A DNA stretch of 64,000 bases from Methanocaldococcus sp. 16A (GTDB lineage Archaea; AGJL01; Methanococci; Methanococcales; Methanocaldococcaceae), in the NCBI GenBank assembly GCA_049860595.1, contig CP187551.1; one strand, 5' to 3'. Shown in pieces: positions 1-64,000 of the stretch (position 1 is the first letter of the stretch; each line of letters begins with the position of its first letter). The translations under genes and the position numbers were made by a program. The notes below the pieces were generated by a model. It was not told the DNA's origin. It did not search any database and worked only from the letters and a program-made list of their open reading frames with translations.

Positions 1-110
1 GGCAATTATATATATCAGTTGATAGTAACCCAGATTTAATTTAAATTTTTTAAAATTTTTCTCTTTTTTTTGTCAATAATAAATTAAAAAAGAGGATTAA
101 TTATTCCATT

Positions 111-1739
<1,629 letters not shown>

Positions 1740-1752
1740 CTAATTTAATGCT

Positions 1753-2889
1753 TTATAAACTACATGGATGAATAAAACCTCCTTTAATCATTAAATCAGC
1801 TAATGTTGTAGCAACCATCGCCTCAGCTACTGGAATAATTCTTGGAACTATAATTGGGTCATGCCTTCCAGAAATCTCAATTTCAGTGTTCTCTAAGGTT
1901 TTTAAATTTATAGTTTTTTGCATTTTACCAATTGAAGGTGTTGGTTTTATAGCTATTCTCAAAACTATTGGAGTTCCACAACTAATTCCTCCTAATATAC
2001 CTCCACAATTATTTGTCTTAAATCTTATATTTTTCTCATCGTCAAAATACATCTCATCGTTCATCTCACTTCCATACATCTCTGCAGATTCAAAACCCCT
2101 ACCAATTTCAACTCCTTTAACAGCATTTATACTCATTAATGCTCTTGCCAATTCACCATTTAACTTATTAAATATTGGATTTCCAACACCAACAGGAACA
2201 TTTAATGCAACAATTTCAACAACTCCTCCAACGCTATCTTTCTCTTTCATAGCTTTTAAAACATACTCTTCCATATCTCTTTCATTCATAGATGGACATC
2301 TTAGTGGATTACTTTCAATAAGCTCTATTAATCTCTCTAAGGATTTTTCATTCTCAAAAATGTTTGGATTTTTGTAATAGTTGAAATCTCCTTCAATCTT
2401 TCCAATTTTTATAGTGTAGCCAACAATTTTTATGTTGTAAGTGTATGATAGAAGTTTTTTAGCAACAGCCCCTCCAATAACATGTCCTATAGTTACTCTT
2501 CCACTAGCCCTCCCTCCTCCTCTATAATCATAATTTTTATATTTCAATCTATAGGTTAAATCTGCATGTCCTGGTCTTGGGGTATCTTTTATTGCTGAAT
2601 AATCTTTAGGTCTCATATTTTTATTATACACTATAGAGCAAATAGGAGCTCCAGTAGTTTTTCCTTCAAAAATTCCTGATAAGATTTCTACTTTATCTTC
2701 TTCTTTTCTTGGTGTTGAAAATATACTCTGCCCAGGTCTTCTTCTATCAAGTTCTTTTTGGATATCCTCTTCAGACAAAGGTAGATTTGCTGGACAACCA
2801 TCAACAACTGCTCCAACAGCTTTTCCATGACTTTCTCCAAAAACTGTAACTCTAAACATATCCCCATAGGTGTTCATTAATGTCACCAA
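1753..2889 (-). CDS. aroC: Chorismate synthase
   Basis: FGESHG, RPGHAD, GGGRASGR, GRHDP motifs. Confidence 0.97.
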   Translation of the reverse strand: MVTLMNTYGDMFRVTVFGESHGKAVGAVVDGCPANLPLSEEDIQKELDRRRPGQSIFSTPRKEEDKVEILSGIFEGKTTGAPICSIVYNKNMRPKDYSAIKDTPRPGHADLTYRLKYKNYDYRGGGRASGRVTIGHVIGGAVAKKLLSYTYNIKIVGYTIKIGKIEGDFNYYKNPNIFENEKSLERLIELIESNPLRCPSMNERDMEEYVLKAMKEKDSVGGVVEIVALNVPVGVGNPIFNKLNGELARALMSINAVKGVEIGRGFESAEMYGSEMNDEMYFDDEKNIRFKTNNCGGILGGISCGTPIVLRIAIKPTPSIGKMQKTINLKTLENTEIEISGRHDPIIVPRIIPVAEAMVATTLADLMIKGGFIHPCSL

Positions 2890-2968
2890 AAAATCAATTT
2901 TATGAAAAGAAAAGTTAGAATGGTTATTAAAATAAAAAAATAAAAATTAAATAAAGTTTTTGGACATT

Positions 2969-4270
2969 TTATCTATAAAGAACTTCTAAATGAGCTGGTT
3001 CTTCAACTTTAACTCTCTTTTTCTCCATAATCTTCTCAACAGCTTTTTTGAAATCTTCCATTGTTACGTAATCTCTAAGCTCTCTAATTGCATTCATCCC
3101 TGCCTCTGTGCAGATTGCCTTTAATTCAGCCCCTACACATCCCTCTGTCATCTTAGCTATTTCCTCTAAATTAACGTCCTCTGCTAAGTTCATCTTTCTT
3201 GTGTGAATTTTCAATATCTCCAATCTACCTTTTTCATCTGGAGCTGGGACTTCAATAATTCTGTCAAATCTTCCAGGTCTTAATATTGCAGGGTCTAATA
3301 TATCAGGCCTATTTGTAGCTCCAATAACTTTAACATCTCCTCTTGCATCAAATCCATCCATTTCAGCTAATAATTGCATTAATGTTCTCTGAACTTCTCT
3401 ATCTCCACCAGTTAAAGCCTCTGTTCTTTTTGCTGCAATTGCATCAATCTCATCTATAAATATAATTGATGGTGCTTTTTCTTTAGCTAATTTGAATATA
3501 TCCTTAACTAATGAAGCTCCTTCCCCAATAAACTTCTTAACTAATTCAGAACCAACAACTCTTATGAATGTTGCATTAGTTTCTGTAGCAACTGCTTTAG
3601 CTAACAAAGTTTTACCTGTCCCTGGAGGACCATAAAGCAATATTCCCTTTGGTGGTTCAATTCCTACTTTTTCAAATAATTCTGGATGCTTCAATGGAAG
3701 CTCAACGACTTCTCTAATCTCTTGTATCTGCTTATCTAATCCACCAATATCTTCATATCTAACATTTGGTCTCTCGTCAACTTCCATTGCTTTAGCCCTG
3801 TAATCTTTATTTTCTGGCAATACATCAACTACTGTCAATGTTTGCTGATTTAAACAGACTCTCTTTCCAGGGGATAAATCATCTGGATTTACAAAGTGAG
3901 AGACATTAACTAAGAAACTTGGACCTGTTGAGCTTTTAACAACAACCTTTCTCTCTCCTACTTTATCAACTACAGTCCCAACTATTAATGGCGGAACTCT
4001 CATTCTATCTAATTCTCTTCTTAAAATTTCATTTTCTTTCATTAGCTGTAAATTCTCTCTTTCAAGCTCTTTTTTCTCCAATTCTAATTTTAAAATTCTA
4101 CTCTCTAATTCCGCAATTCTTGCCTTTTCTTGAAGTTCTTCTTTGAGTAAATCATTATTACTCAAATTATCTTCATTAGCTTCTTTTTCTTCTTTAAATT
4201 CTTCAGTAAATGACTTCTTTTCTTTTTTTAATTCAGATGAAATAAATTCTTCAAAAACCATAATTATCAC
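2969..4270 (-). CDS. pan: Proteasome-activating nucleotidase (AAA+ ATPase)
   Basis: N-terminal coiled coil, GPPGTGKT Walker A, DEID Walker B, C-terminal HbYX (LYR); start may be 4261. Confidence 0.97.
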
Positions 4271-4377
4271 CGAGTAAATTTAAGTTGAGTGAATGGATTA
4301 TTATAATCATTTTATTTATTATGGATTATCATTTATATACCATATGGAATTATAATAAAAATTCTTATATTTAAATC

Positions 4378-5430
4378 TTATGTTTGATTGTATAATATTT
4401 CATATATTTCTCTAACACTCTCCGCACATTTTTTCCAAGAAAACTTTTTTGAAAATTCTTCCCCATTTTTTCCCAGGGTTTTTCTTAAATCTTCATTATT
4501 TATTAACTCTAAAATTTTTTCTTTTAATGATTTTGGATTATTTTTTTCAACTAATAATCCATTGTATCCATCAATAACCATCTCTTTTAATCCTCCAACT
4601 TTTGTAGCAATTACAGGTTTAGAGCAAGCCATAGCTTCAACAGCTACCATTCCAAAGCCTTCACTTCTTGAAGGAACTACTAAAAAGCTACATTTTCTCA
4701 TAAATGAGGCAGTATCATTAAAGCTTTTTTTTCCTAAGAGTTCAATATGATTTAGGTTATTTTTTATGACAAAGTTTTCTATTTTTTTATATAATATTCC
4801 ATCTCCTATAAGTTTAAAATTAAAATCAATATCTTTTATAGCTTCTATTAAAATATCAACTCCTTTTTGTGGAACAAAAGCTCCAACAAACAATCCAAAG
4901 TTGTAATCACCTTCATCATACAAAAGCTCTCTATCTATTCCATTGTATATAACAACCGCTTTATTTTTCAAATTTTCATATAGTTGATTTTTTATATATT
5001 TACTTACACAAATTATTTTATCAGAGTTTTTTACTGCGTATTTGAAAAAATATCTTCCTTTTGAAGAATTTTTTAATATTAAAGCATCACTACCATGCAA
5101 AGTTAAAATATGTGGAATATGAAATTTATTTTTTAATAAAGCTCCAACACATCCTTGTGGAAAGGCATAATGAGAATGGATTAAATCAATATCTTCTTTT
5201 TTAATAATATCTTTCCCTATTTTGTAGGCATTTATTAGATAACTAATCCCTCTAAATTTTTTTAAATGGGGAACATTATGAATAATTACATTTTTATATT
5301 CGTTTTCTTCATAATTATCATAAGTTAGTATATGAAACTCAACATCTTTTAAATGTCTAACTAAATTTTCTACATGTATTGTAATTCCTCCAACATGAGG
5401 ATAATATATAGTTGGCATTAAAACTTTCAT
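4378..5430 (-). CDS. Glycosyltransferase family 4 (GT-B)
   Basis: EGFGMVAVEAMA (EX7E) motif; HSH; ATG 5430 behind GTGA SD. Confidence 0.9.
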   Translation of the reverse strand: MKVLMPTIYYPHVGGITIHVENLVRHLKDVEFHILTYDNYEENEYKNVIIHNVPHLKKFRGISYLINAYKIGKDIIKKEDIDLIHSHYAFPQGCVGALLKNKFHIPHILTLHGSDALILKNSSKGRYFFKYAVKNSDKIICVSKYIKNQLYENLKNKAVVIYNGIDRELLYDEGDYNFGLFVGAFVPQKGVDILIEAIKDIDFNFKLIGDGILYKKIENFVIKNNLNHIELLGKKSFNDTASFMRKCSFLVVPSRSEGFGMVAVEAMACSKPVIATKVGGLKEMVIDGYNGLLVEKNNPKSLKEKILELINNEDLRKTLGKNGEEFSKKFSWKKCAESVREIYEILYNQT

Positions 5431-5447
5431 TGTTATCACGTGGTAGT

Positions 5448-6449
5448 ATGAGATTTAATGAGTTTAGATTATTTAGGAAAGGAATTATTATTGGATTGTT
5501 AATAATGTTGTTATATATAATTTGGCCATTTATTGATGTTTTAGCTTATTCTATAGCATTTGCATATATGGCTTTGCCAATATACAGGTTATTAAGAAAA
5601 AAATTTAATAAAACTATTTCAGCAGGTTTGGCAATTAGCATATATATTCTCCCAATTATGATAATAACTACCTATGCTTTAATCGCACTTATGGAAATTG
5701 TATTCTCATTTAATACTAAATCCTTAGGGCAATATACAGAAGTAATTCTTACGCTATATAATACTTCTATCTTGAAGGGAGTAATTAATGAGCAAATTCT
5801 TACAAAATATATTGATGAATTCGTAAAATATTTAATTAATCAATTTTCTGGGAAGATCGTCGATGTGGGATATCTGATAATTAAAGTTATTATGATATTA
5901 TTCATAACATTCTACTTTTTAAAGGATGGTGATAAAGTTAAAAATCTAATAATATCATTTTCCCCTAATGAATATAAAGAAAAAATGGAAGTTTATTTGG
6001 GATATCTTCACGACTCATATAAAAATTTATTTATCAGCTGTGTTTCACTTTCTGTAATTATAGCAATTTTATCTTATATTGGGTATCTTATAGTTAGAGT
6101 CCCATACGCGGAGTTATTTGCACTCATAACTGGAATATTTGCTTTATTGCCTATATTAGGAGGATGGATGGTATATATCCCAATAGCCATATATTATTTC
6201 TTAACTCATGATTATACAAAAGCAATTTTCATATTTATTTATGGAGAAATTTTTTTATCCATAGCTCCAGATTTCGTAATAAGACCTTATTTAGTTAAAA
6301 AAGATGTGGATATTCATCCTGTTCTTGTTGTTATTGCATTCTTAATGGCTCCTCTCTCATTAGGATTTAGTGGGTTTGCTATAGGTCCATTAGTTGTTGG
6401 AGCATTAAATGCTTTTTATTTGGCAAAATATAGAGATGGGAAGATTTAG
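5448..6449 (+). CDS. AI-2E/PerM family membrane transporter
   Basis: Polytopic hydrophobic protein with LPILGG, IRP..V, IHP and GPL motifs. Confidence 0.85.
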   Translation: MRFNEFRLFRKGIIIGLLIMLLYIIWPFIDVLAYSIAFAYMALPIYRLLRKKFNKTISAGLAISIYILPIMIITTYALIALMEIVFSFNTKSLGQYTEVILTLYNTSILKGVINEQILTKYIDEFVKYLINQFSGKIVDVGYLIIKVIMILFITFYFLKDGDKVKNLIISFSPNEYKEKMEVYLGYLHDSYKNLFISCVSLSVIIAILSYIGYLIVRVPYAELFALITGIFALLPILGGWMVYIPIAIYYFLTHDYTKAIFIFIYGEIFLSIAPDFVIRPYLVKKDVDIHPVLVVIAFLMAPLSLGFSGFAIGPLVVGALNAFYLAKYRDGKI

Positions 6450-6460
6450 AGTGGTAGAGT

Positions 6461-6916
6461 ATGGAAAAGAAAAAAAGAGTGGTTACTGCAGGAACATTTG
6501 ATATATTGCATCCAGGACATTATGAGACATTAAAATTTGCTAAGAGTTTAGGAGATGAGCTTATAGTTATTGTTGCAAGGGATGAAACAGTTAAAAAAAT
6601 AAAAGGTAGAAAACCAATAATTCCAGAAGAACAGAGGAGAGAAATGGTTGAAGCATTAAAACCTGTTGATAAAGCAGTATTGGGAAGTTTAAAAAATAAA
6701 TTAGAACCAATATTGAAATTAAAACCAGATGTTATTGTTCTTGGCCCTGACCAAACAACTTTTGATGAAGAAACTCTAAAAAAAGAACTTGCTAAATATA
6801 ATTTATATCCAGAGATTGTTAGATTTGAAGGCTATAAAAAGTGTCCATTTCACAGCTCTTTTGATATAGTGAAAGAAATAATTAGGAGATTTTGCAATAA
6901 AGAGATTAAACTCTAA
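6461..6916 (+). CDS. ribL: Archaeal FAD synthetase (cytidylyltransferase family)
   Basis: [10 protein letters not shown] (HIGH) motif, VLGPDQ, C-terminal Cys-containing tail. Confidence 0.88.
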
Positions 6917-7087
6917 TGCCCTTTTTTAATCTTTTATAATTAATTTCTTATCCTATCAGTGTTTTCTTATAAGGTAAATTATCTACAAAAAAATAAAAAA
7001 TTTTATATATTACTCATTCAAAATTTTCTCATGTTCATATAGTCAATCATAAAAATAAAAATTACTACATTAATTTAAGGTGATATT

Positions 7088-8227
7088 ATGAAAAAGATAT
7101 ATGCAGTGATGGCTTTATTAATTTCATCCATAGTTCTATTTGCTGGATGTGTCCAAAACCAGCAAACATCAGAAGTTCCTACATTGACAGTAGCTTATTT
7201 ACCATCAGACCACCATGCAGCGTTATTTGTAGCCTGTGACAACCCAGATTTGTTTAAAAACAATTATGGTATTTATTTAAAAGCAGTTAAAGATAAAGAA
7301 GAGTATGAATTATACAAAGGAGATAATAAAATTGCTAATGTAAAAATAGTTAAAGTTACTGAGGGAGGAGCAAGTATAATGAACCTAATGACTCAGGGAC
7401 AGGTTGATGTTGCTTTAGTAGGAAACCCACCAGTAATTTTCTACATTGATAAAGGAACAAATGCTAAGATTATAATGAACTTACATACAGAAGGTTCAGC
7501 AGTAGTTGTTAGAAAAGACATTCCAGTAAATAACTGGGAGGACTTTGTAAATTGGATAAAAGAGCAACATAAAAAAGGATATCAAGTAAAAATAGGGCAT
7601 CCACTTCCTACATCAATCCAATATGTTATGATTAAAGATGCTTTAAAAGCTGAAGGAATTACTTACACTGAAGACCCTAATAATAAAAGTGCAATGGTTT
7701 TATTAATGAACTGTAAAGGACAAAAAACAATGCCTCAAATGTTAGCTCAAAAGCAGTTGGATGCAGTTATAGCATGGGAACCTACACCAGAGATTATAAA
7801 AAGCAAAGGCATTGGAAAAGTTATTGCTTATAGTGAAGATTTACCAAGTACTTCAGGTGGAAAATGGACAGACCATCCATGCTGTTGCTTAGCTGCATCA
7901 GAAGATGCTTTAAATAATAAAAGAGAAGCAGTAATTACATTTGCAAAACTTCTTAAATATTCAACAGATGAAATTAACAAAGATAAAGATTTAGCTGTTA
8001 AAGCATCAGTTAGATGGCTTGGAACAGATGAAGCTGTTGAAAAGGATTCAATTGCACATATAAAGTTTGATTATAGATTAGAGCCAATAATCCCACAAGT
8101 AATAAAATTCGTTGAAGCTATGAAACTTCAAGGATTAATAAGTGGTAAGTTGAAAGATGTTTCATCAGAAGATGCTAAGAACTTGATATTTGACTTACAA
8201 ACATATAATGAAATAATAAGAAATTAA
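7088..8227 (+). CDS. NitT/TauT-type ABC transporter substrate-binding lipoprotein
   Basis: Lipobox LFAGC; AWEP and HPCC motifs of SsuA/NrtA-like binding proteins. Confidence 0.8.
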
Positions 8228-8506
8228 ACTTGATAATGTTCTATTTTAACTCTTTTTGATTAATTTTTAAAAAAATTTTAATTTTATTTAATTAGTTACC
8301 CTGTTTTTGTATGAATGTTGTTATAATAAAAACTAAACTATATTCAACAACTACAAACTATAAATATTTTCATAGAAATTTATAAATATATCTATTTATG
8401 TTATAAAAATAATAGTTTTGATTTTTTTATTTTTTAATGTAATGTAGTATTTTTCCATAGATTATTATAACAAAATTATTAAATATTTATGTATGGTGGT
8501 GTTATT

Positions 8507-9601
8507 ATGCAAGTAGGTATTATTGGAGCGGGATTGGCAGGGTCTGTATTGTATAGATTACTTTCAGAACATGGTTTTTATATAAATATATATGACCATC
8601 TATTAGTTAGGGGATGTAAAAGTACGAATTTTATATTTTCTAACAAAAATGAAATTTTAGCAATAAAAAAAGTATTTAAAATTGTAAATTTAGATATTAG
8701 GGATTATATTATTAATGAGATAGATGAGATAAATATTGAAGGAGACAACTATCATCCTAACAAAAAAATATATGTTATAAATAAATCTAAATTAATAGAA
8801 GATTTAGTGCCAAGAACAATTGTTATACACAGGGAATTTAATCCCGCTATTAGAAGATATAGGACAAAAGTTAGTGATACAGGAAATATAGAAAGAGAAT
8901 TCAATACTGAAGCTGAAACTAAATTTTATGATTTAATTGTTGATGCTTCCGGTAATACCAAAGTATTTCAATTAGGTAATATCCATACCAAATATAAGAA
9001 TGATATTAGAACATGCCAATTTCTAATAGCTTATGAAAATAATTCAAAAAAATTTGATAAATTTTTTATCGATGAAATAAAAATACATAAAGGAAAGCCA
9101 CTTATTGGTTATACTTGGATAACTCCTATAGGTAATGGATTATACCATGTAGGATGCTCTTACTACAAAAATGACCATAAATTATGGGAATTATTAAAAA
9201 GATATGTTAAAAAAATGTTTGGTAATGGATATACTAAGGTTTGTGGATGTTCTTCAAGAATAAACGGAAATTTAATCTCTGAAAGCTTTATAGGAGGAGT
9301 GTATGAGAGAAGATGTGTAGCAAGTATTGGAGAAAGTATGGGATTAACAACACCTTTAGGACATGGAAATGTTTATGCTATAATTTCTGCCTATATTTTG
9401 TCAAAGTTTATAAGCAAATATGAATTAGATGAAGCTGTGTTGAAGTACAAATATTATATGTTAAAAAAATTTGAAAAATTGGATAATGATAAAAAAGCTT
9501 TAAAAAGTTTTAATTTAGTAAGGATTACAAGAGTACTTAAAGAATATTATAATATACCAATTCATGAATCCATGAAGATTATACTCAAATCCCTATATTA
9601 A
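8507..9601 (+). CDS. FAD-dependent oxidoreductase (geranylgeranyl-reductase-like, divergent)
   Basis: VGIIGAGLAG Rossmann motif, DASG, GYTWITP, IGES..GLTTP.GHG. Confidence 0.75.
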   Translation: MQVGIIGAGLAGSVLYRLLSEHGFYINIYDHLLVRGCKSTNFIFSNKNEILAIKKVFKIVNLDIRDYIINEIDEINIEGDNYHPNKKIYVINKSKLIEDLVPRTIVIHREFNPAIRRYRTKVSDTGNIEREFNTEAETKFYDLIVDASGNTKVFQLGNIHTKYKNDIRTCQFLIAYENNSKKFDKFFIDEIKIHKGKPLIGYTWITPIGNGLYHVGCSYYKNDHKLWELLKRYVKKMFGNGYTKVCGCSSRINGNLISESFIGGVYERRCVASIGESMGLTTPLGHGNVYAIISAYILSKFISKYELDEAVLKYKYYMLKKFEKLDNDKKALKSFNLVRITRVLKEYYNIPIHESMKIILKSLY

Positions 9602-10089
9602 TGGTGATATTCTTGACATTGTTAAAATTGTTAAAAGAAGAAAATGGACTTACTCCAATGTTAAGAGAATTTAAAAATTTTATAGAGAATAACAATATAG
9701 AAAGTGTTGCATTTGTAGGCTCTATTGGAGTTTGTCAGCCTTTTGCAGAATTGTTTGGATATGCAATAAGAAATAAAGAGAGTTATTTCATTCCAAATGG
9801 GGATTTAAACAATGTTAAAAAACTTGTTATTAAAGATGTAGGTATGCAAATGGAAAACTTTGAAAGCTTAGATAAAGTAGATGCAGTTGTTTTATTTGGA
9901 GGTTTAGCAATGCCAAAGTATAATGTAGAGATAGATAAAATTAAAGAATTAATAAAAAGACTTTCTCCTAAAAAAGTTATTGGTATATGTTTTATGAGTA
10001 TCTTTAAAAAGGCAGGATGGGATAAAGAAATAAATTTTGACTACTTAATTGATGGACATATAAAAATCTCCATATATGGTAAGGAATAA
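9601..10089 (+). CDS. DUF2124 family methanogen protein
   Basis: GVCQPFAEL, GGLAMP, GICFMSIF motifs. Confidence 0.75.
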   Translation: MVIFLTLLKLLKEENGLTPMLREFKNFIENNNIESVAFVGSIGVCQPFAELFGYAIRNKESYFIPNGDLNNVKKLVIKDVGMQMENFESLDKVDAVVLFGGLAMPKYNVEIDKIKELIKRLSPKKVIGICFMSIFKKAGWDKEINFDYLIDGHIKISIYGKE

Positions 10090-10095
10090 AAATAA

Positions 10096-10584
<489 letters not shown>

Positions 10585-10588
10585 AATT

Positions 10589-10670
10589 AATAGGACTTTC
10601 GCAGAACTAAATTTTTATAAGACGTCTAAATACATAATTAAATATAAAGAGAAAGTGCGAAAGTCCTATT
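10589..10670. repeat. Short palindromic/MITE-like element, copy 1
   Basis: Perfect 15-bp terminal inverted repeats AATAGGACTTTCGCA / TGCGAAAGTCCTATT. Confidence 0.85.
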
Positions 10671-12538
10671 TAATTGATTCTCCAATCAATATCTAAGAGT
10701 TCAGAATATCTGTCTAAAACTCTTTTTATATAGTTATCTACATTTTCTCTATTTTCAAATTTTTTAGTCCATTCTTCATTGCCAAACTCTTTTGCTAATG
10801 CTATAATTAAATCTCTAACTCTTTCACTTTCAATTTTTGCAGGATATCCAATCTTTTTGTTGTAGTTGCAGATTTCTTTATAGAGCTTTATTGAATCTTC
10901 TACAATATTTTCTATACCTAAAAGTTCTTTAGCTAAATCATTTAATACTGGTTTAAGCCATTTTCTATGGAATCTGCAAACTCCAAGGTTTTCTATTGGT
11001 AGTTCTAATTTTATATTTTCTACAACTAATTCAGCTAATTTTTCTGGTTCATTAAACTCTGGTTTGTAATAGGTTAGATATCTTCCTTGAATAACAAATG
11101 GTATAAAGAATCCAGGAGTCCAGTATAAATTTGATGCAATTTCTCCCCAATCGCCAAATGGAACATAAACAGCAAAATCATTAAACTTTTTACCAAATTC
11201 TTTAACTCTACTTTTAAATCTCTCATTTAATATCTTAGATGCTTTTCTCTTTCCTAATGATAGGATTTTGTAGATTTCATTTGAGTTCTCTGCTAAATTA
11301 TATAATAACTTTATTGCTTGCTCGGCATTGTGCTTAGAAATCTCTTTAATCTCTTCATCACTTCCATCTATAATCTTTTTATGGTCAAATATCGGCTTTT
11401 TTATATTTAGCTCATCTTCTTTCAACAAACCAACATCTAAGAGTTCAAAAACCCATGCAATTAAATTTCCAATTTCTATTGAATCAAATCCTAATGCATC
11501 AACTGTTTTAACAACTCTATCCGCTTCATATAAATCAAAAATTCCTAATAAAGTTCCATTAGCTGCATAAGGCTCATAATCAATTTTGTTTTTATTTCTA
11601 TACTTTTTACATACAACAGGACATGGCTCCCCACAGTTAGTCCAATTCTTTGTTTCTATAGTTTCTTTATTGAATGTTTCAAGATAAAGTTTTAATATTT
11701 TATCTAAAATTTTTTTTCTATCCTCTTTATCTATATAGGGCATTCTCCAATTAAATATCGGAACTTTCTCTTTATACAAAAGCCAGTTGTTCCCAAAAGT
11801 CCCTCCAGTCTTTGTTTCTTCATCATACCTATATTTTTTTGTGTGCTCTAAAACAACTTTACTCATAGGTTTTTTATAATAATCTTCAATAATTTTTTTA
11901 GCCTTTTCTTTTTCCTCTTTATTTTCTTTTTCATCTCCAAAGAAAACAATTCCCACTATGTTATGGGCTCTATAAAGTACAGAACCTCCTCCCCCTCTTG
12001 CTGCCCAATCTTCTGAGCCCTCAACAAATCTACCATTTCTAACTGTTTGAGAAAATAAAGCCCCCATATTTGTTCTTTTGGAAGCTTCACCCACAACAAC
12101 ACTTCTCATATTTTTGTCTTTGTAGAGCTCGAGGATATATTTGCTAACCTCATAAACTGTTTTTAAATCTTCTTTAACCTCAATAAAATCAATTTTTAAC
12201 TGACCTTCGTTTTCTATAACCAATATTGATGGCTTCTCACACCTTCCAACAATTGCTACATTATTTAATCCTGTGCTTTTGAACTGATATCCTGCTCCTC
12301 CCATTGATGAAAAATAGAAACCATCCCAAAGTGGAGACCTAAAGGAAAATATTAATCTATGCCCTCCTATAATTGGCAAAACTCCACTACCAAAACAAAA
12401 GACATTTCTTTCATCATAAACATCATACTTCCATGTCTCAAATTTATTATGCCAATATAGTCCCCAAGTTATTGGTAATATATTTTTTTCAATGATTTCA
12501 AAATTTTTTGTTGTTGCATTTATTAAAGCATTTTTCAT
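10670..12538 (-). CDS. gor: Glyceraldehyde-3-phosphate:ferredoxin oxidoreductase (W-dependent AOR family)
   Basis: AARGGGG, CGEPCPVVC, DALGFD, GVCRFHR motifs. Confidence 0.88.
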   Translation of the reverse strand: MKNALINATTKNFEIIEKNILPITWGLYWHNKFETWKYDVYDERNVFCFGSGVLPIIGGHRLIFSFRSPLWDGFYFSSMGGAGYQFKSTGLNNVAIVGRCEKPSILVIENEGQLKIDFIEVKEDLKTVYEVSKYILELYKDKNMRSVVVGEASKRTNMGALFSQTVRNGRFVEGSEDWAARGGGGSVLYRAHNIVGIVFFGDEKENKEEKEKAKKIIEDYYKKPMSKVVLEHTKKYRYDEETKTGGTFGNNWLLYKEKVPIFNWRMPYIDKEDRKKILDKILKLYLETFNKETIETKNWTNCGEPCPVVCKKYRNKNKIDYEPYAANGTLLGIFDLYEADRVVKTVDALGFDSIEIGNLIAWVFELLDVGLLKEDELNIKKPIFDHKKIIDGSDEEIKEISKHNAEQAIKLLYNLAENSNEIYKILSLGKRKASKILNERFKSRVKEFGKKFNDFAVYVPFGDWGEIASNLYWTPGFFIPFVIQGRYLTYYKPEFNEPEKLAELVVENIKLELPIENLGVCRFHRKWLKPVLNDLAKELLGIENIVEDSIKLYKEICNYNKKIGYPAKIESERVRDLIIALAKEFGNEEWTKKFENRENVDNYIKRVLDRYSELLDIDWRIN

Positions 12539-12684
12539 AGTCTCAAACCTTTAATTTTTATTGTCTAATTTTTATTTTTGAATTTTTAATGTTTTATAAG
12601 TTTTGTTAATTAAAAGTGATGAACATAATATTTAAATATGAAATCAAAATACTTTTACTTTTGGAAGCCTATTAAAAAAGGTGA

Positions 12685-14570
<1,886 letters not shown>

Positions 14571-14660
14571 TATCTATGTTTATTAAATTTTCTTATTTAT
14601 TATTTCAGTATTTGGAATCTTTACCAAAAGATTTGGACTAAAGGATAGAGAATCCCAATA

Positions 14661-15566
14661 TCAACTTTTTATCTGTCGCGTGGCTCCTATTTTAATCCCT
14701 GCCTTTGATGCTTTAGCAATGAGGTAATTGATAAAAGCAGAACACGAGACTAACATAAATTTTGCATCTTCAAAACTAAGATTAGGTTCATCAAGTAAAG
14801 CATGACGTATGCCATCAGCATCACTTGTATATCCATATAAATTACTGAATGCTTTTTTTAAAGCAGGATGTAAGCCAATTTTGTCTTCTATTTTTTTTAA
14901 GGCTTGACCTAATGTCGCTTTTTCATCTCCCGTTATTAGCTTACAAATAGCCTCTACCGCACTTATAGACTCTTTAATCGAATTCCTATAATCTGGAGAT
15001 TTTCTGTCCGCTAATAATTCTAAAGCTCTTTTTAAATGAATATTAACAGCTTTCAAATCATTTGTTTTTTCTAAAGCCCCTTCTATCTCTGAAATTTCGT
15101 ATTCTGAAGTTATCGGTGTAATTTTACCTCCAACAAAACGATATGCTGATAATTCTTGTTCTAAAACAGAATTGCAATATATCATAAATTGTAAATTAAC
15201 TTTTTCATCAGGATAATTGTTAGCGACAAATTCTATAAAATCATAAACCTCATACCATTCACAACTAAAAAAATAATTTTTTATTATATCTATCATAGTT
15301 GTAGTATCAGGCAAAGTATCAATCGGTTCCTTAAAATATGAGTCCCATAATCTTTTAAAGAAGTTTTCCATAGGTATTTCCATATGTATTTTGGATAAAA
15401 TATCAATATTTCTATTTATAGAAATAAACGAACCTTTTGTCTCTTTTATTTTATCCCAATAGTAAATCTTCAAAGCATTCCATAGCCTATTTCTTAATCC
15501 ATCGTCTATAGAATTAATTTGTATATTTTTAATGTTAAATCCCATTCTTTGAGAAAATAACTTCAT
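14661..15566 (-). CDS. AbiJ-NTD4-like N-terminal domain + HEPN-like C-terminal domain protein (putative abortive infection)
   Basis: FSQRMG..LRNRLWN, WYEVYDFIE, SIKESISAVE, LYGYTSD..GIRH motifs; atypical CG-containing codons; ends in TGA. Confidence 0.72.
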   Translation of the reverse strand: MKLFSQRMGFNIKNIQINSIDDGLRNRLWNALKIYYWDKIKETKGSFISINRNIDILSKIHMEIPMENFFKRLWDSYFKEPIDTLPDTTTMIDIIKNYFFSCEWYEVYDFIEFVANNYPDEKVNLQFMIYCNSVLEQELSAYRFVGGKITPITSEYEISEIEGALEKTNDLKAVNIHLKRALELLADRKSPDYRNSIKESISAVEAICKLITGDEKATLGQALKKIEDKIGLHPALKKAFSNLYGYTSDADGIRHALLDEPNLSFEDAKFMLVSCSAFINYLIAKASKAGIKIGATRQIKS

Positions 15567-15676
15567 AACACCACCATAATAATGTAATTTTGAACATCAT
15601 CTATTAAAACTGTGCGTATCTTATGCATATTTGTAGATATTGAACTATATAATATTTTATAGTTTATGGTGAAACA

Positions 15677-16582
15677 ATGGATAAGATGAAAGATAAGGTA
15701 TTTGGATGTGTTTTTGGGGCAGTTATTGGTGATGCTTTAGGAATGCCTACAGAGGGCTTAAAAAAAGATGAAATAAAAAATATTTATGGATTTGTTGATG
15801 ATTATGTTGAGCCAAAAAATTATTTGGCAGGAAAAGTTAAAAAAGGAGAATGGACTGATGATACAGAACAAGCAATTTTTATTATAAAATCTTTAGATAA
15901 AAACGGCATAGATATAGAAAAATTTGCATCTTATTTAATAAAATGGGGAGAAAAAAAGCCCCCACATATTGGCTTAACATCATTAAAAGCTATTGAAAAA
16001 TTGAAAAATCATGATTTTTCTGGAGTAGATAGTCCAACATGTGGGGCTGCTATGCGAATATATCCAATAGCTATTTTATTTTATGACAATATAAATAAAT
16101 TAAAAGATGAAGTTATAAAATCTTCAAAAATAACCCACAACCATCCTGAAGCTATTGCTGGAGCTTTAGCAATTGCATTTTTTGTAAGTAATGCTTTAAA
16201 AGAAAGAAAAGATTTTAGATTATTGGATGAATGCTATAATTATATAAAAGAGGTAGATGAGAATTTTGCTAACCTTATACTGAAAATCAAAGAATTTGAT
16301 GATATAGATTCTGCTTATGATTATTTTGGGACTGGAGTTTTAGCTAAAGAAGTAGTTCCTTCAGCTATAGCAACCTATCTACTGACAGATAATTTTAAAG
16401 ATGGGATGATTAAGTGCATAAATGCTGGAGGAGATACTGATAGCTTAGCATCTATGTATGGGGCTATGGCTGGAGCTTATTTTGGATTTAAAAAAATTCC
16501 AAAAAATTGGATTGATGGTCTAAAAAATAAAGATTATGTTTTTAATTTGGCTGAGTATTTATATAAACTTAAATTTGGTTAA
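15677..16582 (+). CDS. ADP-ribosylglycohydrolase (DraG/ARH family)
   Basis: GDALG, WTDDT, GAAMRI, GGDTDS motifs. Confidence 0.93.
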
Positions 16583-16591
16583 GATTTATTT

Positions 16592-17443
16592 TTATTCTAA
16601 TTTGCTCTCCTCGATTTTGTCTTTGTAATATAAGGCGATAGCTCTTTTTGAAAAAACTGATAGGAAAAACCCAACAAATCCAGAAACTGTTGCTGAAATT
16701 AATTGAATAATAGCTGACGTTGGCGAAATTGTATTTGCATAGTATGAATATGCATGAGGGGAAAACAATACATCCATTAATATAAATGGAGCAGATATTA
16801 CGCTCTCAATTATTAATATTATAATTCCAATAACAATAACTAATACAATATACTTTAATGACATCATTTTAATTATTTTTTTAAACTCAAAAAATCCTAA
16901 AAATCCATTAATGGAAAAATTAACTTCTGCTAGTGGAAGATAAAACGCTAATAATATAATAGATATAACAAATATTACAAATGATATCATTAAAGAAACT
17001 AATCCTATGATTCCATCTTGTGTAATTAGTAATACACTAATACCGAATAATATAATTGGAATTATTAAAAATACAAATGCTAAAATTAAAATCCCAATAA
17101 AGTATAAAAACCCTCTCATAAGTAAATCAACGAGATTGTCCCATTCAGGTAAATTATCAAAACCTTCAACCGTAGTTTTCATAATCCTTACATAATAACC
17201 ATCGATTACAAATTCAATTACTAGACTAATTAAAAATCCAACGGCTATTGCTATTAACATCCCTGTTAATATTTTAACAATATTATATGGATTTGAATCA
17301 ACTCCTGTAGTAAATATGAGTATTGATAGTAAAACACTAAAAACTCCAGAAATTGCTAACAATAAACCCCCAATTATTCCTTTTTTAATATCTGAAAATG
17401 CATATTTAAAGGCTTCAGTAATATAATCTTCGAATTTTCTCAT
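16592..17443 (-). CDS. DUF4013 family membrane protein
   Basis: EAFKY, GYYVRIM, LPEW motifs; ATG at 17443 preceded by GGGGGAGGG SD. Confidence 0.78.
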   Translation of the reverse strand: MRKFEDYITEAFKYAFSDIKKGIIGGLLLAISGVFSVLLSILIFTTGVDSNPYNIVKILTGMLIAIAVGFLISLVIEFVIDGYYVRIMKTTVEGFDNLPEWDNLVDLLMRGFLYFIGILILAFVFLIIPIILFGISVLLITQDGIIGLVSLMISFVIFVISIILLAFYLPLAEVNFSINGFLGFFEFKKIIKMMSLKYIVLVIVIGIIILIIESVISAPFILMDVLFSPHAYSYYANTISPTSAIIQLISATVSGFVGFFLSVFSKRAIALYYKDKIEESKLE

Positions 17444-17559
17444 ATTTTCCCTCCCCCTTAGATTTAATTTTAATATTTTGAGTTGTGCTTTTTTAAATAT
17501 ATAATTTCTCATAAAAATTATTTTAAATATTTAAATAAATGAATAAAAACAGCGAATAA

Positions 17560-17684
17560 AAAATATATGTGGGGGAGGGGTATTAAACTGTAAATTTTGA
17601 TAATCCAACCGGAGCCGGCTCCTACGGCGCGGGTTATCAGCAGTGAGGTGGGGGGGCTCACCACTGTCCCACCCGCGCCAACTT
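17560..17684 (-). ncRNA. GC-rich structured non-coding RNA (possibly an hgc-type RNA), function unknown
   Basis: GC island with GGCGCGGGU/ACCCGCGCC and CAGUGGUGAG/CUCACUGCUG stems; BRE-TATA about 25 nt upstream; T-rich tract near 17558-17563 on the minus strand. Confidence 0.75.
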
Positions 17685-17702
17685 GTTATAATATACTTTA
17701 CC

Positions 17703-17717
17703 TATATAAACTTTTCG
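17703..17717 (-). promoter_or_regulatory. BRE + TATA box of the ncRNA
   Basis: Minus strand CGAAAAG TTTATATA, near-identical to the tRNA-Gly promoter. Confidence 0.75.
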
Positions 17718-17869
17718 ATACAGAAAAGTTTAATTAAACTAAAATTTTTTTAATTTGAATTGAATTATTAGATTACCTAATAGCTTCCATTAGTTAGTTT
17801 AAGAATATATATTTTTATAGGTAACTTCCTAATTAATTGATTGTGATTTCTATTCTTGGAGGTGAATCT

Positions 17870-19843
17870 ATGTCCCCAAGAATTGGGGTATTTGTCTGTT
17901 ACTGTGGAGCAAACATTAATGGTGTTGTAGATTGTGAAGCAGTAAGAGATTTTGCTGAAAAATTAGATGGAGTCGTTGTGGCTAAGACCTATCCTTTTAT
18001 GTGTGCTGACCCAGGGCAAAACTTGATTAAAGAGGCAATAAAAGAATACAACCTCGACAGAGTCGTTGTTGCTGCATGCACACCAAAAATTCACGAACCT
18101 ACTTTTAGAAACTGTATAAAAGAAGCAGGATTATCTCCATATTATTTGGAGTTTATTAACATTAGAGAACACTGTTCGTTCGTTCACATGAATGAAAGAG
18201 AAAAGGCTACTAAAAAAGCAATGGAGTTAGTTGCTGGTGGAGTTGAGAGAGCTAAGAGATTGGAAGATGTTCCACAAAAAATTGTAGATGTTGATAAATC
18301 CTGTTTAATTATTGGAGGAGGTATTGCTGGAATTCAGGCGGCTCTTGACTTAGGAGACCAAGGTTATAAGGTATATTTAGTAGAAAAAGAGCCATCAATT
18401 GGAGGAAGGATGGCTCAACTTGCTAAGACATTCCCAACTGATGACTGTGCGCTGTGAATTTTGGCCCCAAAGATGGTTAGCGTTGCAAACCACCCCAATG
18501 TTGAGCTCATAACCTACGCCGAAGTTAAAAATGTTGAAGGATACATTGGAAACTTTGAAGTTACAATTGAGAAGAAACCAAGATATGTTGATGAAAATGT
18601 CTGTACTGGATGTGGGGCTTGTGCAGCTGTTTGTCCAATTGAAGTACCAAACGAGTTTGATTTAGGTTTAGGTACAAGAAAAGCTATATATGTCCCATTC
18701 GCACAGGCAGTTCCATTAGTTTATACAATTGATATGGACCACTGTATAAGATGTGGTTTGTGTGAAAAAGCTTGTGGTCCTGGAGCTATAAGATACGACC
18801 AAAAACCTGAAGAAATCAAATTGAAGGTTGGAACAATTATCTGTGCAGTAGGTTATGATGAATTTGACTGCACACTAAAAGAAGAGTATGGTTATGGTGT
18901 CTATGACAACGTCATAACTACATTAGAATTAGAGAGAATGATTAACCCAGCAGGACCAACAGGAGGGCATGAAATAAGACCAAGTGACGGAAAGCATCCA
19001 CACAGAGTTGTATTTATCCAGTGTGTTGGTTCAAGAGATGCTAAAGTTGGAAAGCATTACTGTTCAAGAATCTGCTGTATGTTCGCATTAAAGAATGCCC
19101 AATTACTTAAGCAGCATGACCCAAGCACTGAAGTTTATATCTGCTACATGGATATTAGGGCATTTGGTAAAGGATATGAAGAGTATTACAGAAGAGCTCA
19201 AGAGCAGTTTGGAGTTAAGTTTATTAGAGGAAGACCAGCTTGTATAATGGAAGACCCAGAGACAAAGAACTTAATCGTTAGAGTAGAAGATACATTATTA
19301 GGAGAAATTGTAGAGATTGAGGCAGATTTAGTTGTATTGTCAGCTGGTTTATCTCCAAGACCTGACAATCCAAAATTAGCTAAGATGCTTGGTTTAGAAT
19401 TAAGTCCTGATGGGTTCTTCAAAGAACTGCATCCAAAGTTAGCTCCTGTTAATACAAAAGTTGATGGTATAGCAATTGCTGGAGTAGCTCAGGGACCTAA
19501 AGATATTCCAGATACAGTAGCTCAAGCTAAAGGGGCAGCGAGTGCTGTTTCAATACCAATGGCTCAGGGGCAGTTTAAGATAGAGATGATTAGAGCTGTT
19601 GTTGATGAAGAGGTCTGTGGAGGCTGTAAGGTCTGTGCTAAGATGTGTCCATATAACGCTATAACATATGTGGAAAAAGATGGACACTTAGTAGCTCAAG
19701 TCAATGACGTTGCATGTAAGGGATGCGGTTCATGTGCAGGAGCATGTCCAAGTGGAGCAATGCAGTTGAGATACTATAGAGATGAGCAAATAATTTCATT
19801 CATTGATGGAGTGTTAGAAGCTCACCAAAAGTTAGAAGGATAA
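17870..19843 (+). CDS. hdrA: Heterodisulfide reductase subunit A, selenoprotein (Sec196; UGA 18455-18457)
   Basis: Two ORF-track pieces are in one frame, joined by TGA in [15 protein letters not shown] (a conserved Cys site); GGTGA SD before ATG 17870; downstream SECIS. Confidence 0.96.
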
Positions 19844-19960
19844 AAACTTTAAGATAATGCACAAGCCCCACATCCAAATATTGAAAAGTTCTTGGAAACA
19901 TTATCTAACATTTACTAATATATGGCGTAGGTTATGAGCTCAACATTGGAAAAAGATAAA

Positions 19961-20007
19961 CCAGATGAGGCACCGCCCGAAGGCATTTGCCAGGGTGGTG
20001 CTGATGG
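19961..20007 (+). promoter_or_regulatory. SECIS element of hdrA (19970-20001) on a K-turn base
   Basis: GCACCGCCC-GAA-GGC-ATTT-GCC-A-GGGTGGTGC; archaeal GAA/A consensus. Confidence 0.9.
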
Positions 20008-20097
20008 GGGGTAAGTACCCTTAACTTATTATAAATTTGATTCTCATATACTCATCAAATTGTTTAAATCAAAATTAATAACTTTGAGGGGTTAGTT

Positions 20098-20502
20098 ATG
20101 GAGCCTGTAATAATTGCTTTCTGTTGCTATCAATGAGGTTATGGGGCTGCTGACTTAGCAGGGACAAGTAGAATGCAATACCCTGCAACCGTAAGAATCG
20201 TCAGGCTCCCTTGCACCGGTAAATTTGACGTTACCTATGCTTTAAGAGCTTTCCAAAAGGGAGCCGACGGAGTTATGGTTGTAGGGTGAAAGAAAGGAGA
20301 GTGTGCTTACGAAACAGGTAACACAAGAGCTGAGGAGAGGGTTAGGTTCGTTAAAGAATTATTGGATGAATTAGGAATCGGCGGAGACAGAATTGAAATG
20401 TACTTCATGACAGCTGCTGAGGCTGACAAATTTGTCTCCGCCGTTAACGAAATGACTGAAAAACTCCAAAAACTCGGACCTAACCCTCTCAAAGCTCAAT
20501 AA
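20098..20502 (+). CDS. vhuD: F420-non-reducing hydrogenase subunit D, two Sec (UGA 20134-20136, 20287-20289); absent from ORF track
   Basis: Manual translation MEPVIIAFCCYQ-U-GYGAADLAG...RLPCTGK...VVG-U-KKGECAY, 134 aa, TAA stop; GAGGGG SD. Confidence 0.95.
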
Positions 20503-20523
20503 AGCCGGAGATTAAAGGGATGA

Positions 20524-20557
20524 GTTCTCTCGGGAACCCGTCAGGGACCGAGAGAAC
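20524..20557 (+). promoter_or_regulatory. SECIS element of vhuD
   Basis: GTTCTCTCGG-GAA-CCC-GTCA-GGG-A-CCGAGAGAAC. Confidence 0.92.
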
Positions 20558-20626
20558 AACCGCCCCTATGTGAGGGGTTCTCCGGCTTTTGTAAAATTTA
20601 ATTTAAACTTTCTTAGGGTGATTACC

Positions 20627-21484
20627 TTGGCAGTAAAGGTGGGGATGATTCAATTATGCGGATGTTCAGGCTGTCATATTTCTTTATTAGATTTACACGA
20701 TAAGTTGTTAGAAGTTTTACCAAATTTAGAGATTGTATATGCTCCAATAGTTGCAGACCCTAAGGAGATTCCAGAGGGCATAGATGTGTTTTTAGTTGAG
20801 GGAGGAATTAGGAATGAGCACGATGAGCATTTAATTGAAGAAATTAGAGAGAAATCAAAGATTGTTATTGCATGGGGAACCTGTGCTGCTTATGGAGGAA
20901 TTCCAGGTTTAGCTAACTTATATACAAAAGAAGAACTGTTAAATACAGTATATACAACTGATTCAACTGATAATAAAGGAGAAATTCCTTCAGAAGGAAT
21001 TCCTGCTTTAGAAGAATATGTTAAGCCAATAAGCGATTTTGTAAAAGTTGATTACATAATTCCTGGATGCCCACCAACACCAAAAATGATTGCCGATGCA
21101 ATTGTTGCATTGTTAAATGGAGAAGAGCCAAAATTACCAACAAAAATTGTCTGTGATGAATGTCCAAGAAAGAAAGAAAATGTATTCCCAGAGAAGTTTA
21201 AGAGAACCTATGAAGGAAAACCAGACTCAGAAAGATGTTTATTTGAGCAAGGTTACACATGTTTAGGATTTGCTACAAGAGCTGGATGTGGAGCAAAGTG
21301 TCCTAATGCAGGGGTTCCATGTAGAGGATGCTATGGTAAGACAGATAAGTCATTAGACTTAGGAGCTAACGCAGCTAACGTATTAGCTAATGCTGGAGAA
21401 GCAGCTTTAGCAATTCCAGACAAAGTAGCTTTATTAAACAGATTCACATTGCCAGATGCTTTAATTAATAGAAAGGTAAAGTAA
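20627..21484 (+). CDS. vhuG: F420-non-reducing hydrogenase small subunit G
   Basis: CGCSGC, GTCA, PGCPP, CRGC; likely TTG start at 20627 behind GGGTGA SD. Confidence 0.93.
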   Translation: MAVKVGMIQLCGCSGCHISLLDLHDKLLEVLPNLEIVYAPIVADPKEIPEGIDVFLVEGGIRNEHDEHLIEEIREKSKIVIAWGTCAAYGGIPGLANLYTKEELLNTVYTTDSTDNKGEIPSEGIPALEEYVKPISDFVKVDYIIPGCPPTPKMIADAIVALLNGEEPKLPTKIVCDECPRKKENVFPEKFKRTYEGKPDSERCLFEQGYTCLGFATRAGCGAKCPNAGVPCRGCYGKTDKSLDLGANAANVLANAGEAALAIPDKVALLNRFTLPDALINRKVK

Positions 21485-21525
21485 TTATAAAAAATTAAAT
21501 ATAATAATAAAATAAGGGTGAATTT

Positions 21526-22782
21526 ATGGGGAAGATAGTAATTGAGCCCCTATCAAGATTGGAAGGGCATGGTAAGGTAACTATTACCTTAGATGAAAAT
21601 GGAAAGCCTAAAGATGTTAAATTGCATATAACAGCATTAAGAGGATTTGAGCAGTTTGTTGTTGGAAGACCAGCTGAGGAAGTTCCAAGAATAGTTCCAA
21701 GAATTTGTGGTATTTGCCAGACAGCACACCACTTAGCGAGTGTTAAAGCAGTTGATGCTGCTTGGGGTGTAGAGATTCCAGAGCCAGCAAAAAAATTGAG
21801 AGAATTAATGCATATAGGAAACATGATTCACAGTCATGCGTTGCACTTCTACTTCTTAGCAGCTCCTGACTTTGTTCTTGGAGTTGATGCAAATCCTGCA
21901 ATAAGAAATGTTGTAGGAGTTATAGACAAAGCTCCTGAAGCTGCTAAGCAGGCAATTGCATTAAGAAAGTTTGGACAAAAAATTGTTGAGGCTATTGGTG
22001 GAAAGGCAATCCACCCAGTTACTGGAATTCCAGGAGGACAAGCAAAGAGATTAACTGAAGAAGAGAGAGATGAATTGTTGAAGGATGCTGACCAAATGAT
22101 AGAATACGCTAAAAATGGAATTGAGTTAATAAAACAAATAAATGAACAGTATATGGAACAAATAAAGACATTGGGTGTTATTGATACATGGTATTTAGGT
22201 TTAGTTAAAGATGGAAAACACAACTTCTACGATGGAACTTTAAGATTCCTCTCACCAGATGGAAAAGAGAAAGTTGATTTCAAACCAGCTGAATATTTAG
22301 ATTACATAGGAGAGCATGTAGTTCCTCACAGCTATGTTAAATATCCATACTACAAGAAAGCTGGCTATCCTGATGGAATTTACAGAGTAGGGCCTTTACC
22401 AATGTTAAATGTATGTGAAGCTATGGAAACTCCATTAGCAGAAGAATATAGAAAAGAATTCTTTGATATCTTTGGGTTTCCAGCAAATCAATCATTAGCT
22501 TATCATCATGCAAGATTAATAGAATTAGTTGAGGCTTGTGAAAAAGCAAAGATGTTATTAGAAGATAACGATATTACATCAGATGATATTAAGGCAGAAG
22601 TTGAGCCAAAAGCTGGAAATGGTGTTGGAGTAGTTTATGCTCCAAGAGGAGTTTTAATCCACAACTACGAAACTGATGAAAATGGAATTGTTGTTAAAGC
22701 AAATATGATTGTTGCTACAACTCACAACGTTCCAACAATGGAAAAAGCTATTCAACAGGCAGCTCAAGAAATCTTTAAATAA
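21526..22782 (+). CDS. vhuA: F420-non-reducing [NiFeSe] hydrogenase large subunit A (split; lacks C-terminal DPxxxC)
   Basis: SRLEGH and RICGIC motifs; the C-terminal L2 motif is supplied by VhuU. Confidence 0.95.
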   Translation: MGKIVIEPLSRLEGHGKVTITLDENGKPKDVKLHITALRGFEQFVVGRPAEEVPRIVPRICGICQTAHHLASVKAVDAAWGVEIPEPAKKLRELMHIGNMIHSHALHFYFLAAPDFVLGVDANPAIRNVVGVIDKAPEAAKQAIALRKFGQKIVEAIGGKAIHPVTGIPGGQAKRLTEEERDELLKDADQMIEYAKNGIELIKQINEQYMEQIKTLGVIDTWYLGLVKDGKHNFYDGTLRFLSPDGKEKVDFKPAEYLDYIGEHVVPHSYVKYPYYKKAGYPDGIYRVGPLPMLNVCEAMETPLAEEYRKEFFDIFGFPANQSLAYHHARLIELVEACEKAKMLLEDNDITSDDIKAEVEPKAGNGVGVVYAPRGVLIHNYETDENGIVVKANMIVATTHNVPTMEKAIQQAAQEIFK

Positions 22783-22873
22783 AAATATTTTTAGATGTGA
22801 ATAAGTATTATTAGCCATTTCTTTCACTTTCCATATTACGATTATCCAATCACTAACTATTATGGTGATGAGT

Positions 22874-23026
22874 ATGGCTGAAAAAAGCACAGTCAAAGTT
22901 GATGAGGTAAAGTTAAATTTAATTGAGGTAGTTTTGAGGGCTTACGACCCTTGATACTCATGTGCTGCCCATATAATAGTTAAAGATGAGAAAGGAAATA
23001 AAATTATAGAGATTATTAAAGAATAA
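22874..23026 (+). CDS. vhuU: Selenopeptide VhuU (Sec27; UGA 22952-22954), 50 aa; absent from ORF track
   Basis: [37 protein letters not shown]..., L2 motif plus cleavable C-terminal tail; GGTGA SD. Confidence 0.95.
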
Positions 23027-23060
23027 GCTCACAACCGAACCCATTTGGGAGGTTGTGAGC
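23027..23060 (+). promoter_or_regulatory. SECIS element of vhuU
   Basis: GCTCACAACC-GAA-CCC-ATTT-GGG-A-GGTTGTGAGC directly after the stop codon. Confidence 0.92.
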
Positions 23061-23138
23061 TCTTTCCCCTTACGCAAGGGGAATTCGCTAAAATCCTTTT
23101 ATGGATTTTAGCGCAAAATTTTTAGGAGGATGGGATTG

Positions 23139-24308
23139 ATGAGCATAACAATCCAGAGAGAAGCGTGTTTAGTGTGCTATGCATGTCAGGCAGAATGTCC
23201 GACAAAAGCGATAGATATAGACAGTTTTAATGTGTGTACATTATGCATGCAGTGTGTCAATGTATGCCCGACAGGGGCGTTAGTAGAGGAAGAGATAGAG
23301 ATTGAAGGAAAAACTGTGAAGAGAGTTAATTACTTAGCTCATAAGTGTGAGAAGTGTGGAGCCTGTGCGGAGGTATGTCCTGTAGGGATTAAGAAGGTTG
23401 ATGATGATTTCCCTTACTCAAAAGGACATTGCGTTTTATGTCAAAAATGTATAGAAGTTTGTCCAATTGAAATTATCTCTTTACCAGGGATTATAGACAA
23501 ACCTAAAAAAGAAGTTAAAGCTCCAAAAGAACCTATAGCGGTTACAGACGCTTGTGTAGGCTGCGGAATCTGTGTTCCAGAATGTCCTGTAGATGCAATA
23601 ACCTTAGAAGATAACAAGGCAGTTATTGATAAAAGCAAGTGTATTTACTGCAGTATTTGTGCCCAAACGTGTCCATGGAATGCCATCTTTGTAGCAGGTA
23701 AGATACCTAAGAAGAGGAGAAAAGAAGTTAAGAAATTTGATGTTGATGCAGAAAAATGTATTTACTGTCTAAAGTGTGTTGAAATCTGTCCAGGAGATAT
23801 GATTAAGGTCGATGAGGAAAATATGATTGTTGTTCCACCAAAATCATGTCCTGCTTGTAAGCTATGTGTAAATATCTGTCCAGTCGATGCTTTAGAATTG
23901 GATGTTAAATTAGCCTCTCCACATCCGATAACTGATGAAGGTTTAGTTATTGTAGAAGAGGATTTCGATGTATTGAAGAAATGTGCTTCTGTCTGTCCAA
24001 CTGAAGCGATTGTTGTAGATGATAAGAAAAAAGAAGTTAGAATGTGTATTGTCTGTGGAGCATGTACTGTAGCTTGCCCAACTGGTGCTTTAAAGTTGGG
24101 TAAGATAGAGCATAATGGTAAGGAATACAACAGAATTGAATTTAGCCCATACTTGTGTGATAAATGCGGAAAATGTGTCGAAGTCTGCCCAATGAAAACC
24201 TTAAGATTATCAAGAGGCAAATTGCCTCTAAAAGGTTATTGCGTAATGTGCCTCCTCTGTCTCTCCTGCGCTGAAGCCGAAAAAAAGAAAGTTTTAGAAT
24301 TAAGATAA
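23139..24308 (+). CDS. vhuB: Polyferredoxin
   Basis: About a dozen CxxCxxCxxxCP motifs; operon position; ATG 23139 fits GGAGGA spacing (23130 alternative). Confidence 0.92.
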
Positions 24309-24329
24309 CTAAAAAGGGGTGAATCCCTT

Positions 24330-25637
24330 ATGGTAAAGGTTATTAAAAACGTTGTTTGTCCTTTCTGTGGGACATTATGTGATGACTTAGAGATTTTAGT
24401 TGAAGACAACCACATAGTTGGAACAAGACATGCTTGTAGAATTGGAAATGCTAAGTTCATGCACTTTGAAGGGGCTGTAAGATATACAGAACCATTAATG
24501 AGAGAAAATAAAAAAGACGATTTCAAAAAGGTTGATTATGAAACTGCAATTGAAGAAACTGCAAGATTGTTAACTGAAGCGGCTCTACCATTAATCTACG
24601 GATGGAGTGCTACTGAATGTCACGCACACATGTATGGAGTAGAGTTAGCTGAGTTAGTTGGAGCAGTTGTTGATAACACTGCAAGTGTTTGACACGGACC
24701 TTCACTCTTAGCTGTGCAGGATGTAGGATACCCCGTTTGTACATTAGGAGAGGTAAAAAATAGAGCTGATGTAATTATCTTCTGGGGTTCAAACCCAATG
24801 CACGCCCACCCAAGACATATGAGTAGATATTCAGTATTTGCAAGAGGATTTTTCAGAGAAAGAGGAAGAGAAGATAGAACAGTTATCGTTGTAGATCCAA
24901 GAGAAACAGATACAGCTAAGTTAGCAGATATACACTTACAGGTTGAGCAGCATAAGGATTATGAATTAGTTAGTGCAATGAGAGCAGTGTTAAAAGGATT
25001 TGAATTGCAAGTTGATAGAGTCGCTGGAGTTCCAGCTGATTTAATCTATGAAGCTATGGAAATTTGTAAAAATGCTCAGTTCGGAGAATTGTTCTTCGCA
25101 ATGGGAGTAACAATGACAAAAGGTAAGCATAGAAACATTGATAACGCTATACAATTAATTATTGATTTAAACGCTTACACAAAATTTGGACTAATGCCAA
25201 TGAGAGGTCACTACAACGTAAATGGTTTCAACCAAGTCTTAACTTGGGTTACAGGTTATCCATTTGGAGTTGATTTCTCAAGAGGTTATCCAAGATACAA
25301 CCCTGGAGAGACTACAGCTAATGATTTATTACAAAGAGGAGAAACTGACATGATGTTAAATATTGCTTCAGACCCAGGGGCTCACTTCCCACAAAAAGCA
25401 GTACAACACATGGCAAAGATACCATTAGTTTGTATTGACCCACACGAAACTCCAACAACTCAATTAGCAAATATTATAATTCCTCCAGCAATTGCTGGAG
25501 TTGAGGTTGAAGGTACTGCTTATAGAATGGATGGAGTTCCAATTCAGTTGAAGAAGGTTATAGACCCTCCAGAAGGAGTTTTACCAGATAGAGAGATATT
25601 GAAGATGCTTATTAAGAAAGTTAAAGAGATGCTTTAA
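24330..25637 (+). CDS. fwdB: Tungsten formylmethanofuran dehydrogenase subunit B, selenoprotein (Sec121; UGA 24690-24692)
   Basis: [10 protein letters not shown]; NTASV-U-HGPS metal-ligand site joins two ORF pieces; RGHYN; downstream SECIS. Confidence 0.95.
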
Positions 25638-25749
25638 AAAATTTAATAAGAAAAATATAAATATTGGATTTATACTTAATGGAATATCGGGGTGGGCGTG
25701 CAACGCTAACCATCTTTGGGGGTATCCTACATCCTGCGTTACACGTCGT

Positions 25750-25785
25750 ATGTTGGAGGGGAACCCGTAAGGGACCCTCCAACAT
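25750..25785 (+). promoter_or_regulatory. SECIS element of fwdB
   Basis: ATGTTGGAGGG-GAA-CCC-GTAA-GGG-A-CCCTCCAACAT. Confidence 0.93.
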
Positions 25786-25871
25786 TTTATTATTTTAGAC
25801 TCTTAAATTTATTAATTTAAATTTATAAATTGAATTTTATAAAATAAAAAATCAATTAAAAAGTAAAGGAA

Positions 25872-27428
25872 CTATTTTTCTCTTTTTACCAAGATTTTGT
25901 TGATTCCATCTATAACTGCTTCAACTGAAGCTCTAACTATGTCTTCACTTGCTGCTTTTGTAGTAATTTCTTTTCCATATCCTTCTAATGTTACAATAAC
26001 CTCTGCCAATGCATCAGTACCTCCAGTTATGGCGTTTATATGATACTCTTTAAGTTTAATTTTTTCTCCTATAGCTTTTTGTATTGCCTTAACAGCAGCA
26101 TCCACTGGCCCTACACCAATAGCTGAACTTTTCTTAATCTCTTCCTCAATCTTTAAAGCAACTGAAGCCGTTGGAATAACTCTATTTCCAGTCATAACTG
26201 CTATTTGCTCTAATTCAACAACTCTATCTTCTTTAGCTAACTTACCAACAACATCTTCAACTATTGCTTCAACATCTCTATCAGTAACTCTCTTTCCTTT
26301 GTCTCCAAGTGCCTTAATTCTCTTAACTATCTCATCAAATTGCTCTTTATTTATATCTTTACCAATCTCAATGCCAAGCTCTTTTAACTTTGCCTCAATT
26401 GCATGAGTTCCTGTATGCTTACCTAATATTATTTTCCTCTTCTGTCCAACTAATTCTGGTGGAATTGGCTCATAGGTTAATGCATGAGCTAAAACTCCAT
26501 GGGCATGTATTCCGCTTTCATGAGCAAATGCATTTTCCCCAACAATTGCCTTATTTGGTTGAACTTTAATTTCTGTGTATTTTGATACAAGTTGAGAAAT
26601 TTCATAAAGTTTTTCAGTTTTAATTTCAGTTTCTATACCATAAATTGACATTAAGCTCATAACAACCTCTTCTAATGCTGCATTCCCTCCTCTTTCTCCT
26701 AAACCATTTATTGTACAATGCACTTGCTCTGCTCCAGCCTCAACTGCAGCTAATGAATTAGCTACTGCTAATCCAAAATCATTATGGCAATGAACTGATA
26801 TTGGAACTTTTATTTCTTTTTTTAGCTCATTTATTAAGTAATACATTGCCCTTGGAATCATAACACCAACTGTATCTGGGACATTAATAATATCTGCTCC
26901 AGCATCAATTGCCTTTTTATAAACCTCTATTAAATAATCAAGCTCTGTTCTTGTGGCATCTTCTGCTGAAAACTCTACTCTAATTCCATGTTCTTTTATA
27001 TACTCTATTGCCTCAACTGCTATGTCAATAATCTCTTCCTTAGATTTCTTTAATTTGTATTTTCTATGCAATGGAGAAGTTGCTATAAATGTGTGGATTC
27101 TATCTACACCACAATCAATAGCTACATCAATATCTTTTTTAACAGCTCTTGCTAATCCACAAATCTCAGCATTTAAATTTAATGAGCAGATTTTTTTAAT
27201 AGCCTCTTGCTCACCTAAGGAAGAAACAGGGAAACCAGCTTCAATAACATCAACACCTAAATCATCTAATTTTATAGCAATTTCTATCTTTTCTTCTGGA
27301 GTTAATGAAACTCCTGGAGTTTGCTCACCATCTCTAAGTGTTGTATCGAAAATATAAACTCTATTTGGAATATTTATGTTTTCAAGAGCCTTTTTGATAA
27401 TTTCATTCTCTTCTTTATAAATTATCAT
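25872..27428 (-). CDS. leuA: 2-isopropylmalate synthase
   Basis: [20 protein letters not shown] plus C-terminal regulatory domain (GPVDA); paralogues CimA/AksA are less likely. Confidence 0.85.
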
Positions 27429-27490
27429 AATCCCACCAAAAACTTTAATTTATCACATTATACCTATTCAATGAGATATTATAAAAATTT

Positions 27491-28612
27491 TTATAGAAAA
27501 ATTTTTTCTATGAAGTTATAAACTCTAAACGATATTAGCATCCCAGATATTAATAGAGAAAGTAATGAGATGATTTTTATTTTTCCTGAAGATTCTTTGA
27601 ACACTGCCAAATAAAGTAAAAAATAAGCTATTAATGTAAAAAACATGCTCATATCTACCAATGTTTTTGCATCAAAAATTAATAGAGTTATAACCAATAG
27701 AGTATTTAAGATAACTCCATAATGTGGAATTTCTTTTCTCAATTTTGTAAATATTTGAGGAAATATCCTGTCCTTTCCCATTCCATAAGGCATATAAGAT
27801 AATGTAAATAAGACGCTAAACGCACAGCTTGATATAATTATCAATACCCCAACCAATAAAAATAAGTTATCTCCAATTAATATCTTTAATATCTCATTCA
27901 AGTTGTTTGTTTTTACATTTAAAGATATTACAGTTAAAGAAAACAATAAATAAAGAATTCCAATAATAAAAGTTCCTATTAAAAGCCCATAAGCTATAGC
28001 TTTTTGATTTTTAAATGCTGATAATGGCATTGTTATGCCTTCCCAGCCAGTGGCTGTCCATAATCCAAAATAAATTGTTAGAATAGCATTTTTTAAATTG
28101 AACTCTCCAATGCTACCAATTTTTATGCCGTTTGAAAATACTATATACAAAATAATCGTTATCGTTAAAATTCCAAAGATTCTAACAAAGTTTCCTACAA
28201 TTTTTAAACCACACAATATTAAAGCTGTTAATATAACAATTAAACACAATCCAACATAAGGAACATTAAACACAGTATTAAAAATTATCTCAAAGAATGA
28301 TACTACTCCAGATAAGGCAAAAACTCCAGAGAGCCACAATATATAAGCTGAAAAAACACCAATCTCTCTCCCTAAAATTTTCATTACAAACTTATAAACA
28401 CCTCCACTCTCACTAATCTTTGTTGAAGCATAAGCAAAAGGAGATGCCATAATTAAAGATACAAATATTAGTAAAATCCAACCCCATACTATAGATTTCC
28501 CAAACAGCAAGTAGGTTAATGGAGATAAAACAAAAATCCCACCGCCAACAATAGAAGTTATTGTTAAAAATACAGCATCTTTAAGAGTTAAATGCCCCAT
28601 AACTAACACCAA
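27491..28612 (-). CDS. APC-family amino acid permease
   Basis: SIVGGGIF, SGGVY, GWE motifs; polytopic. Confidence 0.88.
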   Translation of the reverse strand: MVLVMGHLTLKDAVFLTITSIVGGGIFVLSPLTYLLFGKSIVWGWILLIFVSLIMASPFAYASTKISESGGVYKFVMKILGREIGVFSAYILWLSGVFALSGVVSFFEIIFNTVFNVPYVGLCLIVILTALILCGLKIVGNFVRIFGILTITIILYIVFSNGIKIGSIGEFNLKNAILTIYFGLWTATGWEGITMPLSAFKNQKAIAYGLLIGTFIIGILYLLFSLTVISLNVKTNNLNEILKILIGDNLFLLVGVLIIISSCAFSVLFTLSYMPYGMGKDRIFPQIFTKLRKEIPHYGVILNTLLVITLLIFDAKTLVDMSMFFTLIAYFLLYLAVFKESSGKIKIISLLSLLISGMLISFRVYNFIEKIFL

Positions 28613-28708
28613 TTATTGTTAATAAATATTTAATGTATAGCTTAAAGCAAAAATATTTAATACATTCTTTTATAATTATCTTTATTCAAAAGTTGATTGA
28701 GGGATAAG

Positions 28709-30571
28709 ATGAAGATGCTATTAATCCACTCTGATTATTTAGAGTTTGAGGCAAAACAAAAAACTAAAATTGCAGAAGAAACTGAGAATTTAAAAGGTAA
28801 ATTAGATGAGTGTTTAGCTTGCTTTATTGCAGTGGAGAGAGATGATGAAAATAACCCAAAAGGAACTGCTATAGGGGCAGTAGAAGAGATTGAGAAAGTT
28901 GCTAATCAGTTAAAAGTTAATAATATTGTTGTTTATCCTTATGCCCATTTATCAAGTGATTTATCTTCACCTGAAACAGCTATAAAGGTTTTGAAAGATA
29001 TTGAGAGTATTTTGAAAGAAAAGGGCTATAATGTGTTAAGGGCACCATTTGGATGGTATAAAGCATTTAAAATTAGTTGTAAAGGACATCCATTAAGTGA
29101 GTTATCAAGAAAGATTGTAGCTAAGGAAGAGAAGAAAGAGAAAGGAGAAGAATCTAAGTTTTATTTATTAAATCCAGAAACAGAAGAAGCTGTTGAGCTA
29201 AGTGAAGAAAATATTAATATAATCAAAGATGAAGAGCTTTTGGCATTAGCTAAACATGAATTGGGAATTAAAGAAAATAAAGAGCATGATGAACCACCAC
29301 ATGTAAAGTTTATCAAAGAAAAGGATATTTGCAGTTATGAAGAGGCATCAGACCCTGGACACTTTAGATGGTATCCAAAAGGTAAGTTGATTAGAGATTT
29401 ATTAGCAGATTATGTCTATAACATGGTAGTTAGATTAGGAGCTATGCCAGTAGAAACACCAATTATGTATGATTTAGGAAATCCTGCTATTAGAGAACAC
29501 GCTGATAAATTTGGTGAGAGGCAGTATAGGTTTAGACAAGGAAATAGGGAGTTAATGTTAAGATTTGCGGCATGTTTTGGGCAGTTTATGATGAAAAAAG
29601 ACATGTATTTGTTGCCAAGATATTTGCCTTTAAAACTTTATGAGCTATCAACATACAGCTTTAGATATGAGCAAAGAGGGGAGTTGGTAGGTTTAAAGAG
29701 GTTGAGAGCATTTACAATGCCAGATATGCATACTGTCTGCTTAGATTTAAAACAAGCAATGGAAGAGTTTGAAAAACAATTTTGGGAGTGTTTAAAGACA
29801 GGAGATGATTTAAATCTAAGTTATTCAGTAATCTTTAGATTCACAAAAGATTTCTTTGATGAGCATAGAGATTGGTTCTTTAAGATAGCTAAAGAATACA
29901 AAAATAAATATGGGAAAGATGTTATCTTAGAAATTCTCCCTAAAAGAAAACACTATTGGGTTGGTAAGGTAGATATTGCTGTAATAGATAGCTTAGGAAG
30001 ACCTATTGAAAATCCAACTGTCCAAATAGATGTTGAAAGTGCTAAAAGGTTTGACATAAAAGTGCATACAAATGAAGGAGAAGTTTATCCAATAATATTG
30101 CACTGCTCTCCTACTGGCTCAATTGAGAGAGTTTTATGTGGTTTGTTAGAAAAAGCAGCTATAGAAGCTAAAGAAGGAAAAGCTCCAATGCTTCCTGTTT
30201 GGCTCTCCCCTATACAAGTTAGAGTTATTCCAGTAGCTGATAGACATTATGACTATGCTTTAAAAGTTGCTGAAAAGCTGAGAGAAAATAATATTAGAGC
30301 AGATTTTGATGATAGAGAAGATAGAGTAAGCAAAAAGATTAGAAATGCAGGAAGTGAGTGGATTCCTTACGTTGTTGTTATTGGAGATGAAGAAATGGAG
30401 TCTGGAAAATTAACAGTAACAATTAGAGAAAAATCAACTTTAAAAAAGCCTTATAAAGAGAAGATGACATTAGATGAGTTGATTGAGAGAATCAAAAAAG
30501 AAACTGCTGGATATCCATATAGACCTTTACCATTACCAATAAGATGTTCATTACAGCCAAAGTTCCATTAA
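28709..30571 (+). CDS. thrS: Threonine-tRNA ligase (archaeal editing domain)
   Basis: LLIHSD, VYPYAHLS, LRFAACF, HCSPTGSIER. Confidence 0.97.
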   Translation: MKMLLIHSDYLEFEAKQKTKIAEETENLKGKLDECLACFIAVERDDENNPKGTAIGAVEEIEKVANQLKVNNIVVYPYAHLSSDLSSPETAIKVLKDIESILKEKGYNVLRAPFGWYKAFKISCKGHPLSELSRKIVAKEEKKEKGEESKFYLLNPETEEAVELSEENINIIKDEELLALAKHELGIKENKEHDEPPHVKFIKEKDICSYEEASDPGHFRWYPKGKLIRDLLADYVYNMVVRLGAMPVETPIMYDLGNPAIREHADKFGERQYRFRQGNRELMLRFAACFGQFMMKKDMYLLPRYLPLKLYELSTYSFRYEQRGELVGLKRLRAFTMPDMHTVCLDLKQAMEEFEKQFWECLKTGDDLNLSYSVIFRFTKDFFDEHRDWFFKIAKEYKNKYGKDVILEILPKRKHYWVGKVDIAVIDSLGRPIENPTVQIDVESAKRFDIKVHTNEGEVYPIILHCSPTGSIERVLCGLLEKAAIEAKEGKAPMLPVWLSPIQVRVIPVADRHYDYALKVAEKLRENNIRADFDDREDRVSKKIRNAGSEWIPYVVVIGDEEMESGKLTVTIREKSTLKKPYKEKMTLDELIERIKKETAGYPYRPLPLPIRCSLQPKFH

Positions 30572-30701
30572 AAATTTCATAACAACAATATATATCTTTT
30601 TCATGCATGTATGAAAAAATATATAAATAGCAATCCATATTTTTAAATAATTATTTGCTGCTATTTTTTATGTAATCTCATTAATGCCTTTTAATATATT
30701 A

Positions 30702-30716
30702 CTGTGAAAGTCCTAT
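30702..30716. repeat. Solo right end of the palindromic/MITE-like element
   Basis: CTGTGAAAGTCCTAT matches the TIR with 1 mismatch. Confidence 0.6.
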
Positions 30717-30777
30717 ATTATATAAACTAATAAATTTAAAGTCATTAAGCTTTTTTATAATTATTTTGGGGGAGAAT

Positions 30778-33060
30778 ATGATAGTAAAATGTCCAATTTG
30801 TGATGGTACTGGAAAAAAGGTAGTTAAATATAAAACATGCCCTGTATGTGAAGGAACTGGATTTATAGATGAATTTTCACCAAAGCAACATATGAAAAGA
30901 GTTTCTAAGAGAGCAAACTATGACTTAGATTATGGAGAAATAGAATGTCCAAAGTGTAAAGGAACAGGAAAAGTTCCAATATATGCAAAATGTGATTTTT
31001 GTGGTGGTAGTGGAAAAGTAGTTAAATGTGATAGATGTGGAGCTGTAATTGGTAAATATCCTGACTTTAAAGATAGAACATTGTGTGATAAATGTTTAAA
31101 AGAAGAGGAAGAGAGGAAGAAAGGATTAAGAAACGTATATGTGTTTGATGAATTAGCTACATTTTACGATGTTGAGCCTGGTAAATTCTATAAAGGAGTT
31201 GTTACAAGAATTGAAAAATATGGAGCTTTCATTAACTTAAATGAGCAAGTTAGAGGGCTTTTAAGACCAAGAGATATGATAAGCTTAAGATTAGAAAATT
31301 TAAGTGTTGGAGATGAAATAATAGTTCAGGCAATAGATGTAAGACCTGAAAAAAGAGAGATAGACTTTAAATACATTCCATTAACAACCTATGATTTAGT
31401 TAAATATGAAAAAGACGTTCCTCTCTCTAATATAAAGGATATATCTCAAAACTTAGTCGAGATGAGAGACCAGGTTGTGCATATAAGAGGAGAGGTTGTT
31501 CAAATAGTTCAAACTCCTGGACCAACAGTATTTACAATAACCGATGGAACTGACTTTGCTTGGGTAGCTGCTTTAGAAATAGCTGGTTTGAGAGCTCATC
31601 CTGATGTTAAAGTTGGAGATATAGTTGATGTTATTGGAAGAGTTACAATAAGGGATGGAAGATTACAGATTGAGAGGATAAAACTCAATAAGTTAGTAGG
31701 AGAAGAGGCAGAAGAAATTAAGAAAAAGATAGAGGAAGAAATTGATAGAAGGGCAGAGCCAGCTAAGGATATACCATTCTTAGTTAAGAGTGAAGTTTTA
31801 GAGAGATTGAGACCAAAAATGGCTGATGTTGCTAAGAGAATTAGGAAGGCGGTTTTGGATGGAAGACCAATAATAATAAGGCATCACGCAGATACAGATG
31901 GTTACTGTGGAGGAATTGCCTTAGAAAAAGCCATATTGCCAATAATTGATAAATTTGCCATAGATGTTGATGCAATATGGCACTTCTTTAAGAGAAGACC
32001 TTCAAAAGCTCCATTCTATGAGTTGGAAGATGTAACAAAGGATTTGGTATTCTCTATAGAAGATGCCCTAAAGTTTGGACAGAAATTGCCTTTAATTGTA
32101 TTAATTGATAATGGAAGTACTGATGAAGATATTCCAGCTATATCCAAAGCTAAAGCTTATGGTATAGAGGTTATAGTTATAGACCACCACTTCCCTGGAG
32201 AAGTTGTAGATGGTAGAGTAGAAGTTGATGACTACGTAGATGCCCATGTCAATCCTTATTTAGTTGGTGGAGATAGCAACTTAACCGCTGGAGTGTTAGG
32301 GACTGAAATAGCAAGAATGATAAATCCTGAAGTAGAAGATGAGATAAAACACCTTCCAGGAATAGCGGTTGTTGGAGACCATGCTAAGGGAGAGGAGGCA
32401 GAGCAGTATATAAAAATAGCCCTTGATAGATTAAATGAATTAAGTAAAAAATATGGTAAAGGAAGAACCTATGACAGAGAGTATTTAGAGAAAATAGCTC
32501 TATGTATGGATTTTGAGGCATTCTACTTAAGATTCATGGATGGTAAGGGGATTGTTGATGATATATTAGCAACAAATATAAAAGAGTTTGGAAGACATGA
32601 GAAGTTAATAGATATATTGTATGAGCAGGCAATGAAGATGGTTGAAAGACAGATGAAGGCTGTAATTCCAGCTCTAAAAACAGAGTTCTTAGAGAATGGA
32701 ATTATATTAAATACCTTAGATGTTGAAAAATTTGCTCACAAATTTACATTCCCAGCTCCAGGAAAAACCACAGGATTTGCTCATGACTATATTGTCCAAA
32801 AATATAGTGAAGATAGGCCAATTATAACTCTTTCCTATGGTCCAGACTTTGGAGTTGTTAGAGCAACAGATGCAGTTCATGAAAAGTATAACTTCAATTT
32901 AAACTTAATAGTTGAGCAGTTGATGGAAGAAATTCCTGAGGCATCAATAGATGGAGGAGGGCATGAGTGTGCTGGTAGCTTAAAATTTGTTGAAGGTTTG
33001 AGAGATAGGGTAATAAATAGATTTATAGAAATTATTAAAAGTTTAAAGCCAAAAGAGTAA
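30778..33060 (+). CDS. RecJ-like DHH phosphoesterase with DnaJ-type Zn finger, S1 and OB domains
   Basis: CxxCxGxG repeats, S1 (YGAFINL), HHADTDG, IDHH, GGGH. Confidence 0.88.
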   Translation: MIVKCPICDGTGKKVVKYKTCPVCEGTGFIDEFSPKQHMKRVSKRANYDLDYGEIECPKCKGTGKVPIYAKCDFCGGSGKVVKCDRCGAVIGKYPDFKDRTLCDKCLKEEEERKKGLRNVYVFDELATFYDVEPGKFYKGVVTRIEKYGAFINLNEQVRGLLRPRDMISLRLENLSVGDEIIVQAIDVRPEKREIDFKYIPLTTYDLVKYEKDVPLSNIKDISQNLVEMRDQVVHIRGEVVQIVQTPGPTVFTITDGTDFAWVAALEIAGLRAHPDVKVGDIVDVIGRVTIRDGRLQIERIKLNKLVGEEAEEIKKKIEEEIDRRAEPAKDIPFLVKSEVLERLRPKMADVAKRIRKAVLDGRPIIIRHHADTDGYCGGIALEKAILPIIDKFAIDVDAIWHFFKRRPSKAPFYELEDVTKDLVFSIEDALKFGQKLPLIVLIDNGSTDEDIPAISKAKAYGIEVIVIDHHFPGEVVDGRVEVDDYVDAHVNPYLVGGDSNLTAGVLGTEIARMINPEVEDEIKHLPGIAVVGDHAKGEEAEQYIKIALDRLNELSKKYGKGRTYDREYLEKIALCMDFEAFYLRFMDGKGIVDDILATNIKEFGRHEKLIDILYEQAMKMVERQMKAVIPALKTEFLENGIILNTLDVEKFAHKFTFPAPGKTTGFAHDYIVQKYSEDRPIITLSYGPDFGVVRATDAVHEKYNFNLNLIVEQLMEEIPEASIDGGGHECAGSLKFVEGLRDRVINRFIEIIKSLKPKE

Positions 33061-33089
33061 ATATAGAAAAATAAAAAAATAAAATTTTT

Positions 33090-33521
33090 TTAGATTTTTT
33101 TGCTCATTTCATATAGGAAGATAGCTAAATTACCTAAAGCTCCAATCTCATTTTCAACAATGTATCTTCCTAAACCTTTTTCTAACTCTAATTTTGTAAA
33201 TCCTGTTGAAGCTCCACAGAAAACAACTAAATCATTTTCTCCAACTTCATTAAAATCTAATTTTTCCTCACAAATATTTTTGTTGCCTATTAAAAACACT
33301 TTCTCAGGTCTTAAAACTTCTATAGCATCATCCAACTCTTCAAAGAATAAAACATTTTTTCCTAATTTGTATGCCATTTTATGCAATGTAGGGATTCCAC
33401 TCTGAGCAGCTGATGCTGTTGCTTTTGTAACAACTATTGTATTGATATCAAATCCATAAGCTATTCTTCCAAACTCTTCTACCTGCTTAGCACTGTATGT
33501 ATTATGTAAGCAAATAAACAT
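33090..33521 (-). CDS. DUF2122/COG4080 family protein (SPOUT-like)
   Basis: LHNTYS, AAQSGIP, VVFCGASTGF motifs. Confidence 0.65.
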   Translation of the reverse strand: MFICLHNTYSAKQVEEFGRIAYGFDINTIVVTKATASAAQSGIPTLHKMAYKLGKNVLFFEELDDAIEVLRPEKVFLIGNKNICEEKLDFNEVGENDLVVFCGASTGFTKLELEKGLGRYIVENEIGALGNLAIFLYEMSKKI

Positions 33522-33587
33522 AACCTCTCACCTTTTTCTTTTTTAGTTTTTTATTATAAGAAAGATTATTATTTATTTTAAATTGTT

Positions 33588-34679
33588 TTATTTTAAGTTT
33601 TCTTTAACTACCTTGGCTATAGCTCTACTCAAAGCTACAGGAACACTTTCTCCAATCTGATTATAACAGCTTCTTATACCTCCAGCAAATAGATGATAAT
33701 CAGGATAACTCATCAACCTTGCTTGTTCTCTTGGTGTTAATAATCTATCTTCATAGGGATGAATAAAGAACCTCTTACCCATAACTGTCTCAGCTAATTT
33801 TAGAGGATGTAATCTTATGTAGTTTCCTAATCTTCTATTAGCCCCTTTGAAATAGATAAATGCATCTCCCCAACCTAACCTATGGACTCTTTTTCTAAAC
33901 CTTGCAGGTAAAGCGGCAAATTCATGATTTGGGATATCTCTACCTTTATACATTAAATCCCCTATAGCCTCAATAACAGGTTTTGGTTGGGTTTTTTCTG
34001 GATTAATTTCTATGTTTGAGACAAAGACTCTCCTTCTAACAGATGGATTTCCATAATCCTCTGCTTTTAATGTGTTGAAATAGACATCTTCATAACCAAT
34101 TTCTCTAAACTCTTTTATTATTTCTCCTCTAACCTCTTTAATTCCAGGAACATTTTCCATAACAAATATTTTTGGTTGTAAATCCCCAACAATCCTTATA
34201 TACTCTAAAACTAATCTTCCAGTTTCATCTTTATATAATCTATCATAGGGATTTCTCTCTCTTTTTGGATTAGCTCCTGTATATCCTTCACAAGGCGGAC
34301 CTCCAATAATAACATCTACTTTTTTATTTTTGATGAACTTTTCTATCTCAAGTGAATGAATTTCTCTAATATCATCATTAATAACAACTGGATTTAGTTT
34401 TTCAGTTTTTTCATTTAAAGTTCCCAATTTTTTTAACCACTTTATATCTTCCTCTTCAAAAGGAAATTTAAATGAGTATATTCCAACATAACCCTTTAAT
34501 TCTTTTAATTTGAATTCTCCAGGTCTTACTTTTTCATATATTCTACCATTAAAATTTAATGCATAAGAAAAAGCAGCATCTTCATTTAACTCTATAGCCA
34601 CTAATGGCTCAAAACCCTCCTCTACAAACCCTCTTGAAAATCCCCCACATCCACAAAATAAATCAATAAATTTCAACAT
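33588..34679 (-). CDS. C5-cytosine methyltransferase (Dcm family), orphan
   Basis: DLFCGCGG, GGPPC, ENV, R.R, QIGESV motifs. Confidence 0.92.
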   Translation of the reverse strand: MLKFIDLFCGCGGFSRGFVEEGFEPLVAIELNEDAAFSYALNFNGRIYEKVRPGEFKLKELKGYVGIYSFKFPFEEEDIKWLKKLGTLNEKTEKLNPVVINDDIREIHSLEIEKFIKNKKVDVIIGGPPCEGYTGANPKRERNPYDRLYKDETGRLVLEYIRIVGDLQPKIFVMENVPGIKEVRGEIIKEFREIGYEDVYFNTLKAEDYGNPSVRRRVFVSNIEINPEKTQPKPVIEAIGDLMYKGRDIPNHEFAALPARFRKRVHRLGWGDAFIYFKGANRRLGNYIRLHPLKLAETVMGKRFFIHPYEDRLLTPREQARLMSYPDYHLFAGGIRSCYNQIGESVPVALSRAIAKVVKENLK

Positions 34680-34760
34680 TATCACCAAAAATAAAATGTT
34701 ATTTAAAAAATAAAGTAACGCTTAAAAATTTTTAATTGAATGGTAAAAAAGGTAAATAAC

Positions 34761-34973
34761 TTATTGTGATTCTTGAGCTTTCTTTAACTCTGCTTTCATA
34801 TCTTGATAAACCTTAGTCCATTTTAATTTTCTTGGGTTTCTTCCCATTTTATAGCTCTTCTCACATTTTGATGAGCAGAAATACAATACAGTTCCATCTT
34901 TTTCTACTACCATTTTTCCTTTTCCTGGCTCAATTTCATAACCACAAAAGCTGCAAGTTCTCCATTCTGGCAT
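34761..34973 (-). CDS. rpl24e: 50S ribosomal protein L24e
   Basis: [26 protein letters not shown]. Confidence 0.97.
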
Positions 34974-35032
34974 AGCTATCCCTCTTTAAATAGTGTTTCA
35001 ATGATTTAAAATAATATTGGGTATTAAATTAT

Positions 35033-35269
35033 TTATCTTCTTCTGTCTAATGGTCTTGCTTCTCTTTCTGTCTCTCTTAACATTATGATGTCTCCAACTT
35101 TAACTGGACCTTTAACGTTTCTAACTAAAACTCTACCTGTATCTTTTCCACCTAAGATTTTACATCTAACTTGTATAATTCCTCCAGTAACTCCTGTTCT
35201 ACCAATAACTTCAATAACCTCAGCAGCTACTGCCTCTTTATAAACAAATTCATCTTCCATCCTCATCAC
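35033..35269 (-). CDS. rps28e: 30S ribosomal protein S28e
   Basis: GRTG, RNVKGPV, ETEREAR. Confidence 0.97.
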
Positions 35270-35375
35270 CTAATAATAATGAAAGTTTAAAAATTTATAA
35301 AAAAGTTAGTAATGGATGTTTCGTAATTTATATAATATAATAATATTAAGTTAAATAGATTCAGCTTCTAATAAT

Positions 35376-35729
35376 TTACTGTTTCAAAGCATTTACTTTT
35401 TCAATTAATGCCTTCAACTCTTCAGCATCTCCTTCGTTGATAATTGCAACTGATGATGCTGCAACTTCTAATCCAGCAGCTTTACCTAAATCTTGTTTTG
35501 AAGCTACGTAAGCGTAAGGGATCCCTTTTTCTTCACATAAGTATGGAAGGTGAGCAACAACTTCTTCTGGTTTAACATCTTCAGCAATGATAACTAATTT
35601 TGCTAATCCTCTCTCAACTGCCTTTGTAACTTCGTTAGCTCCTTTCTTGATTTTTTGTGCTTTTGCAACTGCATCTAATAACTCTTTTTGAATTTCTTCT
35701 GGAACTTTAAATTTTACATAAACTGCCAT
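35376..35729 (-). CDS. rpl7ae: Ribosomal protein L7Ae (K-turn binding)
   Basis: [25 protein letters not shown]; ATG 35729 after GGAGG. Confidence 0.97.
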
Positions 35730-35759
35730 AGCTTTCAACCTCCTTCATTTATTAAAAAA

Positions 35760-35820
35760 TGGGCAATCCGGAGGGAATTGCCCACTCTTACAGGGCTTTT
35801 GCCCTGTAGTATCATCGTGG
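35760..35820 (-). promoter_or_regulatory. L7Ae 5'-UTR K-turn leader with overlapping second hairpin
   Basis: CCAC-GAU-GA...UACAGGGC-AAAA-GCCCUGUA-A-GA-GUGG; BRE/TATA near 35855-35870. Confidence 0.8.
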
Positions 35821-35876
35821 TTTAGAATAGGTATAACAACTTATTGACTTTTAGTATATAAAACTTTTGGATAAAT

Positions 35877-36743
35877 TTATAGAATTCTTTCAATTGGCAC
35901 TACTAATATATCTCTTGCCCCCAAAGCGTGAAGTTTAGGAACTAATGTAAATATCTCATCCTCATTAACAACGGCATGGATAGCAACCATACTGTCATCA
36001 GATAAAACCTCAGAAACTGTTGGACCAGCCATTCCTGGAATCAGCTTTCTAATTTCCTCAACCTTATCTTTTGGAGCATTCATCATAATTAATCTTTTTG
36101 TTTCGGCAAATAAAACACTTTTTATGGCAATAACTATTTGATTTATCTTTTCTCTCTTTTCTTTATCCTTTAAGCTGTTTTTATTGGCAATTAACCTTGT
36201 AGTTGATGAGACAATCTCATCTATAACTTTCAACCTATTTAACTTTAAAGTTGTTCCTGTAGATGTTAAATCACTAATTAAATCAGCTATTCCTATGAAT
36301 GGAGCTATCTCTGTTGCTCCACTAAGTTCAATGATTTCAACTTTCTTATTTAATTTTTCAAAATATTTTTTTGTTAGATTTGGGAACTCTGTAGCTACTC
36401 TCATTCCTTCTTTTATGTCATCAATACTGTTTATCTCTGAACTCTCTGGAGCAGCCAAAACCAATTTTGCAAATCCAAAACCAAAATCTAATAGAAAATC
36501 AACTTTATCTTCAACATTTCTCTCTAAGACCAAATCATAGCCAGTAACTCCAATGTCAGCAACACCATCAGCTACAAATTCAGGAATGTCTCTTGCCCTT
36601 GCAAACATTACTTTAATGTTGTCATCTACAGTATTTGCAAATAAACTTCTACCTTTAATAGTAATCTTTAACCCTGCTTTCTCTAAAACTTTCATTACTG
36701 GCTCTGAAATTCTTCCTTTATTTGGTAGTGCAAACATTATCAT
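35877..36743 (-). CDS. hisG: ATP phosphoribosyltransferase (long form)
   Basis: [25 protein letters not shown]. Confidence 0.96.
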
Positions 36744-36760
36744 CCTATCACGTAAAAAAT

Positions 36761-37072
36761 TTATGCATTTATATTTTTTATTTTTCCTCTCTTTCTTAGA
36801 ATTTCCTTTTTTATTTTTTCTCCACTAACTCTAAGTAAATTTGAAACACTTCTAGGAATTTTTCCATTATCAGAAAGTATTTTTGCAATAATGCTTGATA
36901 ATAAAAAGATGGCATATATATGCTCTGCTTTTGTTCTATGTATGTGATGTGGATAAATATTTAACTCATCATACTCTTTAAATTCGTTATTATCGCAATT
37001 ATATTTTTTTTCAATATATTTTCTTAAATAAATAAGGAGTTGATGTAATTGTATAAGTTCATCCTTATGCAT
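36761..37072 (-). CDS. UPF0058 family protein
   Basis: [22 protein letters not shown]. Confidence 0.85.
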
Positions 37073-38339
37073 TTAAATCACCAAAAGTTATAACTGCCAA
37101 ATTAACAGGCTTTTTTATAATTTTTGCATCCTTACAGAAAATTAAATTAGTTTTCTCATAAAGTATATCTATAAGCTTTTGATTAACAGTTCCATTAACT
37201 ATAATTGTATCAACGGTTTTATAGTTATCTATATTACTTATTAGTTCTTCAACACCAACAACCTCTTCTTTATCTCCAAAAATTATTAATGCTTCAGAAT
37301 CTTTTAATTTGTTGAACTTTTCATAAAACTTTCGATATTTCCTGAATTTTGGAGGTAGCTGTTCTATATCACTTGAGGACTTGCATTCATTACTAACCTC
37401 TATTTCATTAATGTCATTAGGGATTATGTTTGTTTCTGCCTTTGTTTCTGGTATTATTTGAACCTCTATATTTTTAATATCTTCTTTGCATATAATTTTT
37501 TCATCAACTTTTTGCTTATCTTTTAATATTTGACTTAATATATGTTCAGCAGGGATTTTGCTTCTTAAGCATTTCATTATTTCTTTTTTAGATAACTCTT
37601 CAACTTCTTTTCCTTGAGGAGCTCTTGCTATAAAATCAACATCACAAACTTGCAATAGCTCTTTTAAAATTAGTTCTCCTCCTCTATCACCATCTGTAAA
37701 GACAGTTACTATCTTTTTCTTACTAAGCTCTATAATGGTTTTTGGAACTGAAGTTCCCTCAACAGCTATCACATTTTTAATACCACATCTCAATAAATTG
37801 AGAACATCAGCTCTCCCCTCAACAATTATAATATCGTCTGAGCTATCAACTGCAGGACCTGCAGGAAGTTTTTCAGGTCCATACTCAATAATTTCTCCCA
37901 TCCTTACGCTTTCTTTAACTTCTTCAACAATTGTATTTACATCAATATTGCTCATTAACTGCTTTAATATTTCTTTAGCTCTCTCAACTATGTATTCCCT
38001 CTTTTTCTTCCTGACATCTTCAATATCTATTACTTTAACTGTTGCTACACACGGCCCTACTCTATCTATTGTTTCTAAGGTAGCAGCTAATATTGAGGTT
38101 TCAATTCTATCTAAACTTGATGGGACTGTTATCTTAGCTATTGACTTTCCATTAATATTGGTTAGCTCAACATCTATTCTTCCAACTCTTCCCGTCTTTT
38201 GTAGCTCTCTTAAATCTAATTCATCCCCCAACAGTCCCTCTGTCTGCCCAAATATTGCTCCAATGACATCATGTTTTTCAACGTAACCATCAGCGATGAG
38301 CTCGGCATAAATGATATACTTAGTAGTTCCTAAATCCAT
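37065..38339 (-). CDS. dnaG: Archaeal DnaG-like TOPRIM protein
   Basis: [22 protein letters not shown]; ATG 38339 after GGTGA. Confidence 0.93.
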
Positions 38340-38498
38340 GATAATCACCAGTAATAGTTCTACCGGTCTCATGAGTGAGAGTAATCTCACAATATCTAAC
38401 ATATCTAATAGAACAAATCAAAGTATAAAAAATTATTTTTATTTTGGTGCTCTTTCTTATACTTAGAATATTAAATTAAAATATTTAACACAATAAAA

Positions 38499-38514
38499 CC
38501 GAAAAGTATATATA
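38499..38514 (+). promoter_or_regulatory. BRE + TATA of the tRNA-Gly operon
   Basis: CCGAAAAG TATATATA upstream of the tRNA pair. Confidence 0.8.
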
Positions 38515-38557
38515 GTAGTTCTACGTATGTTATTCTTGCTTACAACCGCTCAAATGA

Positions 38558-38633
38558 GCGGCCTTGGTGTAGCCTGGTAACACACGGGCCTGCCACGCCC
38601 GGACCCCGGGTTCAAATCCCGGAGGCCGCACCA
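38558..38633 (+). tRNA. tRNA-Gly (GCC)
   Basis: Cloverleaf; acceptor GCGGCCT/AGGCCGC; anticodon arm CGGGC-CTGCCAC-GCCCG; TTCAAAT T-loop; encoded CCA. Confidence 0.97.
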
Positions 38634-38667
38634 CTGGCTTTAATTAGCCAGGGCTTGATTTGGACAT

Positions 38668-38743
38668 GCGCCGGTGGTGTAGCCTGGTATCACTCTGGCC
38701 TTCCAAGCCAGCGACCCGGGTTCAAATCCCGGCCGGCGCACCA
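38668..38743 (+). tRNA. tRNA-Gly (TCC)
   Basis: Acceptor GCGCCGG/CCGGCGC; anticodon arm CTGGC-CTTCCAA-GCCAG; encoded CCA. Confidence 0.97.
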
Positions 38744-38818
38744 TAATTTATTTTTTTATTTTACTTCCATATATTCATAAAATTAAATTAATAAATTTAA
38801 AATTTTTTCCGTGAGATT

Positions 38819-39499
38819 ATGAGGGTTTATTTAAGACTACATTTGGATATTCCAAAAGAAGTTTGTAAAAGCTTAGAGGTTGATAATTACATTAATGAGG
38901 ATATTGAAATTAATTTAAAATGTGAGAAAAAGCCTATATTGTATATTAAAACTCGTTCTATAGGTTCTTTAAAATCAATATTGGATGATTTCTTTAGATG
39001 TTTAAATGCTGGAATGGAAATCTATGGCATAACAAAAAATTATCTAATAAGGAATGTAACTAAGGATGATTTAAATAAGTTTTTAGAGTTATACTATAAG
39101 GCATATAGAGGTTTTGATAAATATTATTATAAAAAGAAAAAATGGGCAAGATGGTATTTTAAATGGTTGATGAGGAGAGATGAAGATGGATTTTTTGTAT
39201 ATGAAATGGAAGGAAAGCCCATTGGTTTTGTAGCCTGTGATTGCAATTGGATTAGTAATATAGAAAAAAGAGAAGTAGCTGAAATTCATGAAATATTTGT
39301 TGCCCCAGATTTTAGAGGAAAAGGAATTGGAACCGCTTTAATAAACAAAGCTATTGAATATGCCAAGAAAAGAGGAAGAAATATTGTAGAGTTGTGGGTT
39401 GGGGTTGAGAATAAAAAGGCAATTGAATTTTATAAAAAGTTGGGATTTGAGGAGAAAGAAGTAGTTAAAGAATGGCTAAGGATGGTAAAGAGGATTTAA
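38819..39499 (+). CDS. Pcc1-like domain fused to GNAT N-acetyltransferase
   Basis: N-terminal SLEVDN...SLKSILDDFFRCL (Pcc1-like); C-terminal V.PDFRGKGIG, N..AI.FYKKLGF. Confidence 0.8.
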   Translation: MRVYLRLHLDIPKEVCKSLEVDNYINEDIEINLKCEKKPILYIKTRSIGSLKSILDDFFRCLNAGMEIYGITKNYLIRNVTKDDLNKFLELYYKAYRGFDKYYYKKKKWARWYFKWLMRRDEDGFFVYEMEGKPIGFVACDCNWISNIEKREVAEIHEIFVAPDFRGKGIGTALINKAIEYAKKRGRNIVELWVGVENKKAIEFYKKLGFEEKEVVKEWLRMVKRI

Positions 39500-39618
39500 T
39501 TAATACTTTTTTAAATTTGTTGTTTTTTAAATTTTTATTTTTAATGGAGGATTAACTTTAAATATAAAAAATTTATTTTATCATTTTTACTATTGATAAT
39601 TAGGACATGGTGATATAG

Positions 39619-40839
39619 ATGAGAAATATAATCGTAAAAAAATTAGATATTGAGCCAATTGAGGAAAGACCTGTTGAAATTGTTGAAAGAAAGGGTTTAG
39701 GACATCCAGATTCAATTTGTGATGGTATAGCTGAGAATGTTAGTAGGGCTTTATGTAAGATGTATATAGAAAAGTTTGGAACTATTTTGCATCACAACAC
39801 AGACCAAGTTGAGCTTGTAGGAGGGCATGCTCATCCTAAATTTGGAGGAGGAGTAATGGTAAGTCCTATTTACATTTTATTATCAGGAAGAGCTACCATG
39901 GAAATTTTAGATAAAGAGAAAAATGAAGTTATAAAGCTCCCAGTAGGGACAACAGCAATCAAAGCAGCTAAGGAATATTTAAAGAAGGTTTTAAGAAATA
40001 TTGATGTTGATAAAGATATAATTATTGACTGTAGAATTGGACAAGGAAGTATGGATTTAGTTGATGTCTTTGAAAGGCAAAAAAATGAAGTTCCTTTAGC
40101 TAACGATACATCATTTGGTGTTGGTTACGCTCCATTATCAACAACAGAGAGGTTAGTTTTAGAAACAGAGAGATTTTTAAATAGTGATGAATTGAAGAAA
40201 GAAATTCCAGCAGTAGGAGAGGATATAAAAGTTATGGGTTTAAGAGAAGGAAAGAAAATAACTTTAACAATTGCTATGGCTGTTGTAGATAAGTATGTTA
40301 AAAATATTGAGGAATATAAAGAGGTTATTAAGAAAGTAAAAGAAAAAGTTGAAGAGTTAGCTAAAAAGATAGCTGATGGATATGAGGTTGAGATAAATAT
40401 AAACACCGCAGATGACTACGAAAGAGAAAGTGTTTATTTAACAGTTACCGGAACCTCTGCAGAAATGGGAGATGATGGTTCAGTAGGAAGAGGGAATAGA
40501 GTTAATGGATTAATAACTCCATTTAGACCTATGAGTATGGAGGCTGCAAGTGGTAAAAACCCAGTAAATCATGTAGGTAAGATTTATAACATCTTAGCTA
40601 ACTTAATAGCAAATGATATAGCTAAGTTGGAAGGAGTTAAGGAGTGTTATGTAAGAATATTGAGTCAAATAGGTAAGCCAATAAATGAGCCAAAGGCATT
40701 AGATATAGAGATTATAACTGAAAATGGTTATGATATAAAAGATATTGAGCCAAAGGCAAAAGAAATTGCTAATAAATGGTTAGATAATATTATGGAAGTT
40801 CAAAAAATGATTGTTGAAGGTAAAGTAACTACATTCTAA
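39619..40839 (+). CDS. mat: Archaeal S-adenosylmethionine synthetase
   Basis: [30 protein letters not shown]. Confidence 0.96.
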
Positions 40840-40876
40840 CTCTAAAAAATAAAAATAATTTTTTTTAATTTTTATT

Positions 40877-41644
40877 TTATCCAATGTATCTTAAATCTTC
40901 TTCACTTGGTGGTTTTGCTTGAGCCGCTTTTAACATTTCTTCTTCAAACTTCTTAATCTTTTCAATAAACTGCTCCATGCCCTTAGCTCTTTTCTCTAAC
41001 TCTGTCATATCAACTTCTATATTTTCAAGTTTGCAGAACTTTTCTAAAACAGCTTTTGCAGCATTTGGGTCTATTAAATAGCCAGGGGTTTCTCCCATTA
41101 GGCAAATTCCTGGAATTCCATTTAAGTCTGCAAACATTAGCATTAAACCAGCAGCTCCAACAATACCTCCTCCATCTGTTCTGAATAAAATTCCATGCTC
41201 TTTAAGTTTTTCAGCAAGCTCTTTTGATGTTGTAGCTCCATAAACTTTAATTTCTTCACATAACTTTCCTACACCAAAACCTCCCAACGTATAGACAAAG
41301 TTAGCCCCATACTCTATGCCTATTTTAACAATCTCCTCAGCTAAGTGGTATTGACCAATTGGAGATAAAGCTTGAGTATTTCCTAAAACAACAATCATTG
41401 GTTTTGGCTCTTTTATTGCATAGAATTCAGCACACATATACTCTATGGTTCCATCATCCTTAACTAAAACTTGTGGTGGAAAGTCATAGCAAAATAACTC
41501 TAAAAATTTCTCACCATTAAATTCATGAACTAAATGCTCAGCAGCCAACCTACCAACGTGTCCAATTCCTGGCAATCCTTCAATTAATAAAGCATCTTTT
41601 AAAGGTTCAATATCTTTTATTTTCCTTGTAATGATTTTGACCAT
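40877..41644 (-). CDS. PAC2 family proteasome assembly chaperone-like protein
   Basis: EGLPGIGHVG, TLGG, GETPG; C-terminal RYIG. Confidence 0.88.
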   Translation of the reverse strand: MVKIITRKIKDIEPLKDALLIEGLPGIGHVGRLAAEHLVHEFNGEKFLELFCYDFPPQVLVKDDGTIEYMCAEFYAIKEPKPMIVVLGNTQALSPIGQYHLAEEIVKIGIEYGANFVYTLGGFGVGKLCEEIKVYGATTSKELAEKLKEHGILFRTDGGGIVGAAGLMLMFADLNGIPGICLMGETPGYLIDPNAAKAVLEKFCKLENIEVDMTELEKRAKGMEQFIEKIKKFEEEMLKAAQAKPPSEEDLRYIG

Positions 41645-41674
41645 AAGGTATCACCTTTTATTTATTTATTGTCT

Positions 41675-42304
41675 TTAGAGTTTTTTATATGTTTTTGCAA
41701 ATTTCCTTATAAATGTTATTTCATCAATTCCAATATTTAGTTTTTCTCTTATGATTTTTGCAATCCTTCCCTCTCCAAATAATAAAGCTACAGCTCCTGT
41801 GAAGTTTTTTGTAGTTCTTTTTTCCTTAGCTTTATCAAAGTCAATGATGTAAGTTTTTTTATCAGTTACCAAAAAATGCCTCCCCCCTTGTATTTCTTTA
41901 TGTTCAATTCCAAGCATATCAAGTTTTAATGTTATTCTTAAGATATCTTCAACTACTTTTAATAATCTATCATTATCTAATTTATTAACGGCTGATTTTA
42001 GCTCCTCACCATCTATAAACTCCATAATTAAGTAATCATTATCAAACTCATAAACCTTTGGAGCAATATTGTATTTTTCTAAGAGCTTTAAAATTCTTGC
42101 TTCATTTAATATGGTGTTTTTTGGACTGTCTGTTCTTGGAATTTTTATAGCTACTTCTTTATTATTGTAGATTCCTTTTAATACAACCCCTCTATGCCCT
42201 TTTCCTAAAACATCTATAATTTCAACTCCTTTATCTTCTAACTTATTTATTACATTTTTATTTAAAATATTTTCTGGTATTTTTTTAAGGATTTCTTTTT
42301 TAAT
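41675..42304 (-). CDS. RIO/Bud32-like Ser/Thr kinase (COG2112-like), non-canonical start (ATT 42304 or ATA 42310)
   Basis: Frame extends 93 codons upstream of the track ORF through LGKGHRGVV, VAIK and E of helix C; IDFD; no ATG/GTG/TTG before an in-frame TAA. Confidence 0.82.
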   Translation of the reverse strand: MKKEILKKIPENILNKNVINKLEDKGVEIIDVLGKGHRGVVLKGIYNNKEVAIKIPRTDSPKNTILNEARILKLLEKYNIAPKVYEFDNDYLIMEFIDGEELKSAVNKLDNDRLLKVVEDILRITLKLDMLGIEHKEIQGGRHFLVTDKKTYIIDFDKAKEKRTTKNFTGAVALLFGEGRIAKIIREKLNIGIDEITFIRKFAKTYKKL

Positions 42305-42911
42305 TGTTATCCCCTCCCATATATTTGATTATTCCATACAAAGCATAGATTAAGCATAACAATAAAGCAAAGTGTGGAATGCCAATAATAGCTAAGATTA
42401 AAGAGAAAGCAAATAAACAAATAAATGCCTTCTTAGGATATTTTGGATATCTTATATCACTAATCATCAAAAGTCCTATTAATATAGCCAATATTGAATT
42501 TATTATATGGCTGTTAATTAATTGGCAGAATCCAACGAGCAATAAAGCTCCTGCTGGAATAGGTAAGCCAATAAACCCTTTAACATTTAAAATTCCAAAC
42601 CTTGCCAATCTTAAAGCTCCACAGAGGCAGAATATTATTGCTGATATTAATGTTAAAGTAGATTCAAAGTTATTGTATAATAGATAAGCAGGTGCTACAC
42701 CAAAGCTAACAACATCTGAAATACTGTCAAGCTCAGCCCCAAAGTCAGAAACGGTATTTGTTTTCCTCGCAACAAAACCATCTAAGGAATCAAAGATTAT
42801 TGAAAGGTAGATTAATGAAAAGCTGTTTAATAGTATAGCTAAAAGCCCAGTTATAATATTTAACATTGTTACATAGTCAGATATTGTTATTATCTTCCTT
42901 ATACTAAACAT
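42300..42911 (-). CDS. pssA: Archaetidylserine synthase (CDP-alcohol phosphatidyltransferase)
   Basis: DSLDG.VAR...G..LDS.SD.VSFG.AP, LRLARF, GLPIP. Confidence 0.92.
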   Translation of the reverse strand: MFSIRKIITISDYVTMLNIITGLLAILLNSFSLIYLSIIFDSLDGFVARKTNTVSDFGAELDSISDVVSFGVAPAYLLYNNFESTLTLISAIIFCLCGALRLARFGILNVKGFIGLPIPAGALLLVGFCQLINSHIINSILAILIGLLMISDIRYPKYPKKAFICLFAFSLILAIIGIPHFALLLCLIYALYGIIKYMGGDNN

Positions 42912-42930
42912 ATTTTCCCTTTTTAAAATT

Positions 42931-44937
42931 TTATTTCCTTTCTAATTTCCTTTTTATTGCTATAAATAAACTACCTAACAAAATTAATGAGATGATTCTT
43001 ATAAGCCATTCCCAATAATATAGTAAAGAATCATTATCTTTTATTCCTAATTGGAAAAATGCTCTTAATGTATCAAATAAATATTCAATGTAAGAATGTT
43101 CTAAAAGTCCTTTAGAATTATACTCCCAAACTAAAAATGGTATTGGAAACATGAATATAAAAAATATCATCCACCCAAATGGTCTGAACATTGATTCTCC
43201 ATAATCAGATAATTCTCCATATATGGATATAACAAATTTTTCAAAAATATTTACATTTTCCTTTATTAATTCCATTTCTTTTTTAAATAACTCTGATGCT
43301 TCAATATAAGTTCTATTGTTTTCAAAAGATAGTCTTAAACTTCTATATTCTGCAATGACTATATTATAATTTAAATCTAAATAAGATTCAAGATATTCTA
43401 GTGATTTTTTAATTTCATTTAATAATTCATTTTCGATTATCCCTTTTTCTTTAAATTTTAAAAGTTTATGTGTTAAAGTTTCTTCCGCTTTTTCTGTTAT
43501 TAATATTTCACTAACATCTGTCATTAAAAACGAAGTTTTAGATAGTGGGAAATTTATTATTTTTGAATGTTTATTCCCAAATGCTACTTTATTAAAAATT
43601 GCTATTCCTTTATACGGATTTTTCTTCTTAAAAAAAGTTATTTCTTCAAAAATGGTTTCTGAAAATATTAATAAATCAAATGAAATGTCTGTAAATTTAG
43701 CTATTGAATCAAATGTTAATTTTTCAAATATTGCTATATTAAAAGTTGAATAACTGAAATCAACTTCTTTTTTAAAAACAGAACTTCCAAAATTAACTTC
43801 TCCATTAAATTCAGCATCTTTGAAATAAGCTTCTTTCTCAAAAGTTGCATGAATAAAATGAACTTTTCCGTTAAATGATGCGAAACTAAACTGAACATAG
43901 TTTTTAAATGTAGTATTACTAAAATCAGTTTTTCCATCATTTATATTAAATTCAGCTTCCCTAAAATCTGCTACATCGTTAAATATGGCTTCATCAAAAT
44001 TAACCTTTTTTTTAAATTTAGTTTTGTAGAAGTTAGCTTTCCCTTTAAAAGTAGCTTTCTTAAAATTAGCTTCTTCTTCAAATACGGCATTGTCAAAATT
44101 AACTTCTTTTTCAAATGTAGTATTGCCAAACTCTGCACATCCCCCAAATACTGAATAATAACTAAAATCAACATCTCCTCCAAATGTTGAACCACTAAAA
44201 TAAACTTTCCGTTTAAAATTCAAATTCCGAAAACTAACATTTTTTTCAAATATTGAATTGTTAAAATCCAATACATCTTCAAATATTAAATTCCCAAAAT
44301 GCACAAATCCTCTAAAAGTTGAGTAATTAAAATCAACTTTATTTTTAAATACTATTAAACCTATAAAATAGACATTTTTCTCAAAAATTGAGTCAGTAAA
44401 ATTAATTTTACCTTTAATTATCAAATTATCTTGTGTATTCACTTTTTCAAAATACACATTCTTTTTAAATATTGATTTATAAAAAATGACATCTTTTATA
44501 AATATTGAATCTATAATATTAACTTCTCCATGAATTTCTGAAAATCTGAAATCAACATCTTCTTCAAATGTGGATTCTATGAAATTAACACTCTTAAATG
44601 CTATTTTAATAAATAACACTTCCAGATTTTCTATTTTTTGGTTGTACATTGTAAATTTACCACGGAATTTAACATTATGAAAACTAAGGTCTATATAAAC
44701 ATTTATAGTAATTGTGCTTCTGGGTATAGTTGTATCATTATCTTTTTCTTTGGAAATTAGTTTTTTTAATTTCTCATCGCCCTTAATTCTTTCATAAATA
44801 TCTATAATATCAATATCTCCTTCAACAATACAATTTTTTAACTTAAAAATTTTATTATTACTTTTCAAAGCATCAATAAACATATCATAAAACTCTCCAA
44901 TAATCTCCCCCGTCTCTTTATCAATAACTTTTACCAT
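42931..44937 (-). CDS. Pentapeptide-repeat protein with C-terminal membrane domain
   Basis: Many F.x.x.V.x.F (e.g. NAVFEEEANF) repeats; SDYGES..RP followed by hydrophobic segments. Confidence 0.85.
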   Translation of the reverse strand: MVKVIDKETGEIIGEFYDMFIDALKSNNKIFKLKNCIVEGDIDIIDIYERIKGDEKLKKLISKEKDNDTTIPRSTITINVYIDLSFHNVKFRGKFTMYNQKIENLEVLFIKIAFKSVNFIESTFEEDVDFRFSEIHGEVNIIDSIFIKDVIFYKSIFKKNVYFEKVNTQDNLIIKGKINFTDSIFEKNVYFIGLIVFKNKVDFNYSTFRGFVHFGNLIFEDVLDFNNSIFEKNVSFRNLNFKRKVYFSGSTFGGDVDFSYYSVFGGCAEFGNTTFEKEVNFDNAVFEEEANFKKATFKGKANFYKTKFKKKVNFDEAIFNDVADFREAEFNINDGKTDFSNTTFKNYVQFSFASFNGKVHFIHATFEKEAYFKDAEFNGEVNFGSSVFKKEVDFSYSTFNIAIFEKLTFDSIAKFTDISFDLLIFSETIFEEITFFKKKNPYKGIAIFNKVAFGNKHSKIINFPLSKTSFLMTDVSEILITEKAEETLTHKLLKFKEKGIIENELLNEIKKSLEYLESYLDLNYNIVIAEYRSLRLSFENNRTYIEASELFKKEMELIKENVNIFEKFVISIYGELSDYGESMFRPFGWMIFFIFMFPIPFLVWEYNSKGLLEHSYIEYLFDTLRAFFQLGIKDNDSLLYYWEWLIRIISLILLGSLFIAIKRKLERK

Positions 44938-45046
44938 TCCCCCACCTAATTTTAATAATCTTTATATCCTACATAAAACATAATTTATCTTAAATTTTTA
45001 TTTAATTGTTGTAATATATCAATTTTCCTATTTAATTGGTGGAAAT

Positions 45047-45938
45047 ATGAGATACATGAAAATTATCATTCCAAAAAAAATTTCTAAATACTGTTGAAGA
45101 AATCTTAAAAAAGAATAATGCTTACTCAATATCAATAATTGAGCCATTAAAAACATCAATAGAAGATGGAATTATAATAACATGCAATGCAAAGGCGAAA
45201 GATGCAGAAAAAATAGTCTTAGAGTTAAAAAAATTAGGTTTAGGAGAGAAAGGGCATGGTAGTGTGACAATAATGCCAGCTAATATAACTTTCTCATGTA
45301 GAGAAGAAGGAATGGCTTCAACTACATTATCTCCTTTAGAACTCTACTATAAAGCAAAAACTATGGTTAAAATAACAAAAAATGTTTTAATTAAAGTTGT
45401 GTTGGCAAGTATAATGGGAGTTATTGGGTTGATAGAGCATAACATCCCTACATTAATTGGGGCTATGATTATCGCTCCCTTAGTAGATACTGTTATGGGT
45501 AGTGCAATAGGAACAGTCTTAGGAGATAAAAAGCTATTTATTGATGGAATGAAAAAAGAATTAATTTGTTCTGGTGTTGTTATAATATGTGCATTTATAC
45601 CAAGTTTGTTCTTTGTCTCAAAGGATTTGGTTTTAGAATACCTCTCAGAGACATCAATAATATTAAGTGCAATTGTAGCAATTATTGCTGGGATTTCAGG
45701 GGGAATAAGTATTGCTAGTGGAAAAGAGTATGAAATAATTGGAGTTACCATAGATGTTTCAATATTAATCCCAGCTCTATTAATGGGAATGGCTTTGGCA
45801 ACAATGGATATGAATCTAATTTATATAACCTTCATTCTATTGATTATAAATATAGTGTTGTTAGATATTGGTGGATACATTGGATTAAAATACAAAGTAG
45901 GAAAAGTAGATAAAAAGATGATAAAAACCAGAACCTAA
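45047..45938 (+). pseudogene. TIGR00341/DUF389-family membrane protein, frameshifted at the A8 run 45073-45080
   Basis: ATG 45047 [11 protein letters not shown]; removing one A gives FLNTVEEIL... continuous with the track ORF (IGAMIIAP motif). Confidence 0.75.
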
Positions 45939-45946
45939 AAATTTAA

Positions 45947-45997
45947 AATAGGACTTTTGCACTTTATTTTAATATTTATTCCTGCGAAAGTCTTATT
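45947..45997. repeat. Short palindromic/MITE-like element, internally deleted copy
   Basis: AATAGGACTTTTGCA / TGCGAAAGTCTTATT. Confidence 0.8.
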
Positions 45998-46709
45998 AAA
46001 AAATCTTCTGCATAATCAACTTAAATAAAATCTTAAATCCAGTTATTACATTGGTTCCTCTACTCATTGAATATTCAGTATAGATAGTTTTTATTGGCAC
46101 TTCTTTTAATTTTAAATTGTTTTTCTTAGCTAAAATTATAAATTCAGATGAAACCTCATATCTGTCACTTTTCAAATCATCTATTATCTTTTTAGCAGCT
46201 TCATAAGAGAAAGCCCTCAAACCACTTTGGCTGTCTGTTACAAAATAACCTCCCATTAAGTAGGTTATAAAGTTTAATCCAAAATTTCCTATTCTTTTAA
46301 CTAAAGGCATGTTTTTTAACTCATTTTTGTCCATCATTCTACTTCCTACAACAAAATCATAGCCATCTAAGATGGGTTTAACTACCTTCTCAACGTCCTT
46401 AGGATGATGTTGTCCATCGGCATCAAAGGTTACAATAATCTTTGGTTTATAAAGTAGAGCACATTTAATCCCAGTCCCTAAAGCTCCCCCTAATCCTCTA
46501 TTCAAAATATGTCTACATACAATAACATTCTCTTTTTTAGCTATCTCTGAAGTTTTATCCATTGAGCCATCATCGACAACAATTATATTTTTATATCCTT
46601 CTCTTTTTAAATTTCTTAAAGTTTCTCCAATCATCTTTTCTTCATTAAATGCAGGAATGACAATAAATATTTCATCCTTATTAATTTGGCTGTTTTGCTT
46701 TTGATTCAT
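45996..46709 (-). CDS. Glycosyltransferase family 2 (DPM-synthase-like)
   Basis: IPAFNEE, VDDGS, DADGQH, DSQSG. Confidence 0.92.
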   Translation of the reverse strand: MNQKQNSQINKDEIFIVIPAFNEEKMIGETLRNLKREGYKNIIVVDDGSMDKTSEIAKKENVIVCRHILNRGLGGALGTGIKCALLYKPKIIVTFDADGQHHPKDVEKVVKPILDGYDFVVGSRMMDKNELKNMPLVKRIGNFGLNFITYLMGGYFVTDSQSGLRAFSYEAAKKIIDDLKSDRYEVSSEFIILAKKNNLKLKEVPIKTIYTEYSMSRGTNVITGFKILFKLIMQKIF

Positions 46710-46962
46710 TATTTCCACCTATTACCTTACAAAATGCCAAAGCCCCAACAACTCCGCATATAAAGATAGCTAAAGCAATAGTATTCGCAAACGCTATATT
46801 ATATTTTTGTGAAATAACAACAATCAAAGTCCCAATAACAACAGTTAGCAAAGATTCTCCAATTAAAACATTAGAGGTACCTTTTTTAAAAGATAATCTT
46901 AAACCTACCAATGCTGAAAAGCTTAAGGCAATAATTGCAAACAACCAAACCAATGTATTCAT
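46681..46962 (-). CDS. MnhF/MrpF-like small membrane protein (possible Ehb hydrogenase subunit)
   Basis: Three hydrophobic helices, IALA..GVVGALAF pattern. Confidence 0.6.
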   Translation of the reverse strand: MNTLVWLFAIIALSFSALVGLRLSFKKGTSNVLIGESLLTVVIGTLIVVISQKYNIAFANTIALAIFICGVVGALAFCKVIGGNNESKAKQPN

Positions 46963-46968
46963 AACTTA

Positions 46969-47139
46969 TCACCAATAATATTTTATCATTAAAATTATAA
47001 ATATTACTGCCCCAATAAACACTGCTAACCAAACCCATATATTTAGAATAAATAAAAATTTAAAAATTTTCTCTCTCTTATCAGGGTCATTTAAAAGCTT
47101 TTTTATTGGGTCTTTTCCATAGTATTTTTTTCTTTTCAT
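46969..47139 (-). CDS. 56-aa single-TM small protein; absent from ORF track
   Basis: MKRKKYYGKDPIKKLLNDPDKREKIFKFLFILNIWVWLAVFIGAVIFIILMIKYYW; GTGA SD; fills the operon gap exactly. Confidence 0.75.
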   Translation of the reverse strand: MKRKKYYGKDPIKKLLNDPDKREKIFKFLFILNIWVWLAVFIGAVIFIILMIKYYW

Positions 47140-47151
47140 AGCTATCACTTT

Positions 47152-47559
47152 TTAATCATATAAAGATAATTTAAATATAAGTTGTGTTGTTGTTGGTAAT
47201 TCCTTTCTAACAATTTTTAGTTCTGGTTTGTATATATACATTACATCCTTTTCTGAGAAGATATCTATCTCTCTACCCAATATTTTTGAAATAACTCTAA
47301 CCTCTTCTTTTCCACTAACTTTTATTGCTCCTCCCAAAGAGGAATCTACTTCCAAGACAATAGGAAGTTTTAAATCTTCACTTGCAATTTCTTTTAAAAA
47401 CTCAAGCTCTCTTCTTTTTATTCTATGTCTCTTACCATTAATTATTATATGGGGCTTCTCTTCATTTAACAATTCTTTCAATGTTTTTCTTTTAAACCTT
47501 GGATTCATATCTTTTATTATCCCTTTTATAATTTTTTCTACATCTTTCATACGCATCAC
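47152..47559 (-). CDS. DUF61/UPF0216 family protein
   Basis: RKTLKELL.EEKP, LKLPI, LPTTTQ. Confidence 0.8.
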   Translation of the reverse strand: MMRMKDVEKIIKGIIKDMNPRFKRKTLKELLNEEKPHIIINGKRHRIKRRELEFLKEIASEDLKLPIVLEVDSSLGGAIKVSGKEEVRVISKILGREIDIFSEKDVMYIYKPELKIVRKELPTTTQLIFKLSLYD

Positions 47560-47669
47560 AACGTAATTATTTTATACTGTTATTAAGAAATTATATTATT
47601 GTTAGAAAATATTATAAATTAAATTTTAGATTTAAATTTAAATTTTCAAATTGAAAATTCTTTTGGGGG

Positions 47670-48515
47670 ATGTATGTGAAAGTAATGAAAATTGCTCAAA
47701 ATAAAGAAATTATAACCGTTTATCCTACAACCACAATAAGAAAAGCATTAATGACAATGAATGAAAATAGATATAGAAGATTGCCTGTTGTAAATGCTGG
47801 AAATAATAAGGTTGTTGGAATAATTACAAGTATGGATATTGTAGATTTCATGGGTGGGGGTTCAAAATACAACTTAATTAGAGAAAAGCATGAAAGAAAT
47901 TTCTTAGCAGCTATAAATGAGCCAGTTAGAGCTATAATGGAAGAGAATGTTATAACTCTCAAAGAAAATGCTGATATTGATGAAGCAATAGAGACATTCT
48001 TAACAAAGAATGTTGGTGGGGCTCCAATAGTTAATGATGACAATCAATTAATTTCATTAATTACAGAGAGAGATGTAATTAGAGCATTATTAGATAAAAT
48101 AGATGAAAATGAAGTTATAGATGATTATATAACAAGAAAGGTTATTATTGCTACACCAGGAGAGAGATTAAAGGATGTTGCGAGAACCATGGTTAGAAAT
48201 GGGTTTAGAAGATTGCCAGTTGTTAGTGAGGAGAAATTGGTTGGGATTATAACATCAACCGACTTTATAAAACTTTTAGGTAGTGATTGGGCTTTCAACC
48301 ACATGCAAACAGGAAATGTTAGGGAGATAACAAATGTTAGAATGGAAGAAATTATGAAGAGAGATGTTATAACTGCAAAAGAGGGAGATAAATTAAAAGA
48401 AGTAGCTGAGATAATGGTAAATAATGATATTGGAGCTTTACCTGTAGTTGATGATGATTTGAAAGTTAGGGGGATTATTACAGAGAAGGATGTTTTGAAA
48501 TACTTTGCTAAATAA
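47670..48515 (+). CDS. Four-CBS-domain protein
   Basis: Repeated RRLPVV..GIIT..D CBS motifs. Confidence 0.93.
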   Translation: MYVKVMKIAQNKEIITVYPTTTIRKALMTMNENRYRRLPVVNAGNNKVVGIITSMDIVDFMGGGSKYNLIREKHERNFLAAINEPVRAIMEENVITLKENADIDEAIETFLTKNVGGAPIVNDDNQLISLITERDVIRALLDKIDENEVIDDYITRKVIIATPGERLKDVARTMVRNGFRRLPVVSEEKLVGIITSTDFIKLLGSDWAFNHMQTGNVREITNVRMEEIMKRDVITAKEGDKLKEVAEIMVNNDIGALPVVDDDLKVRGIITEKDVLKYFAK

Positions 48516-48571
48516 TGATTTTATTTTTTATTTTTTTAGTTTTATTATTTTTCCACATATAGGGGATATTT

Positions 48572-50974
48572 ATGGACATTAAAAAAATTGAAGAAAAATA
48601 TAAAACCTCTTTGAAAACTGGATTATCAACAGAAGAGGCAAAAGAAAGATTAAAAATTTATGGTTATAATGAAATTCCAGAAAAGAAAGTTCATCCAATA
48701 ATCAAATTTCTATCATACTTTTGGAATCCTATTGCCTGGATGATTGAGATAGCCGCTATTTTGTCAGCTATAATTAAACACTGGGTAGATTTTGCTATAA
48801 TTTTAATCTTATTAATAGTTAATGGAGTTGTTGGTTTTTGGGAAGAACATAAAGCAGAGAATGTTATAGAATATTTAAAACAAAAAATGGCTTTAAATGC
48901 AAGAGTTTTGAGAGATGGTAATTGGAAGACAGTTTTAGCAAGAGAGTTAGTGCCAGGAGATGTTGTTAGAGTAAGAATTGGAGATATTGTCCCTGCTGAT
49001 ATAATATTAGTCGAAGGAGATTATTTGGTTGTAGATGAATCTGCCTTGACTGGAGAAAGTTTGCCAGTAGAAAAGAAGATAGGAGATGTTGCTTATTCAG
49101 GTTCTATTGTTAAAAAGGGAGAGATGACTGGAGTAGTTAAAGCTACTGGTCTAAACACATACTTTGGAAAAACTGTTAAGTTGGTTGAGAAGGCAGGAAA
49201 AGTTAGTTCTTATCAAAAGATGATTGTTAATATTGGAAACTATTTGATAATTTTGGCAGTAATTTTAATAGCAATAATGGTTGCCGTTGAGTTGTTTAGA
49301 GGAAAGAGCTTAATAGAAACGGCTCAATTTGCCTTAGTATTGGCTGTTTCTGCTATACCTGCAGCAATGCCTGCTGTTCTCTCAATAACAATGGCTATAG
49401 GGGCATTAAATTTAGCAAAGAAAGATGTCATCGTAAAAAAGCTTGTTTCTATTGAGGAGTTGGCAGGAGTTGATATACTCTGCTCAGACAAAACAGGGAC
49501 ATTGACGAAAAATCAACTCGTATGTGGAGATATAATAGCTCTAAATAATTTTACTAAGGAGGATGTTATTTTATTTGCAGCTTTAGCATCAAGAGAGGAA
49601 GATGCTGATGCAATAGATACTGCAATTTTAAATGAAGCTAAAAAATTGGGGTTAGATGAAAAAATAAAAAAATATAAAATAAAAAAATTCATTCCATTTG
49701 ACCCAGTTATTAAAAGGACAGAAGCAGATGTTACAAATGGAGAGAAGTTTAAAGTTTCAAAAGGGGCTCCTCATGTTATATTAGATTTATGCAATGCAGA
49801 TGAAAATTTAAGAAAGAAAGTAAATGAAATAGTTAATAAACTTGCTGAAAATGGTTATAGAGCTTTAGGAGTAGCTGTATATAAAAATAATGAATGGCAC
49901 TTTGTTGGAATAATTCCACTATACGATCCACCAAGAGAAGATGCTCCTTTGGCTGTTAAGAAGATTAAAGAGTTAGGAGTTAAAATAAAGATGGTTACTG
50001 GTGACCATATAGCAATAGCAAAAAATATTGCAAAGATGCTTGGAATTGGAGACAAAATTATATCTATGAGTGAATTGTTGAAAAAACTAAAAAGAGGAGA
50101 AATTAAAGAAGAGAAATTTGATGATATTATTGAAGAATCAGATGGATTTGCTGAGGTATTTCCAGAGCATAAATATAAGATTGTTGATTCATTGCAAAAG
50201 AAAAACCATATGGTAGCAATGACAGGAGATGGAGTTAATGACGCTCCAGCTTTAAAAAAAGCAGATTGTGGGATTGCAGTTTCTAATGCAACAGATGCCG
50301 CAAGAGCTGCTGCTGATATTGTTTTATTATCTCCAGGAATCTCTGTTATTGTTGATGCCATTCAAGAGGCGAGAAGAATATTTCAAAGAATGGAAAGCTA
50401 TGTTATTTATAGAATTACTGAGACAATAAGAATCTTATTTTTTGTTGAGCTCTGTATATTAATCTTAGGAATATATCCAATAACTGCTTTGATGATTGTG
50501 CTTTTAGCAATCTTAAATGACATTCCGATATTAGCAATAGCTTATGACAATGTTATTGAGCCAAAATATCCTGTAAAATGGAAAATGAAAGAGATTTTAA
50601 TTATCTCTACTATATTGGGATTTAGTGGGGTTGTAAGTTCGTTCTTAATATTCTACATATCTGATGTTTTCTTACATTTAACAATTGCGGAGTTGCAGAG
50701 CTTTGTATTTTTAAAGTTGATATTAGCAGGACATGCAACTATATTTGTTACAAGGATTAGAGATAGGTTTTATAAAAAGCCATATCCAAGTAGATGGCTA
50801 TTTTGGGGAGTTATGGGAACAAATATAATAGGAACTATAGTGGCTGCTGAAGGAATATTTATGGCACCAATTGGATGGAATTTAGCTTTATTCATGTGGC
50901 TCTATGCCCATGCTTGGATGTTAATTAACGATGAAATTAAGATTCTTCTATTAAAAAGATTAAAGATTGATTAG
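48572..50974 (+). CDS. P-type (IIIA) H+-transporting ATPase
   Basis: TGES, DKTGT, KGAP, TGDGVNDAP, AIPAAMP. Confidence 0.93.
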   Translation: MDIKKIEEKYKTSLKTGLSTEEAKERLKIYGYNEIPEKKVHPIIKFLSYFWNPIAWMIEIAAILSAIIKHWVDFAIILILLIVNGVVGFWEEHKAENVIEYLKQKMALNARVLRDGNWKTVLARELVPGDVVRVRIGDIVPADIILVEGDYLVVDESALTGESLPVEKKIGDVAYSGSIVKKGEMTGVVKATGLNTYFGKTVKLVEKAGKVSSYQKMIVNIGNYLIILAVILIAIMVAVELFRGKSLIETAQFALVLAVSAIPAAMPAVLSITMAIGALNLAKKDVIVKKLVSIEELAGVDILCSDKTGTLTKNQLVCGDIIALNNFTKEDVILFAALASREEDADAIDTAILNEAKKLGLDEKIKKYKIKKFIPFDPVIKRTEADVTNGEKFKVSKGAPHVILDLCNADENLRKKVNEIVNKLAENGYRALGVAVYKNNEWHFVGIIPLYDPPREDAPLAVKKIKELGVKIKMVTGDHIAIAKNIAKMLGIGDKIISMSELLKKLKRGEIKEEKFDDIIEESDGFAEVFPEHKYKIVDSLQKKNHMVAMTGDGVNDAPALKKADCGIAVSNATDAARAAADIVLLSPGISVIVDAIQEARRIFQRMESYVIYRITETIRILFFVELCILILGIYPITALMIVLLAILNDIPILAIAYDNVIEPKYPVKWKMKEILIISTILGFSGVVSSFLIFYISDVFLHLTIAELQSFVFLKLILAGHATIFVTRIRDRFYKKPYPSRWLFWGVMGTNIIGTIVAAEGIFMAPIGWNLALFMWLYAHAWMLINDEIKILLLKRLKID

Positions 50975-50983
50975 GTGATAAAA

Positions 50984-51706
50984 ATGAAAGTTCTTGTTTC
51001 AGGAATAGTAGATTTTTCAACAATTGATTATCCAAAAAAATGCTCTGCAGTAATTTTTTTACATGGATGTAATATGAGATGCCCTTACTGTCACAATTTA
51101 AAACATATTTTAGAGCATAAGAAGGAAATGACAGTTGAAGAGCTTTTTAATAATATTGACTTTTTCTTTGCTGATGCTATTGTTATAAGTGGAGGAGAAC
51201 CAACTTTGCAAAAAGATGCTTTAATAGAGATAGCAAGATATGCAAAAGAAAAAAATTTTCCAGTAAAAATTGATACAAATGGCACAAATCCAGAAATAAT
51301 TGAAGAACTCGTAAAAAATAATTTAATTAATTATGTAGCAGTTGATGTAAAATGCAGATTTGACAAATACAAAGATTTTACAAAGTGTAAAGAAGAGGGA
51401 GAAGAAATTAAAAAGAAAATATTAAAGATTATCGATTTATGCAAAAATAATAACGTCTTTGTTGAGTGTAGAACAACTTATGTTCCAAAAGTTATGGATG
51501 AAAGTGATATAGAGGAGATAGCAAAAACAGTCAAAGATTGCGATTTATATGCAATCCAACAGTTTGAGCCAAAAGACGCTTATGATGAAGAATTTAGAAA
51601 AATAAATCCTCCAAAAAAAGAGGAATTAATAAAATTAGGAAAAATAGCAAAAAAATATATTAACAATGTTATTATAAGAACTGTAAATGGTGTTTTTGAA
51701 ATTTAA
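50984..51706 (+). CDS. Radical SAM activating enzyme (NrdG-like)
   Basis: CNMRCPYCHN, SGGEP, DTNG. Confidence 0.85.
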   Translation: MKVLVSGIVDFSTIDYPKKCSAVIFLHGCNMRCPYCHNLKHILEHKKEMTVEELFNNIDFFFADAIVISGGEPTLQKDALIEIARYAKEKNFPVKIDTNGTNPEIIEELVKNNLINYVAVDVKCRFDKYKDFTKCKEEGEEIKKKILKIIDLCKNNNVFVECRTTYVPKVMDESDIEEIAKTVKDCDLYAIQQFEPKDAYDEEFRKINPPKKEELIKLGKIAKKYINNVIIRTVNGVFEI

Positions 51707-51722
51707 TTTAAAATTTAAAGAT

Positions 51723-52121
51723 TTATTTTTCACCAATTACTCTTGTTATTTTGTACTGTCCAACAGCTTCAATGTATTCTACTTCTCTTCCAGGCTCTAA
51801 TCCTTCAATACCTTCTGGAATTGGTAACTCTAATGTTTCATAAGTTTGTAAGTCCATAATTTGAACCATATCTCCCATTAAAGCTAAAACTTGTCCTTTT
51901 CTTCTGTCAATTATTGGAACTTCTACTTTGCTTGATGTTGGAGCAACAAACTCCTTCTTAACCTTTTCAAATATTCCAATTCCTACGACTCTTGCCTTAG
52001 CTCCTCCGTGTTTTCCTGGCTTTGAAACACTGATATCTACAATCTCACATGGAACTCCATCAATCATAACATACTGTCCAACTTTTAAAGAACCGACATT
52101 AACTTGCTTAGTTCCTGGCAT
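51723..52121 (-). CDS. eif5a: Translation factor aIF-5A
   Basis: SKPGKHGGAK hypusination motif. Confidence 0.97.
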   Translation of the reverse strand: MPGTKQVNVGSLKVGQYVMIDGVPCEIVDISVSKPGKHGGAKARVVGIGIFEKVKKEFVAPTSSKVEVPIIDRRKGQVLALMGDMVQIMDLQTYETLELPIPEGIEGLEPGREVEYIEAVGQYKITRVIGEK

Positions 52122-52209
52122 TATTATCACCTTTTATTTAATTTCATTGAAAAGAAGCTTTTAATAACTATTGCCTTATATTATATAAATATTACTGTTA
52201 TAAGATATT

Positions 52210-53715
52210 TTACTGTTTCTTTTCATTTTTTTCGTTTTCTTTCATAATTTGGGAGATATACATTGTTAAACCACCAACTACAGCAGCAATCTTTTTGTTC
52301 TTTTCAAATACCTTCTCTGATACAACACTGTATAAATCTCTTGATTCTAGGGTATATTGGACCATTTTCTTTTTCAATTTTTCCATATTTTGCTCAACAT
52401 AGTGAGTTGAGATATTTCCTTTCAAAAAGTTCTCTTCCTCTAAAACAGCCCTGTGGAATGGGATGTTTGTTGTTACTCCAACAATAACATACTCTTTTAA
52501 AGCTCTTCTCATCCTTGCTATAGCCTCTTCCCTACTATTTCCATAAGTTATTAATTTAGCTATCATAGGGTCATAGTATGGAGGAATCTCTGCCCCTCCG
52601 CAGACACCACTATCTATCCTAACTCCCGGCCCTCCTGGAGACCTATATAACTTTATTTTTCCAGGACATGGGACGAAGTCATTTAATGGGTCTTCTGCAT
52701 TTATTCTACATTCAATAGCATGCCCTCTTATCTTAACATCTTCTTGCTTTATACTTAGCTCTTCTCCTGCTGCTATTTTAATCATTGCCTTAACTAAATC
52801 AATTCCAGTAACTTGCTCTGTAACTGTATGCTCAACTTGAATCCTTGTGTTCATCTCTAAGAAGTAGAAATTACCGTTTTCATATAAAAACTCAACAGTT
52901 CCTGCGCTATCATAATTTATTGCCTTACCTGCTTTGATTGCAGCCTCCCCCATCCTTTCTCTTAACTCTTCAGTCATTATTGGGGATGGAGCTTCTTCAA
53001 TTAATTTTTGATGTCTTCTTTGAATAGAACACTCTCTATCTCCTAAATGAATAATATTTCCATGCTTATCCCCCAATAACTGAATTTCAATGTGTCTAGG
53101 ATTCTCTAAGTATTTTTCAATAAACACTGTTGGGTCGCCAAATGCACTCTTTGCTATATTTCTTGCGGATTCCATAACTTCTTTTAACTCTTCTTTGTTA
53201 TAGGCGACACTCATTCCCATTCCGCCACCGCCAGCAGATGCTTTAACAACAACAGGAAATCCTATCTCTTCAGCAATTTCTATTGCCTCATCTACATCTT
53301 CAACAGCACCCTCACTACCAGGAATTAAAGGCACACCAGCTTTTTTCATAATTTTTTTAGCATTAATCTTACTTCCCATAGCCTCTATAGCATCAGGATT
53401 AGGTCCAATAAATTCAAAACCTGCCTTTTTAACAGCCCTAGCAAATTCAGCATTTTCAGCTAAAAATCCATATCCAGGATGAATAGCATCAACTTTTGCC
53501 TTTTCAGCAACATTTAGAATAGCATCGATATTTAAATAGCTTTTAGCTGCTGGAGCTTTTCCTATACAATAAGCTTCATCGGCTAAAGAAACATGTAAAG
53601 CTCTTTTATCTGCCTCAGAATAAACAGCTACAGTTTTTATTCCAAGCTCCCAACATGCCCTTATAATTCTAATAGCTATCTCTCCCCTATTTGCAATTAA
53701 AACTTTATTGAACAT
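52210..53715 (-). CDS. pycA: Pyruvate carboxylase subunit A (biotin carboxylase)
   Basis: [25 protein letters not shown]. Confidence 0.95.
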
Positions 53716-53789
53716 GTTTTCACCACAAAACGAGTTTATATTTTAAAATTATTTAATAAAATCTAAGAGACAAAAAAGTTTGTTTAATG

Positions 53790-55493
53790 TTATTTAATAA
53801 TCATAATTACATCCCCAACATTCACAGCATCTCCTTCATCAATTAATATCTTCTCAACAGTTCCTTCAACAGGGCTTTCTATTGGATGTTCCATCTTCAT
53901 AGCTTCCAATACAACAATTATATCTCCTTTCTTAACTTTATCCCCTTCTTTAACTTTAATCTTGGTCACCATTCCTCTAAATGGTGAGGTTACAGCCCCT
54001 TCTATTTCTGCAGTTACAATCTCTTTCTTTCTCTTTAATTCAGTACCAATCTTTGGTTCTACCTTAACTTCAAACTTCTCTCCATCAACTTCTACAATAT
54101 ACTCTGTTGGAATCTCTAAAATCTTTCCAATATCTTTCTCTTTTGGTATTGGCTCAGGTTTTAACTCTCCTCTTAAGAACTTAACGGCTATTTGTGGATA
54201 TAATGCATAGGTTAATATATCCTCTTCCTTCTTTACAATTCCCTTTTCTTCTGCTTCTTTCTTAACCTTTTCCCACTCTGGTTCTAACAAATCAGCAGGT
54301 CTGCATGTTATTGGTTTTTCTCCTTCATCTAAAACTCTCTTCAACAACTCTGGGTTTATTGGGGCAGGAGGCTTTCCATAAAAGCCTTTCACATAATTAA
54401 CTACTTCGTTTGTTATAATCTTATATCTCTCTTCAGTTAAAACATTCAAGACAGCCTGAGTTCCGACAATTTGGGATGTTGGTGTAACTAATGGTGGATA
54501 TCCTAAATCCTTTCTAACTCTTGGAATTTCTTTTAAAACATCTTCAAGCTTATCCAAAGCTCCTTGTTCTTTAAGCTGTGAAACTAAGTTTGATAACATC
54601 CCTCCAGGGACTTGATATACCAAAACTCTCGCATCTACTATCTGAGATATTGGAGAAAATAGCATCTTATATTTCTCTCTAACTTTCATGAAGTAATCTC
54701 TAATCTCATTCAACAACTTTAAGTCTAAGCCAGTATCATATTTAGTTCCTTTTAAAGCAACAACAATACTTTCTGTTGGAGGTTGTGATGTTCCCATAGC
54801 AAATGGTGATATGGCACAATCTACCATATCAGCTCCAGCTTCTATAACCTTTAAATAAGTCATTGGTGCCAAACCACTTGTGCAATGACTGTGAACACCT
54901 ACAGGAACTGAAACCTCTTCCTTCAATCTTTTGACTAATTCATATCCTTCATAAGGTGTTAAAAGTCCAGCCATATCTTTAATGTATATTGTATCACAAC
55001 CCATTTCTTCCAATTTTTTTGCTAACTCTACATACTGGTCAATTGTATGGACAGGACTTATTGTATAGCTTATAGCTCCCTGAACTTCAGCCCCAACTTT
55101 CTTAGCTGTTTTTATTGCAGTTTCCATATTTCTTACATCGTTTAAAGCATCAAAAATCCTAAAAATGTCAATCCCATTCTCATGAGCTTTTATAACAAAC
55201 TTCTCTACAATATCATCTGGGTAATGTCTATAACCAACTAAGTTTTGCCCCCTTAAAAGCATCTGTAATGGAGTGTTTTGTATTCTCTTTTTTAAAGCCC
55301 TTAACCTCTCCCAAGGGTCTTCATTTAAATATCTTATACATGCATCAAAAGTAGCTCCTCCCCAAACTTCCATAGAATAAAAGCCCACTTCATCCATCTT
55401 TTCTGCTATAGGAAGCATATCCTCAGTTCTCATTCTTGTAGCTATCAATGATTGTTGTGCATCTCTAAAAGTAGTGTCTATAATCTTAACCAT
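53790..55493 (-). CDS. pycB: Pyruvate carboxylase subunit B
   Basis: RDAQQSL, WGGATFD, KDMAG, EAMKM biotin site. Confidence 0.95.
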   Translation of the reverse strand: MVKIIDTTFRDAQQSLIATRMRTEDMLPIAEKMDEVGFYSMEVWGGATFDACIRYLNEDPWERLRALKKRIQNTPLQMLLRGQNLVGYRHYPDDIVEKFVIKAHENGIDIFRIFDALNDVRNMETAIKTAKKVGAEVQGAISYTISPVHTIDQYVELAKKLEEMGCDTIYIKDMAGLLTPYEGYELVKRLKEEVSVPVGVHSHCTSGLAPMTYLKVIEAGADMVDCAISPFAMGTSQPPTESIVVALKGTKYDTGLDLKLLNEIRDYFMKVREKYKMLFSPISQIVDARVLVYQVPGGMLSNLVSQLKEQGALDKLEDVLKEIPRVRKDLGYPPLVTPTSQIVGTQAVLNVLTEERYKIITNEVVNYVKGFYGKPPAPINPELLKRVLDEGEKPITCRPADLLEPEWEKVKKEAEEKGIVKKEEDILTYALYPQIAVKFLRGELKPEPIPKEKDIGKILEIPTEYIVEVDGEKFEVKVEPKIGTELKRKKEIVTAEIEGAVTSPFRGMVTKIKVKEGDKVKKGDIIVVLEAMKMEHPIESPVEGTVEKILIDEGDAVNVGDVIMIIK

Positions 55494-55751
55494 GGTTATC
55501 CCTCACAAGTATTTATTTTAGTTTTTAAAATAGGCACTGCCAAATAAAAACATGGCAGTGCATGTCCCATATCAATAAGAGGATTATTAATTTTATAATT
55601 TAACCATAGTCATCCCTCATCAAAAATTATATTGTATAAAATCTAAAGATTTAAAGATAACATTAAGTTTAAATTAATTGATACAAAAAATCTTTACTTA
55701 ACCATAGTGTGGTATTGATTGAAATAATATATATGTTTTACTTATGTGTTA

Positions 55752-56642
55752 TTAGATATGAAAATTTTCTGGAAATTTTCCGCTGATAATCTTTAATATA
55801 TCTGTTCTTGTTATAATACCAACAATTTTATTGTTATCATCAACTATAACCAACCTACCAACGTTATTTTTATTCATAATTTTTAATGCTTCGTATATTT
55901 TTTCATCTTTATGTATTGTTAAAACATTTTTACTCATAACCTCTCCAACTTTTTTATCAATATTTTCTATATTTTCAGCAATATCATGTAAGCTAATTAT
56001 TCCAACTAAATTATCGTTATCAACAACTGGAGCCCCACTAATATTTTTTTCAGCAAGTAACTTAGCCGTTTCTTTTAAAGTATTATTTGGACTTACGGTA
56101 TAAACTTTTTTAATTCCAACGTCTCCAACTTTTATATTTGGAATACTTGAAACACCCAAAACATCTATTAATAAAATTCTATGTATATCGTCTCTTCCAA
56201 TAACCTTTCCATTGATGATAATTTTGTTATGATAAGTAGGTCCAACTCTAATAATATCTCCAATATTGAAATGCTTAGTATCCCCTTCAATGTGTATCTT
56301 TGAGGAGCAGTATTTTTCATGTGAAACTGTGTCAAACTCTATTTTTACAACCTTAACTCCTTCAATTTTTATTCCATCTTTATAGATTGGCACTATTATT
56401 TCCCCTTCATCCCCCAATCCTAAAGCTCTATATGCCTTACTTGTTGGAACATATCCTCCTTTAGGTCCAGGAACACCATCAACTAAATCTAATGCTCTTA
56501 AAGCTTGCATTTGGTTTCTTATGGTTCCAGGATTTCTATTTAATCTTAAAGCAATTTCAGTACCTTTTATTGGGCGATTTTTTTCTCTGTAGAGGTTTAT
56601 GAGTTCTTGCAATATTTCCCTTTGCACAACCGTTAGTTCCAT
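55752..56642 (-). CDS. HrcA-like HTH + CBS domain transcriptional regulator
   Basis: PGTIRNQM..L, GPKGGY wHTH; C-terminal CBS pair. Confidence 0.85.
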   Translation of the reverse strand: MELTVVQREILQELINLYREKNRPIKGTEIALRLNRNPGTIRNQMQALRALDLVDGVPGPKGGYVPTSKAYRALGLGDEGEIIVPIYKDGIKIEGVKVVKIEFDTVSHEKYCSSKIHIEGDTKHFNIGDIIRVGPTYHNKIIINGKVIGRDDIHRILLIDVLGVSSIPNIKVGDVGIKKVYTVSPNNTLKETAKLLAEKNISGAPVVDNDNLVGIISLHDIAENIENIDKKVGEVMSKNVLTIHKDEKIYEALKIMNKNNVGRLVIVDDNNKIVGIITRTDILKIISGKFPENFHI

Positions 56643-56751
56643 AAAAACCCCCTTATTAGAAATACTAATGATTATAAATTATAATAGATTATTGACATCC
56701 ATGATAAATATTTATGGCAATAAAATAAATATATAGTTATCGATTTAATTC

Positions 56752-56888
56752 AATAGAACTTTTGCATAAATAGATATTAAAAAGACATAATTGTCTAAAT
56801 GCATTTATTATATTTAATATTAAGGAAGTTTTGGAGCCTTAGGCATCATTTTTTCCTTATTAAGTATATAAACTGCGAAAGTCCCATT
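56752..56888. repeat. Short palindromic/MITE-like element, longest copy
   Basis: AATAGAACTTTTGCA / TGCGAAAGTCCCATT TIRs; internal GCCTTAGGC palindrome. Confidence 0.75.
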
Positions 56889-56909
56889 CAAAATATATAG
56901 GTAGAGATT

Positions 56910-57749
56910 ATGAACTACATAACATCAAAAATAGCTAAGGAGATTTTGAACTCAAAATCTAATGAGATTTTTTTGAATTTAGATTTAAATAAAACAGAAA
57001 AGAAAGAAAAAATAATAATAGATAGAGATAATAATATAGTCAAATTTCCTGAGGGAGATGTTAGCTTTGAGATTTTAAAGAAGATTGCTAAGGATGAGGG
57101 GCACATATATTTTATAAAAGATGGGGAAGTTTTTAAAGCTGCAATATCAAATAGCGGCTATTACAAATTAGTTCCAACAATTCCACCAACTATTGAGATA
57201 AATGGAATAAGGATGCACAGAACTAAGGAAGTTAATCCATATGAAGATACACAAAATAAGATAAACTCTGTAAAAGTAAAAAAAGGAGAGAAAGTTTTAG
57301 ATACTTGCATGGGTTTAGGATATACTGCTATAGAGGCATATAAAAGAGGGGCTGAAGTTATAACAATAGAAAAAAATCCAAATGTATTAGAGTTGGCTAA
57401 GATAAACCCATATAGTGAAGAGCTGTTTAAAGGAAATATTAAGATTATTTTAGGAGATGCTTATGAAGTTATAAAAACTTTTAAAGATGAAGAGTTTGAT
57501 GTTGTTATTCACGACCCTCCAAGGTTTAGCTTGGCAGGGCATCTATATAGTGAAGAGTTTTATAAAGAGATTTTTAGAGTCTTAAAGCCTGGAGGAAGAT
57601 TATTTCATTATGTAGGTAATCCAGGAAAGAAGTATAAAGGAAAGGATTTACAAAAAGGAGTAATGGAAAGGTTGAGGAAAGTTGGATTTGTAAATGTTAG
57701 AAGAGTGGAAAAAGCATTGGGCGTTGTAGCTATAAAACCAAAAGAATAA
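56910..57749 (+). CDS. Class I SAM-dependent methyltransferase (COG2521-like)
   Basis: VLDTCMGLGYTA, HDPPRF, LKPGG. Confidence 0.88.
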   Translation: MNYITSKIAKEILNSKSNEIFLNLDLNKTEKKEKIIIDRDNNIVKFPEGDVSFEILKKIAKDEGHIYFIKDGEVFKAAISNSGYYKLVPTIPPTIEINGIRMHRTKEVNPYEDTQNKINSVKVKKGEKVLDTCMGLGYTAIEAYKRGAEVITIEKNPNVLELAKINPYSEELFKGNIKIILGDAYEVIKTFKDEEFDVVIHDPPRFSLAGHLYSEEFYKEIFRVLKPGGRLFHYVGNPGKKYKGKDLQKGVMERLRKVGFVNVRRVEKALGVVAIKPKE

Positions 57750-57753
57750 TTAT

Positions 57754-59031
57754 TTATTTCCAATGTTCTAAAGCCTTTTTTAATTCTGCAACTTCTTCTG
57801 CTTTTTCTTCTAAAGATTTTTTCTCCATAACTGCCTCAATAGCAGCTCTCATTGCCTTAGCTCCAGCTGTAGTTCCATCTGGATGTCCGTGAATCCCTCC
57901 CCCTGCTTGAATAATTAAATCTGTGCCTAAAATCTCAACTATTTGTGGTACTAATCTTGGATGAACCCCTCCAGAAGATACTGGGAATACTGGTTTAATA
58001 TCAAACCACATCTGATTAAAGAACTTATGCTCATTATCTGCCTCAACTTTTTCATAAACAATCTCATCTCTAATTGCTTTAACCTCTTTTTCTTCACCTT
58101 CCATTTTTCCAACAACTGTTCCTATATGCAATTGGTCAACTCCCAACAACCTATAAATTTTAGCTAATACAAGCATAGATATTCCAAAATCTTTACTTCT
58201 TGTCATTGCTGCATGCATAGCTCTATGAGCGTGGATTATAAATTTGAAATCCTCTTCTCTAAATGATTGAACTGCTGAGAATCCACAAACAACGACATCT
58301 ATCATCACGTACTCACTTCCAGCATCTTCAGCAATTTCAGCCCTCTTTATCATCTCCCTATATGGAGCTGTTATATTTGGCATATATGCCTTTCTTTCTC
58401 CTGTTTCCTCTTCAGCTTTATCTCTCATCTCTAAGGTTTTATAAATTCTATCTTCAAATTTGTTGAATTCTTGAGAGGTTAAATTCTCATCATCTTTAAC
58501 AATATCTACCCCTCCAACCCACGCTTCATAAGCTACCTTTGCATGCTCTTCTGTCTTTAAACCAACCTTTGGCTTAACTATGGTTCCTAATAAAGGTCTC
58601 TCCTTAATTTTTAAAGTTTCTCTAACCCCATCAATTCCAAATCTTGGACCTTTATAGGCTTTGACAAACTCTTCTGGAAATCTAAAGTCCAATATCCTTA
58701 AACCTTTAGCTATCTTCATTCCAAATATGTTTCCTGCAATTCCTGCCAAAACTCCTGGCATGTTGTTTATTTCAAAATCATACAATGGATATGCAATTTT
58801 TATTAATCCAACTTTGTATTCCCCCTCTTTGTCAATCTCTTTAATTTCATATACTTTTGGTCTTAATTTTTCATAAATATCGCTTTTCATTGTTTGAACT
58901 TTTGTCCATGTTCCAATAGAACTTTCACCAGCAATTTCATTTGCCAATTTTTCTAAGTTTTCACCTTTAATTATCATACAAGACAATAAGTCATTTTCAT
59001 TTGGTGTGTAGTTTAAATTTATATAGTCCAT
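57754..59031 (-). CDS. rbcL: Form III RuBisCO
   Basis: GESSIGTW, KPKVG, KDDEN, HRAMH, SSGG. Confidence 0.96.
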   Translation of the reverse strand: MDYINLNYTPNENDLLSCMIIKGENLEKLANEIAGESSIGTWTKVQTMKSDIYEKLRPKVYEIKEIDKEGEYKVGLIKIAYPLYDFEINNMPGVLAGIAGNIFGMKIAKGLRILDFRFPEEFVKAYKGPRFGIDGVRETLKIKERPLLGTIVKPKVGLKTEEHAKVAYEAWVGGVDIVKDDENLTSQEFNKFEDRIYKTLEMRDKAEEETGERKAYMPNITAPYREMIKRAEIAEDAGSEYVMIDVVVCGFSAVQSFREEDFKFIIHAHRAMHAAMTRSKDFGISMLVLAKIYRLLGVDQLHIGTVVGKMEGEEKEVKAIRDEIVYEKVEADNEHKFFNQMWFDIKPVFPVSSGGVHPRLVPQIVEILGTDLIIQAGGGIHGHPDGTTAGAKAMRAAIEAVMEKKSLEEKAEEVAELKKALEHWK

Positions 59032-59214
59032 AATATAACCCCCCACATTGTTATCAATTATTTCATAATATTATTTTATTGACAACATTATATAAATACA
59101 TAGAGGCTGAAAACATTTAAAATGAAAGAAACAAATGTATAGTTAAGATAATATTCAAACTTTAAAATATCTTTTTATTTTTGTAGTGATTAAGATTTTT
59201 CAGCAGGTGAGATT

Positions 59215-60609
59215 ATGTTTATCAATGGGAAGTGGATAGACAGGGAAGATATAGATGTTATTAACCCATATTCATTAGAAGTTATTAAAAAAATCCCTGC
59301 TTTAAGTAGAGAGGAGGTTAAAGAAGCTATAGATACAGCTGAGGAATATAAAGAAGTTATGAAAAACCTCTCCATAACCAAAAGATATAACATCTTAATG
59401 AATATTGCCAAACAAATTAAAGAAAAGAAAGAGGAACTTGCTAAAATATTGGCTATAGATGCAGGAAAACCAATAAAACAGGCAAGAGTAGAGGTTGAAA
59501 GAAGTATTGGAACATTTAAATTAGCCGCTTTTTATGTTAAAGAGTTTAGAGATGAGGTAATCCCATCAGATGATAAATTAATTTTTACAAAGAGAGAGCC
59601 AGTTGGTATAGTGGGGGCTATAACACCATTCAATTTCCCTCTAAATTTATCAGCTCACAAGATAGCTCCAGCTATAGCTACTGGGAATGTTATTGTTCAT
59701 CATCCATCATCAAAATCTCCTCTTGTTTGCATAGAGTTAGCTAAAATTATAGAAAATGCTTTAAAGAAATATAACGTCCCATTGGGTGTTTATAATTTGC
59801 TAACAGGGGCTGGGGAGGTTGTTGGAGATGAAATAGTTGTTAATGAGAAGGTTAATATGATATCTTTTACTGGAAGTGTTAAAGTTGGAGAGATGATAAC
59901 TAAAAAAGCAGCTGGGTTTAAAAAAATTACCTTAGAATTGGGAGGGGTTAATCCAAATATTGTATTAAAAGATGCTAATTTAGAAAGAGCTGTTAATTCT
60001 TTAATAAAAGGAAGCTTTATTTACGCTGGGCAGGTTTGCATCTCTGTGGGGATGATTTTAGTTGATGAGAGTATAGTAGATAAGTTTATAGAGATGTTTG
60101 TAAATAAAGCCAAAGAACTTAATGTAGGAAATCCATTGGATGAGAAAACTGATGTTGGGCCATTAATAAGTGTTGAACATGCGGAATGGGTAGAAAAAAT
60201 TGTAGAAAAAGCAATTGATGAAGGAGGAAAATTGCTTTTAGGAGGAAAAAGAGATAAAGCTCTCTTTTATCCAACAATATTGGAAGTTGATAGAGACAAC
60301 ATTCTATGCAAAACTGAAACTTTTGCTCCAGTAATTCCAATAATTAGAGCTACTGAAGAGGAAATGATTGATATAGCCAACAGCACAGAATATGGGTTGC
60401 ATTCAGCAGTATTTACCAATGATATTAATAAAGCTTTAAAATTTGCTGAGCATTTGGAATTTGGAGGAGTAGTTATAAATGATTCATCATTATTTAGGCA
60501 AGATAATATGCCATTTGGAGGAGTTAAAAAAAGTGGGTTAGGAAGAGAAGGAATTAAATATGCAATAGAAGAGATGAGCGAAATAAAAACAATTATAATT
60601 TCAAAATAA
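59215..60609 (+). CDS. NAD-dependent aldehyde (lactaldehyde) dehydrogenase
   Basis: ITPFNFP, FTGS, ELGG, GQVC, ETFAP. Confidence 0.9.
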   Translation: MFINGKWIDREDIDVINPYSLEVIKKIPALSREEVKEAIDTAEEYKEVMKNLSITKRYNILMNIAKQIKEKKEELAKILAIDAGKPIKQARVEVERSIGTFKLAAFYVKEFRDEVIPSDDKLIFTKREPVGIVGAITPFNFPLNLSAHKIAPAIATGNVIVHHPSSKSPLVCIELAKIIENALKKYNVPLGVYNLLTGAGEVVGDEIVVNEKVNMISFTGSVKVGEMITKKAAGFKKITLELGGVNPNIVLKDANLERAVNSLIKGSFIYAGQVCISVGMILVDESIVDKFIEMFVNKAKELNVGNPLDEKTDVGPLISVEHAEWVEKIVEKAIDEGGKLLLGGKRDKALFYPTILEVDRDNILCKTETFAPVIPIIRATEEEMIDIANSTEYGLHSAVFTNDINKALKFAEHLEFGGVVINDSSLFRQDNMPFGGVKKSGLGREGIKYAIEEMSEIKTIIISK

Positions 60610-60627
60610 GTTTAATTTGGTGAGACT

Positions 60628-62124
60628 ATGGCTAAGGTAATTGTAAATGGAAAAGAAAAGGTTGGAGAAACTTTAAGAGATGTAATAAAGGATGAATATT
60701 ATAAAGAGGGAACAAATATTGTTATTATAAAAGGAATTAAAAGAGAAGCTGAAAAAATTCCAAAGAAATTTTTAATTAAAACAACTAAGGGGAATATAAC
60801 AATAGCAATAACTGAAGATAATGAAACAGCGAAATTTTTCATAAATAATTACAAAGATTTTGTGAAAAAGCTTAGATGGGTTAGTGGAATAGATTTGGCT
60901 TTTGGTTCAACAACAATTGACTTAGACATTTCAACTGAGCCAAAGGAGTTTAAAAAATGGGATGTTGTTTTAAGTATATCTGGTTTAGATAAAGATGAGG
61001 GGCATATTGTATTTATTAAGAAAAAAACTGAAGGAGTTTATGGATTAAAAGAGCCAAAAATTGGAATTATTGTTGGAGGTAAGTGGGTTATCGATAGATT
61101 GGAAGTTGGAGATAAAATTATTGATATAGAGCCAATTAGAGAGGAGAAAGAGGCCGTTGATTACTTAGTAACTACTGATTTAGATTTAAAATTAGAAGAT
61201 GGCTGGAAGATTTACACTTACTTTACAGTTGAGTTTGATGGAACTCCTTCAGCAGTAGAGCATTGTTTAGCTTTAATGGAGGAAGGAATATTTGAGATTT
61301 CTGAAAATACAAATACTTATGTTGCAGATTGTAGATTACAAACATTAAAAATTGAGGAAGGGAATTTAATTGATAGGGAGAGAGGCTTTATAACAGTAAG
61401 AAATTACGGAGTTGGAGAAGGTAAAGTTTATATCTATAGAGAGAGCAGAAGCTCCTCTCTATCTCATACAGTTGTTGGAAGAGTTAAGGAAGGAATAGAG
61501 CTTATTGATTTCTCTGACTCTGGAATTTTGTCAGTAAAGACAATTCCTGAGAGGTTGTGTGCTATTGGTTTAACTATAGAAGAAGCTGAGGAGATGTTTA
61601 AAAAATACAATATAGAGGTAGAGAAAGAGGGGGATATAGAAAATGCAATTGTTGTTGAGCAAGAGCCAGAATACACCTTAGATGTGTTAAAAGAAAAGAA
61701 AGTTAAAATTAGAGGATTGGATAAGAGTAAAATAGTTGTTATAGAGTTATATGAGGATAAAGCCCCAATAACAACATGGTATTTCAGAAAAACTACTGGA
61801 TTAACAACAAAAAGAGTAGGAAAATTACATGTTTATTTCAAACATAAAGATGTTATAATGTTTAAAGGAAATCCTGAATATGCTAAAGGTTTATTGCCTG
61901 AAAACACACCAACAGATAAAGTTGAACAATGTGTTATTGGAGTAACAAACATGGTTAGTAGGTATAAAGGGATGATTGGCGTTAGATTGGGAGAGAGTGA
62001 GAAATTTGGTCCTACAGGAGAGAGCTTTGAAAAAACAAACATTGTTGGGAAAATAGTTGAAAATGCTGAATATTTAAAAAATGTTAAAAGTGGGGAAGAT
62101 GTTTATTTATTGCTAAAAAAATAA
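60628..62124 (+). CDS. Methanogenesis marker protein 3 (cyclophilin-like domains)
   Basis: TVRN.G.G.GKVYIY, FGPTGE.F..TNIVG motifs. Confidence 0.85.
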
Positions 62125-62161
62125 AAATAATTTTTTCTTTTTATACTTTTAATTATTAAAT

Positions 62162-62252
62162 ATAGGACTTTCACAAGAATGAATTTTTTATTATTAGTTT
62201 ATAAACTGCTTTAATATATAAAAAGTTGATATATAAACAGTCAAAGTTTCTA
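62162..62252. repeat. Degenerate copy of the palindromic/MITE-like element
   Basis: Left end ATAGGACTTTCACA; decayed right end CAGTCAAAGTTTCTA. Confidence 0.55.
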
Positions 62253-62256
62253 AAAG

Positions 62257-63369
62257 GTGAAATTGATGGAATTAACTCCATGGGAAACACCGGCAGTTAT
62301 TGATTATAAAAAAACAATGGAACAATTTGGAGTTAAGCCAATAGCTGATGTTTTGGATAATTTGAAAGAGGAGCATCATTTCTTTAGGAGAAATATTATA
62401 TTGGGGCATAGAGATTTTGGGAGAATAGTTGATGCTATAAAGAATAATAAAGAGTTTGCAGTAGTTAGTGGAATGATGCCTTCTGGAAAAATGCACTTTG
62501 GGCATAAGATGGTGGTAGATTTATTAAAGTTTTATCAAAAATACACTGACAATATAAATATCCCTATAGCTGATTTAGAGGCCTATTGGGCAAGAAACAT
62601 GAGCTTTGAAACAACAAAAGAACTTGCTTTAAATGAATATATAACCAACTACATAGCTTTAGGGTTGGAACCAGAAAAAATTAATGTTTATTTACAGTCA
62701 AAATATCAGAAAGTTAAAGATTTGGCTTTAATTTTATCTAAAAGAACAAATTGGAGTGAAATGAAGGCAATTTATGGATTTAAAGGAGAAACAAATATTG
62801 GACATGTCTTTGCCCCAATAGTTCAAGTTGCAGATATTTTACATCCTCAACTTGATGAAAATTTAAATCCAGAACCAAAACCCGTTGTTGTTCCCGTTGG
62901 AATAGACCAAGACCCGCATATAAGATTAACAAGGGATATCGCAAATAGGGCTAAGGAATTTAACTTCATCCCTCCTTCTTCAACCTATCATAGATTTATG
63001 ACTGGATTGTTAGGAGGAAAAATGAGCTCTTCAAAGCCAGAGACAGCAATTTTTTTAACTGATGATGAAAAAACTGTTAAAAAGAAGATATTCTCAGCTA
63101 AAACTGGAGGAAGGGAAACTTTAGAAGAGCATAAAAAATATGGAGGAATTCCAGAAGAATGTGTAGTTTATGAACTATTCTTATATCACTTAATCTTAGA
63201 TGATAAAGAACTTGCTGATATATATCAAAAATGTAAAAATGGAGAGCTAACTTGTGGTAAATGTAAAAAAATGGCTTATGAAATGGTTGTAGAGTTTTTA
63301 AAAGATTTGAAAGAGAAGAGAGAGCAGGCAAAGGAAATTGCCGTAAAAATCTTAGAAGGAAAGTGTTAA
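62257..63369 (+). CDS. trpS: Tryptophan-tRNA ligase
   Basis: HFGH (HIGH), VGIDQDPH, KMSSS. Confidence 0.95.
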   Translation: MKLMELTPWETPAVIDYKKTMEQFGVKPIADVLDNLKEEHHFFRRNIILGHRDFGRIVDAIKNNKEFAVVSGMMPSGKMHFGHKMVVDLLKFYQKYTDNINIPIADLEAYWARNMSFETTKELALNEYITNYIALGLEPEKINVYLQSKYQKVKDLALILSKRTNWSEMKAIYGFKGETNIGHVFAPIVQVADILHPQLDENLNPEPKPVVVPVGIDQDPHIRLTRDIANRAKEFNFIPPSSTYHRFMTGLLGGKMSSSKPETAIFLTDDEKTVKKKIFSAKTGGRETLEEHKKYGGIPEECVVYELFLYHLILDDKELADIYQKCKNGELTCGKCKKMAYEMVVEFLKDLKEKREQAKEIAVKILEGKC

Positions 63370-63378
63370 AATTTTATT

Positions 63379-64000
63379 TTAATTATCCTTCCTCTTTTTT
63401 AATAATTCAACTACAAAATCTTTCTTTTTAATTGCTTCATCACATGCTTTTTTAACCTTTTCTTTCATCTCCTCAAAGTTCTCAGGTTTTTTCTCACCAA
63501 CAACCTTTTTAACTGGTGTGTAGGCAGATTCTCTAAACATTGGTTTTAGTGGGATTTTTTTGTTTCCATCAACTAAATAACTCTCATTACCTTCTTCAAC
63601 ATATCCAACTTCTATAGCTCCAGTAACTTTTTTTATCTCTTTAGCATATTCTTCGGGACAAATAATCATTAGAGAGTCTGTAGAAACTCCAAGAGGGTCT
63701 ATGTTCAATGCCTCAAGCATTTCTAAAACCTTTGGATTAATTGTTTTATAAACCTTCTCTTTATCAAATATTAATGAAACTTTGGCTGTTTTTGAAATTT
63801 CATAAGCATCTCCTCTTAAACCACCATTTGTAACATCAGTCATTGCATGAATATTTTTAATTAAACCACTTCTAATCAAGTTTTGGCAAGCTTTTATAAA
63901 ATCTACATTTAAAGTTTCATAAATCACATCAAACCATCCGTAATATAGGGCAGTTGTCGTTATTGTCCCTCCTCCACTACCCTCTGTCATCAATATGATA
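63379..64000 (-). CDS. AIR-synthase/PurM-related protein, 5' end outside the window
   Basis: HAMTDVTNGG, DPLG.S.DSL motifs; frame open to the window edge. Confidence 0.8.
   Translation of the reverse strand, partial: IILMTEGSGGGTITTTALYYGWFDVIYETLNVDFIKACQNLIRSGLIKNIHAMTDVTNGGLRGDAYEISKTAKVSLIFDKEKVYKTINPKVLEMLEALNIDPLGVSTDSLMIICPEEYAKEIKKVTGAIEVGYVEEGNESYLVDGNKKIPLKPMFRESAYTPVKKVVGEKKPENFEEMKEKVKKACDEAIKKKDFVVELLKKRKDN

Follow-up and report, generated by a model that had tools for sequence, protein, structure and literature searches.

The DNA analysed here is a stretch of 64,000 nucleotides (the window) from contig CP187551.1 of Methanocaldococcus sp. 16A (GCA_049860595.1), and all coordinates are positions in the window. 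Open reading frames, read-through translation and Pfam matches to Fer4 and Pyr_redox_2 identified a Sec-type hdrA for heterodisulfide reductase subunit A at 17870..19843 on the plus strand. Its start is presumably the ATG at 17870, as judged from the translation, and its stop is at 19841-19843. The in-frame TGA at 18455-18457 lies in the context TDDCAL-U-ILAPK, which is a conserved Cys/Sec position. Further downstream, vhuD (FlpD family; 20098..20502, +) was recognized by its translation and by a match to PF02662 (E = 3.9e-50) and contains two Sec codons (20134-36 and 20287-89). The hdrA element studied here (19961..20007, +) begins 118 nt past the hdrA stop and 1.5 kb past the in-frame UGA, and vhuD starts 91 nt downstream of it. 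A SECIS element at 20524-20557 follows vhuD and sits on a K-turn-like base (20517..20561, +) with GG/GAU/GA on its 5' side and AA/CC on its 3' side. For comparison, the SECIS elements after vhuU (23026..23061, +) and after the gene for the Sec-type formylmethanofuran dehydrogenase subunit B (25750..25785, +) are without K-turn flanks. The window also encodes a candidate K-turn binder, an L7Ae-family protein (35415..35687, -) with a PF01248 domain match. Only two PF01248 genes were found in the genome, the second one outside the window, and we take the two to be L7Ae and L30e. A hairpin upstream of the L7Ae gene (about 35770-35815, -) was considered as a K-turn and rejected as a standard one, because the bases right after its GA are unpaired.

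Read from 5' to 3', the hdrA element consists of the CCA strand of the K-turn C helix (19961..19963), the 3-nt bulge GAU (L1-L3; 19964..19966), G1b and A2b of the tandem sheared G.A/A.G pairs (19967..19968), a SECIS hairpin (19969..20002), G2n and A1n of the tandem pairs (20003..20004) and the UGG strand of the C helix (20005..20007). Within the hairpin, a 10-bp helix 1 (19969-78 with 19993-20002), which opens with the G.U pair 19969/20002, serves as the NC stem of the K-turn as well. It is followed by an internal loop of GAA (19979-81) opposite A (19992), a 3-bp helix 2 (GGC/GCC; 19982-84 with 19989-91) and a 4-nt apical loop AUUU (19985-88). The euryarchaeal SECIS is defined by a basal helix of about 10 bp, GAA/A, 2-3 G-C pairs and a loop of 3-8 nt, and the hdrA hairpin, which was found by pattern scan and is supported by covariation, is canonical in all of these features. 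With SECIS model R1 it scored 38.2 bits, its own sequence being part of the R1 training alignment. Position by position, the sequence also fits the standard K-turn layout of C helix, 3-nt bulge, tandem G.A/A.G pairs and NC helix, including the strand polarity, so that the anatomy proposed in the earlier note (CCA/UGG, a 3-nt bulge, tandem G.A/A.G pairs and a G.U pair) agrees with what is found at this site. A trans sugar-Hoogsteen geometry of the G.A and A.G pairs would be expected from this layout. The same structure, with its outer helix of 3 bp, was predicted by RNAfold (-33.4 kcal/mol, z = -4.15), none of 200 shuffled sequences folded as well, and a second small hairpin was predicted directly 3' of the K-turn (20008..20021, +).

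The complete element (19961..20007) was identified by cmscan as a member of the Rfam family RF01737, flpD RNA, with a score of 56.5 bits (E = 4.3e-11) over model positions 1-47 of 47, membership being defined by reaching the gathering score of 40 bits over the whole model. It is the only RF01737 match in the genome of Methanocaldococcus sp. 16A and, like the family, it is placed upstream of an FlpD-family gene. The hdrA element is thus both the 3'-UTR SECIS of Sec-type hdrA and the flpD RNA of Rfam. Rfam lists this family, first described by Weinberg et al. (2010; Genome Biol 11:R31), as a motif that may regulate flpD in cis, and its consensus already contains CAGAUGA and CUGAUG. In the portions of the main text and supplement considered here, neither kink nor SECIS nor selenocysteine appears, and flpD occurs in a table and an alignment only. 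A full-text literature search pairing flpD with SECIS retrieved a single paper, in which flpD is a gene name. What the present analysis adds is the interpretation of flpD RNA as an hdrA SECIS that rests on a K-turn.

At the foot of its main helix, the hdrA element carries the AUGA_GA core of eukaryotic and Lokiarchaeal SECIS elements, a core to which L30 and the L7Ae domain of SBP2 bind; those elements are likewise located in the 3' UTR and act at a distance. The A-rich apical motif that the eukaryotic type presents at a fixed helix length is not found, and the apex of the hdrA element is formed instead by GAA_A and the 3-bp helix. In the parts of the literature considered, no SBP2 is known in archaea. 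The data support an element in which a euryarchaeal GAA_A SECIS is combined with the signature of a standard K-turn. The earlier note had taken this for a hybrid and possible evolutionary intermediate, which is a reasonable reading of a conserved composite, but not a novel one. Mariotti et al. (2016; PMC4989117) described AUGA together with GAC/AAC on vhuD SECIS elements, a motif that is also the one under the vhuD SECIS of the window, and the main text, in the passages considered, assigns it to vhuD alone and reports it as absent from other SECIS. A later study (ISME J 2024; PMC11227280) reports, in the passages considered, [A/G]UGA_[G/A]A for every hdrA and frhD SECIS detected in Methanococcales and Methanopyrus, and calls it kink-turn-like and the archetype of the eukaryotic core. 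Both publications deal with the same element and the same motif, which they relate to the eukaryotic kink-turn core and propose as its archetype; the evolutionary reading was thus given by Mariotti et al. for vhuD and, explicitly, by the later study for hdrA and frhD. The K-turn core on the hdrA SECIS is therefore known, and the earlier note's statement that GAA/A alone describes the archaeal consensus has been superseded. In the same passages of these two papers, a 3-nt bulge with a covarying C helix is not mentioned, and neither are hdrA genes that lack their own SECIS, hairpins with the K-turn only, or SECIS elements from which the K-turn is missing.

By arithmetic from a G+C content of 30%, two adjacent GA dinucleotides with a 3-nt spacer and three complementary bases are expected by chance in about 2e-4 of hairpins. 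When the genome was scanned for the K-turn signature with a G+C-rich stem, 14 matches were obtained compared to 3-13 in 10 shuffles; the hdrA site ranked best, and the scan did not point to a larger population of hairpins of this kind on the chromosome. Generic K-turn hairpin scans (1018 matches vs. 623-676 in shuffles and 283 vs. 187-240) were too noisy at this G+C content to be used. The decisive evidence against chance comes from sequence conservation across genomes. Homologues of the hdrA element were collected from 25 of 40 Methanococcales genomes (25 elements), and covariation was evaluated over 24 distinct rows; a phylum-wide RF01737 search yielded the same 40 genomes as the search of the order. 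None of the 25 homologues deviates from U12-G13-A14 on the 5' side or from U-G-A-U on the 3' side, and all of them contain [A/G]UGA. These invariant positions include G1b and A2b as well as G2n and A1n with the U (3n) just before them; the bulge is GAU in 18/25, with U at L3 in 25/25. The two strands of the C helix covary: the outer pair is CG in 8 rows, AU in 4, UA in 4, UG in 2 and unpaired in 6, the middle pair is CG in 19, AU in 3, GU in 1 and unpaired in 1, and the inner pair is AU in 23 and GU in 1. For Methanopyrus, which was judged solely from the published RF01737 seed alignment and the literature, the seed row has the C helix CCG/CGG. Covariation was also seen for 7/9 pairs of SECIS helix 1 and 2/3 pairs of helix 2, and RNAalifold predicted the small hairpin at 20008..20021 from 17/25 homologues, with changes on both sides in all 6 pairs. 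An alignment of hdrA 3' regions had been named in the earlier note as a check of conserved GA/GA and a covarying C helix, and both were found in the 25 genomes; judged from this alignment, the K-turn signature of the hdrA element is under selection. A short open reading frame running from the AUG within GAUGA through the SECIS was considered and dropped, because loop-length differences shift its frame between genomes.

At the positions known to determine K-turn folding, -1b:-1n is A:U in 23/24 rows, 3n is U in 25/25 homologues and 4b:4n is G:C in 20/24 rows. According to the parts considered of the K-turn literature (Ashraf, 2017, PMC5689011; Huang, 2019, PMC6298567), ion-induced folding is favored when -1n is G and when 3n is G or 3b is C, box C/D K-turns with U:U at 3b:3n and G:C at 4b:4n need protein for folding, L7Ae regulates translation via leader K-turns, and the bulge is GAU in 6/6 L7Ae-leader K-turns. 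The hdrA K-turn shares with archaeal box C/D and L7Ae-leader K-turns the GAU bulge, the tandem G.A/A.G pairs, a -1b:-1n pair other than C:G, U at 3n and G:C at 4b:4n, and K-turns of this kind are predicted, again from these portions of the literature, to fold only with L7Ae. Because of this resemblance, folding of the hdrA K-turn is predicted to be protein-dependent, and it would stay unkinked until a protein of the L7Ae family binds. Recruitment of L7Ae to the hdrA element, as the earlier note had suggested, is plausible given the GAU bulge and the identities of the -1b:-1n, 3n and 4b:4n positions. The same likeness raises the question of whether the element is an RNP site of the box C/D type, occupied by L7Ae together with Nop5 and fibrillarin, or whether GAUGA and CUGA serve as the boxes of a small RNA released by processing. 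GAUGA is present on the 5' side in 18/25 homologues and CUGA on the 3' side in 21/25, and the determinant positions fit archaeal box C/D statistics. However, C'/D' boxes and a single-stranded guide (10-12 nt in box C/D sRNA) are lacking, the 34 nt between the boxes form a fully paired SECIS hairpin, and no C/D family of Rfam matches here, so that we consider this explanation highly improbable. The hdrA K-turn also differs from box C/D and L7Ae-leader K-turns in that its NC stem is a long and stable SECIS hairpin located in a 3' UTR or intercistronic spacer, in that it has no guide region and in that the ribosome-binding site lies outside the stem-loop.

When the 36 genomes with a Sec-type hdrA were compared, K-turn and SECIS were found together in 24, a K-turn with a degenerate SECIS in 1, a short K-turn hairpin without SECIS in 6, a SECIS alone, at unchanged distance, in 2, and neither of them in 3. 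The UGA of hdrA is retained in all 12 atypical genomes. In the 6 genomes with K-turn only, hairpins of the type UUA-GAU-GA ... GA-U(G/A)A have a stem of 5-7 bp and a loop of 5-6 nt and contain no GAA_A; both their C helix (UUA/UGA, UUUA/UAAA, AAAGUUA/UAACUUU) and their stem (GGGC/GCCC vs. GCCC/GGGC) covary. The genomes concerned occupy three places on the HdrA tree, the well-supported branches of which are compatible with a single origin of the K-turn-only state. In the closest relative of Methanocaldococcus sp. 16A the SECIS has decayed (UAA and a weak helix 2) and the K-turn is intact. A filters-off search of the 9 hdrA loci without hdrA SECIS detected no SECIS except the one after vhuD. Absence of SECIS is claimed for the hdrA loci, from 1 kb upstream to beyond vhuD, and not genome-wide, since a whole-genome search with model R1 missed the vhuD SECIS of one genome (G003), which the filters-off locus search recovered. 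Weak R1 matches inside the hdrA coding sequence of two loci (L078 and L079; 15.4 bits, E = 0.019) were disregarded. The K-turn is thus a separable module and not a defining part of the archaeal SECIS, and its retention in related genomes after loss of the SECIS is the new point relative to the passages considered of the two papers. These natural variants imply that in at least 9/36 genomes recoding of hdrA relies on the SECIS that follows vhuD, an arrangement which, in the parts of PMC11227280 considered, is shown for Asgard archaea only and guessed for Methanococcales. A long-range pairing between a conserved upstream motif (GGGUGGUU type) and the conserved flank after the vhuD SECIS was also considered, and this idea was dropped because the upstream motif is degenerate in the genome of the window.

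The K-turn might nevertheless be an integral part of the SECIS, with L7Ae, or L30e acting like SBP2/L30, being needed for efficient recoding over 1.5 kb; the earlier note had linked it in this way to the longest-range recoding event. K-turns do recur specifically under SECIS helices, in 25 genomes for hdrA and, as a K-turn-like base, in 36/36 genomes for vhuD. According to Mariotti (2016) and PMC11227280, as far as considered here, they are also present on the frhA and selD SECIS of Methanopyrus, and every SECIS element of Asgard archaea and eukaryotes has one. Cys-type vhcD loci have neither K-turn nor SECIS (5/5 genomes examined), an imperfect comparison because vhcD is not preceded by hdrA, and no archaeal SECIS-binding factor is known (Peiter et al., 2025). 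Within this genus, the vhuD SECIS carries a canonical GA in 4/6 genomes without hdrA SECIS vs. 0/9 genomes retaining it, counts that are not independent because the genomes are related. The link to distance is weakened, however, by the vhuD SECIS itself, which has the motif and yet is only 237-390 nt away from its two UGAs. It is weakened further by the 2 genomes in which an hdrA SECIS at the same distance lacks the K-turn, by the 6 genomes in which the K-turn outlives the SECIS and by the pattern scan of Methanocaldococcus sp. 16A, in which 5/7 SECIS elements are without K-turn. Also, the 3 genomes with neither feature must use a vhuD SECIS that is about 2 kb or more away across a spacer without K-turn hairpin, and a K-turn-type Lokiarchaeal SECIS is non-functional in M. 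maripaludis (Peiter et al., 2025). A requirement of the K-turn for long-range recoding is therefore doubtful in our view.

A second possibility is that the K-turn hairpin is unrelated to selenocysteine and constitutes an operon-internal element that sets the hdrA:vhu ratio, the SECIS having been inserted into its stem; it might influence how 3' ends are formed or processed, how stable the mRNA is or how vhuD is translated. The K-turn-only hairpins kept in 6 genomes, which in 3 of them are located 22-30 nt ahead of the vhuD start, would agree with such a role, as would the known control of translation by L7Ae via leader K-turns. In M. maripaludis, MMP1697-MMP1691 are listed as one operon (PMC10450193, supplement), an internal 3' end at 1636858 was mapped inside the hdrA element (PMC10450193, Dataset S2) and hdrA RNA is 2.10-fold above vhuD RNA, the drop being smaller in an aCPSF1-depleted strain (PMC10450193, supplement). 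As this 3' end falls inside the SECIS (position 32 of 47, an unpaired A) and not past the K-turn, and lacks a U-tract, its origin may lie in RNA processing or in an artefact of the library. Contigs from four RNA runs of relatives, with small shares of matching words, gave a mixed picture: in one run the hdrA contig ends just past the second hairpin and is followed by a contig beginning 43 nt ahead of vhuD, which is a weak hint only because contigs cannot show transcript ends, whereas two runs contain single contigs that extend from hdrA across the element into vhuD, and one run covers too little. An operon-internal function would leave unexplained why the motif is found under the vhuD SECIS in 36/36 genomes but is missing from the corresponding spacer of the Cys operon (vhcD-vhcG), and why it occurs on further SECIS elements of Methanopyrus and Asgard archaea in the passages of PMC11227280 considered; in addition, no other K-turn hairpin of this kind stands out on the chromosome. 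We regard this possibility as unlikely.

With its anatomy, conservation, covariation and separability shown, the hdrA K-turn is best described as a separable module for which we propose, with about even confidence, an assisting function in an RNP at the hdrA/vhuD junction. The K-turn would stay unkinked until one of the two L7Ae-family proteins encoded in the genome binds. With the protein bound, a small RNP would arise where hdrA and vhuD adjoin in the hdrA-vhu operon, and this RNP would act as a clamp that presents the SECIS hairpin together with the 3' end of the hdrA mRNA. Such an RNP would assist selenoprotein mRNAs and would be dispensable for recognition of GAA_A. A tie to Sec genes is suggested by the K-turn-like base of the vhuD SECIS and its lack at vhcD loci, and a role at the junction by the M. 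maripaludis operon listing, internal 3' end and RNA difference, with the reservations given above for the vhcD comparison and for the 3' end. In nature the K-turn is dispensable, 2 genomes having a SECIS without K-turn and 3 having neither, a point against the proposed role. In M. maripaludis, a minimal fruA SECIS that has no K-turn functions in vivo, and the basal stem has been described as non-conserved (Peiter et al., 2025). It is also conceivable, but quite unlikely in our opinion, that the K-turn hairpin itself works in Sec decoding apart from GAA_A, so that in the 6 K-turn-only genomes an L7Ae-family protein bound to that hairpin and the single, K-turn-bearing SECIS after vhuD would jointly recode the hdrA UGA about 2 kb upstream; L7Ae or L30e, as an analogue of SBP2, would be the candidate binder in that case.

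How the archaeal ribosome recognizes a distant SECIS, for which a binding factor is not known (Peiter et al., 2025), is a question on which the K-turn bears. That two SECIS elements rest on a conserved K-turn of a type predicted to need protein makes L7Ae or L30e cheap and testable candidates, and connects the Sec system of methanogens with the SBP2/L30-bound eukaryotic core. The natural variants (K-turn only, SECIS only or neither, all of them with UGA in hdrA) provide test material for an M. maripaludis reporter. If the K-turn acted apart from GAA_A, Methanococcales would already possess a two-part, eukaryote-like system of K-turn protein and SECIS, and the shared hdrA-vhuD SECIS of Asgard archaea would also exist in cultured methanogens. 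Finally, flpD RNA, an Rfam family of unknown function, gains an explanation.

The hdrA element occupies positions 19961-20007 (+), 118 nt past the hdrA stop codon (19841-43) and about 1.5 kb from the in-frame TGA (18455-57) of this plus-strand gene, whose product carries Fer4 and Pyr_redox_2 domains. The K-turn consists of CCA, GAU and GA on the 5' side and of GA followed by UGG on the 3' side, and it encloses the SECIS part, which comprises a 10-bp helix with G.U as first pair, GAA, a GGC/GCC 3-bp helix with a 4-nt loop, A, and the 10-bp return strand. RNAfold analysis of 81 nt recovered the SECIS hairpin together with the 3-bp outer helix at -33.4 kcal/mol (z = -4.15), a stability reached by 0 of 200 shuffles. 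The anatomy proposed in the earlier note is thus borne out by sequence and fold, and identity and anatomy of the element are secure. Downstream lies vhuD (20098-20502, +; PF02662 FlpD) with two Sec codons, and further along the operon are vhuG, vhuA, a vhuU-like ORF of 54 residues, a polyferredoxin gene and the gene for a Sec-type formylmethanofuran dehydrogenase B.

The Rfam family RF01737 (flpD RNA) matches exactly 19961-20007 over its whole model with 56.5 bits (gathering score 40) and has no second match anywhere in the genome; its consensus includes CAGAUGA and CUGAUG. In Weinberg et al. (2010), flpD appears in a table only, where it is a candidate cis-regulatory RNA from Euryarchaeota. 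The main text and four supplementary files of that work contain none of the words kink, SECIS or selenocysteine, and a full-text literature search for flpD and SECIS met flpD only as a gene name; therefore, the interpretation of RF01737 as the hdrA SECIS with a K-turn at its base seems to be unpublished within the literature searched. The motif as such has been described. According to the accessible parts of Mariotti et al. (2016), AUGA is absent from all SECIS elements in those genomes other than that of vhuD, and the vhuD SECIS was proposed as prototype of Lokiarchaeal and eukaryotic SECIS elements. Available sections of a later study (ISME J 2024, PMC11227280) report [A/G]UGA_[G/A]A on every detected hdrA and frhD SECIS of two clades (Methanococcales and Methanopyrus), point to GA_GA as a typical kink-turn feature and call the motif a likely archetype of the eukaryotic core. 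In view of these two descriptions, the premise that the archaeal consensus is described only by GAA/A is out of date, and the K-turn observation and its evolutionary reading are real but already known: the element is an Rfam family, and the motif has been published with the same interpretation.

Among 40 Methanococcales genomes, 25 contain one flpD match each (E <= 0.001), 19 of them exceeding the gathering threshold, and all 25 matches are located after hdrA. In the alignment of these hdrA 3' regions, a check suggested in the earlier note, both GA dinucleotides are invariant, as are the U before each and the U after the second, and the C helix covaries. The bulge is GAU in 18 elements, AAU in three, UAU in two, UGU in one and GGU in one. 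In 24 distinct rows the outer pair of the C helix is CG (8), AU (4), UA (4), UG (2) or unpaired (6), the middle pair CG (19), AU (3), GU (1) or unpaired (1), and the inner pair AU (23) or GU (1). Over the whole structure 93.0% of cells were paired, versus 29-41% when 3' partners were slid by 1-3 columns, and the observed covariation score was reached by 0 of 500 shuffles, a figure that is not a probability as the sequences are related. The Methanopyrus row of the published flpD seed alignment has CCG/CGG as C helix.

A pattern scan revealed seven canonical SECIS elements in the genome, and the same seven obtained the top scores with R1, a SECIS model built in this work. Only the hdrA element shows the full K-turn signature. 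The vhuD SECIS (20517-20561, +) has a K-turn-like base, with GG, GAU and GA on the 5' side and AA and CC on the 3' side, A replacing the second G; the other five SECIS elements of the genome have no K-turn-type flanks. In each of the 36 genomes that have a Sec-type hdrA, the 5' side of the vhuD SECIS reads xAU-GA, and the 3' side has GA (24 genomes) or AA (12), followed by a 2-bp helix of GG/CC or AG/CU. A Cys-type vhcD paralogue is present in 5/5 genomes examined and its flanks there contain neither K-turn nor SECIS, a comparison that is fair for the vhcD-vhcG spacer and not for the upstream side, since no hdrA precedes vhcD. No K-turn hairpin occurs between the Cys-type hdrA paralogue and the formylmethanofuran dehydrogenase B-like gene that follows it. 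The second hdrA of the source genome (G000:C1:234757-236112, -), outside the window, has no in-frame stop, shows 63% identity over 452 residues and has a formylmethanofuran dehydrogenase B-like gene behind it; the Sec-type hdrA is the sole copy in 12/36 genomes. Downstream of a Cys-type hdrA in another genome (L044, about 140-205 of the oriented locus), a sequence resembles a box C/D sRNA, with boxes GUGAUGA, CUGA, UGAUGA and CUGA. The second-ranked K-turn hairpin of the genome scan, which is G+C-rich, lies on the 27-kb extrachromosomal contig (G000 C2:7230-7290, +; L087 about 931-991), in a stretch without long ORF. It reads CAA / GAU / GA, 8-bp stem, U-GA / UUG, its C helix is lengthened by CCACCC/GGGUGG with further G+C-rich structure beyond, and it may be a plasmid-borne K-turn RNA.

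Searching with the C-terminal part of HdrA detected Sec-type hdrA in 36/40 genomes, the four without match being 54-89% complete. In the 11 genomes that have hdrA yet lack an flpD match, spacers were inspected and whole loci, starting about 1 kb ahead of hdrA and ending past vhuD, were searched with R1 with filters off. The hdrA-vhuD spacer contains K-turn and SECIS in 24 genomes, a K-turn with a decayed SECIS (GAA changed to UAA, weak helix 2) in G014, the closest relative of this genome, the K-turn hairpin only in six (G003, G004, G008, G009, G015, G016), SECIS only in two (G028, G035) and neither in three (G021-G023). Within this genus, all 15 genomes with data have the K-turn and 8/15 an intact hdrA SECIS. 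The examined parts of the literature on hdrA and vhuD SECIS elements do not mention the K-turn-only, SECIS-only and neither variants, which are added by the present analysis and show K-turn and SECIS to be separable modules. The HdrA Sec position is TGA in all 12 atypical genomes, G014 included. The nine genomes lacking an hdrA SECIS have no SECIS in the hdrA-vhuD locus except one after vhuD, and therefore their hdrA UGA must, to judge from sequence, be recoded from the vhuD SECIS about 2 kb away or by something non-canonical. In G021-G023 (L064, L065, L077) the vhuD SECIS has AAA for GAA in its internal loop and a 2-bp upper helix, and as the only SECIS found in the locus it would need to act on three UGA codons; AAA/A is functional but weaker (Peiter et al., 2025, in the part available).

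K-turn-only hairpins have UUA-GAU-GA, a stem of 5-7 bp, a loop of 5-6 nt and GA-U(G/A)A, and their C helices vary compensatorily (UUA/UGA, UUUA/UAAA, AAAGUUA/UAACUUU). Mirror-image stems occur among them (GGGC/GCCC versus GCCC/GGGC), and G008 and G016 retain as stem the basal part of the SECIS helix, with GAAAA as cap, which looks like a deletion of the upper part. On the HdrA tree the six genomes fall in three places, (G004,(G003,G009)) with 99/96, G015 alone, and (G008,G016) with 100/100, and the well-supported branches by themselves are compatible with a single origin of this state. The earlier note had tied the K-turn to the longest-range recoding event. That long-range recoding requires the K-turn is weakened by the K-turn on the short-range vhuD SECIS, by the two genomes with SECIS but no K-turn and by the three with neither, and we consider it unlikely. 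A role inside the operon unrelated to selenocysteine is improbable as well. In this genus the vhuD SECIS carries canonical GA in 4/6 K-turn-only genomes versus 0/9 retaining the hdrA SECIS, which is only suggestive of a link between K-turn and selenocysteine because the genomes are related.

A conserved stretch of type AACAUUAGGGUGGUU lies in the hdrA 3' UTR (about 19935-19955, +), about 20-45 nt upstream of the K-turn in L002-L025, and occurs also in L035 and L036; most members of this genus have AACAUUGGGGG, and in this window the stretch is degenerate (AACAUUGGAAAAA). Both genomes with SECIS but without K-turn retain it, and the conserved CCGCC/CUGCC flank that follows the vhuD SECIS would be a possible pairing partner. 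These two genomes (L078, G028, and L079, G035; also L035 and L036) have an additional G+C-rich stretch of about 100 nt behind the hdrA SECIS that other genomes lack; it could form three hairpins, as judged by eye.

Adjoining the 3' strand of the K-turn, RNAfold predicted a second small hairpin (20008-20021, +), with a stem of 4-6 bp and a loop that is commonly UAUGU or UAAGU at homologous places (L006-L021). RNAalifold predicted it on 17/25 homologues with changes on both sides in 6/6 pairs; it is missing from the four genus-g2 elements and from K-turn-only spacers, and may mark the end of the hdrA transcript or protect it. As reported in the accessible part of the PMC10450193 supplement, MMP1697 to MMP1691 of M. 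maripaludis (hdrA, vhuD, vhuG, vhuA, vhuB, fwdB) form one operon with an internal termination site after hdrA at 1636858 (minus strand; termination efficacy 0.52), classed as dependent, the hdrA:vhuD RNA ratio being 2.10 in the wild type versus 1.59 in the aCPSF1-depleted strain. The 36-nt sequence printed there for this site is the hdrA element, and the 3' end corresponds to position 32/47, the unpaired A opposite GAA (seed coordinates 1636889-1636843, same record). As a U-tract is missing at this end, it may stem from cleavage or be an artefact. Among four RNA runs of relatives, two have contigs that span hdrA, element and vhuD; in one the contig breaks just past the second hairpin and resumes 43 nt before vhuD, a weak hint at most since contigs cannot show ends, and the fourth covers too little.

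By the published K-turn rules, in the portions available, a K-turn with a Watson-Crick 3b:3n pair cannot undergo ion-induced folding, one with 3n = G or 3b = C can, and the main determinant of such folding is -1n = G; bacterial ribosomal K-turns have C:G in 94% and A:U in only 0.2% at -1b:-1n. For archaeal box C/D K-turns, which need protein to fold, the consulted sections give 11.5% A:U at this position, mostly U:U at 3b:3n and G:C at 4b:4n, and GAU is the bulge in 6/6 published L7Ae-leader K-turns (Ashraf, 2017, PMC5689011; Huang, 2019, PMC6298567). The hdrA element has A:U at -1b:-1n in 23/24 rows, 3n = U in 25/25, G.U (14), U.U (5), C.U (4) or A:U (1) at 3b:3n and G:C at 4b:4n in 20/24. 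Applying the rules to these positions, most hdrA K-turns, including the one in this window, should fold only upon protein binding, and in the C.U versions (3b = C) ion-induced folding would be favoured. A box C/D-type RNP at the hdrA element is highly improbable. Two PF01248 genes are present in the genome, one at 35415-35687 (-), with no extra paralogue as a dedicated SBP2 analogue. At about 35770-35815 (-), 40-90 nt before the start of this L7Ae-family gene, a hairpin reads CCAC / GAU / GA ... A-GA / GUGG, and next to it comes a terminator-like hairpin with a run of U; unpaired bases immediately after GA rule out the first hairpin as a standard K-turn, and it may be related to the L7Ae self-regulation known in other archaea.

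In the part of Peiter et al. (2025) available, "kink-turn-like" is applied to GAA_A and hdrA is not mentioned; the paper shows a minimal fruA SECIS to be active, reports a Lokiarchaeal one to be non-functional in M. maripaludis, and describes the SECIS-binding factor as unknown. We give about even chances to a separable K-turn module that would depend on an L7Ae-class protein, form with it an RNP at the hdrA/vhuD junction and thereby assist the selenoprotein messages, while GAA_A recognition would proceed without it. The remaining value of the finding lies in the natural K-turn-only, SECIS-only and neither variants, and in L7Ae or L30e as concrete, cheaply testable candidates for the archaeal SECIS-binding factor.
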